Positions 1 through 64,000 of a stretch of 64,000 bases of DNA are shown here, piece after piece; within the stretch, counting starts at the first letter, position 1, and the number at the start of each line of letters is the position of its first letter. The translations under genes were made by a program, and so were the position numbers. The DNA comes from Mustelus asterias (taxonomy: Eukaryota), in NCBI RefSeq assembly GCF_964213995.1, contig NC_135821.1, positions 4,960,001 through 5,024,000 on the forward strand, written 5' to 3'. The notes under the pieces are model-generated. The model worked only from the letters and a program-made list of their open reading frames with translations. It was not told the origin of the DNA and searched no databases.

Positions 1-279
1 GATTCCTGGGATGGCAGGTCTGTCGTATGAGGAGAGATTAAGTCGGTTAGGATTACATTCACACTTCTTGAAATTCTGCCTCACAATGCCAGGGACTCGG
101 GTTCGATCCCAGGCTCAGGTTACTGCCTGTGCGGAGTCTGCACATTCTACACGTGTCTGCGTGGGTTTCCTCCGGGTGCTCCAGTTACCTCCCACAGTCT
201 GAAAGGTGTCCTGGTTAGGTGCATTAGCCTTGCTAAATTCTCCCTCAGTGTACCTGAACAGGCGCCAGAGTGTGGCGAT

Positions 280-650
280 CTCAAAGAAACTTATAAAATT
301 CTAACCAGGGTAGATTCAGAAAGAATGTTCCCAATTGTGGGGGAGTCCAGAATTGGGGTCATAGTTTGAGGATAAGGGGTAAACCTTTTAGAACTGAGGT
401 GAGGAGAAGTTTCTTCACCCAGAGGGTGGGGAATGTGTGGAATTCATTATCACAGAAAGTAGTTGAGGCCAAAATGTTGTGTGATTTCAAGAAGAAATTA
501 GATATTGCTCTTGGGGCTAAAGGGATCAAGGGATATGGGGGAAGGGGGGAATCAGGATATTGAATTTGATGATCAGCCATGATCAAAATGGATGGCGGAG
601 CAGGCTCGAAGGGCTGAATGGCCTACTCCTGCTTCTAGTTTCTATGTTGC
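280..650 (+). mobile_element. CR1 (HER1-like) LINE 3' fragment
   Basis: FRTEVRRSFFTQRVGNVWNSL C-terminus and CR1 3' UTR hairpin; similar pieces at 5735-6070, 7675-8210, 39640-40090 and 42180-42645 (minus). Confidence 0.85.
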
Positions 651-842
651 TATGGCTCTGCTGGTGAGCAACGCAAATGGCCACTAACTTCAGCGTGGCC
701 AGAAGTTCCCACCAGCAGTCAGTAGTGATCTGCCCCCATCACCGAAGTAACTGCTGTGGGGGGAGGGAGAGGACGGAATGGAAAACTCTACCAAAACAAG
801 TAAGTAGACTCCGAGTCACTTTGTAGTGCGGAATTTGGCCAT

Positions 843-1251
843 TTGCTGAAAAAAGAGACGTGCTGTCAAAGCTTTTCACCGAGGACTCAACAGGACAGAT
901 GCAACAGTAGCAAATGCAATATTTAAATTCAGAGCACTGTCCTCTGCAAACGGAAAGAATACGTCCAGGCATTGTGCCGTTTTTGATGAAACACTGGCGA
1001 GGTTGGAGACAATGGTGAATTCTTCATGGCAACGTCTCGACTAATTGGAGTCGACGTGCCCTTTTTAAATTTAAATGCAACTGGGGTTTAACTGTTCCCT
1101 GGTGCATTCTCCATGTCAACACCTCGGCTAACCAGAGTCTAATCACCAACCAATTAGCACCCTTTCCTTGTGTGGTTGTTCCCTTTGAAATTTGGTATGT
1201 CTTGATGAGTGCAAGGTGAAAAACTTCGACCACATGTCTCTTTTTCCGGCA
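843..1251. mobile_element. Fold-back element with about 38-bp imperfect terminal inverted repeats, probably Penelope-derived
   Basis: 843-880 is the imperfect reverse complement of 1215-1251; TTGATGA...GAAA motif near the right end. Confidence 0.5.
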
Positions 1252-1322
1252 AGCTGACTCTGTTCACAACATTCGTCGTATAACGAAAGCATGCTCCAAA
1301 CGGTTGTTTTCTACGCACTAAC

Positions 1323-1469
1323 CTTGATGTCTTGCAGGTTGATCTGGCCACCACGTTGGTTCTGAAATCTCATCAGCTTCTCCGCTTGTTCATGTTCCTT
1401 TTCTGACAGCTTCTTGAAGAACTTCATAAAGTTGTCCAGGGCAACATCACCTCGGTCAAAGTAATATGA
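1323..1469 (-). CDS. Ferritin gene A exon 2 ([49 protein letters not shown]); exons 3-4 not in window
   Basis: 147-nt phase-0 exon with ctgcAG acceptor and GTtagt donor; aligns ungapped to vertebrate ferritin exon 2. Confidence 0.93.
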
Positions 1470-1632
1470 CTGCAGAATAGTGGACAGGGTTGGAGGGGGG
1501 GATAATTAACCGGAAAATGAATCCAATGGGTTACCAAAATGAGATGATCTGTGAGGTAACTTGACAACACCAGCTGAGAACAACCTTGGACGTTTAGCAA
1601 CGAATACCAAATAATTACAGGGTTTTTTAAAT

Positions 1633-1988
1633 ATTCATTTGTGGGACATGGGCGTCGCTGGCTGGGCCCACCATTTATTGCCCATCCCTAGTTGCCCTTG
1701 GAGGACAGTTGAGAGTCAACCACATTGCTGTGACTCTGAAGTCACACTGAGGCCAGACTGGGTGAAGACGGCCGATTTCCTTCCCGAAAGGGACATTAGT
1801 GAACCAGATGGGTTTTTTTCCGACAATGGTTTCATGGTCATCAGTAGATTCTTAATTCCAGATTATTTTTTTCACTGAATTCAAATTCCACCATCTGCCG
1901 TGGCGGGATTCGAACCTGGGTCCCCAGAACATTAGCTGAGTTTCTGGATTAATAGTCTAGCGATAATACCACTAGGCCATCGCCTCCC
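1633..1988 (-). mobile_element. SacSINE1/DeuSINE-like tRNA SINE
   Basis: tRNA-like head (tggcctagtgg...ggttcgaatcc), central domain, gaatgaat tail; copies at 12450-12807, 26207-26548, 39533-40335 and 57720-57990. Confidence 0.75.
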
Positions 1989-4490
1989 AAGATAACGTTG
2001 TAGATTCAATGCTTCCAGGCATGACTCTAGGATCTAACTGCCGGGGCAAGTCCAGACAAGTTGGAGTGAAGCCCCCAGCTTGGCTCCCGATTGGTCAGCC
2101 TGGGTCATGTGAGCCTTTCAGATGATCGTCCCTTAAAGGGGCCAGGCACCACAATTTGCTTCCCAGAATAAGATACACAGGGGGCTGTAAAACATCCATC
2201 TTTTATCATGGTATATGAGTGTCAGTTAAAAGGCCCCCATTCATCACTAATTGCACTTGAGTTTATGGGGACACAATGGTACAGTGGTATTATCAGGAGA
2301 CTATTAATCCAGAAACTCAGCTCATGTTCTGGGGACCCGGGTTCGAATCCCGCCAATTCCAATCTGGAATTAAAAATCTACTGATGACCCTGAATCCAAT
2401 GTCGATTGTTGGAAAACCCCAACTGGTTCACTAATGTCCCCTTTAGGGAAGGAAATCTGCTGTCCTTACCCTGCCTGGCCTACATGTGACTCCAGGGCCA
2501 CAGCCACCTAACCAGCACAGGTGGATTGGCCATGCTAAATTGCCCTTTAGTGTCCCAAGATGTGCAGGTTAGGTGGATTGGCCATGCTAAATTAACCATT
2601 AGTATCCCCCTAACTTGCTCATCTTTGGACACTAAGGGGCAATTTAGTATGGCCAATCCACCTAACGTGCACTTCTTTGGATGTAGAACTTCAGATCTGC
2701 AAAATTGAGGTTTGACCATTAAGCACACTCATAACATTCGTTAAATGCTAATTTAAACAGGAGCACCCAGACATTTACCACAAGGTGAAAGGGCATACCC
2801 AAGAATGTAGCCTACGCTCATTAAAAACATCTAAGATGATTCGGATGTCGGCTTCCCAGATTTAACCAATCCCAGATTTTCTCAACCCACTGAATGACGG
2901 GTATCTGGAGACGCCACAGGTACAGGAGAGGGAAAAAATTATTTCTCAAACTTTAATCTCGACAAAATTACAAAAGTTTCCTACAAGCCATCACCGACTC
3001 TGTTAAGGGAAAAGATAGCTTTTCAAAATACCCACATGAATTAAGTTTAAAATTCATTTATTAGTGGGCTTACATTAAGTGTCAGCAGTGGATTACATTA
3101 CAGTACATTAAGCAGTACATTAGGGGCAGCAGTGCTAAAGTGGGTGGCACAGTGGTTAGCACTGCTGCTTCACAGCGCCAGGGAGCTGGGTTCGATTCCC
3201 GGCTCGGGTCACTGTCTGTGCGGAGTCTGCACGTTCTCCCCGTGTCTGCGTGGGTTTCCTCCGGGTGCTCCGGTTTCCTCCCATAGTCTGAAAGACGTGC
3301 TGGTTAGGGTGCAATGTCCTGAAAAGGCACCAGATCGTGGCGACTAGGGGAATTTCGCAGTAACTTCATTGCAGGGTTAATGTAAGCCTGACTTGTGACT
3401 AATAAATAAACTTTAACTTAACACTGCAATGAAGTTACTGTGAAAATCCTCTAGTCGCCACACTCCGGCACCTGTTTGGATACACTGAGGTAGAATTTAG
3501 CACGGCCAATGCAACTAACCAGCACGTCTTTCGGATTCATAAATAAACACATTAGCTGAGTTTCTGGATCAATAAAAGCAAATTACTGCGGATGCTGGAA
3601 TCTGAAACCAAAAGACTAAATACTGGAAAATCTCAGCAGGTCTTGCAGCATCAGTCAGGAAAGAAAAGAGCTGACGTTTCAAGTCCAGATGACCCTTTGT
3701 CAAAGCTGACAAAACCCCCTAGTCGCCACACTCCGACGCCTGTTCGGGTAACACTGAGGGAGAATTTTAGCACGGCCAGTGCACCCTAACCAGCACGTCT
3801 TTCGGACTGTGGGAGGAAACGGAGCATCATTCAAGTTAAAGTTTATTTATTAGTGTCACAAGTAGGCTTACATTAACACTGCAATGAAGTTACTGTGAAA
3901 ATCCCCTAGTCGCCACACACCAACATCTTTTCAGGTACACTGAGGGAGAATTTAGCACGGCCAATGCACCCTAACCAGCACGTCTTTCAGATTTGCACAG
4001 CATGGTGGCACAGTGGTTAGCACTGCTGCCTCACAGCGCCAGGGACCCGGGTTCGATTCCCAGCTTGGGTCACTGTGGGGTGCAGAGTCTGCACATTCTC
4101 CCCGTGTCTGCATGGGTTTCCTCCGGGTGTTCCAGGTTCCTCCCACAGTCTGAAAGACGTGCTGGTTAGATGCATTGGCCGTGCTAAATTCTCCCTCAGT
4201 GTAGCCAGCGGCGTTGGAGTGTGGCGACTGGGGGATTTTCGCAGTAACTTCATTGCAGTGTTAATGCAAGCCTACTTGTGACACCAATAAATAAATAAGC
4301 TAAACTAAACTGTGGGAGGAAAGCGGAGGAAACCCACGCAGACACCGGGAGAACGTGCAAACTCCACACAGACAGTGACCTGAGGCTGGGAATCGAACCT
4401 GAGTCCTTGAGGCAGCAGTGCTAACCACTGTGCCACCGTGCCATCCCAAGTTTCAAGCTTAAGAAGGTTTGCTCTGAGTGCAGGACTCAC

Positions 4491-4592
4491 CATGGAGAGG
4501 TAGACGTAGGAAGAGTAGAGCTCCATGTTAATCATGCGATTCACCGCACCCTCACAGTCCTTGTGGTAGTTCAGACGCATGTTATGGTCCAT
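4491..4592 (-). CDS. Ferritin gene A exon 1 ([34 protein letters not shown]), heavy/middle-subunit-like
   Basis: ATG at 4592, 34 codons, GTGAGT donor at 4490; ferritin helix A signature. Confidence 0.93.
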
Positions 4593-4718
4593 GCTCAACG
4601 CGGGGTAAAAATAATCGGCGTTTGGCAGTCTTCGGAGCTGACAGGAGACAAGGAGTAGCTGCTGTGGAGAGGCCTTGCAGAGGCAGCAGTGTGCAAACCT
4701 GTCTCAGGGGGCACCTGA

Positions 4719-4725
4719 ATTTATA
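4719..4725 (-). promoter_or_regulatory. Putative TATA box of gene A
   Basis: TATAAAT about 130 nt upstream of the ATG, with G-rich boxes further upstream. Confidence 0.5.
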
Positions 4726-6808
4726 CAACTTAGCTACCGTCTCTCTTGAACTTCGAACTGCGAGCACTGTGAGTGGCTGCTCTTTCAACCAATGGGACAG
4801 CTGCTTTGGCTCAGGTGTCGTCAGGAGGGCGGAATCGGTGGGGGGGGGGCGGTGGGATGGGGTGGAGGGGGGGAATGGCGTGAGGCTTTGCAAAGATTGA
4901 CACTTCTGCCTGGCTGCCCACCAGCTCTCCTCCCGATGTTTAATTGCCTGGGACATCTTGGCATCAAAGTTTTCTCTTCCTATTTTAAGCTATTCAACTA
5001 ACAATGAATTCTGGTGAACTCAGCAACATGCTGGGTGTGGCAATCTTCTGTTAGTCATCTTAACAAGTATGTTGTTATACTAAGTCGGTTCGGATTATAT
5101 TCGCTGGAGTTTAGAAGAGTGAAAGGGGAAATTTATAAAATTCTAACAGGATTTTCCACAAGTTTTTTTTTTACACAGAGGAAGCCTGGAACTCGCTGCC
5201 GGGGGAAGTTGTGGAAGCAGATACGATCGTGACTTTTAAGGGTCGTCTTGACAAATACATGAATAGGATGAGAATAGAGCGATATGGTCTCTGCAAGGGG
5301 TAGGGGGTTTAAGTTCAGACAAGCAGCATGGTCGGTGCAGGCTTGGAGGGCCAAAAGGCCTGTTCCTGTGCTGTAATTTTCTTTGTTCTTTGTTTAGACA
5401 GGGTAGATTAGACATTGGGTGCCACGGTGGCACAGCACTGCTGCCTCACAGCACTATGGACCCGGGTTCAATTTCCAGCCTCGGGTCACTGTCTGTGTGG
5501 AGTTTGCACATTCTCCCCGTGTCTGCGTGGGTTTCCTCCAGGTGCTCCGATTTCCTCCCACAGTGCAAAGATGTGCGGGTTAGGTGGATTGGCCGTGCTA
5601 AATTGCTCCTTATTGTTAGGGGGACTAGCTAGGGTAAATGCATGGGGTTACGGGGATAAGGTCTGGATGGGATTATGGTCGGTGTAGACCTGATGGACCG
5701 AATGGCCTCCTTCTGCCCTGCATGACTCTAAAATTCAGAAAGAATGTTCCTGATGGTGGGGGAGTCCAGAACTAGGGGTCACAGTTTGAGGATAAGGGGT
5801 CAACCTTTTAGGACTGAGGTGAGGAGAAATTTCTTCACCCAGAGGGTGGTGAATGTGTGGAATTCACTCCCACAGAAAGCAGCGGGGGCCAAAACATTGT
5901 GTGATTTCAAGAAGAAATTAGAAATAGCTCTTGGGGCTAAAGGGATCGAGGGATGGGTGGGGGAAGGGGGTGATCAGGATATTGAATTTGATGCTATGCT
6001 ATGATCATAATGAATGGCGGAGCAGGTTGGAAGGGCCAAATGACCTATTCCTGCTTCTAGTTTCTATAGTGAGCAGTTTATATCAGCTGAGTTAATGCCA
6101 TCACCGAAGGAGTGGACACAGAAATATGCTAACCTGACCAATGTTCATCCACTGGCATATGAAGATAATCCCAGATAGCAAAGATCTTTGCTTTACTGAT
6201 CAGGAAGATCTGAAACTCCACTCTCCCCACCATTGTCCCACATCAATTAAAGGTGTTTGGGGGTTTTTGTCCCTCTGACTCCTCCAAGAGATTGATTCCG
6301 TGGATGAAAATGTCCAACATTTTCCTTTTACCAGTTGAAAATTGTGTCCCCTGGATCTAATCTAGCATTTTACATTAATGCCAGGTAATTTTCTGCAGTT
6401 AGGGGAATCATAGAATCCCTACAGTGCAGAAGGAGGCCATTTGGTCCATCGTGTATGCACCATCTCCTACCCAGGCTTACCCTGTAACCCCGCATATTTA
6501 CCCCTCTTAACCTACATATCTTTGGACACCAAGGGACAATTTAGCACGGCCAATCCACCCTAACCTGCACATCTTTGGAGTGTGGGAGGAAACCGGAGCA
6601 CCCGGAGGAAACTCACGCAGATATGGGGAGATTGTGCAAACTCCACACAGACAATGGCCCGAGGTCAGAATCGAACCCGGGTCCCTGGCGCTGTGAGGCA
6701 GCAGTGCTAACCGCTGTGTTGGTGTGTTAACCTATAACCTATAACCTTCTGACTCAAGGAAGAGGGCACAGCTGACACTTTGCCATTTTTATTTGCCCTG
6801 GGAAGATG

Positions 6809-7444
6809 TTGTGGGCTGGCATATTGATGGGCCGAGGTCCCCGTGGTGTTCTCAGTCGTGTTAGGTAGTGAACGGTAGGCGACAGCGATGGTGACAGAAG
6901 GGTGGGGTATGTCTGTGTGGGGGTGGCGCACACCTTGGGTAGTGAGGGTGCTCTGTATCCTGCCGCCACTCGCTCTTCTTCTCGTTTTCCATCTTACTAC
7001 TTCGATCGGGATGATGTTGCTTTGAGGAACTTTGCCAGGTTTTATCTGGAGCAGTCGTTTGAGGTGTTTCCTCGGAAGGAACTCTTCAAATGCAGACAAT
7101 AAAAATATAACAAAACTTACTCCAACTTATAAATCAAAGAAAGGGTTTAATAAAGAAACTTCATTACTCCAAACTTGGGGCCTCGCCCTGGGCCACTCCA
7201 AGCTCCCCACAATTCCCAACAGGTTCTTATATATAGAGAGTCAGCTGACCATCACACCATTGATTCCATGGTTTAGAGGGTCAGCTGACCCTTACAGCTT
7301 GTTACCATTGGTCACATTACATCCAATACAAAGTTGTCACCGGTTACATTCTAACATGAGGAGCAGGAACATGCTGCCAAGCTGATGAGGTTTCAGAATC
7401 AGCCGCATCATCCTGAAGGATATCAAGGTTAGCGCGAGGGAGAG
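6809..7444 (+). pseudogene. Dead duplicate of gene B exon 2 with flanking intron
   Basis: Near-identical to 21699-22046; acceptor AG lost (ttccA-tct), 8-bp deletion in the RGG codons, interrupted by a 292-bp insertion. Confidence 0.92.
7065..7356. mobile_element. Probable solo LTR inside the pseudo-exon
   Basis: TGTT...AACA termini, exact 5-bp target duplication TGAGG at 7060-7064 and 7357-7361, internal TATA-like and polyA-signal-like motifs. Confidence 0.75.
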
Positions 7445-9027
7445 GTGGGTTGCCTCACATCCTTTAAAAAGTACCTGGATGAGCACTTGGCATGTCATAA
7501 CATTCAGGGCTATGGGCCAAGTGTTGGTAAATGGGATTAGGTGAGAGATCAGGTGTTTCTCAAATGTCGGTCCAGACTCGATGGGCCGAAGGGCCTCTTC
7601 TGCGCTGTATGATTCTCTCCAGGGGTTAGAATCAGCCTCATGGCACCTCTCTGCATCTTGAATATTGGCCAGTAGCATTGAACCTTATATATAGAACCTT
7701 AGTTAGGCCACACTTGGAATATAGTGTTCAATTCTGGTCGCCACACTACCAGAAGGATGTGGAAGCTTTGGAGAGGGTACAGAAAAGATTTACCAAGATG
7801 TTGCCTGCTGTGGAGGGCATTAGCTATGAGGAGAGGTTGGAGAAACTTGGTTTGTTCTCACTGGAACAACGGAGATTGAGGGGCGACCCGATAGAAGTCT
7901 ACAAGATTATGAGGGGCATGGATAGAATGGATAGTCAGAAGCTTTTTCCCCAGGGTGGAAGAGTCAATTACTAGGGGGCACAGGTTTAAGGTACGAGGGG
8001 CAAGGTTTAAAGGATATGTATGAGGCAGGTTTTTTACACAGAGGGTGGTGGGTGCCTGGAACTTGCTGCCGGGGGAGGGAGTGGAAGCAGATATGTTAGT
8101 GACTTTTAAGGGGCGTCTTGAAAAATACATGATTAGGATGGGAATGGAGGGATATGGTCCCAGGAAGGGTAGGAGGTTTTAGTTCAGTCGGGTAGCATGG
8201 TCGGTGCACAAGTGTGGTCAACCAGTAGACTTTGATCACCACTTTCTGTTTTGGCTATATTACTCAGGATTCTATTAGCACGGGTGCAGGAACAGTGCAG
8301 AGTTAGGGAGAGACCAGAGCAACAGCAAGGGGAAAGCTCAGAAAAAAAACCCTACAGAACACAATGCATTTTGAGTAAATTCTTTTTTTGAAATTGAGTT
8401 CAAATTTTTAATACATTACTCAAAGACTAATCAAGATCCTCTATTAACTCGAACAGGTTTTTTGTTACACCATGGTATGGGGGAAGGCCATTTGGCCCAT
8501 TGGTCTCAATTAGACCATAAGACCATAAGGTTTAGCAGCAAAGTTAGGCCATTCGACCCATCGAGTCAGCTCCGCCATTCAATCATAGTTGATAAGTTTC
8601 TCAACCTCATTCTCCCGCCTTTTCCCCATAATCTTTGATTCTCTTACCAATCAAGAGCCTATCCATCTCTGTCTTAAAGACACTCAATGACCCGGCCTCC
8701 TCTGTGGCAATAGATTCCACAGATTCACCACCCTCCGGCTGAAGAAATTCCTCCAAAGGATTGCCCCTTTACTCTGAGGCTGTGCCCTCGGATCCGAGTC
8801 TCTCTGACTAATGGAAACATCTTCCCCACATCCACTCTATCCAGGCCTTTCAGGGTTCTGTAAGTTTCCACGAGATCCCCCCATATCCGACTAAAGTCCA
8901 TCGAGTACAGATCCAGTGTCCTCAAACACTCCACATCAGTCATCTCTTGCTACTCCCCTACCTTTCCCCTGTAACCCTGCAAATCTTTCCTTCTCAGGTA
9001 ATGATCAAATTCCTCATGGAAAGCCTT

Positions 9028-9350
9028 GGGCGGCGCGGTGACACAATGGTTAGCACTGCTGCCTCACAGCGCCAGGGACCCTGGTTCAATTCCAGCCTTG
9101 GGTCACTGTCTGTGTGGAGTTTGCACGTTCTCCCCGTGTCTGCGTGGGTTTCCTCCAGGTATTCCGGTTTCCTCCCACACTCCAAAGATGTGCAGGTTAG
9201 GTTGATTGGCCATGCTAAATTGCCCCTTAGTGTCAGGGGATTAGCAGGGTAAATAACTGAGATTACGGGAATAGGGTCTGGGTGGGATTGTGGTCAGTGC
9301 AAACTCGATGGGCCAAATGGCCTCCTTCTGCACTGTAGGGATTCTATGAA
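9028..9350 (+). mobile_element. HE1-type V-SINE with CR1-derived tail (representative of dozens of copies)
   Basis: A/B-box head, V domain gggtttcctcc...ggtttcctcccac, tail gggcc.aatggcct...gattctatga; others at 6410-6718, 21375-21690, 36040-36345, 46555-46898 and 61308-61646. Confidence 0.88.
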
Positions 9351-10898
9351 CCTGCCTCCGCCACACTCTCAGGCAATGCACTCCGAATCCTAACCACTCA
9401 CTGTGCGGGTGGATTTTACCTTGTGTCTCTGTTGCTTCTTTTGCCAGTCACTTTAAACCTGTGCTGTCTAGCTCTCGATCCTTCTCCCAATGGGAAGAGT
9501 TCCTTCCTGTCTACTCTGTCCAGATCCCTGATGGTTCATACTTCTATCCAATCTCCTCTCGACCTTCTCTGAAGGAAATCTTTTGATTTTTGATTTGATT
9601 TATTATTGTCACCTGTATTAACATACAGTGAAAAGTATTGTTTCTTGCGCGCTATACAGACAAAGCATACCGTTCATAGAGAAGGAAAGGAGAGAGTGCA
9701 GAATGTAGTGTTACAGTCATAGCTAGGATATAGAGAAAGATCAACTGAATGCCGGGTAGGTCCATTCAAAAATCTGACAGCAGCAGGGAAGAAGCTGTTC
9801 TTGAGTCGGTTGGTACGTGACCTCAGCCTTTTGTACATTTTTCCCGACGGAAGAAGGCGGAAGAGAGTGTATCCAGGTGCGTGGAGTCCTTAATTATGCT
9901 GGCTGCTTTTCCGAGGCAGTGGAAAGTGTAGCCAGGTTCCCAGGTTCAATTCCTGGCTTGGGTCACTGTCTGTGACCTACCTCGCACTAAGTTGATCTTT
10001 CTCTACACCCTAACTATGATTGTAACGAGGGGTGGCACAGTGATACAGCGGTTAGCACTGCTGCCTCACAGCGCCAGGGACCTGGGTTCGACTCCCGGCT
10101 TGGGCCACTATCTGTGCGGAGTCTGCACTTTCTCCCCGTGTCTGTGTGGGTTTCTTCCGGGTGCTCTGGTTTCCTCCCACAGTCTGAAAGATGTGCTGGT
10201 TAGGTGCATAGGCCTGAACAGGCGTGGTCAGAGTGTGGTGGCTCGGAGAATTTCACTGTAACTTCATTGCAGTGTTAATGTAAGCTTATTTGTGATTAAT
10301 GAATAAACTGGTGGAAGAGTGAACGTCCGGGATGCGTGGGGTCCTTAATTATGCTGACTGCTTTGCCGAGGCAGCAGGAAGTGTAGACAGAGTCAATGGA
10401 TGTGAGGCTGGTTTGCGTGATGGATTGGGCTACATTCATGACCCTTTGTAGCTTCTTGCGGTCTTGGGCAGAGCAGGAGCTGCACCAAGCTGTGATACAG
10501 CCAGAAAGGATGGGTTCCCAATGTCTCCAATTCTCCTAAATCCTGGATCCATTCTCATGAATCTTTTCTCTCTCATGCCTCCACATCCTTCCTAACATCT
10601 GGTGCCTGGAAGGGTTTGCAATATTTCTTTTTTAACCTAAAATTATGTGAGTGAATTTTTCTTAAGCAATGTTGAAATGAATGAATGGTTAATTGCACAT
10701 GCCTCTGGGCAGTGGTCCCGCCCAGTCCCTTCTCACACAATATTTGATGCTTTTAGACACTGCTTTCATCTAATTAACTTTTGAAAGAAAAGTCAAGTTT
10801 TCACAAGTACCAACACGGCCTAAAGGCGAGAATAGGCCATGCCCCAATCACAGCGAATGTAAAGATTCCTTTGTGTAGCTATGCACAATCTGGGCTGT

Positions 10899-10928
10899 GT
10901 TTCTGCTTCAGCGGTCTCGGAACGGAAC
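10899..10928 (+). promoter_or_regulatory. Degenerate ferritin-type IRE relic
   Basis: GTTTCTGCTTCAGCGGTCTCGGAACGGAAC matches gene C IRE at 21/30 ungapped; loop is CGGTCT rather than CAGTGN. Confidence 0.6.
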
Positions 10929-11294
10929 TCCTGGCCTCCTTGTTTTGTTTTATTGGCTATGGTCTAATAGACCCAACCATTCCCACTACCTTCTGATTCA
11001 CATCCCGGAACTATCCGGAGGCCACGTCCAGATCCTTTTCAGCTTCTTCTGTCTGGCCGCCATGTGCAAAAGATGGTGTTGCAGAGGTGATGTAACCCCG
11101 GATGGATAATTCAGTCAGGCCAGTCGACTAGGGACGAAATTTTCACAGCAGCTGAAATTAATAATATCGGTTAGTACTACAGCCTCACAGCGCCAAGGAC
11201 CCGGGCTCAATTCCAGCCCTGGGTCACTGTCTGTGTGTGGACGTTCTCCCCGTGTCTGCGTGGGTTTCCTCCGGGTGCTCCGGTTTCCTTCCAC

Positions 11295-11910
11295 AGTCCA
11301 AAGATGTGCAGGTTAGGTGGATTGGCCATGCTAAATTGCATCTTCGTGTCCAACGATGAGCAGGTTAGGTGGATTGGCCATGCCAAATTGCCCCTTAGTG
11401 TCCCAAGGTGTGCAGGTTAGGTGGATTGGCCATGCTAAATTGCCCTTAGTGTCCAAAGATGTGCAGGTTAGGTGGATTGGCCGTGCTAAATTGCCCCTTA
11501 GTGTCCAAAGATATGCAGGTTAGGTGGATTGGACATGTTAAATTGCGTCTTAGTGTCCAAAGATGTGCAGGTTAGGTGGATTGGCCATGCTAAATTGCCC
11601 CTTAGTGTCCCAAGGTGTGCAGGTTAGGTGGATTGGCCATGCTAAATTGCCCTTTAGTGTCCAAATATATGCAAGTTAGGTGGATTGGACATGCTAAATT
11701 GCCCCTTAGTGTCCAACGATGTGCAGGTTAGGTCGATTGGCCATGCTAAACTGCGTCTTAGTGTCCAAAGATGTGCAGGTTAGGTGGATTGGCCATGCTA
11801 AATTGTCCCTTAATGTCCAACGATAAGCAGGTTAGGTGGATTGGGCATGGTAAACTGCGTCTTAATGTCCAACAATGTGCAGGTTAGGTGGATTGGCCAT
11901 GCTAAATTGA
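11295..11910 (+). repeat. Tandem array of about 52-bp HE1 internal unit (about 12 copies)
   Basis: gtccaaagatgtgcaggttaggtggattggccatgctaaattgccccttagt repeated within one SINE. Confidence 0.92.
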
Positions 11911-13509
11911 ATGTCAGGGGGACTAGCAGGGTAAATACATGGGGTTACGGGGATAGGGCCTCGGTGGAAGTGTTGTTCGGTGCAAGCTCGATGGGCCCAA
12001 TGGCCTCTTTCTGCTCTGTAGGGATTCTACGATGCTATGAACTCAGCAGGTCTGGCATCAGCTGTGGAGAGAGAAACAGGGTTAATGTTTTGAGTCTGCC
12101 TGTCTCTTCTTCAGAGCAGAAGAGTGGCTGAGACGTCAGTGTTTCAGATGAAGTGTGCCCTGTTCCATCTCAGAAAGGTCGTGAGGAGATTTGACAGAGG
12201 CATTCCGAATCCTGAGTGGACTGGACAGGGGAGGTTGAGAGAATTTCCATTGATAGAAAGGCTGAAGATGCTGATTTGAGATGATTGAGAAGAAGCCATG
12301 ACGGCTCAATGAAGATCTTTTCCTGGGCAGTGAGTGACTAAGATCTGGAATGCGTTGCCTGAATGAAGGAAGATTCAATTGTGAATTTTCAAATGGATTT
12401 GAATCGAAGAGAAAAATATTTGAAGGGCAGTGGAGAAGAGTTTTTATATTCATTCATGGGACTTGGGCGTCGCTGGCTGGGCCAGCATTTATTGCCCATC
12501 CCTAGTTGCCCTTGGAGGGGCAGTTGAGAGTCAACCACATTGCTGTGGCTCTGGAGTCACATGTAGGCCAGACCGGGTAAGGACGGCAGATTTTCTTCCC
12601 TAAAGAACATTAGTGAACCAGATGGATTTTTCCGACAACCAACAATGGTTTCATGGTCATCAGTAGATTCTTAATTCCAGATTTTTTTTTAAATCGAATT
12701 CGAATTCCTCCATCTACCGTGGCAGGATTCGCACCCAGGCTACCAGAACATTAGCTGAGTTTCTGGATTAATAATCTAGTGATAATACCACTAGGCCATC
12801 GCCTCCCCTCTTTAGGGCAGAAAATTCCAGAGATTCACCACCCTCTGCGAAAAGAAATTTCTACACACCTCAGTTTTAAATGAGCGGCCCTTTATCTTGT
12901 AGCGATGTCCCCTTGTTTGAGACTCTCCCACTCGTGAAAACATCTCACCATCTACTCTGTCGAGCTCCCTCAGGACGTTATATGTCTGATAAAGGTCATC
13001 CCTCACTCCAAGGAATACAGACCCAGAATATTTAGTCTCTCTTAATAGGATAACTCTCTCATCCCAGGAATTAAGACCATAATATATAGTGTTAGTGAAG
13101 GACATTAGTGAACAAGATGGATTTTTCCACAATCGACAATGGTTTCCTGGTCATCAGTAGATTCTTAATTCCAGATATTTTTTATTGAATTCAAATTCCA
13201 CCAGCTGCTGTGGCGGGATTCGAACCCGGGTCCCCAGAACATTAGCTGAATTTCTGGATTAATAGTTCAGCGATAATACCAATAGGGTGATCCAAATGCA
13301 GTGGGGGCTAAGTTGAGTTGAACTTGCAGAGAGCGGTCCAAATGATCTCCTTCTGTTAGCCGAGGTGGGCTGTCTTTTTTATAAAAGCAAATTACTGCGG
13401 ATGCTGGAATCTGAAACCTTAATTTTTCAGCATTTTCTCTTTTGGTGTCTTTTTAAAAAATATTTATTTATCGGGGACATGGGTGTCACTGGCTGATCAG
13501 CATTTATTG

Positions 13510-14378
13510 TAAGAAGTCTCACAACACCAGGTTAAAGTCCAACAGGTTTATTTGGCAGCACTAGCTTTCGGAGTCTCGCTCCTTCATCAGGTGAGTGAGG
13601 ACTTGTGTTCACAAACAGGGCATATACAGACACAAACTCAATTTACAAGATAATGGTTGGAATGCGAGTCTTTACAGGTAATCAAGTCTTAAAGGTACAG
13701 ACCATGTGAGTGAAGAGAGGGTTAAGTACAGGTTAAAGAGATGTGTATTGTCTCCAGCCAGGACAGTTTGTGAGATTTTGCAAGCCCAGGCAAGTCGTAG
13801 ATAGTGTGACATGAACCCAAGATCCCGGTTGAGGCCGCCCTCATGTGTGCGGAACTTGGCTATCAGTTTCTGCTCAGCGATTCTGCGTTGTCGTGTGTCA
13901 TGAAGACCACCTTGGAGAACGCTTACCCGAAGATCAGAGGCTGAATGCCCGTGACTGCTGAAGTGTTCCCCGACAGGAAGGGAACACTCCTGCCTGGTGA
14001 TTGTCGAGCGGTGTTCATTCACCCGTTGTCGTAGCGTCTGCATGGTCTCCCCAATGTACCATGCCTCGGAACATCCTTTCCTGCAGAGTATCAGGTAGAC
14101 AACGTTGGCCAAGTTGCAAGAGTAGGTACCGCGTACCTGGTGGATGGGGTTCTCACGTGAGATGATGGCATCCGTGTCGATAATCCGGCACGTCTTGCAG
14201 TGATTGCTGTGGCGTGTCGTGGTCACTGTGACAGTGAACAGAACTCCTCACTCACTTGAAGAAGGAGCCTGAGACTCCGAAAGCTTGTGCTGCCAAATAA
14301 ACCTGTTGGACTTTAATCTGGTGTTGTGAGACTTCTAACTGTGCCCACCCCAGTCCAATGCCGGCAACTCCACATCAT
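13510..14378 (-). mobile_element. Penelope-like element 3' fragment with GIY-YIG endonuclease and inverted terminal repeats
   Basis: ORF 13672-14226 VVYLILCRKGC...YIGET...LRQRVNEH; 13510-13600 and 14245-14340 are inverted copies. Confidence 0.9.
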
Positions 14379-14556
14379 AGCATTTATTGCCCATCCCATT
14401 GACAATGATCATCTTTAGATTTTTTAATTCCAGATTTATATTGAATTCAAATTTAACCATCTGCCGCGGTGGGATTCGAACCCAGCTCCCCAGAGCATCA
14501 GTCTGGGTCTCTGGATTGCTAGTCCATTGATAACTGCTATGTGCCACTGCCACACC

Positions 14557-14778
14557 CAACATGGCTGACAAGCGGGGACTCGCCGTGAGACCACTCAAAA
14601 TGGCGGACGATGCTCGACGGTCGAAGCACGCGCGTCACTCTCAACATGGCGGCCGCTACCCTTTCCAATATGGCGGTGGCCAGGCCCGCCGTTGGCCAAT
14701 CAGCGGCCGCGGATCCGGCGGCGCGCGGCCTGTCAGGGGCAGGCGTCGGGCACGCTCCCGCGGCCTGTGCGCGCTCCC
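14557..14778 (+). promoter_or_regulatory. CpG-rich TATA-less promoter of gene B with four YY1-type motifs and a CCAAT box
   Basis: CAACATGGCTG 14557, CAAAATGGCGG 14596, CAACATGGCGGC 14642, CAATATGGCGG 14666, GGCCAATCAG 14694; high CpG density. Confidence 0.7.
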
Positions 14779-15015
14779 ATGGGCAGCCGCTGGCGCATCT
14801 TGGGCGGCCTGGTGCTGGGCTTGCAGCCAGTCCGCCGCTTGCCCCTAGCCCGGCCTCCGGCCCGGCCCCCCGCCCGGGCCCCGACACTCATCCGCAGCCG
14901 CTCCCAGCACCACGGGGGCAGCCAGAGCTACCTGAACTACCCGCGGGAGTGTGAGGAGGGCATCAACCGGCAGATCAACCAGGAGCTGTCTGCAAGCTAT
15001 GTCTACCTGTCCATG
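14779..15015 (+). CDS. Gene B exon 1 ([79 protein letters not shown])
   Basis: cccATGg start, 79 codons, GTGAGA donor at 15016. Confidence 0.87.
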
Positions 15016-18000
15016 GTGAGAGCCTGACACAGCCCAGAGACTCCCAATCCCAGAGAATCCCAATCCCAGAGAATCCCAATCCCAGAGAATCCCAATCCCA
15101 GAGAATCCCAATCCCAGAGAATCCCAATCCCAGAGACTCCCAATCCCAGAGACTCCCTATCCCAGAGACTCCCAATCCCAGAGACTCCCTATCCCAGAGA
15201 CTCCCAATCCCAGAGAATCCCAATCCCAGAGAATCCCAATCCCAGAGACTCCCAATCCCAGAGACTCCCAATCCCAGAGACTCCCTATCCCAGAGACTCC
15301 CAATCCCAGAGAATCCCAATCCCAGAGACTCCCAATCCTAGAGAATCCCAATCCCAGAGACTCCCAATCCTAGAGAATCCCAATCCCAGAGACTCCCAAT
15401 CCTAGAGAATCCCAATCCCAGAGACTCCCAATCCCAGAGAATCCCAATCCCAGAGACTCCCAATCCTAGAGAATCCCAATCCCAGAGACTCCCAATCCCA
15501 GAGAATCCCAATCCCAGAGACTCCCAATCCTAGAGAATCCCAATCCCAGAGACTCCCAATCCCAGAGAATCCCAATCCCAGAGACTCCCAATCCCAGAGA
15601 ATCCCAATCCCAGAGAATCCCAATCCCAGAGACTCCCAATCCTAGAGAATCCCAGTCCCAGCACATCCCAACAGGGAATCCCAGGGAATCCCAATCCCAG
15701 AGAATCCCAATCCCAGCACATCCCAACAGGGAATCCCAGAGAATCCCAATCCCAGAGAATCCCAATGCCAGCACATCCCAACAGGGAATCCCAATCCCAG
15801 AGAATCCCAATCCCAGAGACTCCCAATCCTAGAGAATCCCAATCCCAGAGACTCCCAATCCCAGAGAATCCCAATCCCAGAGAATCCCAATCCCAGAGAC
15901 TCCCAATCCCAGAGAATCCCAATCCCAGAGAATCCCAATCCCAGAGAATCCCAATCCTAGAGAATCCCAATCCCAGAGAATCCCAATCCCAGAGAATCCC
16001 AATCCCAGAGACTCCCAATCCTAGAGAATCCCAATCCCAGAGACTCCCAATCCCAGAGAATCCCAATCCCAGAGAATCCCAATCCCAGATACTCCCAATC
16101 CTAGAGAATCCCAATCCCAGAGACTCCCAATCCCAGAGAATCCCAATCCCAGAGACTCCCAATCCCAGAGAATCCCAATCCCAGAGAATCCCAATCCCAG
16201 AGACTCCCAATCCTAGAGAATCCCAATCCCAGCACATCCCAACAGGGAATCCCAGGGAATCCCAATCCCAGAGAATCCCAATCCCAGCACATCCCAACAG
16301 GGAATCCCAGAGACTCCCAATCCTAGAGAATCCCAATCCCAGCACATCCCAACAGGGAATCCCAGGGAATCCCAATCCCAGAGAATCCCAATCCCAGCAC
16401 ATCCCAGCAGGGAATCCCAAAGAATCCAGCACATCCCAGCAGGGAATCCCAGAGACTCCCAGCACATTCCAAAAGGGAATCCCAGAGAATCCACATCCCA
16501 ACAGGGAATCCCAGCACATCCCATCTTAGAATCCACATCCCAGAGAATCCCAACAGGGAATCCCAAAGAAACCCAGGAAAACCCAATGGCGACTTCTAGC
16601 ACATCTCAACAGGGAATCCACACCCCAGAGAATCCCAACAGGGAATCCTAGAGAATCCCAGCACAACCCAACAGGGAATCCTCATCCCAGAGAATCCCAA
16701 CAGAGAATCCCAATCCCAGGGAGCACCAACAGAGAATCCCAGCTCAGAATCCACATCCCAGAGAGTCCAGCACATCCTAACAGGGAATCCCAGAGAATCC
16801 CAATCCTGGACATCCCAGGAGGGAATACCAGAACATTCCATTCAATCCAGGATATGCCAGGAGGCAATCCCAATGATGTGAGGAGAAAATCCAGCAGATC
16901 CCATTTAACCCAACATATCTCAGGATGGAATCGCAGCAGATCCTCACTGTTTAATACATTCCAGGAGAGAATCCCAGCAGGGAAAACAGATCCAAGGACA
17001 GAATCCAACAGACACCAACACATCCCAGGTGGCAAATCCCAACGGGTAAACCAGCACATCCTAGCAGTAAATCTATCACAATTGCAGGAGAAAAACCAGC
17101 CCATCCCGTACAGCGTAGTGCACCCCCAGCAGTAGAATTCAATCATATCCCAGCAGGGAATTCCAGCCCACTCTTACTGTATAGCACAAATCTAGAACAT
17201 CCCATTACAACCCAACACATCCCAGCAGTGAATCCCAGTATATCCTCGCTCTCTAGAGTAATACCAGCCAGCACATCCCATTCAATCTAGAATTTATCTT
17301 CAATCTCAGTGGAGAGACCGGGATATGCCATCCTACCCCCTCAGAAATCTACTTTGATCACGTACAATGTAGCACGTCCCCCTCACAGCACCAGCAGAGG
17401 AACCAAACATATTCACTCCCAATCCCAGCACACAATTCCAGAGAGTTCCCCCACAATCCCAAAAATATAGAATCAGTTTGGGTAGAGATAAGAAATAGCC
17501 AAAGAAATAAGTTGCGGGCGTGCGGGCGTGGGGGGAGTTTTTCACACAGAGAGCAATGGGTGCCTGGAACGCGCTGCCAGAGGAGGTGGTGGAAGCAGGC
17601 ACATTAGCAACATTTAAGAGGCATCTGAATGGGTGCACGAATAGGGAGGGAGTGGAGGGATACGGACCGAGTAAGGGCAGAAGGTTTTTTTAAAAAACTT
17701 AGCTACGGCGTCATGATCAGCATGGATTTGGAGGGCCGAAGGGCCAGATCCTGTGCTGTACTTTTCTTTATTCTTTTGAGTTGTTTACAAGTCCCATAAT
17801 AGTAGCTACAAGACATAGTACAGAGCTTAAATCAAGACATAATGTAAGCAAAGGTAGTCCAAAGGTGTGTGGGTTAGGTTGATCGAGCTTAGTAAATTGC
17901 CCCTCAGTGTCAGGGAGATTATTAGGGTAAATATGTGGGATTACGGGGATAGGGACTGGGTGGGATTGTTGTCGGTGCAGGCTCGATGGGCTGAATAGCC

Positions 18001-21000
18001 TTCTGCACTGTAGGGATTCTATGAATAGTGGTGGGAGATTTTAATCTTCATAAAGATTGGACGCCTCAAATTGGCAAAAGTATATTTATTAGTATCACAA
18101 GTCGTCTTACATTAACACTGCAATGAAGTTACTGTGAAAATCTCCTAAGTCGCCACACTCCGGCGCCTGTTCGGGTACACTGAGGGAGAATTTAGCACGG
18201 CCAACCAGCACATCTTTGGACTGTGGGAGGAAACCGGAGCACCCGAAGGAAACCCACGCAGACACGGGGAGAATGTGCAGACTCCACACAGACAGTGACC
18301 CAAGCTGGGAATCGAACCTGGATCCCTGGCGCTGTGAGGCAGCAGCGCTAACCCACTGTGCCACCTTGCCACCCTAGTAGGCTGAAGGATGAGGTCATAG
18401 AGTGTAATTGGGACAGTTTCTTCGAACAATATGTTCTGGAACCAACCAGAGAACAGGCTATTTTAGATTAGTGATGTGTAATTAGGCTGGACTAATTAAT
18501 GACCTCATTGTAAAGAATCCTCTAAGCAAGAGCGATCATAACATGATAGAATATCCCGTTCAGTTTGAGGGTGAGAAATTTGTGTCTGAAATTTAAATAA
18601 AGACTGATACAAGGCCGTACGGACAGAGTTGGCTAAAGTGAAATGGCAGAAGAAAAGGTTAGACAGTAGCATAGCAGTGGCAGACATTTAAGGAGATATT
18701 TCATGACTCTTAATGAAGGTGTATTCCATTGAGAAAGAAAGACGCTCGGAGAAGGATGCAGTATTTGTGGAAGGAAGTTAACAGTGATATCAAGTTGAGA
18801 GATAACGTGCTGCAAAGATTAGTTGTGGAACAGGAGATTGGGAAGATTTTAGAAGCCGGTGAAGGAAGGTTAGAAAAATAATAGAAAAATTGGAATGTGA
18901 GAGAAATTAGCAAGAAATATAAAAGCAGACAATTATAGTTTCTACAAGTATATGAAAAGGAAGAGAGTAGCTAAAGTAAGCATTGGCCCCCTAGAGGATG
19001 AGACTGGGAATTAATAATTGGAACAAGGAAATGACAGATTTTGAACAAGTATTTTCTAACTATCTGCATTAAGCATACCATGAACAGTTGATCAAGACGC
19101 AAGTGGGAGGGAGGAACTTAAAACAGTCACGATCAGTACCTAATTTTTTATTTATTTATTAGTGTCACAAGTAGGTATACATTAGCACTGTAATGAAGAT
19201 ACTGTGAAAATCCCCCAGTCGCCACACTCCGGCGCCTGTTCGGGTAACACTGAGGGAGAATTTAGCACTGCCAATGCACCTAACCAGCACGTCTTTCGGA
19301 CTGTGGGAGGAAACCAGAGCACCCGGAGGAAACCCACGCAGACACAAGGAAAACATGCAGACTCCGCACAGACAGTGACCCAAGCTGGGAATCAAACCCG
19401 GGTCCCTGGCGCTGTGAGGCAGCAGTGCTAACCACCGTGCCAAAGTACTGGGAAAGCTAATGGGACTAAAAGTTGGATACATCGCCTGGCTAGCATTGAG
19501 CCGTGTAAGGCACAGGAGGAGGCCATTCGGCCCATTCTCTGCAGAACAATCCAGTCAGCCCTCTGCTTGATCACCATACCCCTAGCTTTCTGAAAGAAAT
19601 GGCTGTGTAGACAATAGGTGCATTCGTTGTAACCTTCTAAAATTCCATAGATTCTGGAAAGCAGCCAGTGGATTAGAAAATCACAGATGCAACCACAGTA
19701 TTCTAGAAGGGAGGGAGACAGAAAGCAGTATAATAAAATCAAAATATCACTAATGCTGCAAGTCTGAAATAAAAACAGGAAATGTCGGAGGAAAATCTCA
19801 GCAGTTCTGGCAGCATCTGTAGAGAGAGAGAAAGAGAGTTAATGTTTCAAGCCTGTAGGACTTCTTCAGAACTGAAGAGAGGTAAAAATGTGATGGGTTT
19901 TATGATGTTGGAAAGGGTTGGGGTGTAGATTTGGTGGGGACTATATTCTAACATCTGTCATTGGGAATATGCTGGAATCCATTATCGAGACAACAGACAT
20001 TTAGGAAAATAGTAATACAGTCAGGCAGGGTCAGTTTGGTTTTGTGGAAGGGAAAATGTATTTGACAAATTAATTAAGAGTTCTTTGAGGATGTAACAAG
20101 CAGGGTGGATAAAGGGGGACCTGTAAATGTAATGTATTTGGATTTCCAAAAGACATTTGATATGGTGCCACATAAAAAGTTACTGGACTGGATAAGAACT
20201 CATGGTGTTGGGGTGATATGTTAGTACGGATTAGAGGATTGACTAGCGAACAAGAAACAGGAAGTCGGGATAAACTGCTCACTTTCAGGTTAGCAAACTG
20301 TTAATTACTGGAGCACCACAGGACCCTGAACTATTTACTCATGGTGGCACGGTGGTTAGCACTGCTACCTCACAGCGCCAGGGACCTGGGTTCGATTCCT
20401 GGCTTGTGTCACCGTCTGTGCGGAGTCTGCACGTCCTCCCCGTGTCTGCGTGGGTTTCCTCCGGGCGCTCTGCTTTCCTTCCACGGTCTGAAAGACGTGC
20501 TGGTTAGGGTTCATTGGCCGTGCTAAGTTCTCCCTCAGTGTACCCAAACAGGCGCCAGAGTGTGGCGACTAGCGGATTTTTACAATAACTTAATTGAGTG
20601 TTAATGTAAGCCTGACTTGTGACTAATAAATAAATAAAACTTCGTACACCGGTGACTTGGATGAGGGGGTCAGACTGTATTGTAGCCAGATTTGCCATTG
20701 ATAGAAAGATGAGTCAGAATGCCAGATGTGAGGATGGTACAATCCAGAAAAGAGTTTCGACAGGTTAAGTGAGTGGGCAAGAAATTGGCAGATGAAGTAT
20801 AATGTAGGAAGATACGAGTTTGTCCACTTTGGCAGCAAGAACAAAAAAGCAAACTTATTTAAAAAGTGCGAGACTGCAGATTGCTATAATACACAGGGAT
20901 CTGGTTGGCCTTATACAAGAATCAGCAAGTCATGAAGGCGGCGAATGTAATGTTGCCCTTTATTGCAAGGCAGATTACTTCATTTTATTACATCAACAGT

Positions 21001-24000
21001 ACTTAGCACTGCTGCCACACAGCATCAGGGACCCGGGTTCAATTCCGGCCTTTGGTGACTGTGGGGAGCTTGCACGTTGTCCCCGAGTCTGCGTGGGTTT
21101 CCTCTGGGTCCTCCGGTTTCCCCCCACAGTCCAAAGATGTGCAGGTTAGGGAGATTGGCCGTGCTAAATTGCCCCTTCGTGTCCAAAGATGTGCAGGTTG
21201 GGGGGATTGGCCATGCTAAGTTGCCCCTTAGTGCCCAAAGATGTGCAGGTTAGGTGGATTGGCCGTGCTAAATTGCAGCCCACAGCCTGCAAAATAATTA
21301 ATTAAAGCAATTTTAAGGAGCATCTGAAAGGAGGAGAGGTTTAGGAGGGAACTGCAGGTCTTGGGGCCGAAGCAGATAGAATCCATCGAATCCCTACAGT
21401 GCAGAAGGAGGCCATTCGGCCCATTGAGCCTGCATCGACAACAATCCCACCCAGACCCTATCCTCATAGCCCCATGTATTAACCCCGCTAATCCCCCCTG
21501 ACACTAAGGGGCAATTTTAACACAGCCAGTCAGCCTAACCTGCACATCCTGGGACTGTGGGAAGAAACCAGAGCACCCGGAGGAAACCCAGGCAGACACG
21601 GGGAGAACGTGCAGACTCCGCACAGACAGCGACCCAAGCCGGGAATCGAACCCGGGTCCCTGGCGCTGTGAGGCAGCAGTACTAACCACCTCCCTATATT
21701 GTGGGCTGGCATATTGATGGGCCGAGGTCCCCGTGGTGTTCTCAGTTGTGTTAGGTAGTGAACGGTAGGCGACAGCAATGGTGACAGAAGGGTGGGATAT
21801 GTCTGTGCGGGGGTGGGGCACACCTTGGGTAGTGAGGGTGCTCTGTATCCTGCCGCCACTCGCTCTTCTTCTCTGTTTTCAGTCTTACTACTTCGACCGG
21901 GATGATGTTGCTTTGAGGAATTTTGCCAAGTTTTACCTGGAGCAGTCGTTTGAGGAGCAGGAGCATGCAGCCAAGCTGATGAAGTTTCAGAATCAGCGAG
22001 GGGGCCGCATCATCCTGAAGGATATCAAGGTTAGCGCAAGGGAGAGCTCTCCCTCCTTCTTTTCTTTCCCTTCTGACCCACTTCTCCCCTTGTCCCCCCC
22101 ACATTAATAAATGCTCCCCCTCCCCCCCCCCGCCCCCACTGAGCCTGCTGTCTTTATTTCTAGAAGCCGGATCGGGACGAATGGGGCAACGGATTGGAAG
22201 CTATGGAAGAGGCTCTGCAGTTGGAGAAAGAGGTGAATCAGTGTCTCCTGGACCTGCACAAACTGGCCTCCGAGCACGGCGATCCTAATGTGAGTCCTGC
22301 CACCCTGAATTACGTGTATAAATCTATCCACCTTAGAGCAGAAATGTTTCTGCGTAGACAGGATCGATACGTTCAAAATGATGGCAAGAGGAAATGAGGA
22401 GAAACTGTTTCCACTGTCAGGAGGGCTGGCGTGACACAGATTTAAGATCATTAGCAACAGAAGCCGAGAGATAGATGAAGATTAAAGATTAAATTTAGGG
22501 AAGTGAGTTGTCATGATTTGGAATCACATCAGCTTCTCAGAGCGGTACGGGTGGCACAGTGGTTAGCACTGCTGCCTCACAACACCAGGGACCTGGATTT
22601 GATTCCCAGCTTGGTTCACTGTCGGTGTGGAGTTTGCACATTCTCCCCGTGTCTGCGTGGGTTTCCTCCAGCTGCTCCGGTTTCCTCCCACAGTCCAAAA
22701 ATGTGCAGGTTAGGTGGATTGGCCATACTAAATTAACTAGTGTCCAAAGACGTGCAGGTTAGGTGGATTGGCCATGCTAAATTGCCCCTTAGTGTCCAAA
22801 GATGTGCAGGTTAGGTGGATTGGCCATGCTAAATTGCCCCTTAGTGCCGTAATATGTGCGGGTTACGTGGATTGGCCATACTAAATTGCCCCTTAGTGTC
22901 CAAAGATGTGCAGGTTAGGTGGATTGGCCTTGCTAAATTGCCCCTTAGTGTCCAAAGATATGCAGGTTAGGTGGATTGGCCATACTAAATTGCCCCTTAG
23001 TGTCCAAAGGTGTGCAGTTTAGCTGGATTGGCCATGCTAAATTGCCCTAGTGTCCAAAGATTTGCTGGTTAGGTGGATTGGTCATGCTAAATTGCCCCTT
23101 AGTGTCCAAAGATGTATAAGATGTGATTAGGGATGAATATGTGGAGTAATAGGGATAGGGCCTGGGTGGGACGCTGTATGAAAAGTCAGTGCAGGCTCAA
23201 AGGGCCGAATGGCCTCCTTCTGTAGGGATTCAGTGATTCAATCAGCTGTCTGAAAGAGCAGTGGAAGAAACTCCAGTGGTAATTTCCCAAAGGGAATTGG
23301 ATAAATGCTTGAAAAGGTAAAGTTTGAAGGACTGTGGGGAATGAGTAAGGGGAGTGGGATGAGTTAGATAACTCTGTCACAGAGGCAGCACAGACGTGAT
23401 CGATGGAAAAGCTTCCTTCTCCGCCAGGCAGTTTCTGATTGAAGGCAGAAGGAGGGAATCGAACAAAGTGCGGACTTTATGACTCTGCCACGTTTTGCTC
23501 TTCTTGGGTAGGTAAAGATTATGAGAATGTCCCCGTGATCTCTGGTCAGGAATGAGAATCGGGAAGGGGAGTGTGTACAATCCCCCCCGCATCATTGACT
23601 GAGTAAAATATGGAGAGAAGTTCCACCCTGACACAGAACCCCCACACAGTTACATCCCTGCAGCTTTAAAAGCCGGATGTACGTGGGAGGCGATGGCCGA
23701 GTGGTATTATCGCTAGACTATTAATCCAGAAACTCAGCTAATGTTCTGGGGATCCGGGTTCGAATCCCGCCACGGCAGTTGGTGGAATTTTAATTCAATA
23801 AAAAAATTATCTGGGATTAAGAGTCTACTGATTACCGTGAAACCATTGTCGATTATTGGAAAAACCCATCTGGTTCACTAATGTCCTTTATTGGAAGAAA
23901 GCGGTGGCACGGTGGCACAGTGGTTAGCACTGCTACCTCACAGCACCAGGGACCTGGGTTTGATTCCCGGCTTGGGTCACTGTCTGTGCGGAGTCTGCAC

Positions 24001-25532
24001 GTTCTCCCCGTGTCTGCAGGGGTTTCCTCTGGGTTCTCCAGTTTCCTCCCACAGTCTGAAAGACGTGCTGGTTAGGATGCATCGGCCGTGCTAAATTCTC
24101 CCTCAGTGTACCCTGAGTGTGGCGACTAAGGGATTTTCACAGTAACTTCATTGCGGTGTTAATGTAGGCCTACTTGTGACACTAATAAATACACTTAAAC
24201 TGCATTTAACACGGGGCAGCAAATGTCATAAATCCAAATACCTTCAATTAATTGGTAGCCATTAGAAAGCTTCCATTTATATATAGCTCTTTGAGCATAA
24301 CACAATGTCCCAGGGCATTTTCTGACAAAGTCTGACACCAAGCCTCATGAAGGGGAGATGGTGGGGCGTAATAATGTCACCTGACTAGTACTCCAGAAGC
24401 CCAGGCTAATTTCTGGGAGCTTGGGTTCAAATCCCACCATGGCAGCTGGAGGATTTAAACATAGAATCATAGAATCCTTATAGTGCAGAAGGAGGCCATT
24501 TAGCCTGCATCGACCACAATCCCACCCAGGCCCAACCCACATAACCCCGCATTTTTACCATGCTAGTCCCTCTGACACTAAGGGGCAATTTAGCATGGCC
24601 AGTCCATCTTAACCTGCACAACAGGTGGCACAATGGTTAGCACTGCTGCCTCACAGTGCCAGGGACCAGGGTTCAATTCCCAGCTTGGGTCACTGTCTGT
24701 GTGGAGTTTGCACGTTCTCCCTGTGTCTGCGTGGGTTTCCTCCGGGTACTCCGGTTTCCTCCCACAGTCCGAAAGACGTGCTGGTTAGGTGCATTGGCCA
24801 TGCTAAATTCTCCCTCAGTGTTACCCGAACAGGTGCCAGAGTGTGGCGACTACGGGAATTTCACAGTAACTTCATTGCAGTGTTAATGTAAGCCTTACTT
24901 GTGACTAATGAATAAACCTTTATCTTTGGACTGTGGGAGGAAACCGGAGCACCCAGAGGAAACCCACGCAGACATGGGGAGAATGTGCAAACTCCACGCA
25001 GACAGTCACCCGAGGCTGGAATTGAACCCGGGTCCTGGCGCTGTGAGGCAGCAGTGCTAACCACTGTGCCACCGTGCCGTTACCAGTGTTGGAATGATGA
25101 AATCAGGGTTCGCCAGAGTTGGAGGAGAGTAAAGATCTCTAAGGGATGGCTTTTTTTTTGTATTGGGACACTCAAGAGTCAGGATCTGGTAATATCTAAC
25201 TAGTTATGAACAATTTTGACCTTGAAATGTGTTTTGTTAATCAACTGGACAATGTAAAAGAATTGGGGCTGGTAACACTAAACCCATCAGCAGGGTCTGG
25301 TAATAGTAAACTGAGGTGGGTCCAGTTGATGAACTGAGCTACAGTATGGAGAGACCGCATTTTCTTTCTGTTCCAGCTATGCGAATTCCTGGAATCGAAC
25401 TACCTGAATGAGCAAATTGAGGCCATCAAGATGTTTGGAGATCACATCACCAACCTGAAGAGACTGGGAGCCCCTGAGAATGGCATGGGGGAGTACCTGT
25501 TTGATAAGCACACCCTGGGGGAGAGCAGTTAA
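14779..25532 (+). CDS. Ferritin gene B, join(14779..15015,21883..22029,22164..22289,25377..25532), 221 aa heavy-type ferritin with putative mitochondrial presequence
   Basis: All introns GT-AG phase 0; open frame to TAA; ferroxidase residues equivalent to human FTH1 E27, Y34, E61, E62, H65, E107, Q141 all present; the only in-frame ATG upstream of the ferritin domain in this ORF is 14779. Confidence 0.9.
15031..16850. repeat. 16-bp minisatellite (CCCAGAGAATCCCAAT)n in gene B intron 1, decaying to about 17480
   Basis: Directly visible; ORF period of 16 aa equals 3 units. Confidence 0.97.
18085..18372 (-). mobile_element. HE1-headed V-SINE with alternative tail (representative)
   Basis: Same head and V domain, tail ...gtggcgactaggggattttcacagtaacttcattgcagtgttaatgtaag...aataaa; copies at 19150-19442, 24625-24918, 45618-46200, 49548-49848 and 57990-58280. 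Confidence 0.82.
18390..20950 (+). mobile_element. Old degraded CR1 ORF2 remnant, broken by SINE insertions
   Basis: Recognisable decayed motifs such as [13 protein letters not shown] near 20130-20175. Confidence 0.65.
21883..22029 (+). CDS. Gene B exon 2 ([49 protein letters not shown])
   Basis: ttttcAG acceptor, GTtagc donor, 147 nt. Confidence 0.96.
22164..22289 (+). CDS. Gene B exon 3 ([42 protein letters not shown])
   Basis: ttctAG acceptor, GTGAGT donor, 126 nt. Confidence 0.96.
22692..23115 (+). repeat. Tandem array of about 52-bp HE1 internal unit (about 8 copies) in gene B intron 3
   Basis: Same unit as 11295-11910. Confidence 0.9.
25377..25532 (+). CDS. Gene B exon 4 ([51 protein letters not shown])
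   Basis: ttccAG acceptor, TAA at 25530-25532. Confidence 0.96.
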
Positions 25533-25810
25533 GGATGGGTAACATTGGGCCAACCTTGACTCGTTAGAGTCCGGCTGGTGTCTTGTTAGGTCTGCCTTCC
25601 CTAGTTTTTTCTGCAAGCTCATCATTGGCCAGAGAGGGTTCCATTGTTCAGCCGGGCCGTCGATCTTGCTGCCCCGTATGTTACGTTTACCACACTCTTG
25701 TTACCAAAATGGTTGCGGTAATTGCAATGTGGCATTAAAGTGTTCCCATCTGGCAACAGTAATCCACCGGACAAAAGTTCCAGAAAGAACAACTTTGCAA
25801 TCTGTTCCCA

Positions 25811-25816
25811 AATAAA
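25811..25816 (+). terminator. Polyadenylation signal of gene B
   Basis: AATAAA about 280 nt after the stop, followed by T/GT-rich sequence. Confidence 0.65.
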
Positions 25817-26773
25817 AGTTGTTAAACCTTTACTGTTTTGCCTCTTAATGTTGTTCGGATCCACAGGGAAAGACTAGGGTCCCCTTTTCACATAGCGAAT
25901 GTCGCACCAGCCACGTATGATCTCCTAAAAGGTGCTTGTGTGGGTAGCTAGCTTTCCTGGAATTTGGCCAAATGACCAGCCTTTTTGGTGACCCTGCATG
26001 TCTTCTCCTGCCTGTCACTTCTCGACCCAAACAGGGATGCCAGCTTTCCCACAGAAGCTTCAGGATTCCTGGGTCCATCCTTGTCCTCTATTGATGCACT
26101 TCAGACAACTTGCCCGACGTAAAACTGAACTGGAAACCTTCCTGATCGATTATGGCTCTGTCTCACACCTAACAATGTACTCCAGAATTCTTAAAGGAAC
26201 AAGAGCGGGAGGCGATGGCCTAGTGGTATTATGGCTAGACTATTAATCATCCAGAAACTCAGCTAATGCTCTGGGGACCCGGGTTCGAATCCCGCCACGG
26301 CAGATGGTGGAATTTGAATTCAATAAAAAAATCTGGAATTAAGAATCTACAGGTGACCCATTGTCGGAAAAACTCATCTGGTTCACTAATGTCCTTCAGG
26401 GAAGGAAATCTGCCGTCCTTACCTGGTCTGGCCTACATGTGACTCCAGAGCCACAGCAATGTGGTTGACTCTCAACTGCCCTCGGGCAACTCGGGATGGG
26501 GTAATAACTGCTGGCCAGCCAGCGATACCCATGTCCCATGAATGAATTTTTAAAAAAGATGTCTGCCATGACAACTCAAATGACCTACGCTTGTATAAAA
26601 ATCTTTCACAGCCAACTTGGAAATATATCGCCGTTCCTCCACTGGATCAAAACCCTGGAGCTCCCTCCCTAACAGCACTGTGGGTGGATCCAGTTGGTGA
26701 ACTAAGCTACAATATGGAGAGATGAGTAGCTCACCTGATGAAGGAGTGGCGCTCCGAAAGCTCGTGCTACCAA

Positions 26774-26812
26774 ATCGCTTCTCGGCCTTTTGGCTAAGAT
26801 CAAGTGTAGTAT
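26774..26812 (+). pseudogene. RNU2: U2 snRNA 5' fragment (nt 1-39)
   Basis: ATCGCTTCTCGGCCTTTTGGCTAAGATCAAGTGTAGTAT equals the vertebrate U2 5' end including the branch-site pairing GTAGTA; rest of U2 absent. Confidence 0.92.
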
Positions 26813-27112
26813 GGATCGCCTGCACTTGGTTGAGGTCATTAGGTTACACTGAGGCTTCATGTGTTTCATATGAAGCAATTTTTAAAAGCGGCATCTCGGC
26901 CTTTTGGCTAAGATGCAAATGAGCTCAAGTCTTGGAGGAGGATCCTCCCCCTTCTCCAATCAGCTTGACTCATGTAGATCAGGCCCAGGACAGGGTGGTT
27001 TTGGTCTCCCGCCCTGTCTTTGTCAGCCTGGATCTGAAATGTCTCAACTTGTTGAGACTCTGAATTGGATTTGATTTGATTGAATTGGAAAAGTATAAAA
27101 AAAAATAAAAAA
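26774..27112 (+). mobile_element. U2 snRNA-headed, structured, A-tailed retroposed insertion (SINEU-like or U2 chimera)
   Basis: Starts exactly with U2 nt 1-39, has a second U2 piece at 26891-26914, ends in an A tail, and splits a Penelope terminal repeat (ctaccaa|...|cctgttggac). Confidence 0.75.
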
Positions 27113-30100
27113 CACCTGTTGGACTTTAACCTGGTGTTGTAAGACTACTTACTGTGCCTACCCCTGTCCAACGTCGGCAACTCCACATCATGGAGACCAG
27201 GAAAGGAGGGTAGATTTCCTTCCCTAAAGGACACGAGTGAACCAGATGGGTTTTTCTGACAATCAACAATGGGTCATCAGTAGCTCCTTAACTCCAGATA
27301 TTTTTATAGAATTGAAATTCCACCATCTGCCGTGACCGGATTCTAACACAGTCTCCAGCTGGCTGAGGGATGAATTGACCAAGACAACTGGAGAATTCAA
27401 CCACCCTTCTCCCAATGATACCATAGATTTTCTCAAACTGACTTGAGAGATTTGAAATGCAAAACAGCTGTGTGGAAAGTGCAGCATTCCCTCAAAACTG
27501 CACTGGGAGCGTCAGACAAGAGTTACCTCCAGATTGGGCTACAACTAATAAGTGGTGATCATGACCGATATTTTACGACCTCGGGCGAGGCTTGTAAAAT
27601 CCCACCCGAGGCCAGCGGAGAATACCGTTCTGTGAGCCGTGGGGTGGGCGTGGCGGTAAAATTCCAGCACACAGGTTTGAAAAGCAAGAGTTCAACATTA
27701 AAGAAAGTCACCCAGGAGCAATTAGGTTACACCAGTAATACCCAAACTGTATTAAGTGCCCACACAAAAACAGAAAATGCTGGAAAATCTCAGCAAGTCT
27801 GATAGCACCTGTGGAGACAGAATAGAGCCAACATTTCAAGTCTGGATGACCCTTCGTCAGAGCTGTATTAAGTGCCCATTCGTTCAAATTTGTAAATTTG
27901 AACATTATATCTCGGCATGCGTGTGAAGTTTTAAAGTTTAAAGTGTACTTATTAGTGTCACAATTAGGCTTACATTAACACTGCAATGAAGTTACTGTGA
28001 AAATCCCCTAGTCGCCACCACTTCGGCGCCTGTTCGGGTACACTGAGGGAGAATTTAGCACGGTCAATGCACCCCAACCAGCACATCTTTCAGACTGGGA
28101 GGAAACCAGAGCACCCGGAGGAAACCCACGCAGCAAGAACGTGCAAACTCCACACAGACAGTGACCCAAGCCGGGAATTGAACCTGGGTTCCTGGCGCTG
28201 TGAGGCAGCAGTGCTAACCACTGTGCCATTGTAATAGGCTTCATGCTGCGCAATTTTGGTGAAATGTAACTGAACCCCATTTGATTAGTAACCAACCTTT
28301 GACCACCATCTTTGGGCAAGCTCATTTGCACAAGAGATCCATGAATACACAGCGGTAGTGGTAATGTCACGAGACTAGTAATCCAGAGACGAAGCCTCAT
28401 GCTCGGGAACACTGGTTCAATTGTGAAAAAACCATCCAGTTTGCCAACACCTTTTACCAAAGGAAGTTGCCATCCTTATCCAGTCTGCCCTACTCGTGAC
28501 TCCAGACCCACGTCAATGTGGTTGACTCTCAGCCACGACAGTACAAGAGCAATTAAAGATGGGGTTACAAATGTAGTCCTAGCCTGTGACATCCATGGCC
28601 CTTGAAGAAAATGTTGTTAGGGAAATGGCAAGGCTCATAGAATCCTACAATACAGGAGGCCATTCAGCCCATTGAGTCTGTACCAACCACAGTCCCACCC
28701 AAGCCCTATCCCCATAATCCCATGCATTTACCCTAGCTAGTTCCCCTGATACTAAGGGGCAATTTAGCATGGCCAATCCACCTAACCCGCACATCTTTGG
28801 ACTGTGGGAGGAAACCGGAGCACCCGGAGTTTTTAAGTTTATTTATTAGAGTCACAAGTAAGGCTTACGTTAACACTGCAATGAAGTTACTGTGAAAATC
28901 CCCGCCACACTCCGGCGCCTGTTAGGGAACGGTGAGGGAGAACTTAGCATGGTCAATGCACCTAACCAGCACATCTTTGGACTGAGGGAGGAAACCAGAG
29001 CACCCGGAGGAAATCCATGCAGACACGGGGAGAATGTGCAAACTCCGCACAGACAGTGACCCAAGCTCAGAATCGAACCTAGATCTCTGGTACTGTGAGG
29101 CAGCAGTGCTAACCACTGTGCCACCATGCCCCCCCGAGGAAACCCATGCAGACACAGGGAGAACATGCAAACTCCACACAGACAGTGACCCAAGCCAGGA
29201 ATCGAAGCTGGGTCCCTGGCGCTGTGAGGCAGCAGCGCTAACCACTGTGCCACCCACAAACTATTTTGACTGGTGCTGAACTTACTCCTTGGGGAAGGAG
29301 TAGCCAGTCTATTTTTTTCAATTCATTTTTGGGATACGGGCATTGCTGGCTGGCCAGCATTTATTGCCCATCCCTAGTTGCCTGAGGACAGTTAAAAGTC
29401 AACCACATTGCTATGGCTCTGGACTCACACATAGGCCAGACCAGGTAAGGATGGCAGATTTCCTTCCCTAAATAGTGAATCAGATGGGTTTTTCCTGACA
29501 ATGGGTTATCATTTATGCTTAATTCCCGATTTTATTTAATTCAAATTCCACCATCTGCCATAGTGGCACAATGATTAGCACTGCTGCCTTACAGCACCAG
29601 GGTTTGGTTCCTGGCTTGGGTCACTGTGTCGAATTTGCATTCCCCCCGTGTCTGTGGGGTTTCCTCCCGTTGCTCCGGTTTCCTCCCAGTCCAAAGATGT
29701 GCAGGTTCAGTGGATTAGCTATGCTAAATTGCCCCTTAATGTCAGGGGGAACTATAGAATCCTTTCTTTAAAATTTGTTAGTCACAAGTAAGGCTTACAT
29801 TAACACTGCAATGAAGTTACTGTGAAATTTCCCTAGTCGCCACACTCTGGCGCCTGTTCGGGTACACTTAGGGAGAATTTAGCATGGCCAATGCACCCTA
29901 ACCAGCACATCTTTCAGACCTGTGGAAGGAAACCAGAGCACCCCGAGGAAACCCACACAGACACAGGAAGAACATGTAAACTCCACAGTGACACAAGCCA
30001 GGAATTGAACCTGGGTCCCTGGCGTGTGGCTTTTGCTACCAAATAAACCTGTTGGACTTTAACCTGGTGTTGTTAAACTTCTTACTGTGAGACAGCAGTG

Positions 30101-30818
30101 CTAACCACTGTACAGTGCAGAAGGCTATTTGGCCCATCAAGCCCGCACTGACAACAATCCCATCCAGGCCCTATCCCCGTAACCCCACATATTTACCCCC
30201 ACTAATCCCCTGACACTGGGGTCAATTTAGCATGGCCAATCACCTAGTCCACACATTTTTGGACTGTGGGAGGAAACCTATGCAGACACGGGGAGAATTT
30301 GCAAAAGCCTCACAGGCTGGGAATCAAACCACAGTCCCGTGAGGCAGCAATGCTAACCACTGTACCAACTAGCTAGGGTAAATGCATGTGTTATGTGGAT
30401 AGGGCCTGGGTTGGTTTGTGGTCAGTGCAGATTTGCTGGGCCAAATTGCCTCCTTGTGCACTGTAGGATTCCATAAACTCAGGCCTCCACAATATTAGCT
30501 GTGGATTAATAATGCAGTGATAATAGCACTAGGCCGGGACCCTCTATAATACTATAGAGAGTCTAGCTAGAGAGCCAGCATAGGTGTCAGTGGCTAATTG
30601 ATAAACATTTCCACTCTCTAATGCATGAAGTATCACAACATGCACCACCTAATATTCCGTGACACCTATAAGCTCAAATGAAAAAGTTACACCCATGTGT
30701 CAGTGGTGCATGGGAGAATCAGCCTGGAATGTGAAATTAAGGATTCCTTCCCAGAGTTCTGACAAGTAACTGCAATGTTTCGACAAGAAAGGAACACATT
30801 TTTAACACTTGAACAATG

Positions 30819-30824
30819 TTTATT
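30819..30824 (-). terminator. Polyadenylation signal of gene C
   Basis: AATAAA on minus about 220 nt after the stop. Confidence 0.65.
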
Positions 30825-31046
30825 TTCTTAAACCAGTTGTGCCAATTTGATAGAAAAAAAGGTTACATTTCAGAACATGATCTTAACCTTTCCATTTATA
30901 AACTTAATTCACAATCAAGTTAACATCAAAAACTGACTCAAATTCAAAAATGGTAGACAAATAACTGCCACTTGACAACAAGGAAAAGCATCAATAGTAG
31001 AGAAATTGGTGGAAATATAGGCACTGGTTGATCTGTAGGTGGGTGT

Positions 31047-31202
31047 TTAACTGCTCTCTTCCAGAGAGTGCTTGTCAAACAGGTATTCAGCCATGCCATT
31101 CTGGGGAGCACCCAAACGGACCAGGTTGGTGATGAAGTCGCCAAGCTTCTTGATGGCTTGAACCTGCTCATCCAAGTAGTGAGTTTCCAGAAAATCACAC
31201 AT
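31047..31202 (-). CDS. fth1: Gene C exon 4 ([51 protein letters not shown])
   Basis: ttctAG acceptor, TAA at 31049-31047. Confidence 0.96.
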
Positions 31203-33722
31203 CTAGAACAAGAATTTTTTTAAAAAGTGGTTGTTAGCACTGATGATTTTGAAAAAAAAAAATCAGAATTTCTAGAGTGCAAGAGGAGGCCATTTGGCCC
31301 ATCAAGCCTGCACCAACTCCAATAACAATCCTTCCCAGGTAGTATCCCTGTAATTTGACATTTTACCCTGCCAATCCCCTGAAAGGAGCAACTTGTGGCC
31401 AACCCAACCTGCACATCAGATACTATGGGGAAATTCAACATGGCTAATCCATCTAACCTACATACCTTTGACTGGGAGGAAACCCATGCCGACATGGCAG
31501 AACATGCAAGCTACAGTTACCCAGGGCCAGAATTGGATCCCAGATCCCTGGCACTGGGAGGCAGCAGTGCTAACCACTGCCTCAAATTAAATGCTTATTG
31601 TTTAGCTAGTGCAGTATTTAATCAGTCTTTGGCCATCGTAAATTAACATTACAATTAGTTTAGTTTATCTTGGGGGTTAGGTAGTCCATTGAAGAGTAAA
31701 AGTAAAGTTTATTTATTAGTCATAAGTAGGCTTATATTAACCCTGCAAAGTAGTTACTGTGAAAATCCCCTAGTCGCCACACTCTGGCACCTATTCGGGT
31801 CCAGTGTGGGAGATTTTAGCATGACCAGTGACCAATTTAGCATGAATTCATTGCTAGGGACCCAGGTTCAATTCTGGCCTCAGGTCACTGTCTGTGTGGA
31901 GTTTGCACATTCTCCCTGTGGCTGCGCGAGTTTCCTCCGGTTTCCTCCCACAGTCCAAAGATGTGCGGGTTAGGTTGAGTGGCTATGCTAAATTAACCGT
32001 AGTATCAGGGGGATTAGCAGGGTAAATGTGTGGGGTTACAGGAATAGGGTCTGGGTGGGATTGTGGTCAGTGCAGACTCCATGGGCTGAATGGCCTCCTT
32101 CTGTACTGTCGGAATTCTATGACCAATGCACCTAACTAGCATGTCTTACAGACTATGGGAGGAAACCTGGGGAGTCGGTGGAAACCCACGCAGACACGGA
32201 GAACATGCAAACTCCACACAGATAGTGACCCAAGCTGGGAATTGAATCCAGGTCTCTGGAGCAGTGAGGCAGCAGTGCTAACCACCATGCCACCAAATTG
32301 TGAACAAAGTGACTGAGATAGAATCATATAATACCAAGAAGCCATTCAGCCCATCCAGTCCACACCAACCATAATCCCACCCAGGCCCTATCCCCCTACA
32401 TATTTATCTTGCTCATCTGCCTGATGCTCATGGGTAATCAATCCACCCAACCTGCACATCTTTGGACTGTGGGAGGAAACCCACACAGACATGGGGAGAA
32501 TGTGCAAAATCCACACACAGTGAGCTAAGGCCAGAATTGAACCCAGGTCCCTGTGGCACTGTGAGGCAGTGCTAACCACTGCCACCAGATCAGCAACAAA
32601 TCATTTGCAAAATATGAAAAATATTCAGGATTCATAGACTATTCCATCTATCTTCCCACAGGAAAATTCTTGCTGTCAGATGGCAAGGCTAATAAACAGT
32701 AGGCCGGTCCCTTTGTCTCAATATTTTACAGTCCAAAATGATAATTAATACTTGTTAGATAAAAGTCTGCAGTCCACATAGCCTTAACTGAACTGGGGAG
32801 AGAGTTTAAGAGCAGGAGAAAAACTGGCCTTGGGAAGAACAAAGAGGCTGGTACGTACATGTGCATCGACCTTGTCGGAAGCTAGTTTGTGCAGCTCCAG
32901 GAGGGACTGATTCACAGTCTTCTCCAAATGAAGGGCGCATCTCATGGCTTCAAGACCATTACTCCACTCATCCCGGTCAGGTTTCTAGAAGGAAGAGACC
33001 AAAACAAAAAAGTGATTAGATCACAAATTGAGAGAGAGAGAGACAGACAGACAGAGCATATAATTGAGAGAAAGGCAACCCCCTTTGTACTAACCGAGAC
33101 GTCCTGCAGGATAACACGGCCCCCGCGCTGGTTTTGGAATTTCATCAACTTTTCTGCATGTTCCCTCTCCTCGTGCGATTGGTGTTTGAAAAACTTGGCA
33201 AAGTTCTGCAGGGCGACATCATCTCTGTCGAAGTAGGCATACTGGGAGAGGGAGAGAGTTATTAAAGTAGAACCAAAAAAAATTTACAAATTCCTCCAAA
33301 TACCATTGAGATTCTGCTATGAAATTCGAATCTGCTACGAATTAAACTATTTCCTAGAATTGAGATGTTTACCAGCTTAGATCTTAAGAGTGTTTTTAAA
33401 AATAAACTTGAAGAGGGACCACTCCCTTTTATTCACAAAGGCAAAAGCACCAGGAGGTCTGGGTGAAATGGCTTTGTGTCTAAAAGATAAGGGGATTTCT
33501 CGCAAGACCTGACCCCCCCTTTCTCCCAGTCAAAGAGATGAAATTTACCATCTTAGTGTCCTCCGCAACTCAGATTTCTCTCCCTCCCGCCCCAAGAACA
33601 AGCTGCAATTGTAACCTTACCATGGAGATGTAGACATAGGAAGCGTACAGCTCCATGTTGATCTGGCGATTAATTGCTGCTTCGCATTCCTGGTGGTAGT
33701 TCTGGCGGACTTGAAAAGCCAT
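31047..33722 (-). CDS. fth1: Ferritin gene C, complement join(33621..33722,33095..33241,32859..32984,31047..31202), 176 aa ferritin heavy chain (orthology to FTH1 not proven)
   Basis: Four GT-AG phase-0 exons, intact frame, full ferroxidase centre ([12 protein letters not shown]), canonical IRE. Confidence 0.96.
32859..32984 (-). CDS. fth1: Gene C exon 3 ([42 protein letters not shown])
   Basis: ttctAG acceptor, GTacgt donor, 126 nt. Confidence 0.96.
33095..33241 (-). CDS. fth1: Gene C exon 2 ([49 protein letters not shown])
   Basis: cccAG acceptor, GTtagt donor, 147 nt. Confidence 0.96.
33621..33722 (-). CDS. fth1: Gene C exon 1 ([34 protein letters not shown])
   Basis: agaATGg start, GTAAGG donor at 33620. 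Confidence 0.96.
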
Positions 33723-33813
33723 TCTTCTTCCAAATCAGCAAGTTGACAAAACAAGTGTTAAAAAAAAAAGATTTTTTTTTTCAAAACTTAGAAGTAGGAA
33801 GCTGGGGGTTCTA

Positions 33814-33841
33814 TTCCGTTCAAACACTGTTGAAGCAAGAA
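33814..33841 (-). promoter_or_regulatory. Iron-responsive element (IRE) in gene C 5' UTR
   Basis: TTCTTGCTTCAACAGTGTTTGAACGGAA: CAGTGT loop, 5-bp upper stem, ferritin-type UGC/C bulge, cap-proximal. Confidence 0.97.
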
Positions 33842-33878
33842 TACTACCCGGATTCTGAACCAGTCTCGCACCAACACC

Positions 33879-33948
33879 TTTTATATGCTGAACAAGTCAC
33901 CGCCCCCAGCCTTGGACCGCCTTTCATGGATGAGTCAGCACAAATTGG
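33879..33948 (-). promoter_or_regulatory. Gene C promoter: TATA, GC box, ARE/MARE, CCAAT
   Basis: TATAAAA 33885-33879, GGGGGCGG about 33900-33907, ATGAGTCAGCA 33930-33940, CCAAT 33948-33944. Confidence 0.8.
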
Positions 33949-33964
33949 TTAACTCTTACAATGT

Positions 33965-34315
33965 TGTACTACCAAATAAACCTGTTGGACTTCAACCTGG
34001 TGTTGTGAGACTTCTTACTGTGCCCACCCCAGTCCAACACCGGCATCTCCACATCAGGGTTTCACAACACCAGGTTAAAGTCCAACAGTAGCATGAGCTT
34101 TCAGAGTGCTGCTCCTTCATCAGCTGAGTGCAGGATTTGTTTCACAAACAGGGCACATATAGACACAAACTCAATTACAAGATAATCTGTAACCCCCCAC
34201 GACTTGCCTGGGCTTGCAAAATCTCACTGACTGTCCTCTCTCCCACTCACATTGTCTGCACCTGTAAAGACTTGACTACCTGAGCAGACTCGCATTCCAA
34301 CCATTATCTTGTAAG
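33965..34315. mobile_element. Penelope terminal-repeat fragments in inverted arrangement just upstream of the gene C promoter
   Basis: ccaaataaacctgttggact...ctccacatc followed by the inverted copy with a hammerhead-like motif at about 34093-34125. Confidence 0.75.
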
Positions 34316-34364
34316 TTGAGTGCTATGTTGAGTTATGGGAGGAAACCGGAGCACCTGGAGGAAA

Positions 34365-34564
34365 NNNNNNNNNNNNNNNNNNNNNNNNNNNNNNNNNNNN
34401 NNNNNNNNNNNNNNNNNNNNNNNNNNNNNNNNNNNNNNNNNNNNNNNNNNNNNNNNNNNNNNNNNNNNNNNNNNNNNNNNNNNNNNNNNNNNNNNNNNNN
34501 NNNNNNNNNNNNNNNNNNNNNNNNNNNNNNNNNNNNNNNNNNNNNNNNNNNNNNNNNNNNNNNN
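34365..34564. other. Assembly gap
   Basis: Run of 200 N. Confidence 1.
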
Positions 34565-35672
34565 TGAGCCAGTGCTGGATCTGTGTGGGTCAGAGTGCTG
34601 GATCTGTGTGAGTCAGAGTGCTGGACCAGTGTGAGCCAGTGCTGGATCTGAGTGGGTCAGAGTGCTGGACCAGTGTGAGTCAGAGTACTGGATCAGTGTG
34701 AGTCAGAGTGCTGGATCAGTGTGAGCCAGTGCTAGATCTGTGTGAGCCAGTGCTGGATCAGTGTGAGCCAGTGCTGAATCTGTGTGAGCCTGAGTGCTGG
34801 ATCTGTGTGCCCCAGTGCTGGATCTGTGTGAGCCACTGCAGGATCTATGTGAGCCAGTGCTGGAACTGTGTGAGCCAGTGCTGGATCAGGGTGAGCCAGT
34901 GCTGGATCTGTGTGGGTCAGAGTGCTGGATGTGTGTGAGCCAGTGCTCGATCTATGTGAGCCAGAGCTCCATCTGTGTGGGTCAGAGTGCTGGATCAGTG
35001 TGAGCCAGTGCTGGATCAGTGTGAGCCAGTGCTGGATCTGTGTGGGTCTGAGTGCTAGATGTGTGTGAGCCAGTGCTGGATCCGTGTGAGCCAGTGCTGG
35101 ATCTGTGTGGGTCGGAATGCTGGACCTGTGTGAGTCAGAGTGCTGGATCAGTGTGAGCCAGTGCTCGATCTGTGTGAGCCAGTGCTGGATCTGTGTGAGC
35201 CAGTGCTCGATCTGTGTGAGCCAATGCTCGATCGGTGTGAACGAGTGCTCGATCGATGTGAACGAGTGCTGGATCAGTGTTGGTCAGAATGCTGGACAGT
35301 GTTAGCCAGTGCTGTATCTGTGTTGGTCAGAGTTCTGGGTCAGTGTGAGCCAGGCCTGGATCAGTGTGAGCCAGTGCTCGATATGTGTGAGCCTGTGCTG
35401 GATCTGTGTGAGCCAGTACTCGATCTGTGTAAGCCAGTGCTCTGTCTGTGTGAACGAGTCCTCGATCTGTGTGAACGAGTGCTGCGTCAGTGTGGGTCAG
35501 AGTGCTGGACAGTGTGAGCCAGTGCTGGATCTGTGTGGGTCAGAGTGCTGGATCTGTGTGAGCCAGTGCTGGATCTGTGTGGGTTAGAGTGCTGGACCAG
35601 TGTGAGTCAGAGTGCTGGATCAGTGTGACCCAGTGCTGGACCAGTGTGAGCCAGTGCTGGATCTGTGTGGGT
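34565..35672. repeat. About 21-bp minisatellite (GTGTGAGCCAGTGCTGGATCT)n
   Basis: Directly visible; ORF period EPVLDLC; abuts the gap so true length is unknown. Confidence 0.96.
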
Positions 35673-38600
35673 ACTGTCAGCAGGCCTTGGTGACGATATT
35701 CCTATTGGGGAGTCGTAAGATCATGAGTTGCAGCTTTACATGAGGACATGAGGACATAGTCTAAGCATATTCACTGGTACAGCATGGAGGGAGTGCTGTA
35801 CTGTCAGGGGTGCCGTTGTTTGGCTGAAACGTCAATCCCAAGATCCCGTCTGCACATTCAGGATGTAAAAGATCCCCGTGACACTAGGAAAAGGAAGAAC
35901 TCTAAGAGGGTCCTGGTCAACATTCATCCCCCAATCCGCATCACCTGAGACAGATTAACTGGCTACTTGTTCTCATTTCAAATGAGTTGTTCAACTGAGG
36001 CCCATTATTTCACAATAAATTGGAGGTGCAGAAGGCAAGGCTGCACAGTGGTTAGCACTGCTGCCTCACAGCACCGGGGACCCGGGTTCAATCCTGGCCT
36101 TGGGTCACTGTCTGTGCGGAGTCTGCACGTTCTCCCCATGTCTGCGTGGGTTTCCTCCGGGTGCTCCGCTTCCCTCCCACAATCCAAAGATGTGCAGGTT
36201 AGGTGGATTGGCCACGCTAAATTGTCCCTTGGTGTCAGGGGGGGATTAGCCGGGATTAACATGTGGTTATGGGGATAGGGTCTGGGTGGGAGTGTTGTCG
36301 GTGCAGACCCAATGGGCTGAATGGCCTCCTTCTGCACTGTAGAGATTGTATTCTGTTCTATTCTATGTTCTAATCAGATTCACTACTATTTATCACCACA
36401 CAATATATAATAACCGGTACGGTGGCACAGTGGTGAGCACTGCTGCCTCACAGCGCCAGGGACCCGGGTTCGATTCCCGGCTTGGGTCACTGTCCGCGTG
36501 GAGTCTGCACGTTCTCCCCGTGTCTGTGTGGGTTTCCTCCGGTTTCCTCCCACAGTACAAAGATGTGCGGGTTAGGTTGATTGGCCAGGGTAAATTGCCC
36601 CTTAGTGTCAGGGGGGATGAGTTGGGTTAATACATGGGGTTACGGAGATAGGGTCTGGGTGGGATTTTTGTCAGTGCAGTCTCGCTGGGCCGAATGGCCT
36701 CCTTCCGTACGTGCAGGTATTCGAATAATATGCCATGTCATTGGATCTTCTCACTTGAGTTAAATAAAATGCCTTCTAAATATCCCTCGGTGATTCCAGG
36801 CATCCTGTTCCAACATGCCCTCACAGACAATAAGCACTTTATAGTACAGAACATGGGTATTGAGTGTCCATAATATGTAGAGTACTGATCGTACGCAACG
36901 AATCCCTGTTCACAAAACTCAGAACATAACGTCTAGCATTACGTGTGAGTCCCTGATTGGACAGCACTCACTGAACAATCCTGAGTGCGTTAACAATTAC
37001 ACTAATACCCAATTTAAGTTTAGCAGTCAGCCTGGGGCGGCACGGTGGCACAGTGATTGGCACTGCTGTCTCACAGCACCAGGGACCTGGATTCGATTCC
37101 CAGCTGTGTGAGTGGAGTTTGCACATTCTCCTCGTGTCTGCGTGGGTTCCCTCCGGATGCTCCGGTTTCCTCCCACAGTCCAAAGACGTGCTGGTTAGGC
37201 ACATTGGCCATGCTGAATTCTCCCTCAGTGCACCCGAAGAGGTGCCGGAGTGTGGCGACTGGGGGATTTTCACAGTAACTTAATTGCAGTGTTAATGTAA
37301 GTGTACCTGTGACACTAATAAATTTAGTGAGGTGGTTCACTCATGCTTGCTAGAAGCTACACGGCTTCAGAGCACTCAGGTGCCATTTCACAAGGGCGTC
37401 CCAATCTCAGAGGGGGACCCCCTCACTCCCTCCATGGATATCGGGACCCCAGCCTAGTGCCAATGGATGGCAGCATGTCCCTCCACCCTCTCCCCCACAT
37501 TGGTCACTGGCATTGGGGCTCTCCCAATGAGACCCTCTGCCTGACCCCTGACATGCCCACCAACCCCCAATCAGAATCCCTGACGTGATCCACCCTTGCA
37601 TAACCTTTCTCCATCAAAGCTCCCCGGCATAGCCCCCCCTCATAGCCTCCCTGCATAACTACCTCCCTCAGAGCCCTCTTGCATAGCCCCCCTCTTTGAG
37701 AGCCCTCTGCATCGTGACCCCCGCCATAATGCCCCTGCATAGCCCCACTCCTCCCATAATAGGCCCTGCTGAGGCCCTACCCCCTTGGCATTGCCCCGGT
37801 ACAATGTTGGTGCCCAACTGCCACTGCCAGGGCTGTCTGATGTCCACTGCCGGGCACCGCCAGTGTGCCAGGTGGACAGTCGGGGGCGGGGGCTTCAATG
37901 GCCTACGAGTCTCCCCAGTCTGACCATCACGCCAGGTCTCTGCTAGCAGAGACCAGTAGTGATTCTCATTGTTGCCGCACCATGCTGGTGAATTCCATGC
38001 GCTGGGGGAGGGGTTGGGGGTGGTGGTGGGGGGAGGGGGGGGGGGGTGGCTGGTGGTGTGGGGGGGGTTGTTGAACGGGCTGCATATTTAAATTCTATTT
38101 CAAATATGCTAATCGGACTTGCACCATTAGGAAGGGGCTGGGAGAATCTCAAACTGTTTGGCGTTGGGTGTGAAGCGGGTTTTTAGGCCTGCGTGATATT
38201 CTCTGGAATCGATGCGATCAATTAATGGCGCGGCGAGGTCGGAGAATCGCCCCCCCCCCCGCACACCCCCATATCTTTTCCCCGTGGGTTCCTGACTCAC
38301 TGAGTCTTTCCCGCATTTTCTGCTCTTGTTTCAGATTTTCAGCATCCGCAGTATTTTTTTATTTTTGTTGACCCTCAGTCCTGCGTGTGTTGAGCACAAT
38401 GTCCTGGAATGGTGCTTGAACCCATGACCTTTTTTGGCTGAATCATGCTGACATTCCTTCCCTTTTCTCGGTGCTGACCGGACTGTCATCGATTGACGTC
38501 ATTCTTCCTGTATTCTGAAACTTCCAGTCCAACCTCGGTGAGAAAGGCCAGACACTTGGGAGGAGTTTTATTGGCACGTCCGCCCAAGGTTCGTGAGATC

Positions 38601-40774
38601 CTGCCTGAAGTCGACGGAGAATACCGGAATCGGGGCGGCCGTGCCGGTAAAATTCCGACCAGTGAGCCTCCGTTCAATGGGCTGAATTGTGTTCGCGAGC
38701 CTGACCTGTCTGTGGGATCTTGCTGTGCGTATGGTTGCCTACCAAACTTGCCTTCAAAATAACAGCGAGAATAGGCCAAAAGAAATCCTGAAGTGCTTTG
38801 GAATATCCTGAGAATGCAACAGATGATTTGATTTGATTTGACTTATTATTGTCACATGTCCAAAGATGTGCGGGTTAGTTGGATTGGCCATGCTAAATTG
38901 TCCCTTAGTGTCAGGGGGATTAGTAGGGTAAATATGTGGGGTTATTGGGAAAAGGCCTGGGTGGGATTGTGGTCGGTGCAGACTCGATGGGCCGAATGGC
39001 CTCCTTCTGCACTGTAGGATTCTATGATTCTATGTATTGAGATACAGTGAAAAGTATTGTTTCTTGCGCGCTATACAAAGCATACCATTCATAAAGTACA
39101 TAGGGGAGAAGGAAAGGAGAGAGTGCAGAATATAGTATATGTATTGAGATACAGTGAAAAGTATTGTTTCTTGCGCGCTATACAAAGCATACCGTTCATA
39201 GAGCACATAGGGGAGAAGGAAAGGGGAGGGTGCAGAATATAGTGTTACAGTCATTGCTAGGGTGTAGAGAAAGATCAACTTAATACGAGGTAGGTCCATT
39301 CAAAAGTCTGGCAGCAGCAGGGAAGAAGCTGTTCTTCAGTCGGTTGGTACGTGTCCTCAGACTTTTGTATCTTTTTCCCGACGGAAGAAGGTGGAAGAGA
39401 GAATGTCCGGGGTCCTTGATTGTGCTGGCTGCTTTTCCAAGGCAGCAGGAAGTGTAGACAGTGTCAATAGATGGGAGTCTAGTTGGTGTGATGAGACGCT
39501 ATATAAATGCAATTTCTTTCTTCCATACTTTTTATTCATTCGTGGGACATGTGCGTCACTGGCTGGCCAGCATTTATTGCCCATCCCTAGTTGCCCTTGG
39601 AGGGTAGTTGAGAGTCAACAACATAGCTGTGGCTCTGGATGTTGCCAGGACTCAAGGGACTGAGTTATAGGGAGAGATTGGATAGGCTAGGACTTTTTCC
39701 TTTGGAGCGTAGGAGACTGAGGGGTGATCTTAGAGAGGTGTATAAGATCATGAGAGGCAGGGATAGGGTGAATGTACTCAGTCTTTTTCCCAGGGTTGGG
39801 GAATCGAGAACTGGAGGGCTATAGGTTTAAGTTAAGAGGGTAAAGAATTAATGGGAACTGAGGAGCAACTTTTTTACACAGAGGGTGGTGCGTGTGTGGA
39901 ATGAGCTGCTGGAGGAAGTGGTTGAGGCAGAGACATTGACAACAATTATAAGGCATTCGGACAGATACATGGATAGGAAAGGTTTAGAGGGGTATGGGCC
40001 AAATGCAGTTAGTTTAGATGGGCATTTTGGTTGGCATGGACCAGTTTGGGCCGAAGGGCCTGTCTCGGTGCCGTAGATTCTATGATTCTATGGAGTCACA
40101 TGTAGGCCAGACCAGGTAAGGATGGCAGATTTCCTTCCCTAAAGGACAGCAGTGAACCAAATGGGTTTTTACCACAATAGGTCATCAGTAGATTCTTAAT
40201 TCCAGATATTTTTAAAAATTGAATTCAAATTCCACCATCTGCCGTGGCGGGATTCGAACCCGGGTCCCCAGAACATTAGCTGAGCTTTTTGGATTAATAG
40301 TCCCGTGATAATACCACTAGGCCATCACCTCCCCGATGACTTATTGGCGGCTGTACTCGTAGCTACCTGGGCCCTAAGTTCTGGGATTCCTTCCTTTAAA
40401 CAGTTCTCTTCCTCTTTAAGATCCCCAGTGAACCGACCTCTGTGACTAAGGTCACAAAGTGGCTCCACTTTGATAGTCCCGCGAGCCACCGTGAGGCCTT
40501 TTAAGTCGCGTTAAAGGTGCTATATAAATGCAGGTCGTGGTTGTTCCTCTCTACTGCCTGTGTACCGCAAGTGACAGAAACGTGTCATGTGGAAACATGT
40601 GTGAGTCATATCGTTCCACCGACAGAGAATGCTTCCCTTTTACCTGATGCACGCTGTACACATATTGGGGAGGGGTGGGGGGGAGGGGGACGGACAGCCA
40701 CATGCCAGGTTGGAGATTGAACCATTCCTTTCTTTTCTCATGTCAAAGCAATCAGAGCAGAGTGAGTTATTGCG

Positions 40775-42000
40775 GATAAAAGGGGAACCGGTGGATGTGG
40801 TGTTTTTGGATTTCCAGCAGGCGTTCGATAAGGTGCCTCACAAAAGGTTGCTGCAGAAGATTAGGGTACATGGAGTTGGGGGTAAAGTGTTAGCGTGGAT
40901 TGAGGATTGGCTATCTAACAGGAAGCAGAGAGTTGGAATAAATGGGTGCTTTTCTGGTTGGCAGTTGGTGACTAGTGGCGTGCCGCAGGGTCTCAACTGT
41001 GCTGGGGCCTCAACTGTTTACCATATACATAGACGATCTGGAGGAGGGGACCGAGTGTAGGGTAATAAAGTTTGCGGATGATACAAAGATGAGTGGGAAA
41101 GCGAATTGCGTGGAGGATGCGGAAAGTCTGCAGAGAGATTTGGATAGGCTAAGTGAGTGGGCAGATGGAGTATTACGTTGACAAGTGTGAGGTTATCCAC
41201 TTTGGAAGGAATAATAGTAAAATGGACTATTATTTAAATGGTGAAAAATTACAACATGCTACTGTGCAGAGGGACCTGGGGGTCCTTGTGCATGAATCGC
41301 AAAAACTCAGTTTGCAGGTGCAGCAGGTAATCAAGAAGGCAAATGGAATGTTGGCCTTTATCGCGAGGGGGATGGAGTATAAAAGCAGGGAGGTCTTGCT
41401 GCAATTGTACAAGGTACTGGTGAGGACGCAACTGGAGTACTGTGTGCAATTTTGGTCCCCTTATTTGCGGAAGGATGTGTTGGCCTTGGAGGGAGTACAG
41501 AGAAGGTTCACCAGGTTGATACCGGAGATGAGGGGGTTAGCTTATGAGGAGAGATTGAGTAGATTGGGCCTGTACTCGTTGGAGTTTAGAAGGCTGAAGG
41601 GAGATCTTATAGAGACATATAAGATAATGAAGGGGCTCGACAGGGTCGAGGCAGAGAGATTCTTTCCTCTTAGAAAGGAAACAAGAACTAGAGGACACAG
41701 CCTCAAAATAAGGGGGAGTCAGTTTAGGACAGAGTTGAGGAGGAACTTCTTCTCTCAGAGGGTAGTGAATCTCTGGAATTCTCTGCCCATTGAAGCAGTG
41801 GAGGCTACCTCGTTAAATATGTTTAAGTCACAGATAGATAGATTTCTGATCAATAAGGGAATTAAGGGTTATGGGGAGCGGGCAGGTAAGTGGAACTAAA
41901 CCACTATCAGATCAGCCATGATCTTATTGAATGGCGGGGCAGGCTCGAGGGGCTAGATGGCCTACTCCTGCTCCTATTTCTTATGTTCTTATGTTCTTAT
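40775..42000 (+). mobile_element. 5'-truncated CR1 LINE, RT domain with frameshifts
   Basis: FLDFQQAFDKVPH, SGVPQG, KFADDTK, YCVQFWSP; (tgttctta)n tail. Confidence 0.93.
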
Positions 42001-42647
42001 AAAAAACAGGAACTGCTGGGAACAACAGGTCACCACCACCAACAACAACTCGCCTTTGTATAGTTCCTCCAACATTCTAAGACACTTACTTGGAGCATTA
42101 TCCAACAAACAGGGCTACATTGTAGGGAGATATTAAGAAAAGTAACCAGACCTTTTGTTAAAGAGGTGTGCTTTACATAGAAACATAGAAACTAGAAGCA
42201 GGAGGAGGCCATTCGGCCTTTCGAGCCTGCTCCACCATTCATTTTGATCATGGCTGATCATCAAATTCAATATCCTGATTCCCCCCCTTCCCCCCATATT
42301 ACTTGATCCCTTTAGCCCCAAGAGCTATATCTAATTTCTTCTTGAAATCACACAACGTTTTGGCCTCAACTACTCTCTGTGGTAGTGAATTCCACACATT
42401 CACCACCCTCTGGGTGAAGAAATTTCTCCTCACCTCAGTCCTAAAAGGTTTACCCCTTATCCTCAAACTATGACCCCTAGTTCTGGATTCCCCCACCATC
42501 GGGAACATTCTTTCTGAATCTACCCTGTCTAACCCTGTTAGAATTTTATAAGTTTCTATGAGATTCCCCTCTCACTCTTCTAAACTCCAGTGAATATAAT
42601 CCTAACCGACTTAGTCTCTCCTCATATGACAGACCTGCCATCCCAAT

Positions 42648-43137
42648 ATACAAGCACATACACACAAAACAAGTAAATATAGACATAAATACAAATACAT
42701 ACACACACACAGGTATATACTCACACACATATACACTAACACATACACACACACAGGTATATACTCACACACATATACACTAACACATACACACACACAG
42801 GTATATACTCACACACATATACACTAACACATACACACACACAGGTATNNNNNNNNNNNNNNNNNNNNNNNNNNNNNNNNNNNNNNNNNNNNNNNNNNNN
42901 NNNNNNNNNNNNNNNNNNNNNNNNNNNNNNNNNNNNNNNNNNNNNNNNNNNNNNNNNNNNNNNNNNNNNNNNNNNNNNNNNNNNNNNNNNNNNNNNNNNN
43001 NNNNNNNNNNNNNNNNNNNNNNNNNNNNNNNNNNNNNNNNNNNNNNNNNNNNNCACACAAATACACATATACACATACACATGTACACTCAAACACACAC
43101 AGATGTACACAAACACAACATACAAATACACATACAA

Positions 43138-43168
<31 letters not shown>

Positions 43169-43190
43169 AACAAACACACACATACACAAG
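42648..43190. repeat. CA/TA-rich simple repeat spanning an assembly gap (N at about 42849-43052)
   Basis: Directly visible; 44-bp higher-order unit left of the gap. Confidence 0.92.
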
Positions 43191-43964
43191 TTCATATGTT
43201 CCTAATGTGCCGGTGCAGACTCGATGGACCAAAGGGCCTCTTCTGCACTGCATGATTCTATGATTCTATGGTACACACAAACTCATACACATGACATGTA
43301 CATGAATAAATGGGAAGAAATTAATCCTCTTCAGTTGACACACTGCACGCTTGTAGGAGCTGACTCTGAGACAAAGCTGCCCCACAGTGCTCGGTATTAG
43401 GTAACTGTGTTAACGCAGTATTCTGCACAGTAGCAGAGGCTGCAGTCAGTGTTAACAGTTCCATGAGTGACTCATGCCTGAAGTGTTGTTAGACAGTCTG
43501 TCTGTCAGGTTTCGCAATAACAGGAAGCTGTTGTGTAAGGGTGGAGGAGGGGAGCTGAGAATGTTTTCCCCCAGAGGGTGCTGATTGGGTGAAGAGTGGT
43601 TGCTCCTACTTCACCTTTGACACTCGCCCCCGTCTCCAGCCCCTGGACTGGACACGGCTTGTGGCTACTTGGTCACACTCTCACCTTCAAACACTAATGA
43701 CAACAGAACAATGCAGACTGGAGATAATCGGCGCCCTGGACCTTGGTGCGACATGTCAATATCAATCACAACACAGTCGTGATTACTTCCCGTCAATTCC
43801 AGCAACTCAAGAACAGCTTCTTCTCTGCTGCCATCAGTCCGTTCAAATGACCCACCATATACTAAGCTGATCTTTCTCTACACCCCACCTATGATGCACG
43901 GTGGCACACTGGTTACAGGGAGGGTACTGATTGCACTCAACAAATCCCTGTTTGCAAAACTCAG

Positions 43965-44590
43965 GATGTGGAGATGCCGGCGTTGGATTGGGGTGGGCAC
44001 AGTAAGAAGTCTCACAACACCAGGTTAAAGTCCAACAGGTTTATTTGGTAGCAAATACCATAAGCTTTCGGAGCACAGCTCCTTCATCAGATGGAGTGGA
44101 TATCTGTTCTCCAACAGTGCACAGACACAGAAATCAAGTTACAGAATACTAATTAGAATGCAAATCTTTACAGCCAGCCAGGTCTTAAAGGTACAGATAA
44201 TGTGGGTGGAGGGAGCATTCAACACAGGTTAAAGAGATGTGTATTGTCTCCAGACAGAACAGCTAGTGAGATTCTACAAGCCCAGGAGGCAAGCTGTGGG
44301 GGTTACTGATAATGTGACATAAATCCAACATCACGGTTTAGGCCGTCCACATGTGTGCGGAACTTGGCTATCAGTTTCTGCTCAGCGACTCTGCGCTGTC
44401 GTGTGTCGTGAAAGCCGCCTTGGAGAACGCTTACCTGAAGATCCAAGGCTGAATGCCCGGCTGAATCCAAGGCTGAATCCAAGGCATTCAGCCTTGGATC
44501 TTCAGGTAAGCGTTCTCCAAGGCGGCCTTCACAACACACGACAGCGCAGAGTCGCTGAGCAGAAACTGATAGCCAAGTTCCGCACACATG
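43965..44590 (-). mobile_element. Penelope 3' fragment ending in a fold-back hairpin
   Basis: RRVAEQKLIAKFRTH encoded on both strands; terminal repeat at 43965-44095. Confidence 0.88.
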
Positions 44591-45107
44591 ACTGTAACAC
44601 TATATTTTGCACTCTTTCGTTTCCTTCTCTATGAACGGTATGCTTTGTGTGTATGGTGCGCAAGAAACAATACTTTTCACTGTATCTCAATACATAGAAT
44701 CATATTTTCATCGAATCATAGAATCCTACAGTGCAGAAGGAGGCCATTCAGTCCATCGAGTCTGCGCCGACCACAATCCCACCCACGCCCTATCCCCATA
44801 ACCCCACATACTTACCCTGCTAATCCCTCTGACACTGAGGCGCAATTTAGCCTGATCTTTCTCTACATCCTAGCTATGACTGTAACACTACATTCTGCAC
44901 TCTCTCCTTTCCTTCTCTGTGAACGGTATGCTTTGTCTGTACAGCGCGCAAGAAACAATACTTTTCACTGTATGTTAACACGTGTGACAATAATAAATCA
45001 AAAATCAAATCAAATGGAACCTCTCCAACTGAGGGACAGTTCGTACCGGCCGCAGTGGCATTGTAAGCATAAGGTGAAAATGTCCAAGGATTGGAATCTG
45101 AAAAATT

Positions 45108-45334
45108 TGCAAAGTCACTGAAGCGATTGTGCTGACGGCTCCCCCAGAATTTCCAAATCGAGTGACATCTTCCCAGCATTTCAACAGTGTAATGTTGTAA
45201 GCTCGAATGACGTGTTACTCAGAGTGACTCAGCAGTGTGAGGGAGCTGGATTAGCAAAATTGAAGATAAGTATCGGTAACACAGAGTCCCAGCTGGGAAT
45301 GGGGGACAAGCGGGGAAGAGATCTGCCACGTGAC
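45108..45334. promoter_or_regulatory. Putative ARE (NRF2/MAF) enhancer cluster
   Basis: GTGACTTTGCAAATT (minus, 45118-45104), TGCTGAC 45130, GTGACTCAGCA 45224-45234, CACGTGAC 45327-45334 in unique sequence. Confidence 0.5.
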
Positions 45335-48300
45335 ACACATCTCGTGATCAATGATCTCTCGAAATTTTTTTCCTGTCACGTTGCAAACTCCTCTGGTTAC
45401 CTACTTTTACATAGAAGGGCAACTTAAGCTTTAAAAAAACTCCCGCAGATGTGTGAGCAGTTTGTTTGTACCAGAGCCTGGTACATTCCTGACTGCTATG
45501 TGGTAATATGCACACAGACCTTACAGTCAACAGGGAGGCAGTGGTGTCGTGGTGTTGACTGGACTAGTAATCAAAAGACCCAGGATAATGCTTGGGGGTG
45601 GGGGAATGTGGGTTCCCATGGTGGCACAGTGGGTTAGCACTGCTGCCTCACAGCTCCAGGGACCTGGCTTCGATTCCCGGCTTGGGTCACTGTCTGTGCG
45701 AAGTCTGCACGTTCTCCCCGTGTCTGCGTGGGTTTCCTCCGGGTGCTCCGGTTTCCTCTCACAGTCTGAAAGATGTGCTGGTTAGGTCCATTGAGCCGAA
45801 CAGGTGCCGGAGTGTGGCGACTAGGGGATTTTCACAGTAATTTAATTGCAGTGTTAATGTAAGCCTTACTTGTGACACGAATAAATAAACTTTAACTTCA
45901 ACAGTGGCACAGTGGGTTAGCACTGCTGCCTCACAGCGCCAGGGACCCGGGTTCGATTCCCGGCTTGGGTCACTGTCTGTGTGGAGTTTGCACGTTCTCT
46001 CCATGTCCACGTGGGTTTCCTACGGGTGCTCCGGTTTTCCTCCTACAGTCCGAAAGACGTGTTGGTTAGGTGTATTGGCCGTGTATTCTCCCTCAGTGTA
46101 CCCGAACAGGCACCGGAGTGTGGCGACCAGGAGATTTTCACAGTAACTTCACTGCAGTGTTAATGTAAGCCTACTTGTGACACTAATAAATAAACTTTAA
46201 ACTATGGCAGATGGTGAAGTTTGAAGATTTGATTTATTATTGTCACATGTATTAGTATACAGTAAAAACTATTGTTTCTTGCGCGCTATGCAGACAAAGC
46301 AAACCACACATAGAAAAGAGAAGGAGAGGGTGCAGAATGTAGTGTTACAGTCATAGCTAGGGTGTAGAGAAAGATCAACTTAATATGAGGTAAGGTCCAT
46401 TCAAAAGTCTGACAGCAGCAGGGAAGAAGCTGTTCTTGAGTTGGTTGGTACGTGACCTCAGACTTTTGTATCTTTTTCCCGACATAAGAAGGTGGAATGG
46501 TGACCATGAAACCATTGTCAATTGTCGTTTAAAAAACCCATCTGGTTCACTAGTCATAGAAATCATAGAAACCCTACAGTGCAGAAGGAGGCCATTCGGC
46601 CTATCGAGTCTGCACCGACCACAATCCCACCCAGGCCCTACCCCCACATATTCTACCCACTAATCCCTCTAACCTACGCATCTCAGGACTCTAAGGGGCA
46701 ATTTTTTTTTAACCTGGCCAATCAACCTAACTCACACATCCTTGGACTGTGGGAGGAAACCGGAGCACCCGGAGGAAACCCACGCAGACACGAGGAGAAT
46801 GTGCAAACTCCACACAGACAGTGACCCGAGCCGGGAATCGAACCCGGGACCCTGGAGCTGTGAAGCAGCAGTGCTAACCACTGTGCTACCGTGCCGCCCT
46901 GTGTCCTTTAGGGAAGGAAATCTGCTGTCCTTACCCGGTCTGGCCTACATGTGACCCCAGGTCAGGGGCAGTTAGGGATGCTGTTGAATCCCGTGGAAAA
47001 TAAATTTTATTTTAAAATAGTTTAAAAGTTTATTTATTAGTCATTGAATCCCTACAGTACAGAAGGAGGCCCTTCAGCCCATCGAGTCTGTACCGACCAC
47101 AATCTCACCCAAGCCCTATTTCGGTAACTTCACGCATTTACCCTGCTAATCCCCCGACACTAAGGGGCAATTTAGCATGGTCAATCCACCTAACCCGCAC
47201 ATCTTTGGGGGAAACTGGAGCACCCGGAGGAAACCCACGCAGACACGGGAAGAACGTGCAAACTGCACACAGTCACCCCAAGGCCGGAATTGAACCCGGG
47301 ACCCTGGCGCTGTGAGGCAGCAGTGCTAACCACTGTGCCACCGTGCCAACCCAAAGTCACAGGTAAGGCTTACATTAACACTGCAATGAAGTTATTGTGA
47401 AAATCCCCTAGTCGCCACACTCCGGCGCCTGTTCGGATACACTGAGGGAGAATTTAGCACGGCCAATGCACCTACCCAGCACATCTTTGGACCGTGGGAG
47501 GAAACTGGAGCACCCGGAGGAAACCCACGCAGACACGGGTAGAACCTGCAGACCCCACACAGACAGTGACCCAAGCTGGGAATTGAACCTGGGTCCCTGG
47601 TGCTGTGAGACAGCAGTGCTAACCACTGTGCCACCGTGACGCCCATTTTAAATTAAATTTAACAAAAGGGATTTCATTGGCAGCCTAATGTTGGGAGCAG
47701 TTTCTGCTGCTGCTTGGAATGACGTTCCCAAACATTCGCCATAGCAACGCAACAAGAAACTAGATCCTTGAGCTGTATTCTATTGGCGCGGTACAGTAAG
47801 CACGTACCTGATGAACAGTTTGCAATAATAGCCAATTATGTTTTTTTTTTAGTTGAACTTTGCGAAATGTAATGAACAATTTAGATTGTTGAGGATGGAT
47901 AAAGTTGGAATTAATGACCTGGGGCCAACAAAGGTGAAGGTTCAAAGGTGGCTTAATCTAATCAGTAAATTATTTTTGCACAGTGATTAATGACAGGATT
48001 TCAGTTGTATTAGCAACCAGAAAAGCAAGTCAAAGTTTCAAGGTTACCACCACATTAACCAACTCAGCACAAAGCCATGTTTGAGACACTTACTGGCTTA
48101 AACTTCAGAAAATGTGTATTTGAGTGTGTTTTTCCTTGCCTTATGTTTGTATGTGTCCATGTATATGTTTCTATGTCCCAGTTTGTGTGTACACCCATAA
48201 ACTTTAAAGTTTCAAGTTTATTTATTTGTCACAAGTGAGGCTTACATTAACACTGCAATGAAGTTACTGTGAAACTCCCCTAGTCGCCACACTCCGGTGC

Positions 48301-50384
48301 CTGTTCGGGTCAATGCACCCTAACCAGCACATCTTTCAGACCCCATGTTTGGTTTGATTTGATTTGATTTGATTTATTATTGTCACATGAATTGGGATAC
48401 AGTGAAAAGTATTGTTTCTTGCGCGCTATACAGACAAAGCATACCGTTCATAGAGAAGGAGAGAAGAGAGTCCAGAATAAAATTTATTTATTAGTCACAA
48501 GTAAGGCTTACGTTAACCACTGCAATGAAGATACTGTGAAATTCCCCTAGTCGCCACACTCCGGCACCTGTTCGAGTAAATGTACCGAGCCAGCACGTCT
48601 TTAAGACTGTGGGAGGAAACCGGAGCACCCGGAGGAAACCCACACAGACGGGGAGAAACTGCAAACTCCGCACAGACAGTGACCCAAGACGGGAATTGAA
48701 CCCGGGTCCCTGGAGCTGTGAGGCAGCAGTGTTAACCACTGTGCCACCCATACAGACAGTGACCCAAGCTGGGAATCGAATCCGGGTCCCACGCGCAGTG
48801 AGGCATCAGTGCTAACCACTGTGCCACCGTGCTGCCCCCTTGTTACAGTCATAGCTAGGGTGTTGAAAAAGATCAACTTAATGCAAGGTAGGTCCATTCC
48901 AAAGTCTGACAGCAGCAGGGAAGAAGCTGTTCTTGAGTCGGTTGGTACGTGACCTCAGACCTCAATCTGTGTACATCAATATGCACTTGCGTGTCCATGC
49001 ATTAATGTATCCTGGCATATTTGTATAAATGTGTGGGAGCATGCATGTTATATGTTTAGATATAAACGCCAATTCATCACTCTTTACAAAGCCAGACTCA
49101 ACATCTGCTCCCAACAGTCTCACTGCAATACTTCACGGCTGAATGAATCATTCTGCATTAACACTACAAGGACTGACACAGAGACAGTGCAAAAACAAGC
49201 TGGAATGAATTGTTATCTCCTTAACCACCCTGTACACATCTAGGAACTGACATAGGCACACGTTTCGTGATACGTTTGTGTTTAATTCGATTAGCACTGC
49301 TGCCTCACAACTCCAGCGACCCGGGTTAAGTTCCAGCCTCGTGTGGAGTTTGCGTGTTCTCCCCGTGTCTGCGTGGGTTTCCTCCGGGTGCTCCGGCTTC
49401 CTCCCACAGTCTGAAAGACGTGCTGGTTAGGGTGCATTGACCCAAACAGGTGCCAGAGTGTGGCGGCTAGGGGAATTTCACAGTAACTTCATTGCAGTGT
49501 TAATGTAAGCCTTACTTGTGACACTAATAAATAAACTTTAACTTTAACGGTGGCAAAGTAGTTCGCACTGCTGCCTCACAGCACCAAGGACCCAGGTTCG
49601 ATCAGCAGCTTGGGTCACTGTCTGTGCGGAGTCTGCACATTCTCCCCGTGCCTGCATGGGTTTCCTCCGGGTGCTCCGGTTTCCTCCCACAGTCCGAATG
49701 AAGTGCCAGTTGGGTGCACTGGCCATGCTGAATTCTCCCTCAGTGTAACCCGAACAGGCGCCGGAGTGTGGTGACTAGGGGATTTTCACAGTAACTTCAT
49801 TGCAGTGTTAATGTAAGCCTTACTTGTGACTAATAAATAAACTATAAACTCATTCAGTTCGTTCTGAAAGAAAAGCGAGGTGATATACTGTCCGTGGGAG
49901 TGTGTAAAGTGTGCCTCAAACTCCATTAGCTTCTATCTCAGTTGCTGGATTTGGTGCAGTGTGTTATTTTATGACCCTTTCTCTCTGCACGTTGTTCAGA
50001 CTTTGCCAGTTCCGAGGTTCCGGATTGTCACAAAGTCCAATCCCATTATCTCGCCCGCGCCCTGCGATCCTTGCTCCCTTCACCTTATCAGTTAACAGCA
50101 CGAGTCTCGTTTTGTGAAGTCATCGTGCAGACACAAACTTTGCCTCGACAAATCCGCCTGAGTTTTAAAAAAATCTTGTGTTTTTTTTCCTTCAGTGAGT
50201 TAGGCCGCAGCAGCCTCGAGGGCGGGTGGTGTTTGTCAGGGTCAAGGTCGTTCACTGGCCAATCAGAATCATAGAATCCCTACAGTGCAGAAGTAGACCA
50301 TTCAGCCCATCGAGTCTGCACCGACCACAATCCCACCCAGGCCCTATCCCCATAACCCCATGAATTTACGTTGCTAATCCTCCT

Positions 50385-50900
50385 GATACTAAGGGGCAAT
50401 TTAGCACGGCCAATCCACCTAACCTACACACCTTTAGACACTAAGGGGCAATTTAGCATGGCCAATCCACCTAGCCTGCATATCTATGGACACTAAAGGG
50501 CAATTTAGCATGGCCAATCCACCTAACCTGCACATCTTTGGACACTAATGGGCAATTTAGCATGGCCAATCCACCTAACCCGCACATCTTTGGACACTAA
50601 TGGGCAATTTAGCATGGCCAATCCACCTAACCCGCACATCTTTGGACACTAAGGGGCAATTTAGCATGGCCAACCAACCTAACCTGCATATCTATGGACA
50701 CTAAGGGGCAATTCAGCATGGCCAACCAACCTAACACGCACATCTTTAGGCACTAAGGGGCAATTTAGCATGGCCAATCCACCTAACCTGCATATCTATG
50801 GACAGTAAGGGGCAATTTAGCATGGCCAACCAACCTAACCCGCACACCTTTGGACACGAAGGGAGAATTTAGCACGGCCAATGCACCTAACCCGCACGTC
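50385..50900 (-). repeat. Tandem array of about 52-bp HE1 internal unit (about 10 copies)
   Basis: Reverse complement of the unit at 11295. Confidence 0.9.
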
Positions 50901-53900
50901 TTTCAGACTGTGGGAGGAAAACGGACTGTGGGAGGAAAACCCAGGCAGACATGGGGAGAACATGCAAACTCCACACAGACAGTGACCCGAGACTGGAATT
51001 GAACCCGGGTCCCTGGCGCTGTGAGACAGCAGCGCTAACCAGCGTGCCACCACATGGATGGGAGACTGAGGACTTCTCACTGGGCCCAGGATTGGTGCGT
51101 GAATGGGTCATTCCTGGGTGGGTGACTGTTGGGAGAGCTGGAGGGTGTGGGGACAGAGGTGGAGGTTGCAGCATTTGGTCAGGGGCAGAGGGGTGGCAGG
51201 TGAACTGGATAGCGGGGTCAATCCTGGGAGGGGCAGGGTGTATGCCAACATGGGGTTGGAGAGATGGGGGAGAAATAGATTCATAGAATCCCGACAGTGC
51301 AGAAGATGCCATTCGGCCCATCAAAGCTGCACTGATGCTCTGTGACAGAGTATCTTACCCAGGCCCTCACCCCCGTCCTATCCCTATAACCCCACACGTC
51401 TACCATGGCCAGTCCCCCTAACCTGCACATCTTTTGGACTGTGGGAGGAAACTGGAGCACCCGGAGGAAACCCACGCAGACACGGGAAGGATGTGCAGTC
51501 TCCATACAGACAGTGACCCGAGGCCAGGAATTGAACCTGGGTCCCTGGCGCTGTGAGGCAGCAGTGCTAACCACTGCCACTGTGCCAACATGGAACCCCC
51601 CCCACCCCCCCACACTGTGGAATCCAATCCCCCCCCTCCAACCCCCACCCCCCCCAGAGCATTAGCCTCTGGATTACTAATGACATTCCCACTGTGCCAC
51701 CGTCTCGCCTGAGTCCTGCAGCCAATGAATGAACCCGTCATTCATTCAAATACAAAGCAACTCACAATCCGCAGAATCATTCATTTCATTCATAAATTTC
51801 CCTCACCGATCTCCCGACTCTACTGGCCCAGGAGGAGCCCAGAGTGTCGCTCAGTTCCATCACGGCACGGTGGCACAGTGGTTAGCACTGCTGCTTCACA
51901 GCGCCAGGGACCCGGGTTCGATTCCCAGCTTGGGTCACTGTCTGTGTGGAGTTTGCACGTTCTTCCCCTGTCTGCGTGGGTTTCCTCTGGGTGCTCCGGT
52001 TTCCTCTCACAGTCCAAAGATGTGCAGGTTCGGCGGATTGGCCGCACTAAATTGTCCCTTAGTGTCCAAAGATGTGCAGGTTAGGTGGATTGGCCATGCT
52101 AAATTGCCCCTTAGTGTCCCAAAGATGTGTCGGTTAGAGGGAATTAGTGGGGTAAATACGTGGAGTTACAGGGATGGGATCTGGGTAAGATGCTCTGTTG
52201 GTGAGTTGGTGCAGTGTCTGAAGATGTATAGGTTAGATGGCATTAGTGATGGTAAATGTGTGAGATTATAGTAATAGGGCGGGGGAGCGGGCTTCGGTAA
52301 GTAACTCTGTCAGAGAGTCCACAAAACCATAAGATATAAGAGCAGAAGTAGGCCATTCGGCCCATTGAGTCTGCTCTGCCATTCAATCATGGCTGATATA
52401 TTTCTCAACTCCATTCCCCCACCTTTGATCTTTGATCCCCTTACCAATCAAGAACCTATCTATCTCCGTCTTAAACGCACTCAATGATCTAGCCTCCACT
52501 AGTGCTGACTCGATGGGCCGAATGGCCTCTTCTGCACTGCAGGGAATGGTATGAATTGCAGCCGTTCCCAATCCTTGTCCTCTTCCAGGTAGGGATTGGC
52601 GGAGGAAAGCTGACCGCCCGACTGGTTTGCCATCTGAAAGCGACAATGGAGTGATTGTACGCTTCTCAGCGAGCGATCTCTATCAGTGAGCTTCCAGCTT
52701 GCAACAGGGGAAATCCCCACACATTCTCACGGTGCTCGGAAATGGGAGCCCTGAGTGCCCCCCTCCCCCCCCCCCCCCCCCCCGCCCCGCCACCCAGCAC
52801 CCAACCCCTCTCTTGCCCTGTCATTGCTGAGATGCTAAGGTGCCCTTGGCACAGACTGCGATCTGCCTGGCACCGTAAGGTCCACAATCTTTACTGAGTG
52901 TGGCCTTTGTCCATTGGTCCGTGGCTGGGGTGGACTCACCGTGTTTATTTGGGTAAATTCAACTCCCAAGTACAGTCGCTGATTTGTTTTTGAGATACAC
53001 GAGTGCTGCACCGTGCTCTGGTAAACAGAGAAGTTATTCAAATCTCACTGTCAATACATAGTGGCTCCAAAATGTTTAAACAGTGAGGACAGATTATTGT
53101 TTAGTGATGTCTGCATTTTGTCGACTGTTAACTCATGTAATCCGGGATTGCAAATGCTCGTAACCTGTTGGTGTAAGATTCATTCAATATGGTGGGGCTA
53201 TTAGCAAGGTCAAGTTTATTTATTAGTCATAAGTAGGTTTACATTAACACTGCAATGAAGTTACTGTGAAATTCCCCGAGTCGCCACACTCCAGGCGCCT
53301 GTTCGGGTCAATGCACCCTAACCAGCACGTCTTTCAGACTGTGGTTGGAAACCGGAGCACCCGGAGGAAACCCACGCAGACATGGGGAGAATGTGCAAAC
53401 TCTACACGGACAGTGACCCAAGCCGGGGATCGAACCTGGGTCCCTGGCGCTGTGAGGCAGCAGTGCTAACCACTGTGCCACCTTGCCGCCCCATGTTGGT
53501 GTAAGATTAATTCAGTATGGTGGGGCTTTTAATAAAGTAAAGTAAAATTTATTTATTGGTCACAAGTAGGCACAGTGGTGGGCGACACGGTGGCACAGTG
53601 GTTAGATGTGCAGGTTAGGTGGATTGGCCATGCTAAATTTCCCCTTATTGTCCCAAGATGTGTCGGTTGGAGGGAATTAGTAGGGTAAATGCGGGGGGTT
53701 ACAGGGATAGGATCTGGGTAAGATGCTCTGTTGGTGAGTTGGTGCAGTGTCTGACGATGTATAGGTTAGATGGGATTAGTGATGGTAAATGTGTGGGGTT
53801 ACGGTAATAGGCCGGTGGGGAGAGAGCTTGGGTAAGTAACTCAGTCAGAGGGTCCATAAGGTATAGGAGCAGAATTAGGCACTGCTGCTTCACAGCTCCA

Positions 53901-54633
53901 GGGACCTGCATTCGATTCCCGGCTTGGGTCACTGTCTGTGTGGAGTTTGCACGCTCTCCCTGTGTCTGTGTGGGTTTCCTCCTACAGTCTGAAAGACGTG
54001 CTGGTTAGGTGTATCGGCCATGCCAAATTCTCCCTCAGTGTTACCCGAACAAGTGCCGGAATGTGGCGACTGGGGGATTTTCACAGCAACTTCATTGCAG
54101 TGTTAAGGTAAGCCGACTTGTGACACTAATAAGTACACTTCACTCCAGCAACACTCAAAAGGCTCGACAACATCCAGTACAAAGCAGCCCCGCGTGACTG
54201 GCACCCAACCTACCACCTTCAGCATCCACTCCCTCCAGCACCGACGCACAGGGGCTGCAATGTGTACCATCTACAAGATGCACTGCATCAACTCACCAGG
54301 ACTCCTTCAACAGCACCTTCCAAACCCGCGACACACAACACCTAGCTCTGGTAAACAGAGAAGCTATTCAAAACTCACCGTCAATATATAGTGGCTCCTA
54401 ATGTTTACACAGTGAAGACAGATTATTGATTAGTGATGACTGTTTTTTGTTGACAACGATAGTTTTCAACTTAGGTGACCCCAGTTCTAGGCATTTATTC
54501 ACTGATCACGTGTAAGCAGGGGCGACACGGTGGCGCAGTGGTTAGCACTGCTGTCTCACAGCGCCAGGGACCTGGGTTCAATTCCAGCCTTGGATGACTA
54601 TCTGTGTGGAGTTTGCACATTCTTCCCAGAACC

Positions 54634-56153
54634 AGGGGTCACTGTTTTAAAATTAGGGGGTCACCCTTCCAGGACAGAGATGAGCGAGGAGAGTTTTTTT
54701 CTGAGGGTCATGCGACTTTGGAACTCTGCCTCAGAAGGCGGTGAAGACGGGGTCCCTGAATATTTTGAAGACAGAAGCAGATAGATTCTTGTCAGATGAG
54801 GGAGTCAAAGGTTACCGGGGTAGATGGGAATGTGGAACTCAACGCAAACAGATCCGCCATGATCTTATTGAATGGTGGAAGGGGTTCGATGGGCCAAATG
54901 GCCTACTCCTGCTCCCATTTCATGTGACTTGGAATTATATTGTCCATCCTTCACTGTCACTGAGGCAAAATCCTGGAACTCCATCCCTTACACCATAGAA
55001 TCATAGAATAGAATCATAGAATCCCTACAGTGCAGAAAGAGGCCATTCAGCCCATCGAGTCTGCACCGAGCACAATCCCACCCAGGCCCTATCCCCGTAA
55101 ACCACATATTTACCCTGCTAATCCCCCTGACACTAAGGGGCAATTTGTCTGTATGGCGCACAAGAAACAATACTTTTCACTGTATATAAATACATGTGAC
55201 AATAATAAATCAAATCAAAACAAAATCTAATTTAGCACGGCCAATCCACCAGGTCTGCGTGGGTTTCCCCCGGGGGCTCCGGTTTCCCCCCACACTCCAA
55301 AGATGTGCGGATTAGGCGAATTGGCCGTGCTAAATTGCCCCCTTAAGTGTCGGGCAGACTAGCTAGGGTAAATATGTGGGGTTACAGGGATAGGGCTTGG
55401 GTGGGATTGTGGCTGGTGCAGGCTGGATGGGCTGAATGGCCTCTTGGCACTGTATGATTCTATCTCAGCCACTTTGTTCACATAAGGGACTACCTAAGCT
55501 CCAGGATAAACTATTTATAATGTTAGTTCCCACACTCCAAAGATGTGCAGGTTCGGTGGATTGGCTGTGCTAGATTAGATTTTGTTTTGATTTGATTTAT
55601 TATTGTCACATGTATTTATATACAGTGAAAAGTATTGTTTCTTGCGCGCCATACAGACTAAATTGCCCCTTAGTGTCAGGGGGATTAGCAGGGTAAATAT
55701 GTGGGTTTACGGGGATAGGGCCTGAGTGAGATTGTGGTTGGTGCAGACTCGATGGGCTGAATGACCCCCTTCTGCACTATAGGGATTCTATGATTCTATT
55801 CTATGATTCTATGGTGTAAGGGAGGGAGTTCCAGGATTTTGCCTCAGTGACAGTGAAGGATGGACAATATAATTCCAGGTCATATGGAATGGGAGCAGGA
55901 GTAGGCCATTTGGCCCATCGAACCCCTTCCACCATTCAATAAGATCATGGCGGATCTGTTTGCGTTGAGTTCCACATTCCCATCTACCCCGGTAACCTTT
56001 GACTCCCTCATCCTACAAGAATCTATCTGCCTCTGTCTTCAAAATATTCAGGGACCCCGTCTTCACCGCCTTCTGAGGCAGAGTTCCAAAGTCGCACAAC
56101 CCTCAGAGAAATAATTTCTCATCTCTGTCCTGGATTTTAAAACAGTGACCCCT
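54634..56153. repeat. Inverted duplication, arms 54634-55250 and 55555-56153
   Basis: Arms are near reverse complements across several nested TE junctions. Confidence 0.92.
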
Positions 56154-56509
56154 AGTTGTGGACTCACCCACAAGAGGAAACATCCTTTCCAATGCCCAAC
56201 TTGCCGAGATCATTCAGGATCTTACAAACTTCAATCAAGTCACCCCTCACTCTTCTAAACTCCATGGAAACAAGCCCCGTCTGTCTAACCACATTTGAAT
56301 GGTGAGCTGTGACTTGGAGGGGAACATCCAGGTGCAGGTGTTCTCCGTGTGTCTACTATCCTTGTCCTTCTAGATGGTAGAGGTCACAGGTTTGGAAGGT
56401 GCTGTTGAAGGAACCTTGTTGAATTGCTGAAGTGCATCTTGTAGATGGTACACACGGCTGCCATTGTGTGTCGGTGGTGGAGGGAGTGAATGTTCAGTTT
56501 ATTTTATTA

Positions 56510-57165
56510 GTGAGAGAGTGTAGAGTGAGAGAGTGAGAGAGAGAGCAAGAGGGAGGGAGAGAGAGAGAGAGAGAGGGAGAGAGAGAGTGTGAGAGGGAAG
56601 GAGAGAGAGTGAGAGAGTGAGCGAGACAGAGCAAGAGGGAGAGAGAGACGGAGAGAATGCGAGAGGGAGAGCGAGAGAGTGAGAGAGAGCGAGAGAAAGA
56701 GAGAGAGAAAACAAGAGGGCGAGAGAGAGAGTGTGACAGGGAGAGAGAGAGCGAGAGAGTGAGCAAGACAGACCGAGAGGGGGAGCGAGGAAGTGAGAGA
56801 GAAAGAGCAAGAGGGAAAGAGAGAGTGTGAGAGGGAGAGAGAGAGCGAGAGAGTGAGCAAGACAGACCGAGAGGGGGAGCGAGGAAGTGAGAGAGAAAGA
56901 GCAAGAGGGAAAGAGAGAGTGTGAGAGGGAGAGGAAATGAAAGAGTGAGAGGGAGAGAGAGAGAGAGAGCGCAAGAGGGAGAGAGAGTGTGTGAGAGTGT
57001 GAGAGAGAGAGCGAGAGAGTGAGAGAGAGAGAGTGAGAGGAAGAGAAAGAGTGCAAAAGGGAGGGAGAGAGAGAGAGAGAGAGCGAGAGGGGCAGAGACA
57101 GAGAGAGCGCGAGAGAGTGACAGAGTGAGAGAAAGAGAGCGAGAGGGAGAGAGGGGGAGTGAGAG
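56510..57165. repeat. GA-rich polypurine simple repeat
   Basis: Directly visible. Confidence 0.95.
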
Positions 57166-58744
57166 GCCCTTGACATTCAATGGTGTGGGTCAATCCACGG
57201 AACGTGGACTACAGCGATTCAAGAAGGCAGCTCACCACCACCTTCTCAAGGGGCAACTAGGGATGGTAATGTTTCTATACAGACAAAGTATATCGTTCAC
57301 AGATTACATGGGGGGGCAGTGGGGGGGGGGGGGGAAGAAGAGAGTGCAGAATGTAGTGTTACAGTCATAGCTAGGGTGTAGAGAAAGATCAACTTAATGC
57401 GAGGTAGGTCCATTCAAAAGTCTGATGGCAGCAGGGAAGAAGCTGTTCTTGAGTCGGTTGGTACGTGACCTCAGACTTTCGTATCTTTTTCCCGACTGAA
57501 GAAGGTGGAAGAGAGAATGTCCGGGGTGCGTGGGGTCCTTGATTATGCTGGCTGCTTTGCCGAGGCAGCGGGAAGTTGTATTATTTATTGTTAAATTCAA
57601 ACATCACCATATGCGGGATTTGAACCCAAGTCCCCGGATCCTACCGTGGGTCTCTAGATTACTAATCCAGTGACAATACCACGATGCTACCGTCTCCCCC
57701 AAATTCAATTCAGTAAAAAAAATCTGAAATTAAGAATCTATTGGTGACCATGAAACCATTGCCAATTGTTGGAAAAACTCATCTGGTTCACTCATGTCCC
57801 TTTAGGGAAGGAAATCTGCCGTCCTTACCCTGGTCTGGCCTACATGTGACTCCAGAGCCACAGCAATGTGGTTGACTCTCAACTGCCCTCTGAAATGGCC
57901 GAACGAGACACTCGGTTCAAGGGTAACTTGGGATGGGCAATAAATGCTGGCCCAGCCAGCGATGCCCATGTCCCACGAATGAATAATAAAAGTTTATTTT
58001 TTAGTGTCACAAGTAGGCTTACATTAACACTGCAATGAAGTTACTGTGAAAATCTCCTAGTCGCCACACTCCGGCGCCTGTTCGGGTACACTGAGGGAGA
58101 ATTTAGCATGGCCAATGCATCTAACCAACACGCCTTTCAGACTGTGGGAGGAAACCAGAGCACCCGGAGGAAACCCACGCAGGCACGGGGAGAACGTACA
58201 AACTCCGCACAGACAAGTGACCCAAGCCGGGAATCGAACCAGGATCCCTGGCGCTGTGAGGCAGCAGTGCGTGCCACTGTGTTGGCAACCTCCCAAAGTG
58301 CTGTATCTGCCAAGGTTTTAAAATCCAAATTTCACCAATCTCGCTCGAGAGCTGAATTCAGTTTGAGAAGGAGTCGGGAAATATATTTCTCAGCTGTCCC
58401 GGGAACCTTGGGCCATTTTAGTCCTTTCGAGGTGCTCCATAAATGCAGCTTATTCTTGCAGTCTGCCATCCTGGCTCAGAGACCGACGCTGATCTCGTTC
58501 CAAGTATCACAGGGAAATGAAAGTCCGCATGTTTTTGCTAAACCTAACAGCCCCGTGTCCAAATAAAGGTTCAGAAAGTCGATGCAGGAATGAAGTAAAC
58601 TTTCTGGATCATTGCCTGAGAGAAAAGTGTCAACTAGGCGAGACTTAAAGGGGAGGGAGCTGAGACCTGGATTCACAGATAGCCTCTGGTGACAGGGGTG
58701 TGGCTGTATCTATTTCTACACATCGGTTTTCCATTTATAGAGTC

Positions 58745-59215
58745 ATAGAGGTTTACAGCTTCGGCCCAACTTATCCAGGCTGCCCCTTTTTTAAACCCCT
58801 AAGCTAGTCCCAATTGCCCGCGTTTGGCCCATATCCCTCTATACCCATCTTACCCGTGTAACTGTCTAAATGCTTTTTAAAAGACAAAATTGTACCCGCC
58901 TCTACGACTATCTCTGGCAGCTTGTTCCAGACACTCACCACCCTCTGTGGGAAAAAATTGCCCCTCTGGACACTTTTGTATCTCTCCCCTCGCACCATAA
59001 ACCTATGCCCTCTAGTTTTAGACTCCCCTGCCTTTGGGAAAAGATATTGACTATCTAGCTGATCTGTGCCCCTCATTATTTTATAGATCTCTATAAGTTC
59101 ACCCCTAAGCCTCCTACGCTCCAGAGACAAAAGTCCCAGTCTATCCAGCCTCTCCTCATAACTCAAACCATCAAGTCCCAGTAGCATCCGAGTAAATCTT
59201 TTCTGCACTCTTTCT
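58745..59215 (-). mobile_element. CR1 LINE 3' fragment
   Basis: ORF 58804-59208 QKRFTRML...RVVSVWNKLP. Confidence 0.9.
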
Positions 59216-59280
59216 GTAACTAATCAGTTAAGAAAGATAATGGCAATGAAACACAGGGGGCAACACACATGAAGTTTCAG

Positions 59281-59410
59281 TGCTGTACCTGTCCTGGGAG
59301 TCTTTGATGGGGACAGTGTAGAGGGAGCTTTACTCTGTATCTAACCCCGTGCTGTACCTGTCCTGGGAGTGTTTGATGGGGGACAGTGTAGGGGGAGCTT
59401 TACTCTGTAT
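59281..59410 (+). repeat. About 69-bp tandem repeat, resuming at 60565-60600 after a CR1 insertion
   Basis: tgctgtacctgtcctgggagt.tttgatggggacagtgtag.gggagctttactctgtatctaaccccg units. Confidence 0.8.
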
Positions 59411-60564
59411 GATGTGTTTGATAAGGTTCACCATGGTAGGCTTCTGCAGAAAATGCAGATGTATGGGATTGGGGGTGATCTAGGAAATTGGATCAGGAAT
59501 TGGCTAGCGGATAGGAAACAGAGGGTGGTGGTTGATAGTAAATATTCATCATGGAGTGCGGTTACAAGTGGTGTACCTCAGGGATCTGTTTTGGGGCCAC
59601 TGCTGTTTGTAATATTTATTAATGATCTGGATGAGGGTATAGTTGGGTGGATTAGCAAATTTGCTGATGACACCAAAGTCGGTGGTGTGGTAGACAGTGA
59701 GGAAGGGTGTCGTAGTTTGCAGGAAGACTTAGACAGGTTGCAAAGTTGGGCCGAGAGGTGGCGGATGGAGTTTAATGCGGAGAAGTGTGAGGTTATTCAC
59801 TTTGGTAGGAATAACAGATGTGTTGAGTATAGGGCTAACGGGAGGACTTTGAATAGTGTGGAGGAGCAGAGGGATCTAGGTGTATGTGTGCATAGATCCC
59901 TGAAAGTTGGGAATCAAGTAGATAAGGTTGTTAAGAAGGCATATGGTGTCTTGGCGTTTATTGGTAGGGGGATTGAATTTAGGAGTCGTAGCGTTATGTT
60001 GCAACTGTACACAACTCTGGTGCGGCCGCACTTGGAGTACTGTGTGCAGTTCTGGTCCCCACATTACAGGAAGGATGTGGAGGCTTTGGAGAGGGTGCAG
60101 AGGAGGTTTACCAGGATGTTGCCTGGTATGGAGGGGAGATCCTATGAGGAGAGGCTGAGGGATTTGGGATTGTTTTCGCTGGAAAGGCGGCGGCTAAGAG
60201 GGGATCTTATTGAAACATATAAGATGATTAGAGGTTTAGATAGGGTGGATAGTGATAGCCTTTTTCCTCTGATGGAGAAATCCAGCACGAGGGGGCATGG
60301 CTTTAAATTGAGGGGGGGTAGTTATAGAACCGATGTCAGGGGTAGGTTCTTTACCCAGAGGGTGGTGAGGGATTGGAATGCCCTGCCAGCATCAGTTGTA
60401 AATGCGCCTAGTTTGGGGGCGTTTAAGAGATCCGTAGATAGGTTCATGGACGAAAAGAAATTGGTTTAGGTTGGAGGGTCACAGTTTTTTTTTTAACTGG
60501 TCGGTGCAACATCGTGGGCCGAAGGGCCTGTTCTGCGCTGTAATGTTCTATGTTCTATGTTCTA
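59411..60564 (+). mobile_element. Young 5'-truncated CR1 LINE with uninterrupted RT C-terminal frame (about 350 aa)
   Basis: FDKVHH, SGVPQGSVLGP, KFADDTK, YCVQFWSP; (tgttcta)n tail; tgtat at both junctions. Confidence 0.94.
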
Positions 60565-61659
60565 TGTATCTAACCCCGTGCTGTACCTGTCCTGGGAGCG
60601 TTTAATATCATAACTAAGGAAAAAAATAGATTCAAATATATTACCTTCAAGGCCGGTTATAAATTGTTTTCTTAATTTAAACATCTTGGCCAGAATTATA
60701 ACACCCTGCCCGTCACAGGAATCGGTGCGGGGACGGTTTGGACAATGGGAAGGTTTGTTGACCTGAGGTGGGATTTTACGGTTTTGGGATGAGCGAGGCC
60801 GGATAATACACACACTCACCGCCCCCCCCCCCCCCCCCCCCCGCCCCAACCACCACCCACCCGCCACCCCCGGCCTGTGCGCCTCCAGTTCCTGGAATAG
60901 CTGTGTTGGCTATGCTGCAATAACCTGGTTCCACCACAGGAGGTCACTAATTGTCACAAATTCCTCACAATTCCTGAATTTGCCGACTCCCATTCTCCCA
61001 ACTAAAAGAAACAGGTTGAGGAATTCATTCGAAATTTACTCTCAGTGCTTTGATTCGTTTGCAGCTAATTCTCAGGACGTGGGCGTTGGGGGCAAGACTG
61101 CCAACTGATGCCCAAATCTACTTTGATTTGATTTATTATTGTCACATGTATTAACATACAGTGAAAAGTATTGTTTCTTGCGCGCTACACAGACAAAGCA
61201 TACCGTTCATAGAGAAGGAAATGAGAGAGTGCAGAATGTAGTGTTACAGTCATAGCTAGGGTGTGGAGAAAGATCAACTTAATGCAAGGTAAGTTGGTTA
61301 ATGCAAGGCACAGTGGTTAGCGCTGCTACCTCACAGCGCCAGGGACCTGGGTTCGATTCCCGACTTGGGTCACTGTCTGTGTGGAGTTTGCACGTTCTTC
61401 CTGTGTCTGCGTGGGTTTCCTCCGGGTGCTCCGGTTTCCTCCCACAGTCCAAAGATGTGCAGGTTAGGTTAATTGGCCACGCTAAATTGCCCCTTAGTGT
61501 CCCGGGATGCGAAGGTTAGAGGGATTAGCGGGTAAATATGTGGGGATATGGAGATAGGGCCTGGGTGGGATTGTGGTCGGTGCAGACTCGATGGGCCAAA
61601 TGGCCTCTTTCTGCACTGTAGGGTTTCTATGATTCTATGATTCTATGTAAGTCCAAGTC

Positions 61660-62520
61660 TTGATCAATTGGGCCAGTGGGCTGACGAATGGCAGATGGAG
61701 TTTAATTTAGACAAATGCGAGGTGATGCATTTTGGTAGATTGAACCAGGGCAGGACTTACTCAGTTAATGGTAGGGCGTTGGGGAGAGTTACAGAACAAA
61801 GAGATCTAGGGGTCCATGTTCATAGCTCCTTGAAAGTGGAGTCACAGGTGGACAGAGTGGTGAAGAAGGCATTCAGCATGCTTGGTTTCATCGGTCAGAA
61901 CATTGAATACAGGAGTTGGGACGTCTTGTTGCAATTGTACAAGACATTGGTAAGGCCACATTTGGAATACTGTGTACAGTTCTGGTCACCCTATTATAGA
62001 AAGGATATTATTAAACTAGAAAGAGTGCAGAAGAGCTTTACTAGGATGCTACCGGGACTTGATGGTTTGAGTTATAAGGAGAGGCTGGATAGACTGGGAC
62101 TTTTTTCCCTGGAGCGTGGGAGGCTGAGGGGTGATTTTATAGAAGTCTATAAAATAATGAGGGGCACAGATCAGCTAGATAGTCAATATCTTTTCCCGAA
62201 CGTAGGGGAGTCTAAAATTAGAGGGCATAGGTTTAAGGTGAGAGGGGCGGGATACAAAAGTGTTCAGAGGGGCAGTCTTTTCACACAGAGGGTGGGGGTG
62301 AGTGTCTGGAACAAGCTGCCAGAGGTAGTAGTAGAGGCGGGTACAATTTTGTCTAATAAAAAAACGTTTAGACAGTTACATGGGTACGATGGGTATAGAG
62401 GGTTATGGGCCAAATGCAGGCAATTGGGATTCGCTTAGGGGTTTAAAAAAAAGGGCAGCATGGACAAGTTGGGCCGAAGGGCCTATTTCCATGCTGTAAA
62501 CCTCTATGACTCTATGACTT
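61660..62520 (+). mobile_element. CR1 LINE 3' fragment
   Basis: ORF 61668-62438 WQMEFNLDKC...YCVQFWSP; (ctatgact)n tail. Confidence 0.92.
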
Positions 62521-63385
62521 TAAGTCTGATGGCAGCAGGGAAGAAGCTGTTCTTGAGTCGGTTGGTACGTGACCTCAGACTTTTGTATCTTTTTCCCGAT
62601 GGAAGAAGGTGGAAGAGAGAATGTCCGGGGTGCGTGGGGTCCTGAATTATGCTGGCTGCTTTTCGGAGGCAGTAGGAAGTGTAGACGGAGTCAATGGATG
62701 GGAGGCTGGTTTGCGTGATGGATTGGGCTACATTCACGACCTTTTGTAGTTCCTTGCAGTCTTGGGCAGAGCAGGAGCCATAACAAGCTGTGGTACAACC
62801 AGAAAGAATGCTTTCTATGGTGCATCTGTAAAGGTTGGTGAGAGTCATAGCTGATATGCCAAATTTCCTTTGACTTCTGAGAAAGTAGAGGTGTTGGTGG
62901 GATTTCTTAACTATAGTGTCGGCATGAGGGGACCAGGACAGGTTGTTGGTGATCTGGACACCTAAAAACCTGGAGCTCTCGACCCTTTTTACTTCGTCCC
63001 CATTGATGTAGACAGGGGCATGTTCTCCACTACGCTTCCTGAAGTCGATGACTATCTCCTTCATTTTGTTATGATGTGGAGATGCCGGCGTTGGACTGGG
63101 GTGGACACAGTAAGAAGTCTCACAACACCAGGTTAAAGTCCAACAGGTTTATTTGCAATCACGAGCTTTCGGAGTGCCGCTCCTTCCTCAGGTGAGTGAC
63201 CCACCTGATGAAGGAGCAGCACCCCGAAAGCTCGTGATTGCAAATAAACCCGTTGGACTTCATTTTGCCGACATTGAGGGAGAGATTATTGCCGTTGCGC
63301 CAGTTCGCCAGATCCTCTTTCCTCTACTCCGTCTCATCGTTGTTTGAGATCCGACCCCCTACGGTTGTGTCGTCAGTAAATTTGT
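62521..63385 (-). mobile_element. Rex1/Babar-type LINE fragment interrupted by a Penelope fold-back piece
   Basis: KEIVIDFR...FLGVQIT...RTNRLKNSFFPAAIRL; related 3' ends at 9580-9930, 39030-39500, 57270-57575 and 61120-61290. Confidence 0.82.
63069..63257. mobile_element. Penelope terminal-repeat palindrome with two opposed hammerhead-like motifs
   Basis: 10-bp duplication CTTCATTTTG at 63059-63068 and 63258-63267; arms about 63137-63194 and 63202-63260. Confidence 0.8.
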
Positions 63386-63662
63386 GAGTGGATTGGAGCG
63401 GGATTTGGTTGCACAGGGATGCGATAACAAGGCTTATCAGGGGTGTAACAGCTGAGGTCCCGCAGTAAGCCTGATGGGCTGGTTGCTGGGGTTGGCAATC
63501 AGCAAGGAGCGAAACATCTTATACCCTCCCTTTACTGTGTTACCATGATAAACCGAGTGCATCCCGAACTCTGTCACCCCACCCCCCCCCCCCCAGGCCG
63601 GGAGACGAGACAGTTTCCTGCGTTAGTTGAAATAGAGAACAGGCTGGGTTACTGTGTGGAGG

Positions 63663-63764
63663 ATGCAGTCGCAGGTGAGACAGAACTTTCACCCGGACAC
63701 CGAGACAGCCATCAACAAACTTATCAGCCTCGAGTACTACACCTCATATGTGTACCTCGCCATG
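63663..63764 (+). CDS. Ferritin gene D exon 1 ([34 protein letters not shown]); rest beyond the window
   Basis: aggATG start, 34 codons ending at the conserved Met, GTaaac donor at 63765; not in the ORF track. Confidence 0.9.
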
Positions 63765-64000
63765 GTAAACTGAAACTCTAACCATCTTTGACACCGAGTA
63801 GAATGTGGCCTTGATGAGACATTGCCTGGTAAAACGTAACACTGCCCCAGAGTGCTTTCCAAAATAGTCTCTCGACTTGGAACCTCTGTCTGTGATCATG
63901 CGGTCATAAATATTGCTGCTAATTTGGTTTGGTTTCAGGGGAATATCAGTTTCTTTTCGTTGTGTTAATGTAATAGGTGGGAATGGGAGTCAAGATGGAA

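Follow-up and report, generated by a model that had tools for sequence, protein, structure and literature searches.

Gene B of Mustelus asterias, located in a 64-kb stretch of DNA that was analysed as a whole (the window), probably encodes a mitochondrial ferritin that has converged on mammalian FTMT; its N-terminal leader is likely a cleavable matrix presequence, and features of the sequence suggest import of the protein. The conservation of this leader across species, which we regard as strong evidence, carries the case for a presequence. The gene is present in a single copy, contains introns and encodes a ferritin whose ferroxidase centre is intact. Our data support overall the interpretation of an initial annotation of this DNA, i.e., a mitochondrial ferritin of independent origin.

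Gene B consists of four exons across 14779-25532 and its spliced product of 221 aa is identical to RefSeq XP_078093406.1 (P0001), named merely 'ferritin heavy chain B-like'. The three introns, as seen in Mustelus, are each GT-AG and phase 0. The features of the locus are the following:

14500..14778, + strand: putative promoter, a TATA-less CpG island with four YY1-like AANATGGCGG motifs and one CCAAT box
14558, 14597, 14643 and 14667, + strand: YY1-like AANATGGCGG motifs (motif scan; putative function)
14696, + strand: CCAAT box (motif scan; putative function)
14779..15015, + strand: coding part of exon 1, 79 aa comprising the leader and the start of helix A
14779..14919, + strand: 47-codon N-terminal leader, a predicted mitochondrial presequence with nine Arg and no Asp/Glu, and with counterparts in 20 species
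15016..21882, + strand: intron 1, 6867 bp, GT-AG, phase 0
15033-16397: 16-bp tandem array of 83 copies, inside intron 1
21883..22029, + strand: exon 2, 49 aa, carrying E61, E62 and H65
22164..22289, + strand: exon 3, 42 aa, carrying E107
25377..25532, + strand: exon 4, 51 aa and stop, with Q141 and with E in place of D131
25734..25816, + strand: candidate polyadenylation signals, ATTAAA at 25734 and AATAAA at 25811 (sequence scan; putative)

The re-derived exons agree with the lengths first given for exon 1, 79 aa in gene B versus 34 aa in the ferritin genes A, C and D, and exon 1 of gene B is the sole full-length (1-79) match out of 8 matches in the genome. The protein matches the PF00210 ferritin domain and the H chains of the PDB (E about 1e-80), and its AlphaFold model has four helices, fitting a four-helix bundle, with residues 1-50 disordered (pLDDT<50). 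As the initial annotation had stated, the ferroxidase centre is intact and the usual start position lacks a Met: the alignment contains E27, Y34, E61, E62, H65, E107 and Q141, which constitute this centre in human H numbering, and the seven residues are invariant in 20/20 orthologues. No in-frame upstream ATG reading into gene B was found.

The 47-aa leader of Mustelus contains R9, L7, P7, G6, A4 and S3, with neither Asp nor Glu. The nine Arg and the lack of acidic residues described before are correct, and Gly exceeds both Ala and Ser. The weight first given to this composition is small for a single species: the leader DNA is 78% GC and, since 21% of its open-frame shuffles are also devoid of Asp/Glu (9% when at least 9 basic residues are required in addition), the Mustelus composition alone is weak evidence. 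In the ESM Atlas, the leader alone gave a score of 0.77, merely a lead, and the full skate protein retrieved ferritin clusters only.

Leader-bearing orthologues were found in at least 20 species (11 sharks, 9 rays and skates) among the matches listed (best 120 of 1768; best 150 of 6776; 73 candidates); all 20 are gene models, and their counts are not independent because the species share kinship. Exon-skipping or partial models (P0031, P0106, P0128-P0131, P0308) and fused tandem models were excluded from the counts. Retention of the leader in related sharks, proposed earlier as a check, is borne out, as it is in frame across 20 elasmobranch species. The leaders are 24-60 aa long, with no Met at the canonical start in 20/20, and begin with MGS in 18/20 and MGR in 1/20; Rhinoraja has MAS at the aligned site within a longer model, which was cut back to the aligned Met (48 aa taken off). 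Residues 1-30 have no Asp/Glu and a net charge of +2 to +6 in 20/20 orthologues. As a GC-rich control we used 15 mis-extended ferritin models out of 19 extensions, two of those left out having no anchor match: Asp/Glu account for 8 of 979 residues in the leaders versus 50 of 1314 in the control, and Leu for 16% versus 8.5%. Arg is at the same level in both (14.9% and 14.4%), and Arg-richness was rejected as a discriminator. So was a Tom20-type pattern, which occurs in 19/20 leaders but also in 4/4 signal-peptide-like controls. Among the same matches listed, no leader-bearing orthologue was found in Callorhinchus, Heterodontus or any bony vertebrate; some Callorhinchus cDNA records bear the name 'ferritin mitochondrial', presumably transferred on the basis of similarity.

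The sections of PMC12895284 that were available describe presequences as amphipathic and rich in Ser/Thr, with MPP cleavage falling downstream of Arg. Length within 10-70 aa, basic charge and absence of acidic residues from the first 30 are found in 20/20 leaders; Ser+Thr is low (5.7%, with Gly+Pro at 28%), and the helical hydrophobic moment exceeds that of shuffles (p<0.05) in 2/16 leaders tested (p=0.71 for Mustelus). A double-Arg motif close to the leader end (e.g., RRG-QG, RRAAHG), a pattern defined post hoc from the alignment, is present in 15/20 and absent in Mustelus.

Several other readings of the leader were considered. An ER signal peptide followed by a basic propeptide would make the ferritin secreted or vesicular, like the insect ferritins, which have signal peptides according to the available part of PMC13207978. 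In Mustelus, Heptranchias, Cetorhinus and Scyliorhinus, a stretch of 12-19 uncharged, Leu/Gly-rich residues close to the N-terminus is in agreement with this reading, but a 19-residue uncharged run is also found in the Cavia FTMT leader, and Arg runs through the would-be h-region of the orectolobiform and skate leaders. Furthermore, the peak 12-residue hydropathy of the 20 leaders (1.05-1.91, and 1.41-1.91 for four FTMT-type leaders) is under that of all four signal-peptide-like ferritin leaders used as controls (2.27-3.08; n=4, picked by eye), and we consider a signal peptide distinctly unlikely. It is also unlikely that the ferritin stays in the cytosol or nucleus, or is tethered to a membrane, with its leader retained either as a disordered, basic tail on the outside of the cage or as an N-myristoyl anchor at Gly2. 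The disorder of the tail in the AlphaFold model, the weak amphipathicity of the leaders and the presence of Gly2 in 19/20 orthologues would fit such a role; however, a G following the ATG is equally explained by start-codon context, and the PROSITE-type myristoylation pattern fits only 5/20. Moreover, the first 30 residues stay acid-free in leaders whose length ranges between 24 and 60 aa, which is what a targeting signal would show.

A dual distribution, mainly cytosolic, where a small imported fraction, or an isoform without the leader, does the work, could be proposed from the leaderless Pristis isoform in RefSeq (P0106) and from the Cetorhinus, Mobula and Rhinoraja isoforms without exon 3 or with altered 3' exons. 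Helix A and E27 are missing from the Pristis isoform, so that a working subunit is unlikely, and the missing Met at the canonical start in 20/20 also argues against this very unlikely distribution. Finally, the leader would be an annotation artefact if a GC-rich promoter or 5'UTR had been taken as protein, or if the gene were silent. Extensions from GC-rich UTR read-through are indeed equally Arg-rich and the Mustelus composition by itself is unremarkable, but in 20 species the start Met aligns and the frame stays open across length changes, no alternative Met exists, the ferritin core is intact, and a Logan assembly built from a public run (type unspecified) contains the 216-aa skate protein exactly, which leaves an artefact extremely unlikely.

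The putative promoter has a CpG o/e of 0.78-1.0 and a GC content of 66-74%, and all 4 YY1-like matches of the 64-kb window are within it. No TATA was found within 700 bp upstream of gene B, whereas genes A and C each have one. The extra N-terminus of the Rhinoraja model can be back-translated to YY1, YY1 and CCAAT at similar spacing, which 0/60 shuffles did. Five out-of-frame AUGs lie upstream and would hamper translation of gene B if the transcript began upstream of about 14670. No RNA run was listed among the public runs containing this sequence. Read cover of 14300-15035 in four runs was repeat-derived up to about 14550 and zero on exon 1, which is uninformative on expression since a DNA-type run (0.56 word share) was equally blank. 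Rfam identified one IRE in the window, belonging to gene C, and a search by pattern gave an IRE-like stem in 2/9 genes examined (C and FTH1) and none at B, A, D or the cluster genes among these nine. The lack of an IRE in gene B, as first reported, is therefore confirmed, but not as a trait specific to B: it is not diagnostic, as 7/9 genes examined lack one, and it was rejected as a discriminator, A, D and the cluster genes being equally without.

In a core-only ferritin tree, built without teleost M and mammalian L and with weak deep nodes, the B orthologues group as a single clade (100/99) that lies outside the H plus FTMT clade (100/97), FTMT being nested in amniote H (100/98), and a joint B+FTMT clade is rejected (AU p=0.0125). 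The prediction that B would not group with FTMT is borne out; the exact sister paralogue inside the cluster is less well supported (86/84). Gene B lies at the edge of a ferritin cluster of about 40 copies, with 40/62 exon-2 matches in C21:4.67-5.03 Mb, and the shark FTH1 orthologue is a separate, IRE-bearing gene on C9. The proposed origin by tandem duplication with introns retained agrees with the three ancestral introns and the position in a tandem cluster. RUVBL2 is on the same chromosome as the cluster, 1.5 Mb apart; FTL and RUVBL2 are linked in human. The long frames in the 180 kb downstream are mostly repeats and repeated exons, fibronectin-III-like by eye.

Gene B shares with FTMT a basic, acid-poor N-terminal leader of similar charge and hydropathy, the lack of an IRE, an intact ferroxidase centre and, from the available text of PMC5022048, a TATA-less CpG-island promoter; the same text reports YY1 as an activator of human FTMT. 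In contrast, FTMT is intronless and without a CCAAT box according to that text, whereas gene B has three introns and a CCAAT box and lies outside the H clade to which FTMT belongs by descent, with 64% identity to seal FTMT versus 72% to H chains. Similarity between the B leader and FTMT leaders is not significant (p=0.07, 0.20) in a test that is itself weak. Being outside the H clade and without an IRE, gene B is not an FTH1 orthologue either. The M (middle) ferritin of fishes and amphibians, considered here together with the tetrapod L locus, also has 4 exons and 3 introns (PMC4117605, as far as available), a ferroxidase centre and RUVBL2 on the same chromosome; M chains lack the leader, however, salmon chains have IREs (same source, same extent), and B was not placed in a single clade with M/L in our tree, which was without teleost M and mammalian L. 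Mitochondrial ferritins outside mammals are described for Drosophila and plants in the accessible parts of PMC11719527 and PMC5022048, compared here by description, but these are non-vertebrate lineages. Greenland and white shark are reported, in the available portion of bioRxiv 10.1101/2024.09.09.611499, to have large arrays of tandem ferritin genes that are expressed in ovary and conserved from one shark to the other, which is comparable to the single array of 40 exon-2 matches found here; that portion mentions no leader-bearing or mitochondrial member.

Gene B, we propose, most likely originated by tandem duplication inside the non-H ferritin cluster at a time before sharks and rays diverged, some 250-300 million years ago. 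Its first exon would have lengthened 5' with loss of the ancestral start codon, and the gene would have come to sit behind a CpG-island YY1/CCAAT promoter. The leader would take the protein into the mitochondrial matrix and is predicted to be trimmed after its Arg-rich end; the subunits, as in the ferritin family, would assemble into a 24-mer cage that could oxidise iron and store it close to where haem and Fe-S clusters are made, free of IRE/IRP control. Gene B would so converge on mammalian FTMT, itself separately derived from an H chain. The complete scenario of a mitochondrial ferritin proper to elasmobranchs, kept since before the shark-ray split, built from a non-H cluster gene, a presequence and a YY1/CCAAT promoter, and broadly expressed unlike the tissue-restricted FTMT, seems to us evenly poised between true and false.

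No description of a shark or ray mitochondrial ferritin was found in the literature searched, most subscription papers being outside its scope, and the available parts of the reviews name mammals, Drosophila and plants and no fishes (PMC11719527, PMC5022048, PMC13207978). Since 0/20 orthologue records are named mitochondrial, their annotation would be corrected. If our reading is true, mitochondrial iron storage would have arisen twice independently in vertebrates, in mammals through retroposition and in elasmobranchs through tandem duplication, and ferritin would have been relocalised repeatedly to mitochondria within vertebrates, by another route and from another parent gene, which would argue for strong selection on matrix iron buffering, even though the phenotypes of FTMT knockout mice are only mild (PMC11719527, available part). 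The elasmobranch version would offer a direct comparison for the purpose of FTMT.

Besides one broken fragment, the window carries four ferritin genes. Of these, gene B has four coding exons:

Coding exons of gene B (window position, strand, feature)
14779-15015, +, exon 1 (coding part, 79 aa)
21883-22029, +, exon 2
22164-22289, +, exon 3
25377-25532, +, exon 4

Its introns (6867, 134 and 3087 bp) are all GT-AG, in phase 0 and at the same positions as those of its neighbours, and its 221-aa product is RefSeq XP_078093406.1 (Mustelus asterias), named 'ferritin heavy chain B-like'. As described in the initial annotation, exon 1 codes for 79 aa, compared with 34 in genes A, C and D, and the 47-aa leader contains nine Arg and no acidic residue. 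In the AlphaFold model the fold is a four-helix bundle, and residues 1-50 have no structure. The ferroxidase centre is indeed intact, its seven residues being invariant in 20 of 20 leader-bearing elasmobranch orthologues. Glu replaces D131 (H numbering; a three-fold channel residue, at gene B residue 173) in 19 of the 20 and H57 in 18, which may alter iron entry or nucleation. The reported lack of an iron-responsive element (IRE) holds, the sole Rfam IRE of the window being at gene C, but does not single out gene B, because only two of nine genes examined, C and FTH1, had an IRE-like stem in a pattern scan. A broken partial copy of gene B (6806-7444, +; intron 1 end and exon 2, 95% identity over 260 bp) has lost its splice acceptor, and an insertion of about 290 bp splits its exon. 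At 26774-26953 (+), 1.2 kb past gene B, a weak U2 snRNA match (49 bits, threshold 46) is probably a pseudogene.

The leader DNA of Mustelus is 78% GC, and 21% of its open-frame shuffles are Asp/Glu-free, 9% having in addition at least nine basic residues; composition in this single species therefore does not exceed chance. Fifteen mis-extended ferritin models, which we read as mostly mammalian FTH1 with the 5'UTR translated as protein, served as controls. Arg content is 14.9% in B leaders vs 14.4% in controls, Asp/Glu 8/979 vs 50/1314 residues and Leu 16% vs 8.5%. Conservation in relatives, also expected, extends to 11 shark and 9 batoid species, all as gene models, with leaders of 24-60 aa and no Met at the canonical start (0/20). 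The N-terminus is MGS in 18, MGR in one and MAS at the aligned place in Rhinoraja, whose model, 48 aa longer upstream, was trimmed to this MAS before counting. Because the leader is conserved across these predicted proteins, the comparison settles that it is coding; an artefact, as in the controls, is very improbable. An identical Leucoraja protein also appears in the Logan assembly of one public run, a hint at a spliced transcript. The word 'mitochondrial' does not appear in the name of any of the 20 records.

Presequences are described, in the relevant passages of one source, as 10-70 aa long, amphipathic, Ser/Thr-rich, acid-free and cleaved after Arg (PMC12895284). The first 30 residues of all 20 leaders lack Asp/Glu and have net charges between +2 and +6. 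Their peak hydropathy (1.05-1.91) overlaps that of four FTMT-type leaders (1.41-1.91), whereas four signal-peptide-like ferritin leaders, chosen by eye, all lie higher (2.27-3.08), and secretion of gene B ferritin is a shade less probable than the already unlikely retention of the leader as a mere tail. Charge and hydropathy speak for the proposed presequence; against it, the helical moment exceeds shuffles in just 2 of 16 leaders tested, Ser+Thr is low (5.7%, with Gly+Pro 28%) and the species counted are related to one another. A double-Arg motif, defined after the alignment was viewed, is close to the leader end in 15 of 20 but was not found in that of Mustelus. A Tom20-type motif was non-discriminating. 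Five of the 20 leaders match a myristoylation pattern. A mainly cytosolic ferritin with dual forms is very unlikely. A matrix targeting signal is our best inference for the leader.

Upstream of gene B are a CpG island, a CCAAT box at -83 and no TATA box; genes A and C, like the examined cluster genes, do have TATA boxes. The window has four YY1-like motifs, all of them at -221 to -112 of gene B. They contain out-of-frame AUGs, so that transcription would have to begin downstream of about 14670 for the mRNA to be translated efficiently, implying a short 5'UTR. For the 48 extra Rhinoraja residues, a back-translation is possible that places two YY1 motifs at about -135 and -96 and a CCAAT box at about -69 (allowed by 0 of 60 shuffles); with ambiguous codons and a skate side that is back-translated protein, this suggests a promoter conserved from hound shark to skate. 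Human FTMT, too, is described as having a CpG-island promoter that lacks a TATA box and is activated by YY1 (PMC5022048).

In a maximum-likelihood tree of 81 ferritin cores (leaders removed, 169 columns, no teleost M or mammalian L), a single clade holds all 20 orthologues (100/99). The H clade (100/97) includes shark FTH1, which is located on contig C9, and three FTMT sequences nest among amniote H chains (100/98). Constraining B with FTMT, the alternative named initially, lowers the log-likelihood by 44.9 units (AU p=0.0125; test run after the tree was known). The predicted grouping is thus borne out away from FTMT; gene B has the expanded cluster genes as its sister group (86/84, unstarred), and the deep nodes have no firm order. 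Genome-wide, 40 of 62 exon-2 matches fall in C21:4.67-5.03 Mb, with gene B close to the array end, and one of eight exon-1 matches, gene B itself, is full length. The introns and array position accord with the suggested tandem duplication with introns retained, duplication within the non-H cluster being the simplest origin. RUVBL2 lies on the same contig, 1.5 Mb from the cluster, and in human it is near FTL. Orthology of teleost M and tetrapod L is reported in PMC4117605.

The three genes modelled in the C21:4.67-5.03 Mb array each have a TATA box and lack an IRE. Near C21:10.47-10.50 Mb there is a smaller array; further copies, several of them intronless or broken, are scattered elsewhere. 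Gene A (4592-1323, -), a paralogue on a long branch, has a TATA box, lacks an IRE and is changed around the E61/E62 region. Gene D (63663-63764, and C21:5.026-5.050 Mb) is divergent, IRE-less and apparently changed in its ferroxidase residues; its pairing with the 'lower subunit-like' protein of Callorhinchus (100/99) marks it as an old paralogue among chondrichthyans. Two Rhinoraja RefSeq isoforms (P0129, X3; P0130, X1) join gene B exons 1-2 to gene D-like exons 3-4, which suggests read-through splicing between skate neighbours and a conserved B...D order. In the bat Molossus molossus, an H-type model of 212 aa (P0038) starts with 35 extra residues, rich in Arg and free of acids, and lacks the canonical Met. 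It falls among H chains and not with FTMT, and may be a further leader gain or an artefact of annotation.

Gene B is an intact, conserved, single-copy ferritin gene with an acid-free basic leader and a descent separate from FTMT. Its protein would probably be imported through TOM/TIM23, cleaved by MPP near the leader end and assembled into a 24-mer, oxidizing and storing matrix iron free of IRP control. If import holds, it would be functionally like FTMT while standing outside that family, having introns and a different place in the tree. Mitochondrial ferritin is listed in mammals, Drosophila and plants in the sections consulted (PMC11719527; PMC5022048; PMC13207978), and the available text of a Greenland shark preprint (bioRxiv 10.1101/2024.09.09.611499) reports large conserved ferritin clusters without mentioning a leader. 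Our literature search on ferritins of cartilaginous fishes and teleosts, thin for subscription journals, found no description of a shark or ray mitochondrial ferritin. Gene B is thus real and conserved in elasmobranchs, has apparently not been described before, and likely encodes a convergent mitochondrial ferritin.

Follow-up and report, generated by a model that had tools for sequence, protein, structure and literature searches.

Locus and anatomy of the insert

The window analyzed here, i.e., the whole stretch of DNA of 64 kb, contains a four-exon ferritin-like gene on the minus strand (31047-33841), which was named by eye from its translation and its iron response element (33814-33841; Rfam RF00037, 42 bits). 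About 4 kb past the stop codon of this gene, on the opposite strand, a copy of a dispersed repeat of putative Penelope type is interrupted by an insert of 339 nt (26774-27112). The features of the insert and its flanks are compiled in Table 1.

Table 1. Features of the U2-headed insert and of the repeat that it interrupts
Feature	Position	Strand	Basis
Host Penelope-type (putative) terminal repeat, left arm, about 44 nt	26729..26773	+	BLAST to other copies
U2 snRNA head, nt 1-39, comprising stem-loop I and the sequence for branch-point pairing	26774..26812	+	Rfam RF00004 alignment
Body segment predicted to pair with U2 nt 25-36 (12 bp, 3 G-U), burying the branch-point pairing sequence	26820..26831	+	MFE and centroid folds
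10-bp hairpin (predicted)	26854..26876	+	Fold
A/T-rich single-stranded linker with T5, where Rfam aligns the Sm site of U2	26877..26888	+	RF00004 alignment
Second U2 piece, nt 4-27, stem-loop I hairpin with base stem extended to 6 bp	26891..26914	+	BLAST, fold, Rfam
Right body, three to four stacked hairpins (predicted)	26915..27096	+	Fold z -4.87; none of Rfam's families at gathering score
A-rich tail (A9-T-A6) and 2 further letters, with ambiguous 3' junction, overlapping the AATAAA of the host	27097..27114	+	
Host Penelope-type (putative) terminal repeat, right arm	27115..27192	+	89-91% identity to four other long copies

The Rfam model of U2 snRNA (RF00004) was matched from position 26774 onwards with 49.1 bits (gathering score 46, E-value 9.6e-7). 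The alignment was continuous across model positions 1-39, and no real U2 match was obtained beyond. The second U2 piece was identical to nt 4-27 of the head at 23 of 24 positions and was placed by Rfam at model positions 7-26. From 5' to 3', the insert consists of U2 nt 1-39, 78 unique nt, U2 nt 4-27, about 180 unique nt, and a tail of the composition A9-T-A6 (27097-27112). The initial annotation had described a U2-headed insert of 340 bp with a head reaching from nt 1 to nt 39, a second U2 piece with one mismatch, and an A tail at its end; all of this was recovered, apart from the length.

The reading frames of the right body were interrupted within 60 codons. Two open stretches of the body were translated, and no protein relative was found, which is a weak test. 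Three Rfam models gave weak scores that represent generic hairpin matches (mir-26, 22.5 of 57 bits; HDV, 12.3 of 44; SNORD94, 16.9 of 60). The insert was also examined as a true dimer, and this was rejected because the unique parts have no homology to each other; the alignment of the left and the right unique part scored 18.5, which was equalled by 906 of 2000 shuffles.

No target site duplication could be resolved at the ends of the insert, and 0-4 nt are possible, because the first two letters of U2 are identical to the next letters of the host and the tail merges with an A run of the host. Five letters at 27110-27114 are not explained by the tail model or by the empty site.

Host repeat and relative age

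Other copies of the left arm were found by BLAST at 13552-13595, 14251-14296, 34088-34128, 44063-44093, and 63160-63196. The insertion point is located in the A-rich AATAAA region of the host repeat, and this site was empty in six of the seven anchored copies of the window, the seventh being the one that carries the insert. The repeat is split, as had been annotated, and the word "cleanly" used for this was slightly too strong in view of the unresolvable target site duplication, the first two U2 letters possibly belonging to the host, and the five odd letters.

An intact copy of the host repeat lies about 80 nt after a reading frame on the minus strand (13675-14247), for which the Pfam GIY-YIG domain was matched with an E-value of 0.0009 and 19.9 bits, under the cut-off of 22.6. 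The best relatives of this frame (25 matches out of 945 candidates) came from Mustelus asterias (89%), Scyliorhinus torazame (84%), and Heptranchias perlo (80%), and several longer shark relatives bear the reverse transcriptase domain PF00078. By these relatives, the window comes from a shark genome. From the GIY-YIG and reverse transcriptase domains we infer that the host is a terminal repeat of Penelope type. The region 13509-14378 would be a Penelope-type fragment, with the GIY-YIG frame between two copies of the terminal repeat in opposite orientation. Two inverted copies of the host repeat (33960-34128) extend to within about 70 nt of the GC-box/TATA-like region of the ferritin-like gene, on its upstream side.

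At 26729-26769, a few bases upstream of the insertion point, the host repeat has a motif that we take to be a hammerhead-like core; its other copies contain this motif, too. No hammerhead ribozyme was matched by Rfam up to an E-value of 10 in the region 13450-14450, which includes two intact copies of the repeat. The hammerheads of Penelope-like elements are described as being of the minimal type (PMC6155905).

The right arm of the split copy matched four other copies at 52-54 of 60 positions, compared to 55-58 of 60 among these copies themselves. Since the host arm has diverged by about 10% and the U2 head is unbroken, the insert is, judged by sequence divergence, younger than the host repeat.

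Predicted RNA fold

For the whole insert, a folding energy of -136.2 kcal/mol was calculated (z -7.37), and none of 100 shuffled sequences folded as strongly. The right half, which is free of U2 sequence (26915-27095), still reached a z value of -4.87 (0 of 200 shuffles); among 42 background stretches with the same length, the lowest value was -3.0. Taken by itself, the left unique part (26816-26890) was ordinary (z -1.39, 15 of 200 shuffles). The description of the insert as highly structured was corroborated by these values. In the minimum free energy fold of the right half, stems were predicted at 26925-30/26963-68 with 26932-41/26950-59 and at 26975-84/27026-36 with 26989-98/27009-18, followed by a hairpin at 27041-47/27052-58. 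All hairpins named in the initial annotation were present in this fold; the one at 27041-27058, given there as 8 bp with a loop of 2 nt, was predicted as 7 bp with a loop of 4 nt.

The predicted helix between the U2 head and the body segment at 26820-26831 was evaluated by a hand estimate, which put its probability by chance at about 8e-6 for a given placement and at about 0.06 when all placements are counted. The helix is only moderately unlikely by chance and hence no more than suggestive. Together with the above-chance structure, the predicted pairing of head and body would be more in keeping with a co-adapted unit than with a one-off join.

Promoter and transcription features

The linker at 26877-26888 does not conform to the pattern that we take to be the canonical Sm site. 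No B box was found in 26816-27112 by the one pattern that we assume to represent it. Inside the insert, oligo-T runs are present at 26879 (T5), 26902 (T4), and 26999 (T4); these internal T4-T5 runs and the missing B box would argue against transcription by RNA polymerase III. A Pol III-dependent SINE with a tRNA, 5S, or 7SL head was rejected because Rfam finds U2 alone at this site. An intact U2 snRNA gene was rejected as well, since the match ends at nt 39 and no proximal sequence element (PSE) above background is located upstream; the best upstream matches, obtained with human motifs only, were 9 of 19 (U6; motif from PMC1790723) and 8 of 15 (H1), both at background. The promoter elements of U2 are reported to be external only, with none internal (PMC4494074).

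The right half contains an octamer (26913; three in the window), a CCAAT box (26956), a GT box (26993), and a GC box (27009), and a TATA-like word is located at the tail junction, so that the motifs between 26913 and 27100 stand in promoter-like order. Octamer, long CCAAT, and GC box occurred together in 2 of 20000 shuffles, the motifs having been picked after viewing the sequence. Several of the octamer, CCAAT, GT, and GC motifs sit in arms of hairpins. A PSE near the 3' end, prompted by the octamer, was rejected (best match 10 of 19, reached at 579 places on the plus strand of the window). A promoter function of the 3' half for a tandem copy located downstream is conceivable, though unsupported.

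Copies elsewhere

In the 64-kb window, neither a second copy of the body (BLAST) nor a partner LINE (among the long frames) was found. For sampling of other data, 35 words of 31 letters were taken from the insert and checked in 22 listed sequencing runs; the listing ranks word holders first, and run sizes are given in million letters (reads or contigs). At least one word was present in 20 of the 22 runs (11 studies), and none in the other two. Four runs of organism A from study P1, which is a possible source of the window, held 0.57-0.74 of the words. Leaving out study P1, ten runs of organisms B-F from five studies held 0.29-0.46 (10-16 of 35 words). No more than 9 of the 35 words can fall completely within the U2 head; since 10-16 words were held, words of the body must be present in the runs of organisms B-F.

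Some of the holding runs are small (143, 317, and 380 million letters). The genome size is presumably in the multi-gigabase range. A single-copy locus of such a genome would seldom appear in small runs, and the word hits therefore favour many copies per genome. Shares of 0.29-0.46 also match one orthologous locus at a divergence of 1-4%. For organism C, two runs of about 1000 million letters each (X21 and X22) held no words; a third run of the same label and study (X6) held 0.37. Among the runs listed, no holder was designated as RNA. Six runs guessed to be RNA held shares of 0.09-0.26, which were not counted as evidence of expression; these words could stem from read-through of the ferritin gene 4 kb away.

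A 20-nt motif of the body had no match in collections of metagenomes, genomes, and viruses. For comparison, a 21-nt motif from the host repeat, which is abundant, was used; it gave nothing in two of the collections and matched a single bacterial contig in the third, and this contig had no other likeness to the window. These blank scans carry no weight because an abundant host repeat was effectively blank, too.

Relation to known elements

The principle of snRNA-headed retroposons is not new. SINEU-1 is a crocodilian SINE with a U1/U2 head, the copies of which are 83-92% identical to the consensus and hence old (Kojima 2015, PMC4494074). As far as this paper describes them, no SINEU was found outside the crocodilians, and their mode of transcription was left open (PMC4494074); according to a later account, the transcription mechanism had still not been shown in 2018 (PMC5786205). 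Like the insert, SINEU-1 as described has a 5' end derived from U2, repeated U2 pieces (in subfamilies of SINEU-1), and a length below 500 bp. Its unique 3' body, for which no LINE match is known, its poly(A) tail, and its internal oligo-T are shared as well, and both elements landed in another repeat. This host was Mariner-N4_AMi in the crocodilians, as opposed to the putative Penelope-type repeat in the shark; for the insert, any preference for its host repeat would be represented by one insertion (one of seven anchored copies). In contrast to the description of SINEU-1, the insert looks young and has no resolvable target site duplication. Of the features by which SINEU elements are recognized, the insert has the U2 head, the non-coding length below 500 bp, the A tail, recurrent U2 pieces, and internal oligo-T. 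The likeness concerns anatomy, and an origin independent of SINEU is likely.

The 3' end of the U2 head and the insertion site of the LINEs Keno and Utopia (nt 38/39) are no more than one base apart. The 3' flank of Utopia begins at U2 nt 39, and that of Keno is reported to be identical (PMC4640811, PMC6136364); the assertion that both insert at about the end of the head was accurate to within one base. Keno, an APE-type LINE of the Tx1 group, and Utopia, an RLE-type LINE, are described as targeting U2 genes and share the U2 break at nt 38/39 with the insert. Unlike these, the insert is non-coding, has no 3' flank of U2, and is located outside any U2 gene. A Keno or Utopia insertion in place was rejected, since the 3' flank is the putative Penelope-type repeat and the continuation of U2 from nt 39 is absent from the 64-kb window. 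The position of the junction alone cannot decide on the mechanism because template switching could yield the same junction.

A U2 head in a mobile unit outside U2 genes is also described for Tx1-Mar LINEs with U1/U2 heads, e.g., Tx1-11_Crp (PMC4494074). These LINEs are autonomous and the insert is not; they would be a candidate type of partner, and none was found among the long frames of the window. Chimeras of snRNA and LINE-1 as well as tailless U2 retropseudogenes contain, like the insert, U2 sequence that is complete at the 5' end and truncated at the 3' end, produced via the LINE machinery (bioRxiv 10.1101/2025.02.02.635956, PMC5322556). Unlike the putative family considered here, these are described as one-off products, and the tailless forms have target site duplications and neither a body nor a tail (PMC5322556). 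Among the vertebrates surveyed there, tailless U2 retropseudogenes are reported only from therian mammals and the anole (PMC5322556). No description of a U2-headed SINE in sharks was found in the titles and abstract openings of the literature searched, which covered few subscription papers, and such a family may already be catalogued in Repbase or Dfam.

Origin of the insert

On balance, we regard it as rather probable that the insert is one young copy of a SINEU-like, non-autonomous, U2-headed retroposon family of sharks that was moved by a LINE of the L1/Tx1 type. It is probably an snRNA-headed retroposon in a new lineage. The initial annotation had proposed an snRNA-headed SINE family; the anatomy of an snRNA-headed, A-tailed retroposon was confirmed, and the word shares support the family indirectly, no second copy having been seen. 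Such a family, if true, would point to more than one origin of snRNA-headed retroposons among vertebrates.

The most serious alternative, which we still hold to be unlikely, is a one-off chimera: a LINE copied a repeat that perhaps was headed by the inner U2 piece and then switched template to U2, so that nt 1-39 would occur in this copy only. Non-propagating chimeras of U1, U2, U4, U5, and U6 with LINE-1 products are known (PMC4494074, bioRxiv 10.1101/2025.02.02.635956), Kojima describes 26 copies of SINEU-2 with separately added 5' extensions (PMC4494074), and the run shares of 0.29-0.46 cover only part of the insert. Against such a join speaks that the 78 unique nt between the U2 pieces are predicted to pair with the outer head, and the remainder without the outer head still starts with a U2 piece and is hence U2-headed. 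Also improbable, and more so, is a single-copy insertion common by descent to closely related sharks, with no family behind it. One copy is seen, the word shares equal a divergence of 1-4% of a single counterpart, and X21 and X22 are without words; opposed to this are the words in runs of 143-380 million letters, and a structured, twice U2-headed, A-tailed RNA would imply a source locus and thus at least one more copy.

The insert might also be the processed pseudogene of a diverged but functional U2-like variant snRNA gene instead of a selfish element, which we consider quite improbable. It starts at nt 1, its structure is strong, and Rfam threads 180 nt on the whole U2 model, placing U-rich single-stranded sequence where the Sm site would be. 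However, past nt 39 there is no U2 match except the second stem-loop I, the presumed Sm pattern is absent at that site, the branch-point sequence would be buried, and the length amounts to 320 nt plus the A tail. Least probable is a non-autonomous copy of Keno or Utopia inserted into a pre-existing U2 fragment, with the head being the target. The junction at the Keno/Utopia site agrees with this, but the finding of the host repeat instead of U2 nt 39 onward in the 3' flank largely refutes it, and head and body jointly interrupt the host repeat.

For the preferred family of U2-headed retroposons, the RNA would begin at U2 nt 1, fold as a chain of hairpins, and end in the A tail. A LINE presumably belonging to the L1/Tx1 group would have copied it by target-primed reverse transcription, with the A-rich AATAAA region of the older Penelope-type repeat as the target. 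The unit may have grown by addition of a U2 piece and about 78 nt before an older U2-headed unit, as in SINEU-1. Provided that the family exists, its source copy could tentatively be placed in a U2 gene at nt 38/39, where Pol II would transcribe it from the external U2 promoter, although we would not call this the expected case. Such a location is the most economical one because U2 has no internal promoter, and the RNA of a source copy at the Keno site would have its 5' end exactly at nt 1 and part from U2 at nt 38/39. Dispersed copies such as the insert would be promoterless, and the 12-bp hairpin over the branch-point sequence might stop the RNA from acting as U2 in splicing. With a young shark family in which the U2 head stops at the Keno/Utopia site, a source copy in a U2 gene becomes a testable answer to the transcription of SINEU.

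All these elements might be combined to an abundant young mimic of U2, the source of which occupies the Keno site of a U2 gene and uses the Pol II promoter of U2, with a sealed branch-point hairpin sparing splicing and the 3' half (octamer, CCAAT, GC-box, TATA-like) serving as promoter for the copy behind. This combination is improbable as a whole; if true, it would directly reveal the mode of transcription of snRNA-headed SINEs, and this in another lineage of vertebrates.

Other repeats of the window

An inverted repeat with arms of 627 nt, 92% identity, and a spacer of about 300 nt is located at 54626-56161. At 50385-50903, units of about 52 nt are arrayed in tandem, which are built of part of a common dispersed repeat.
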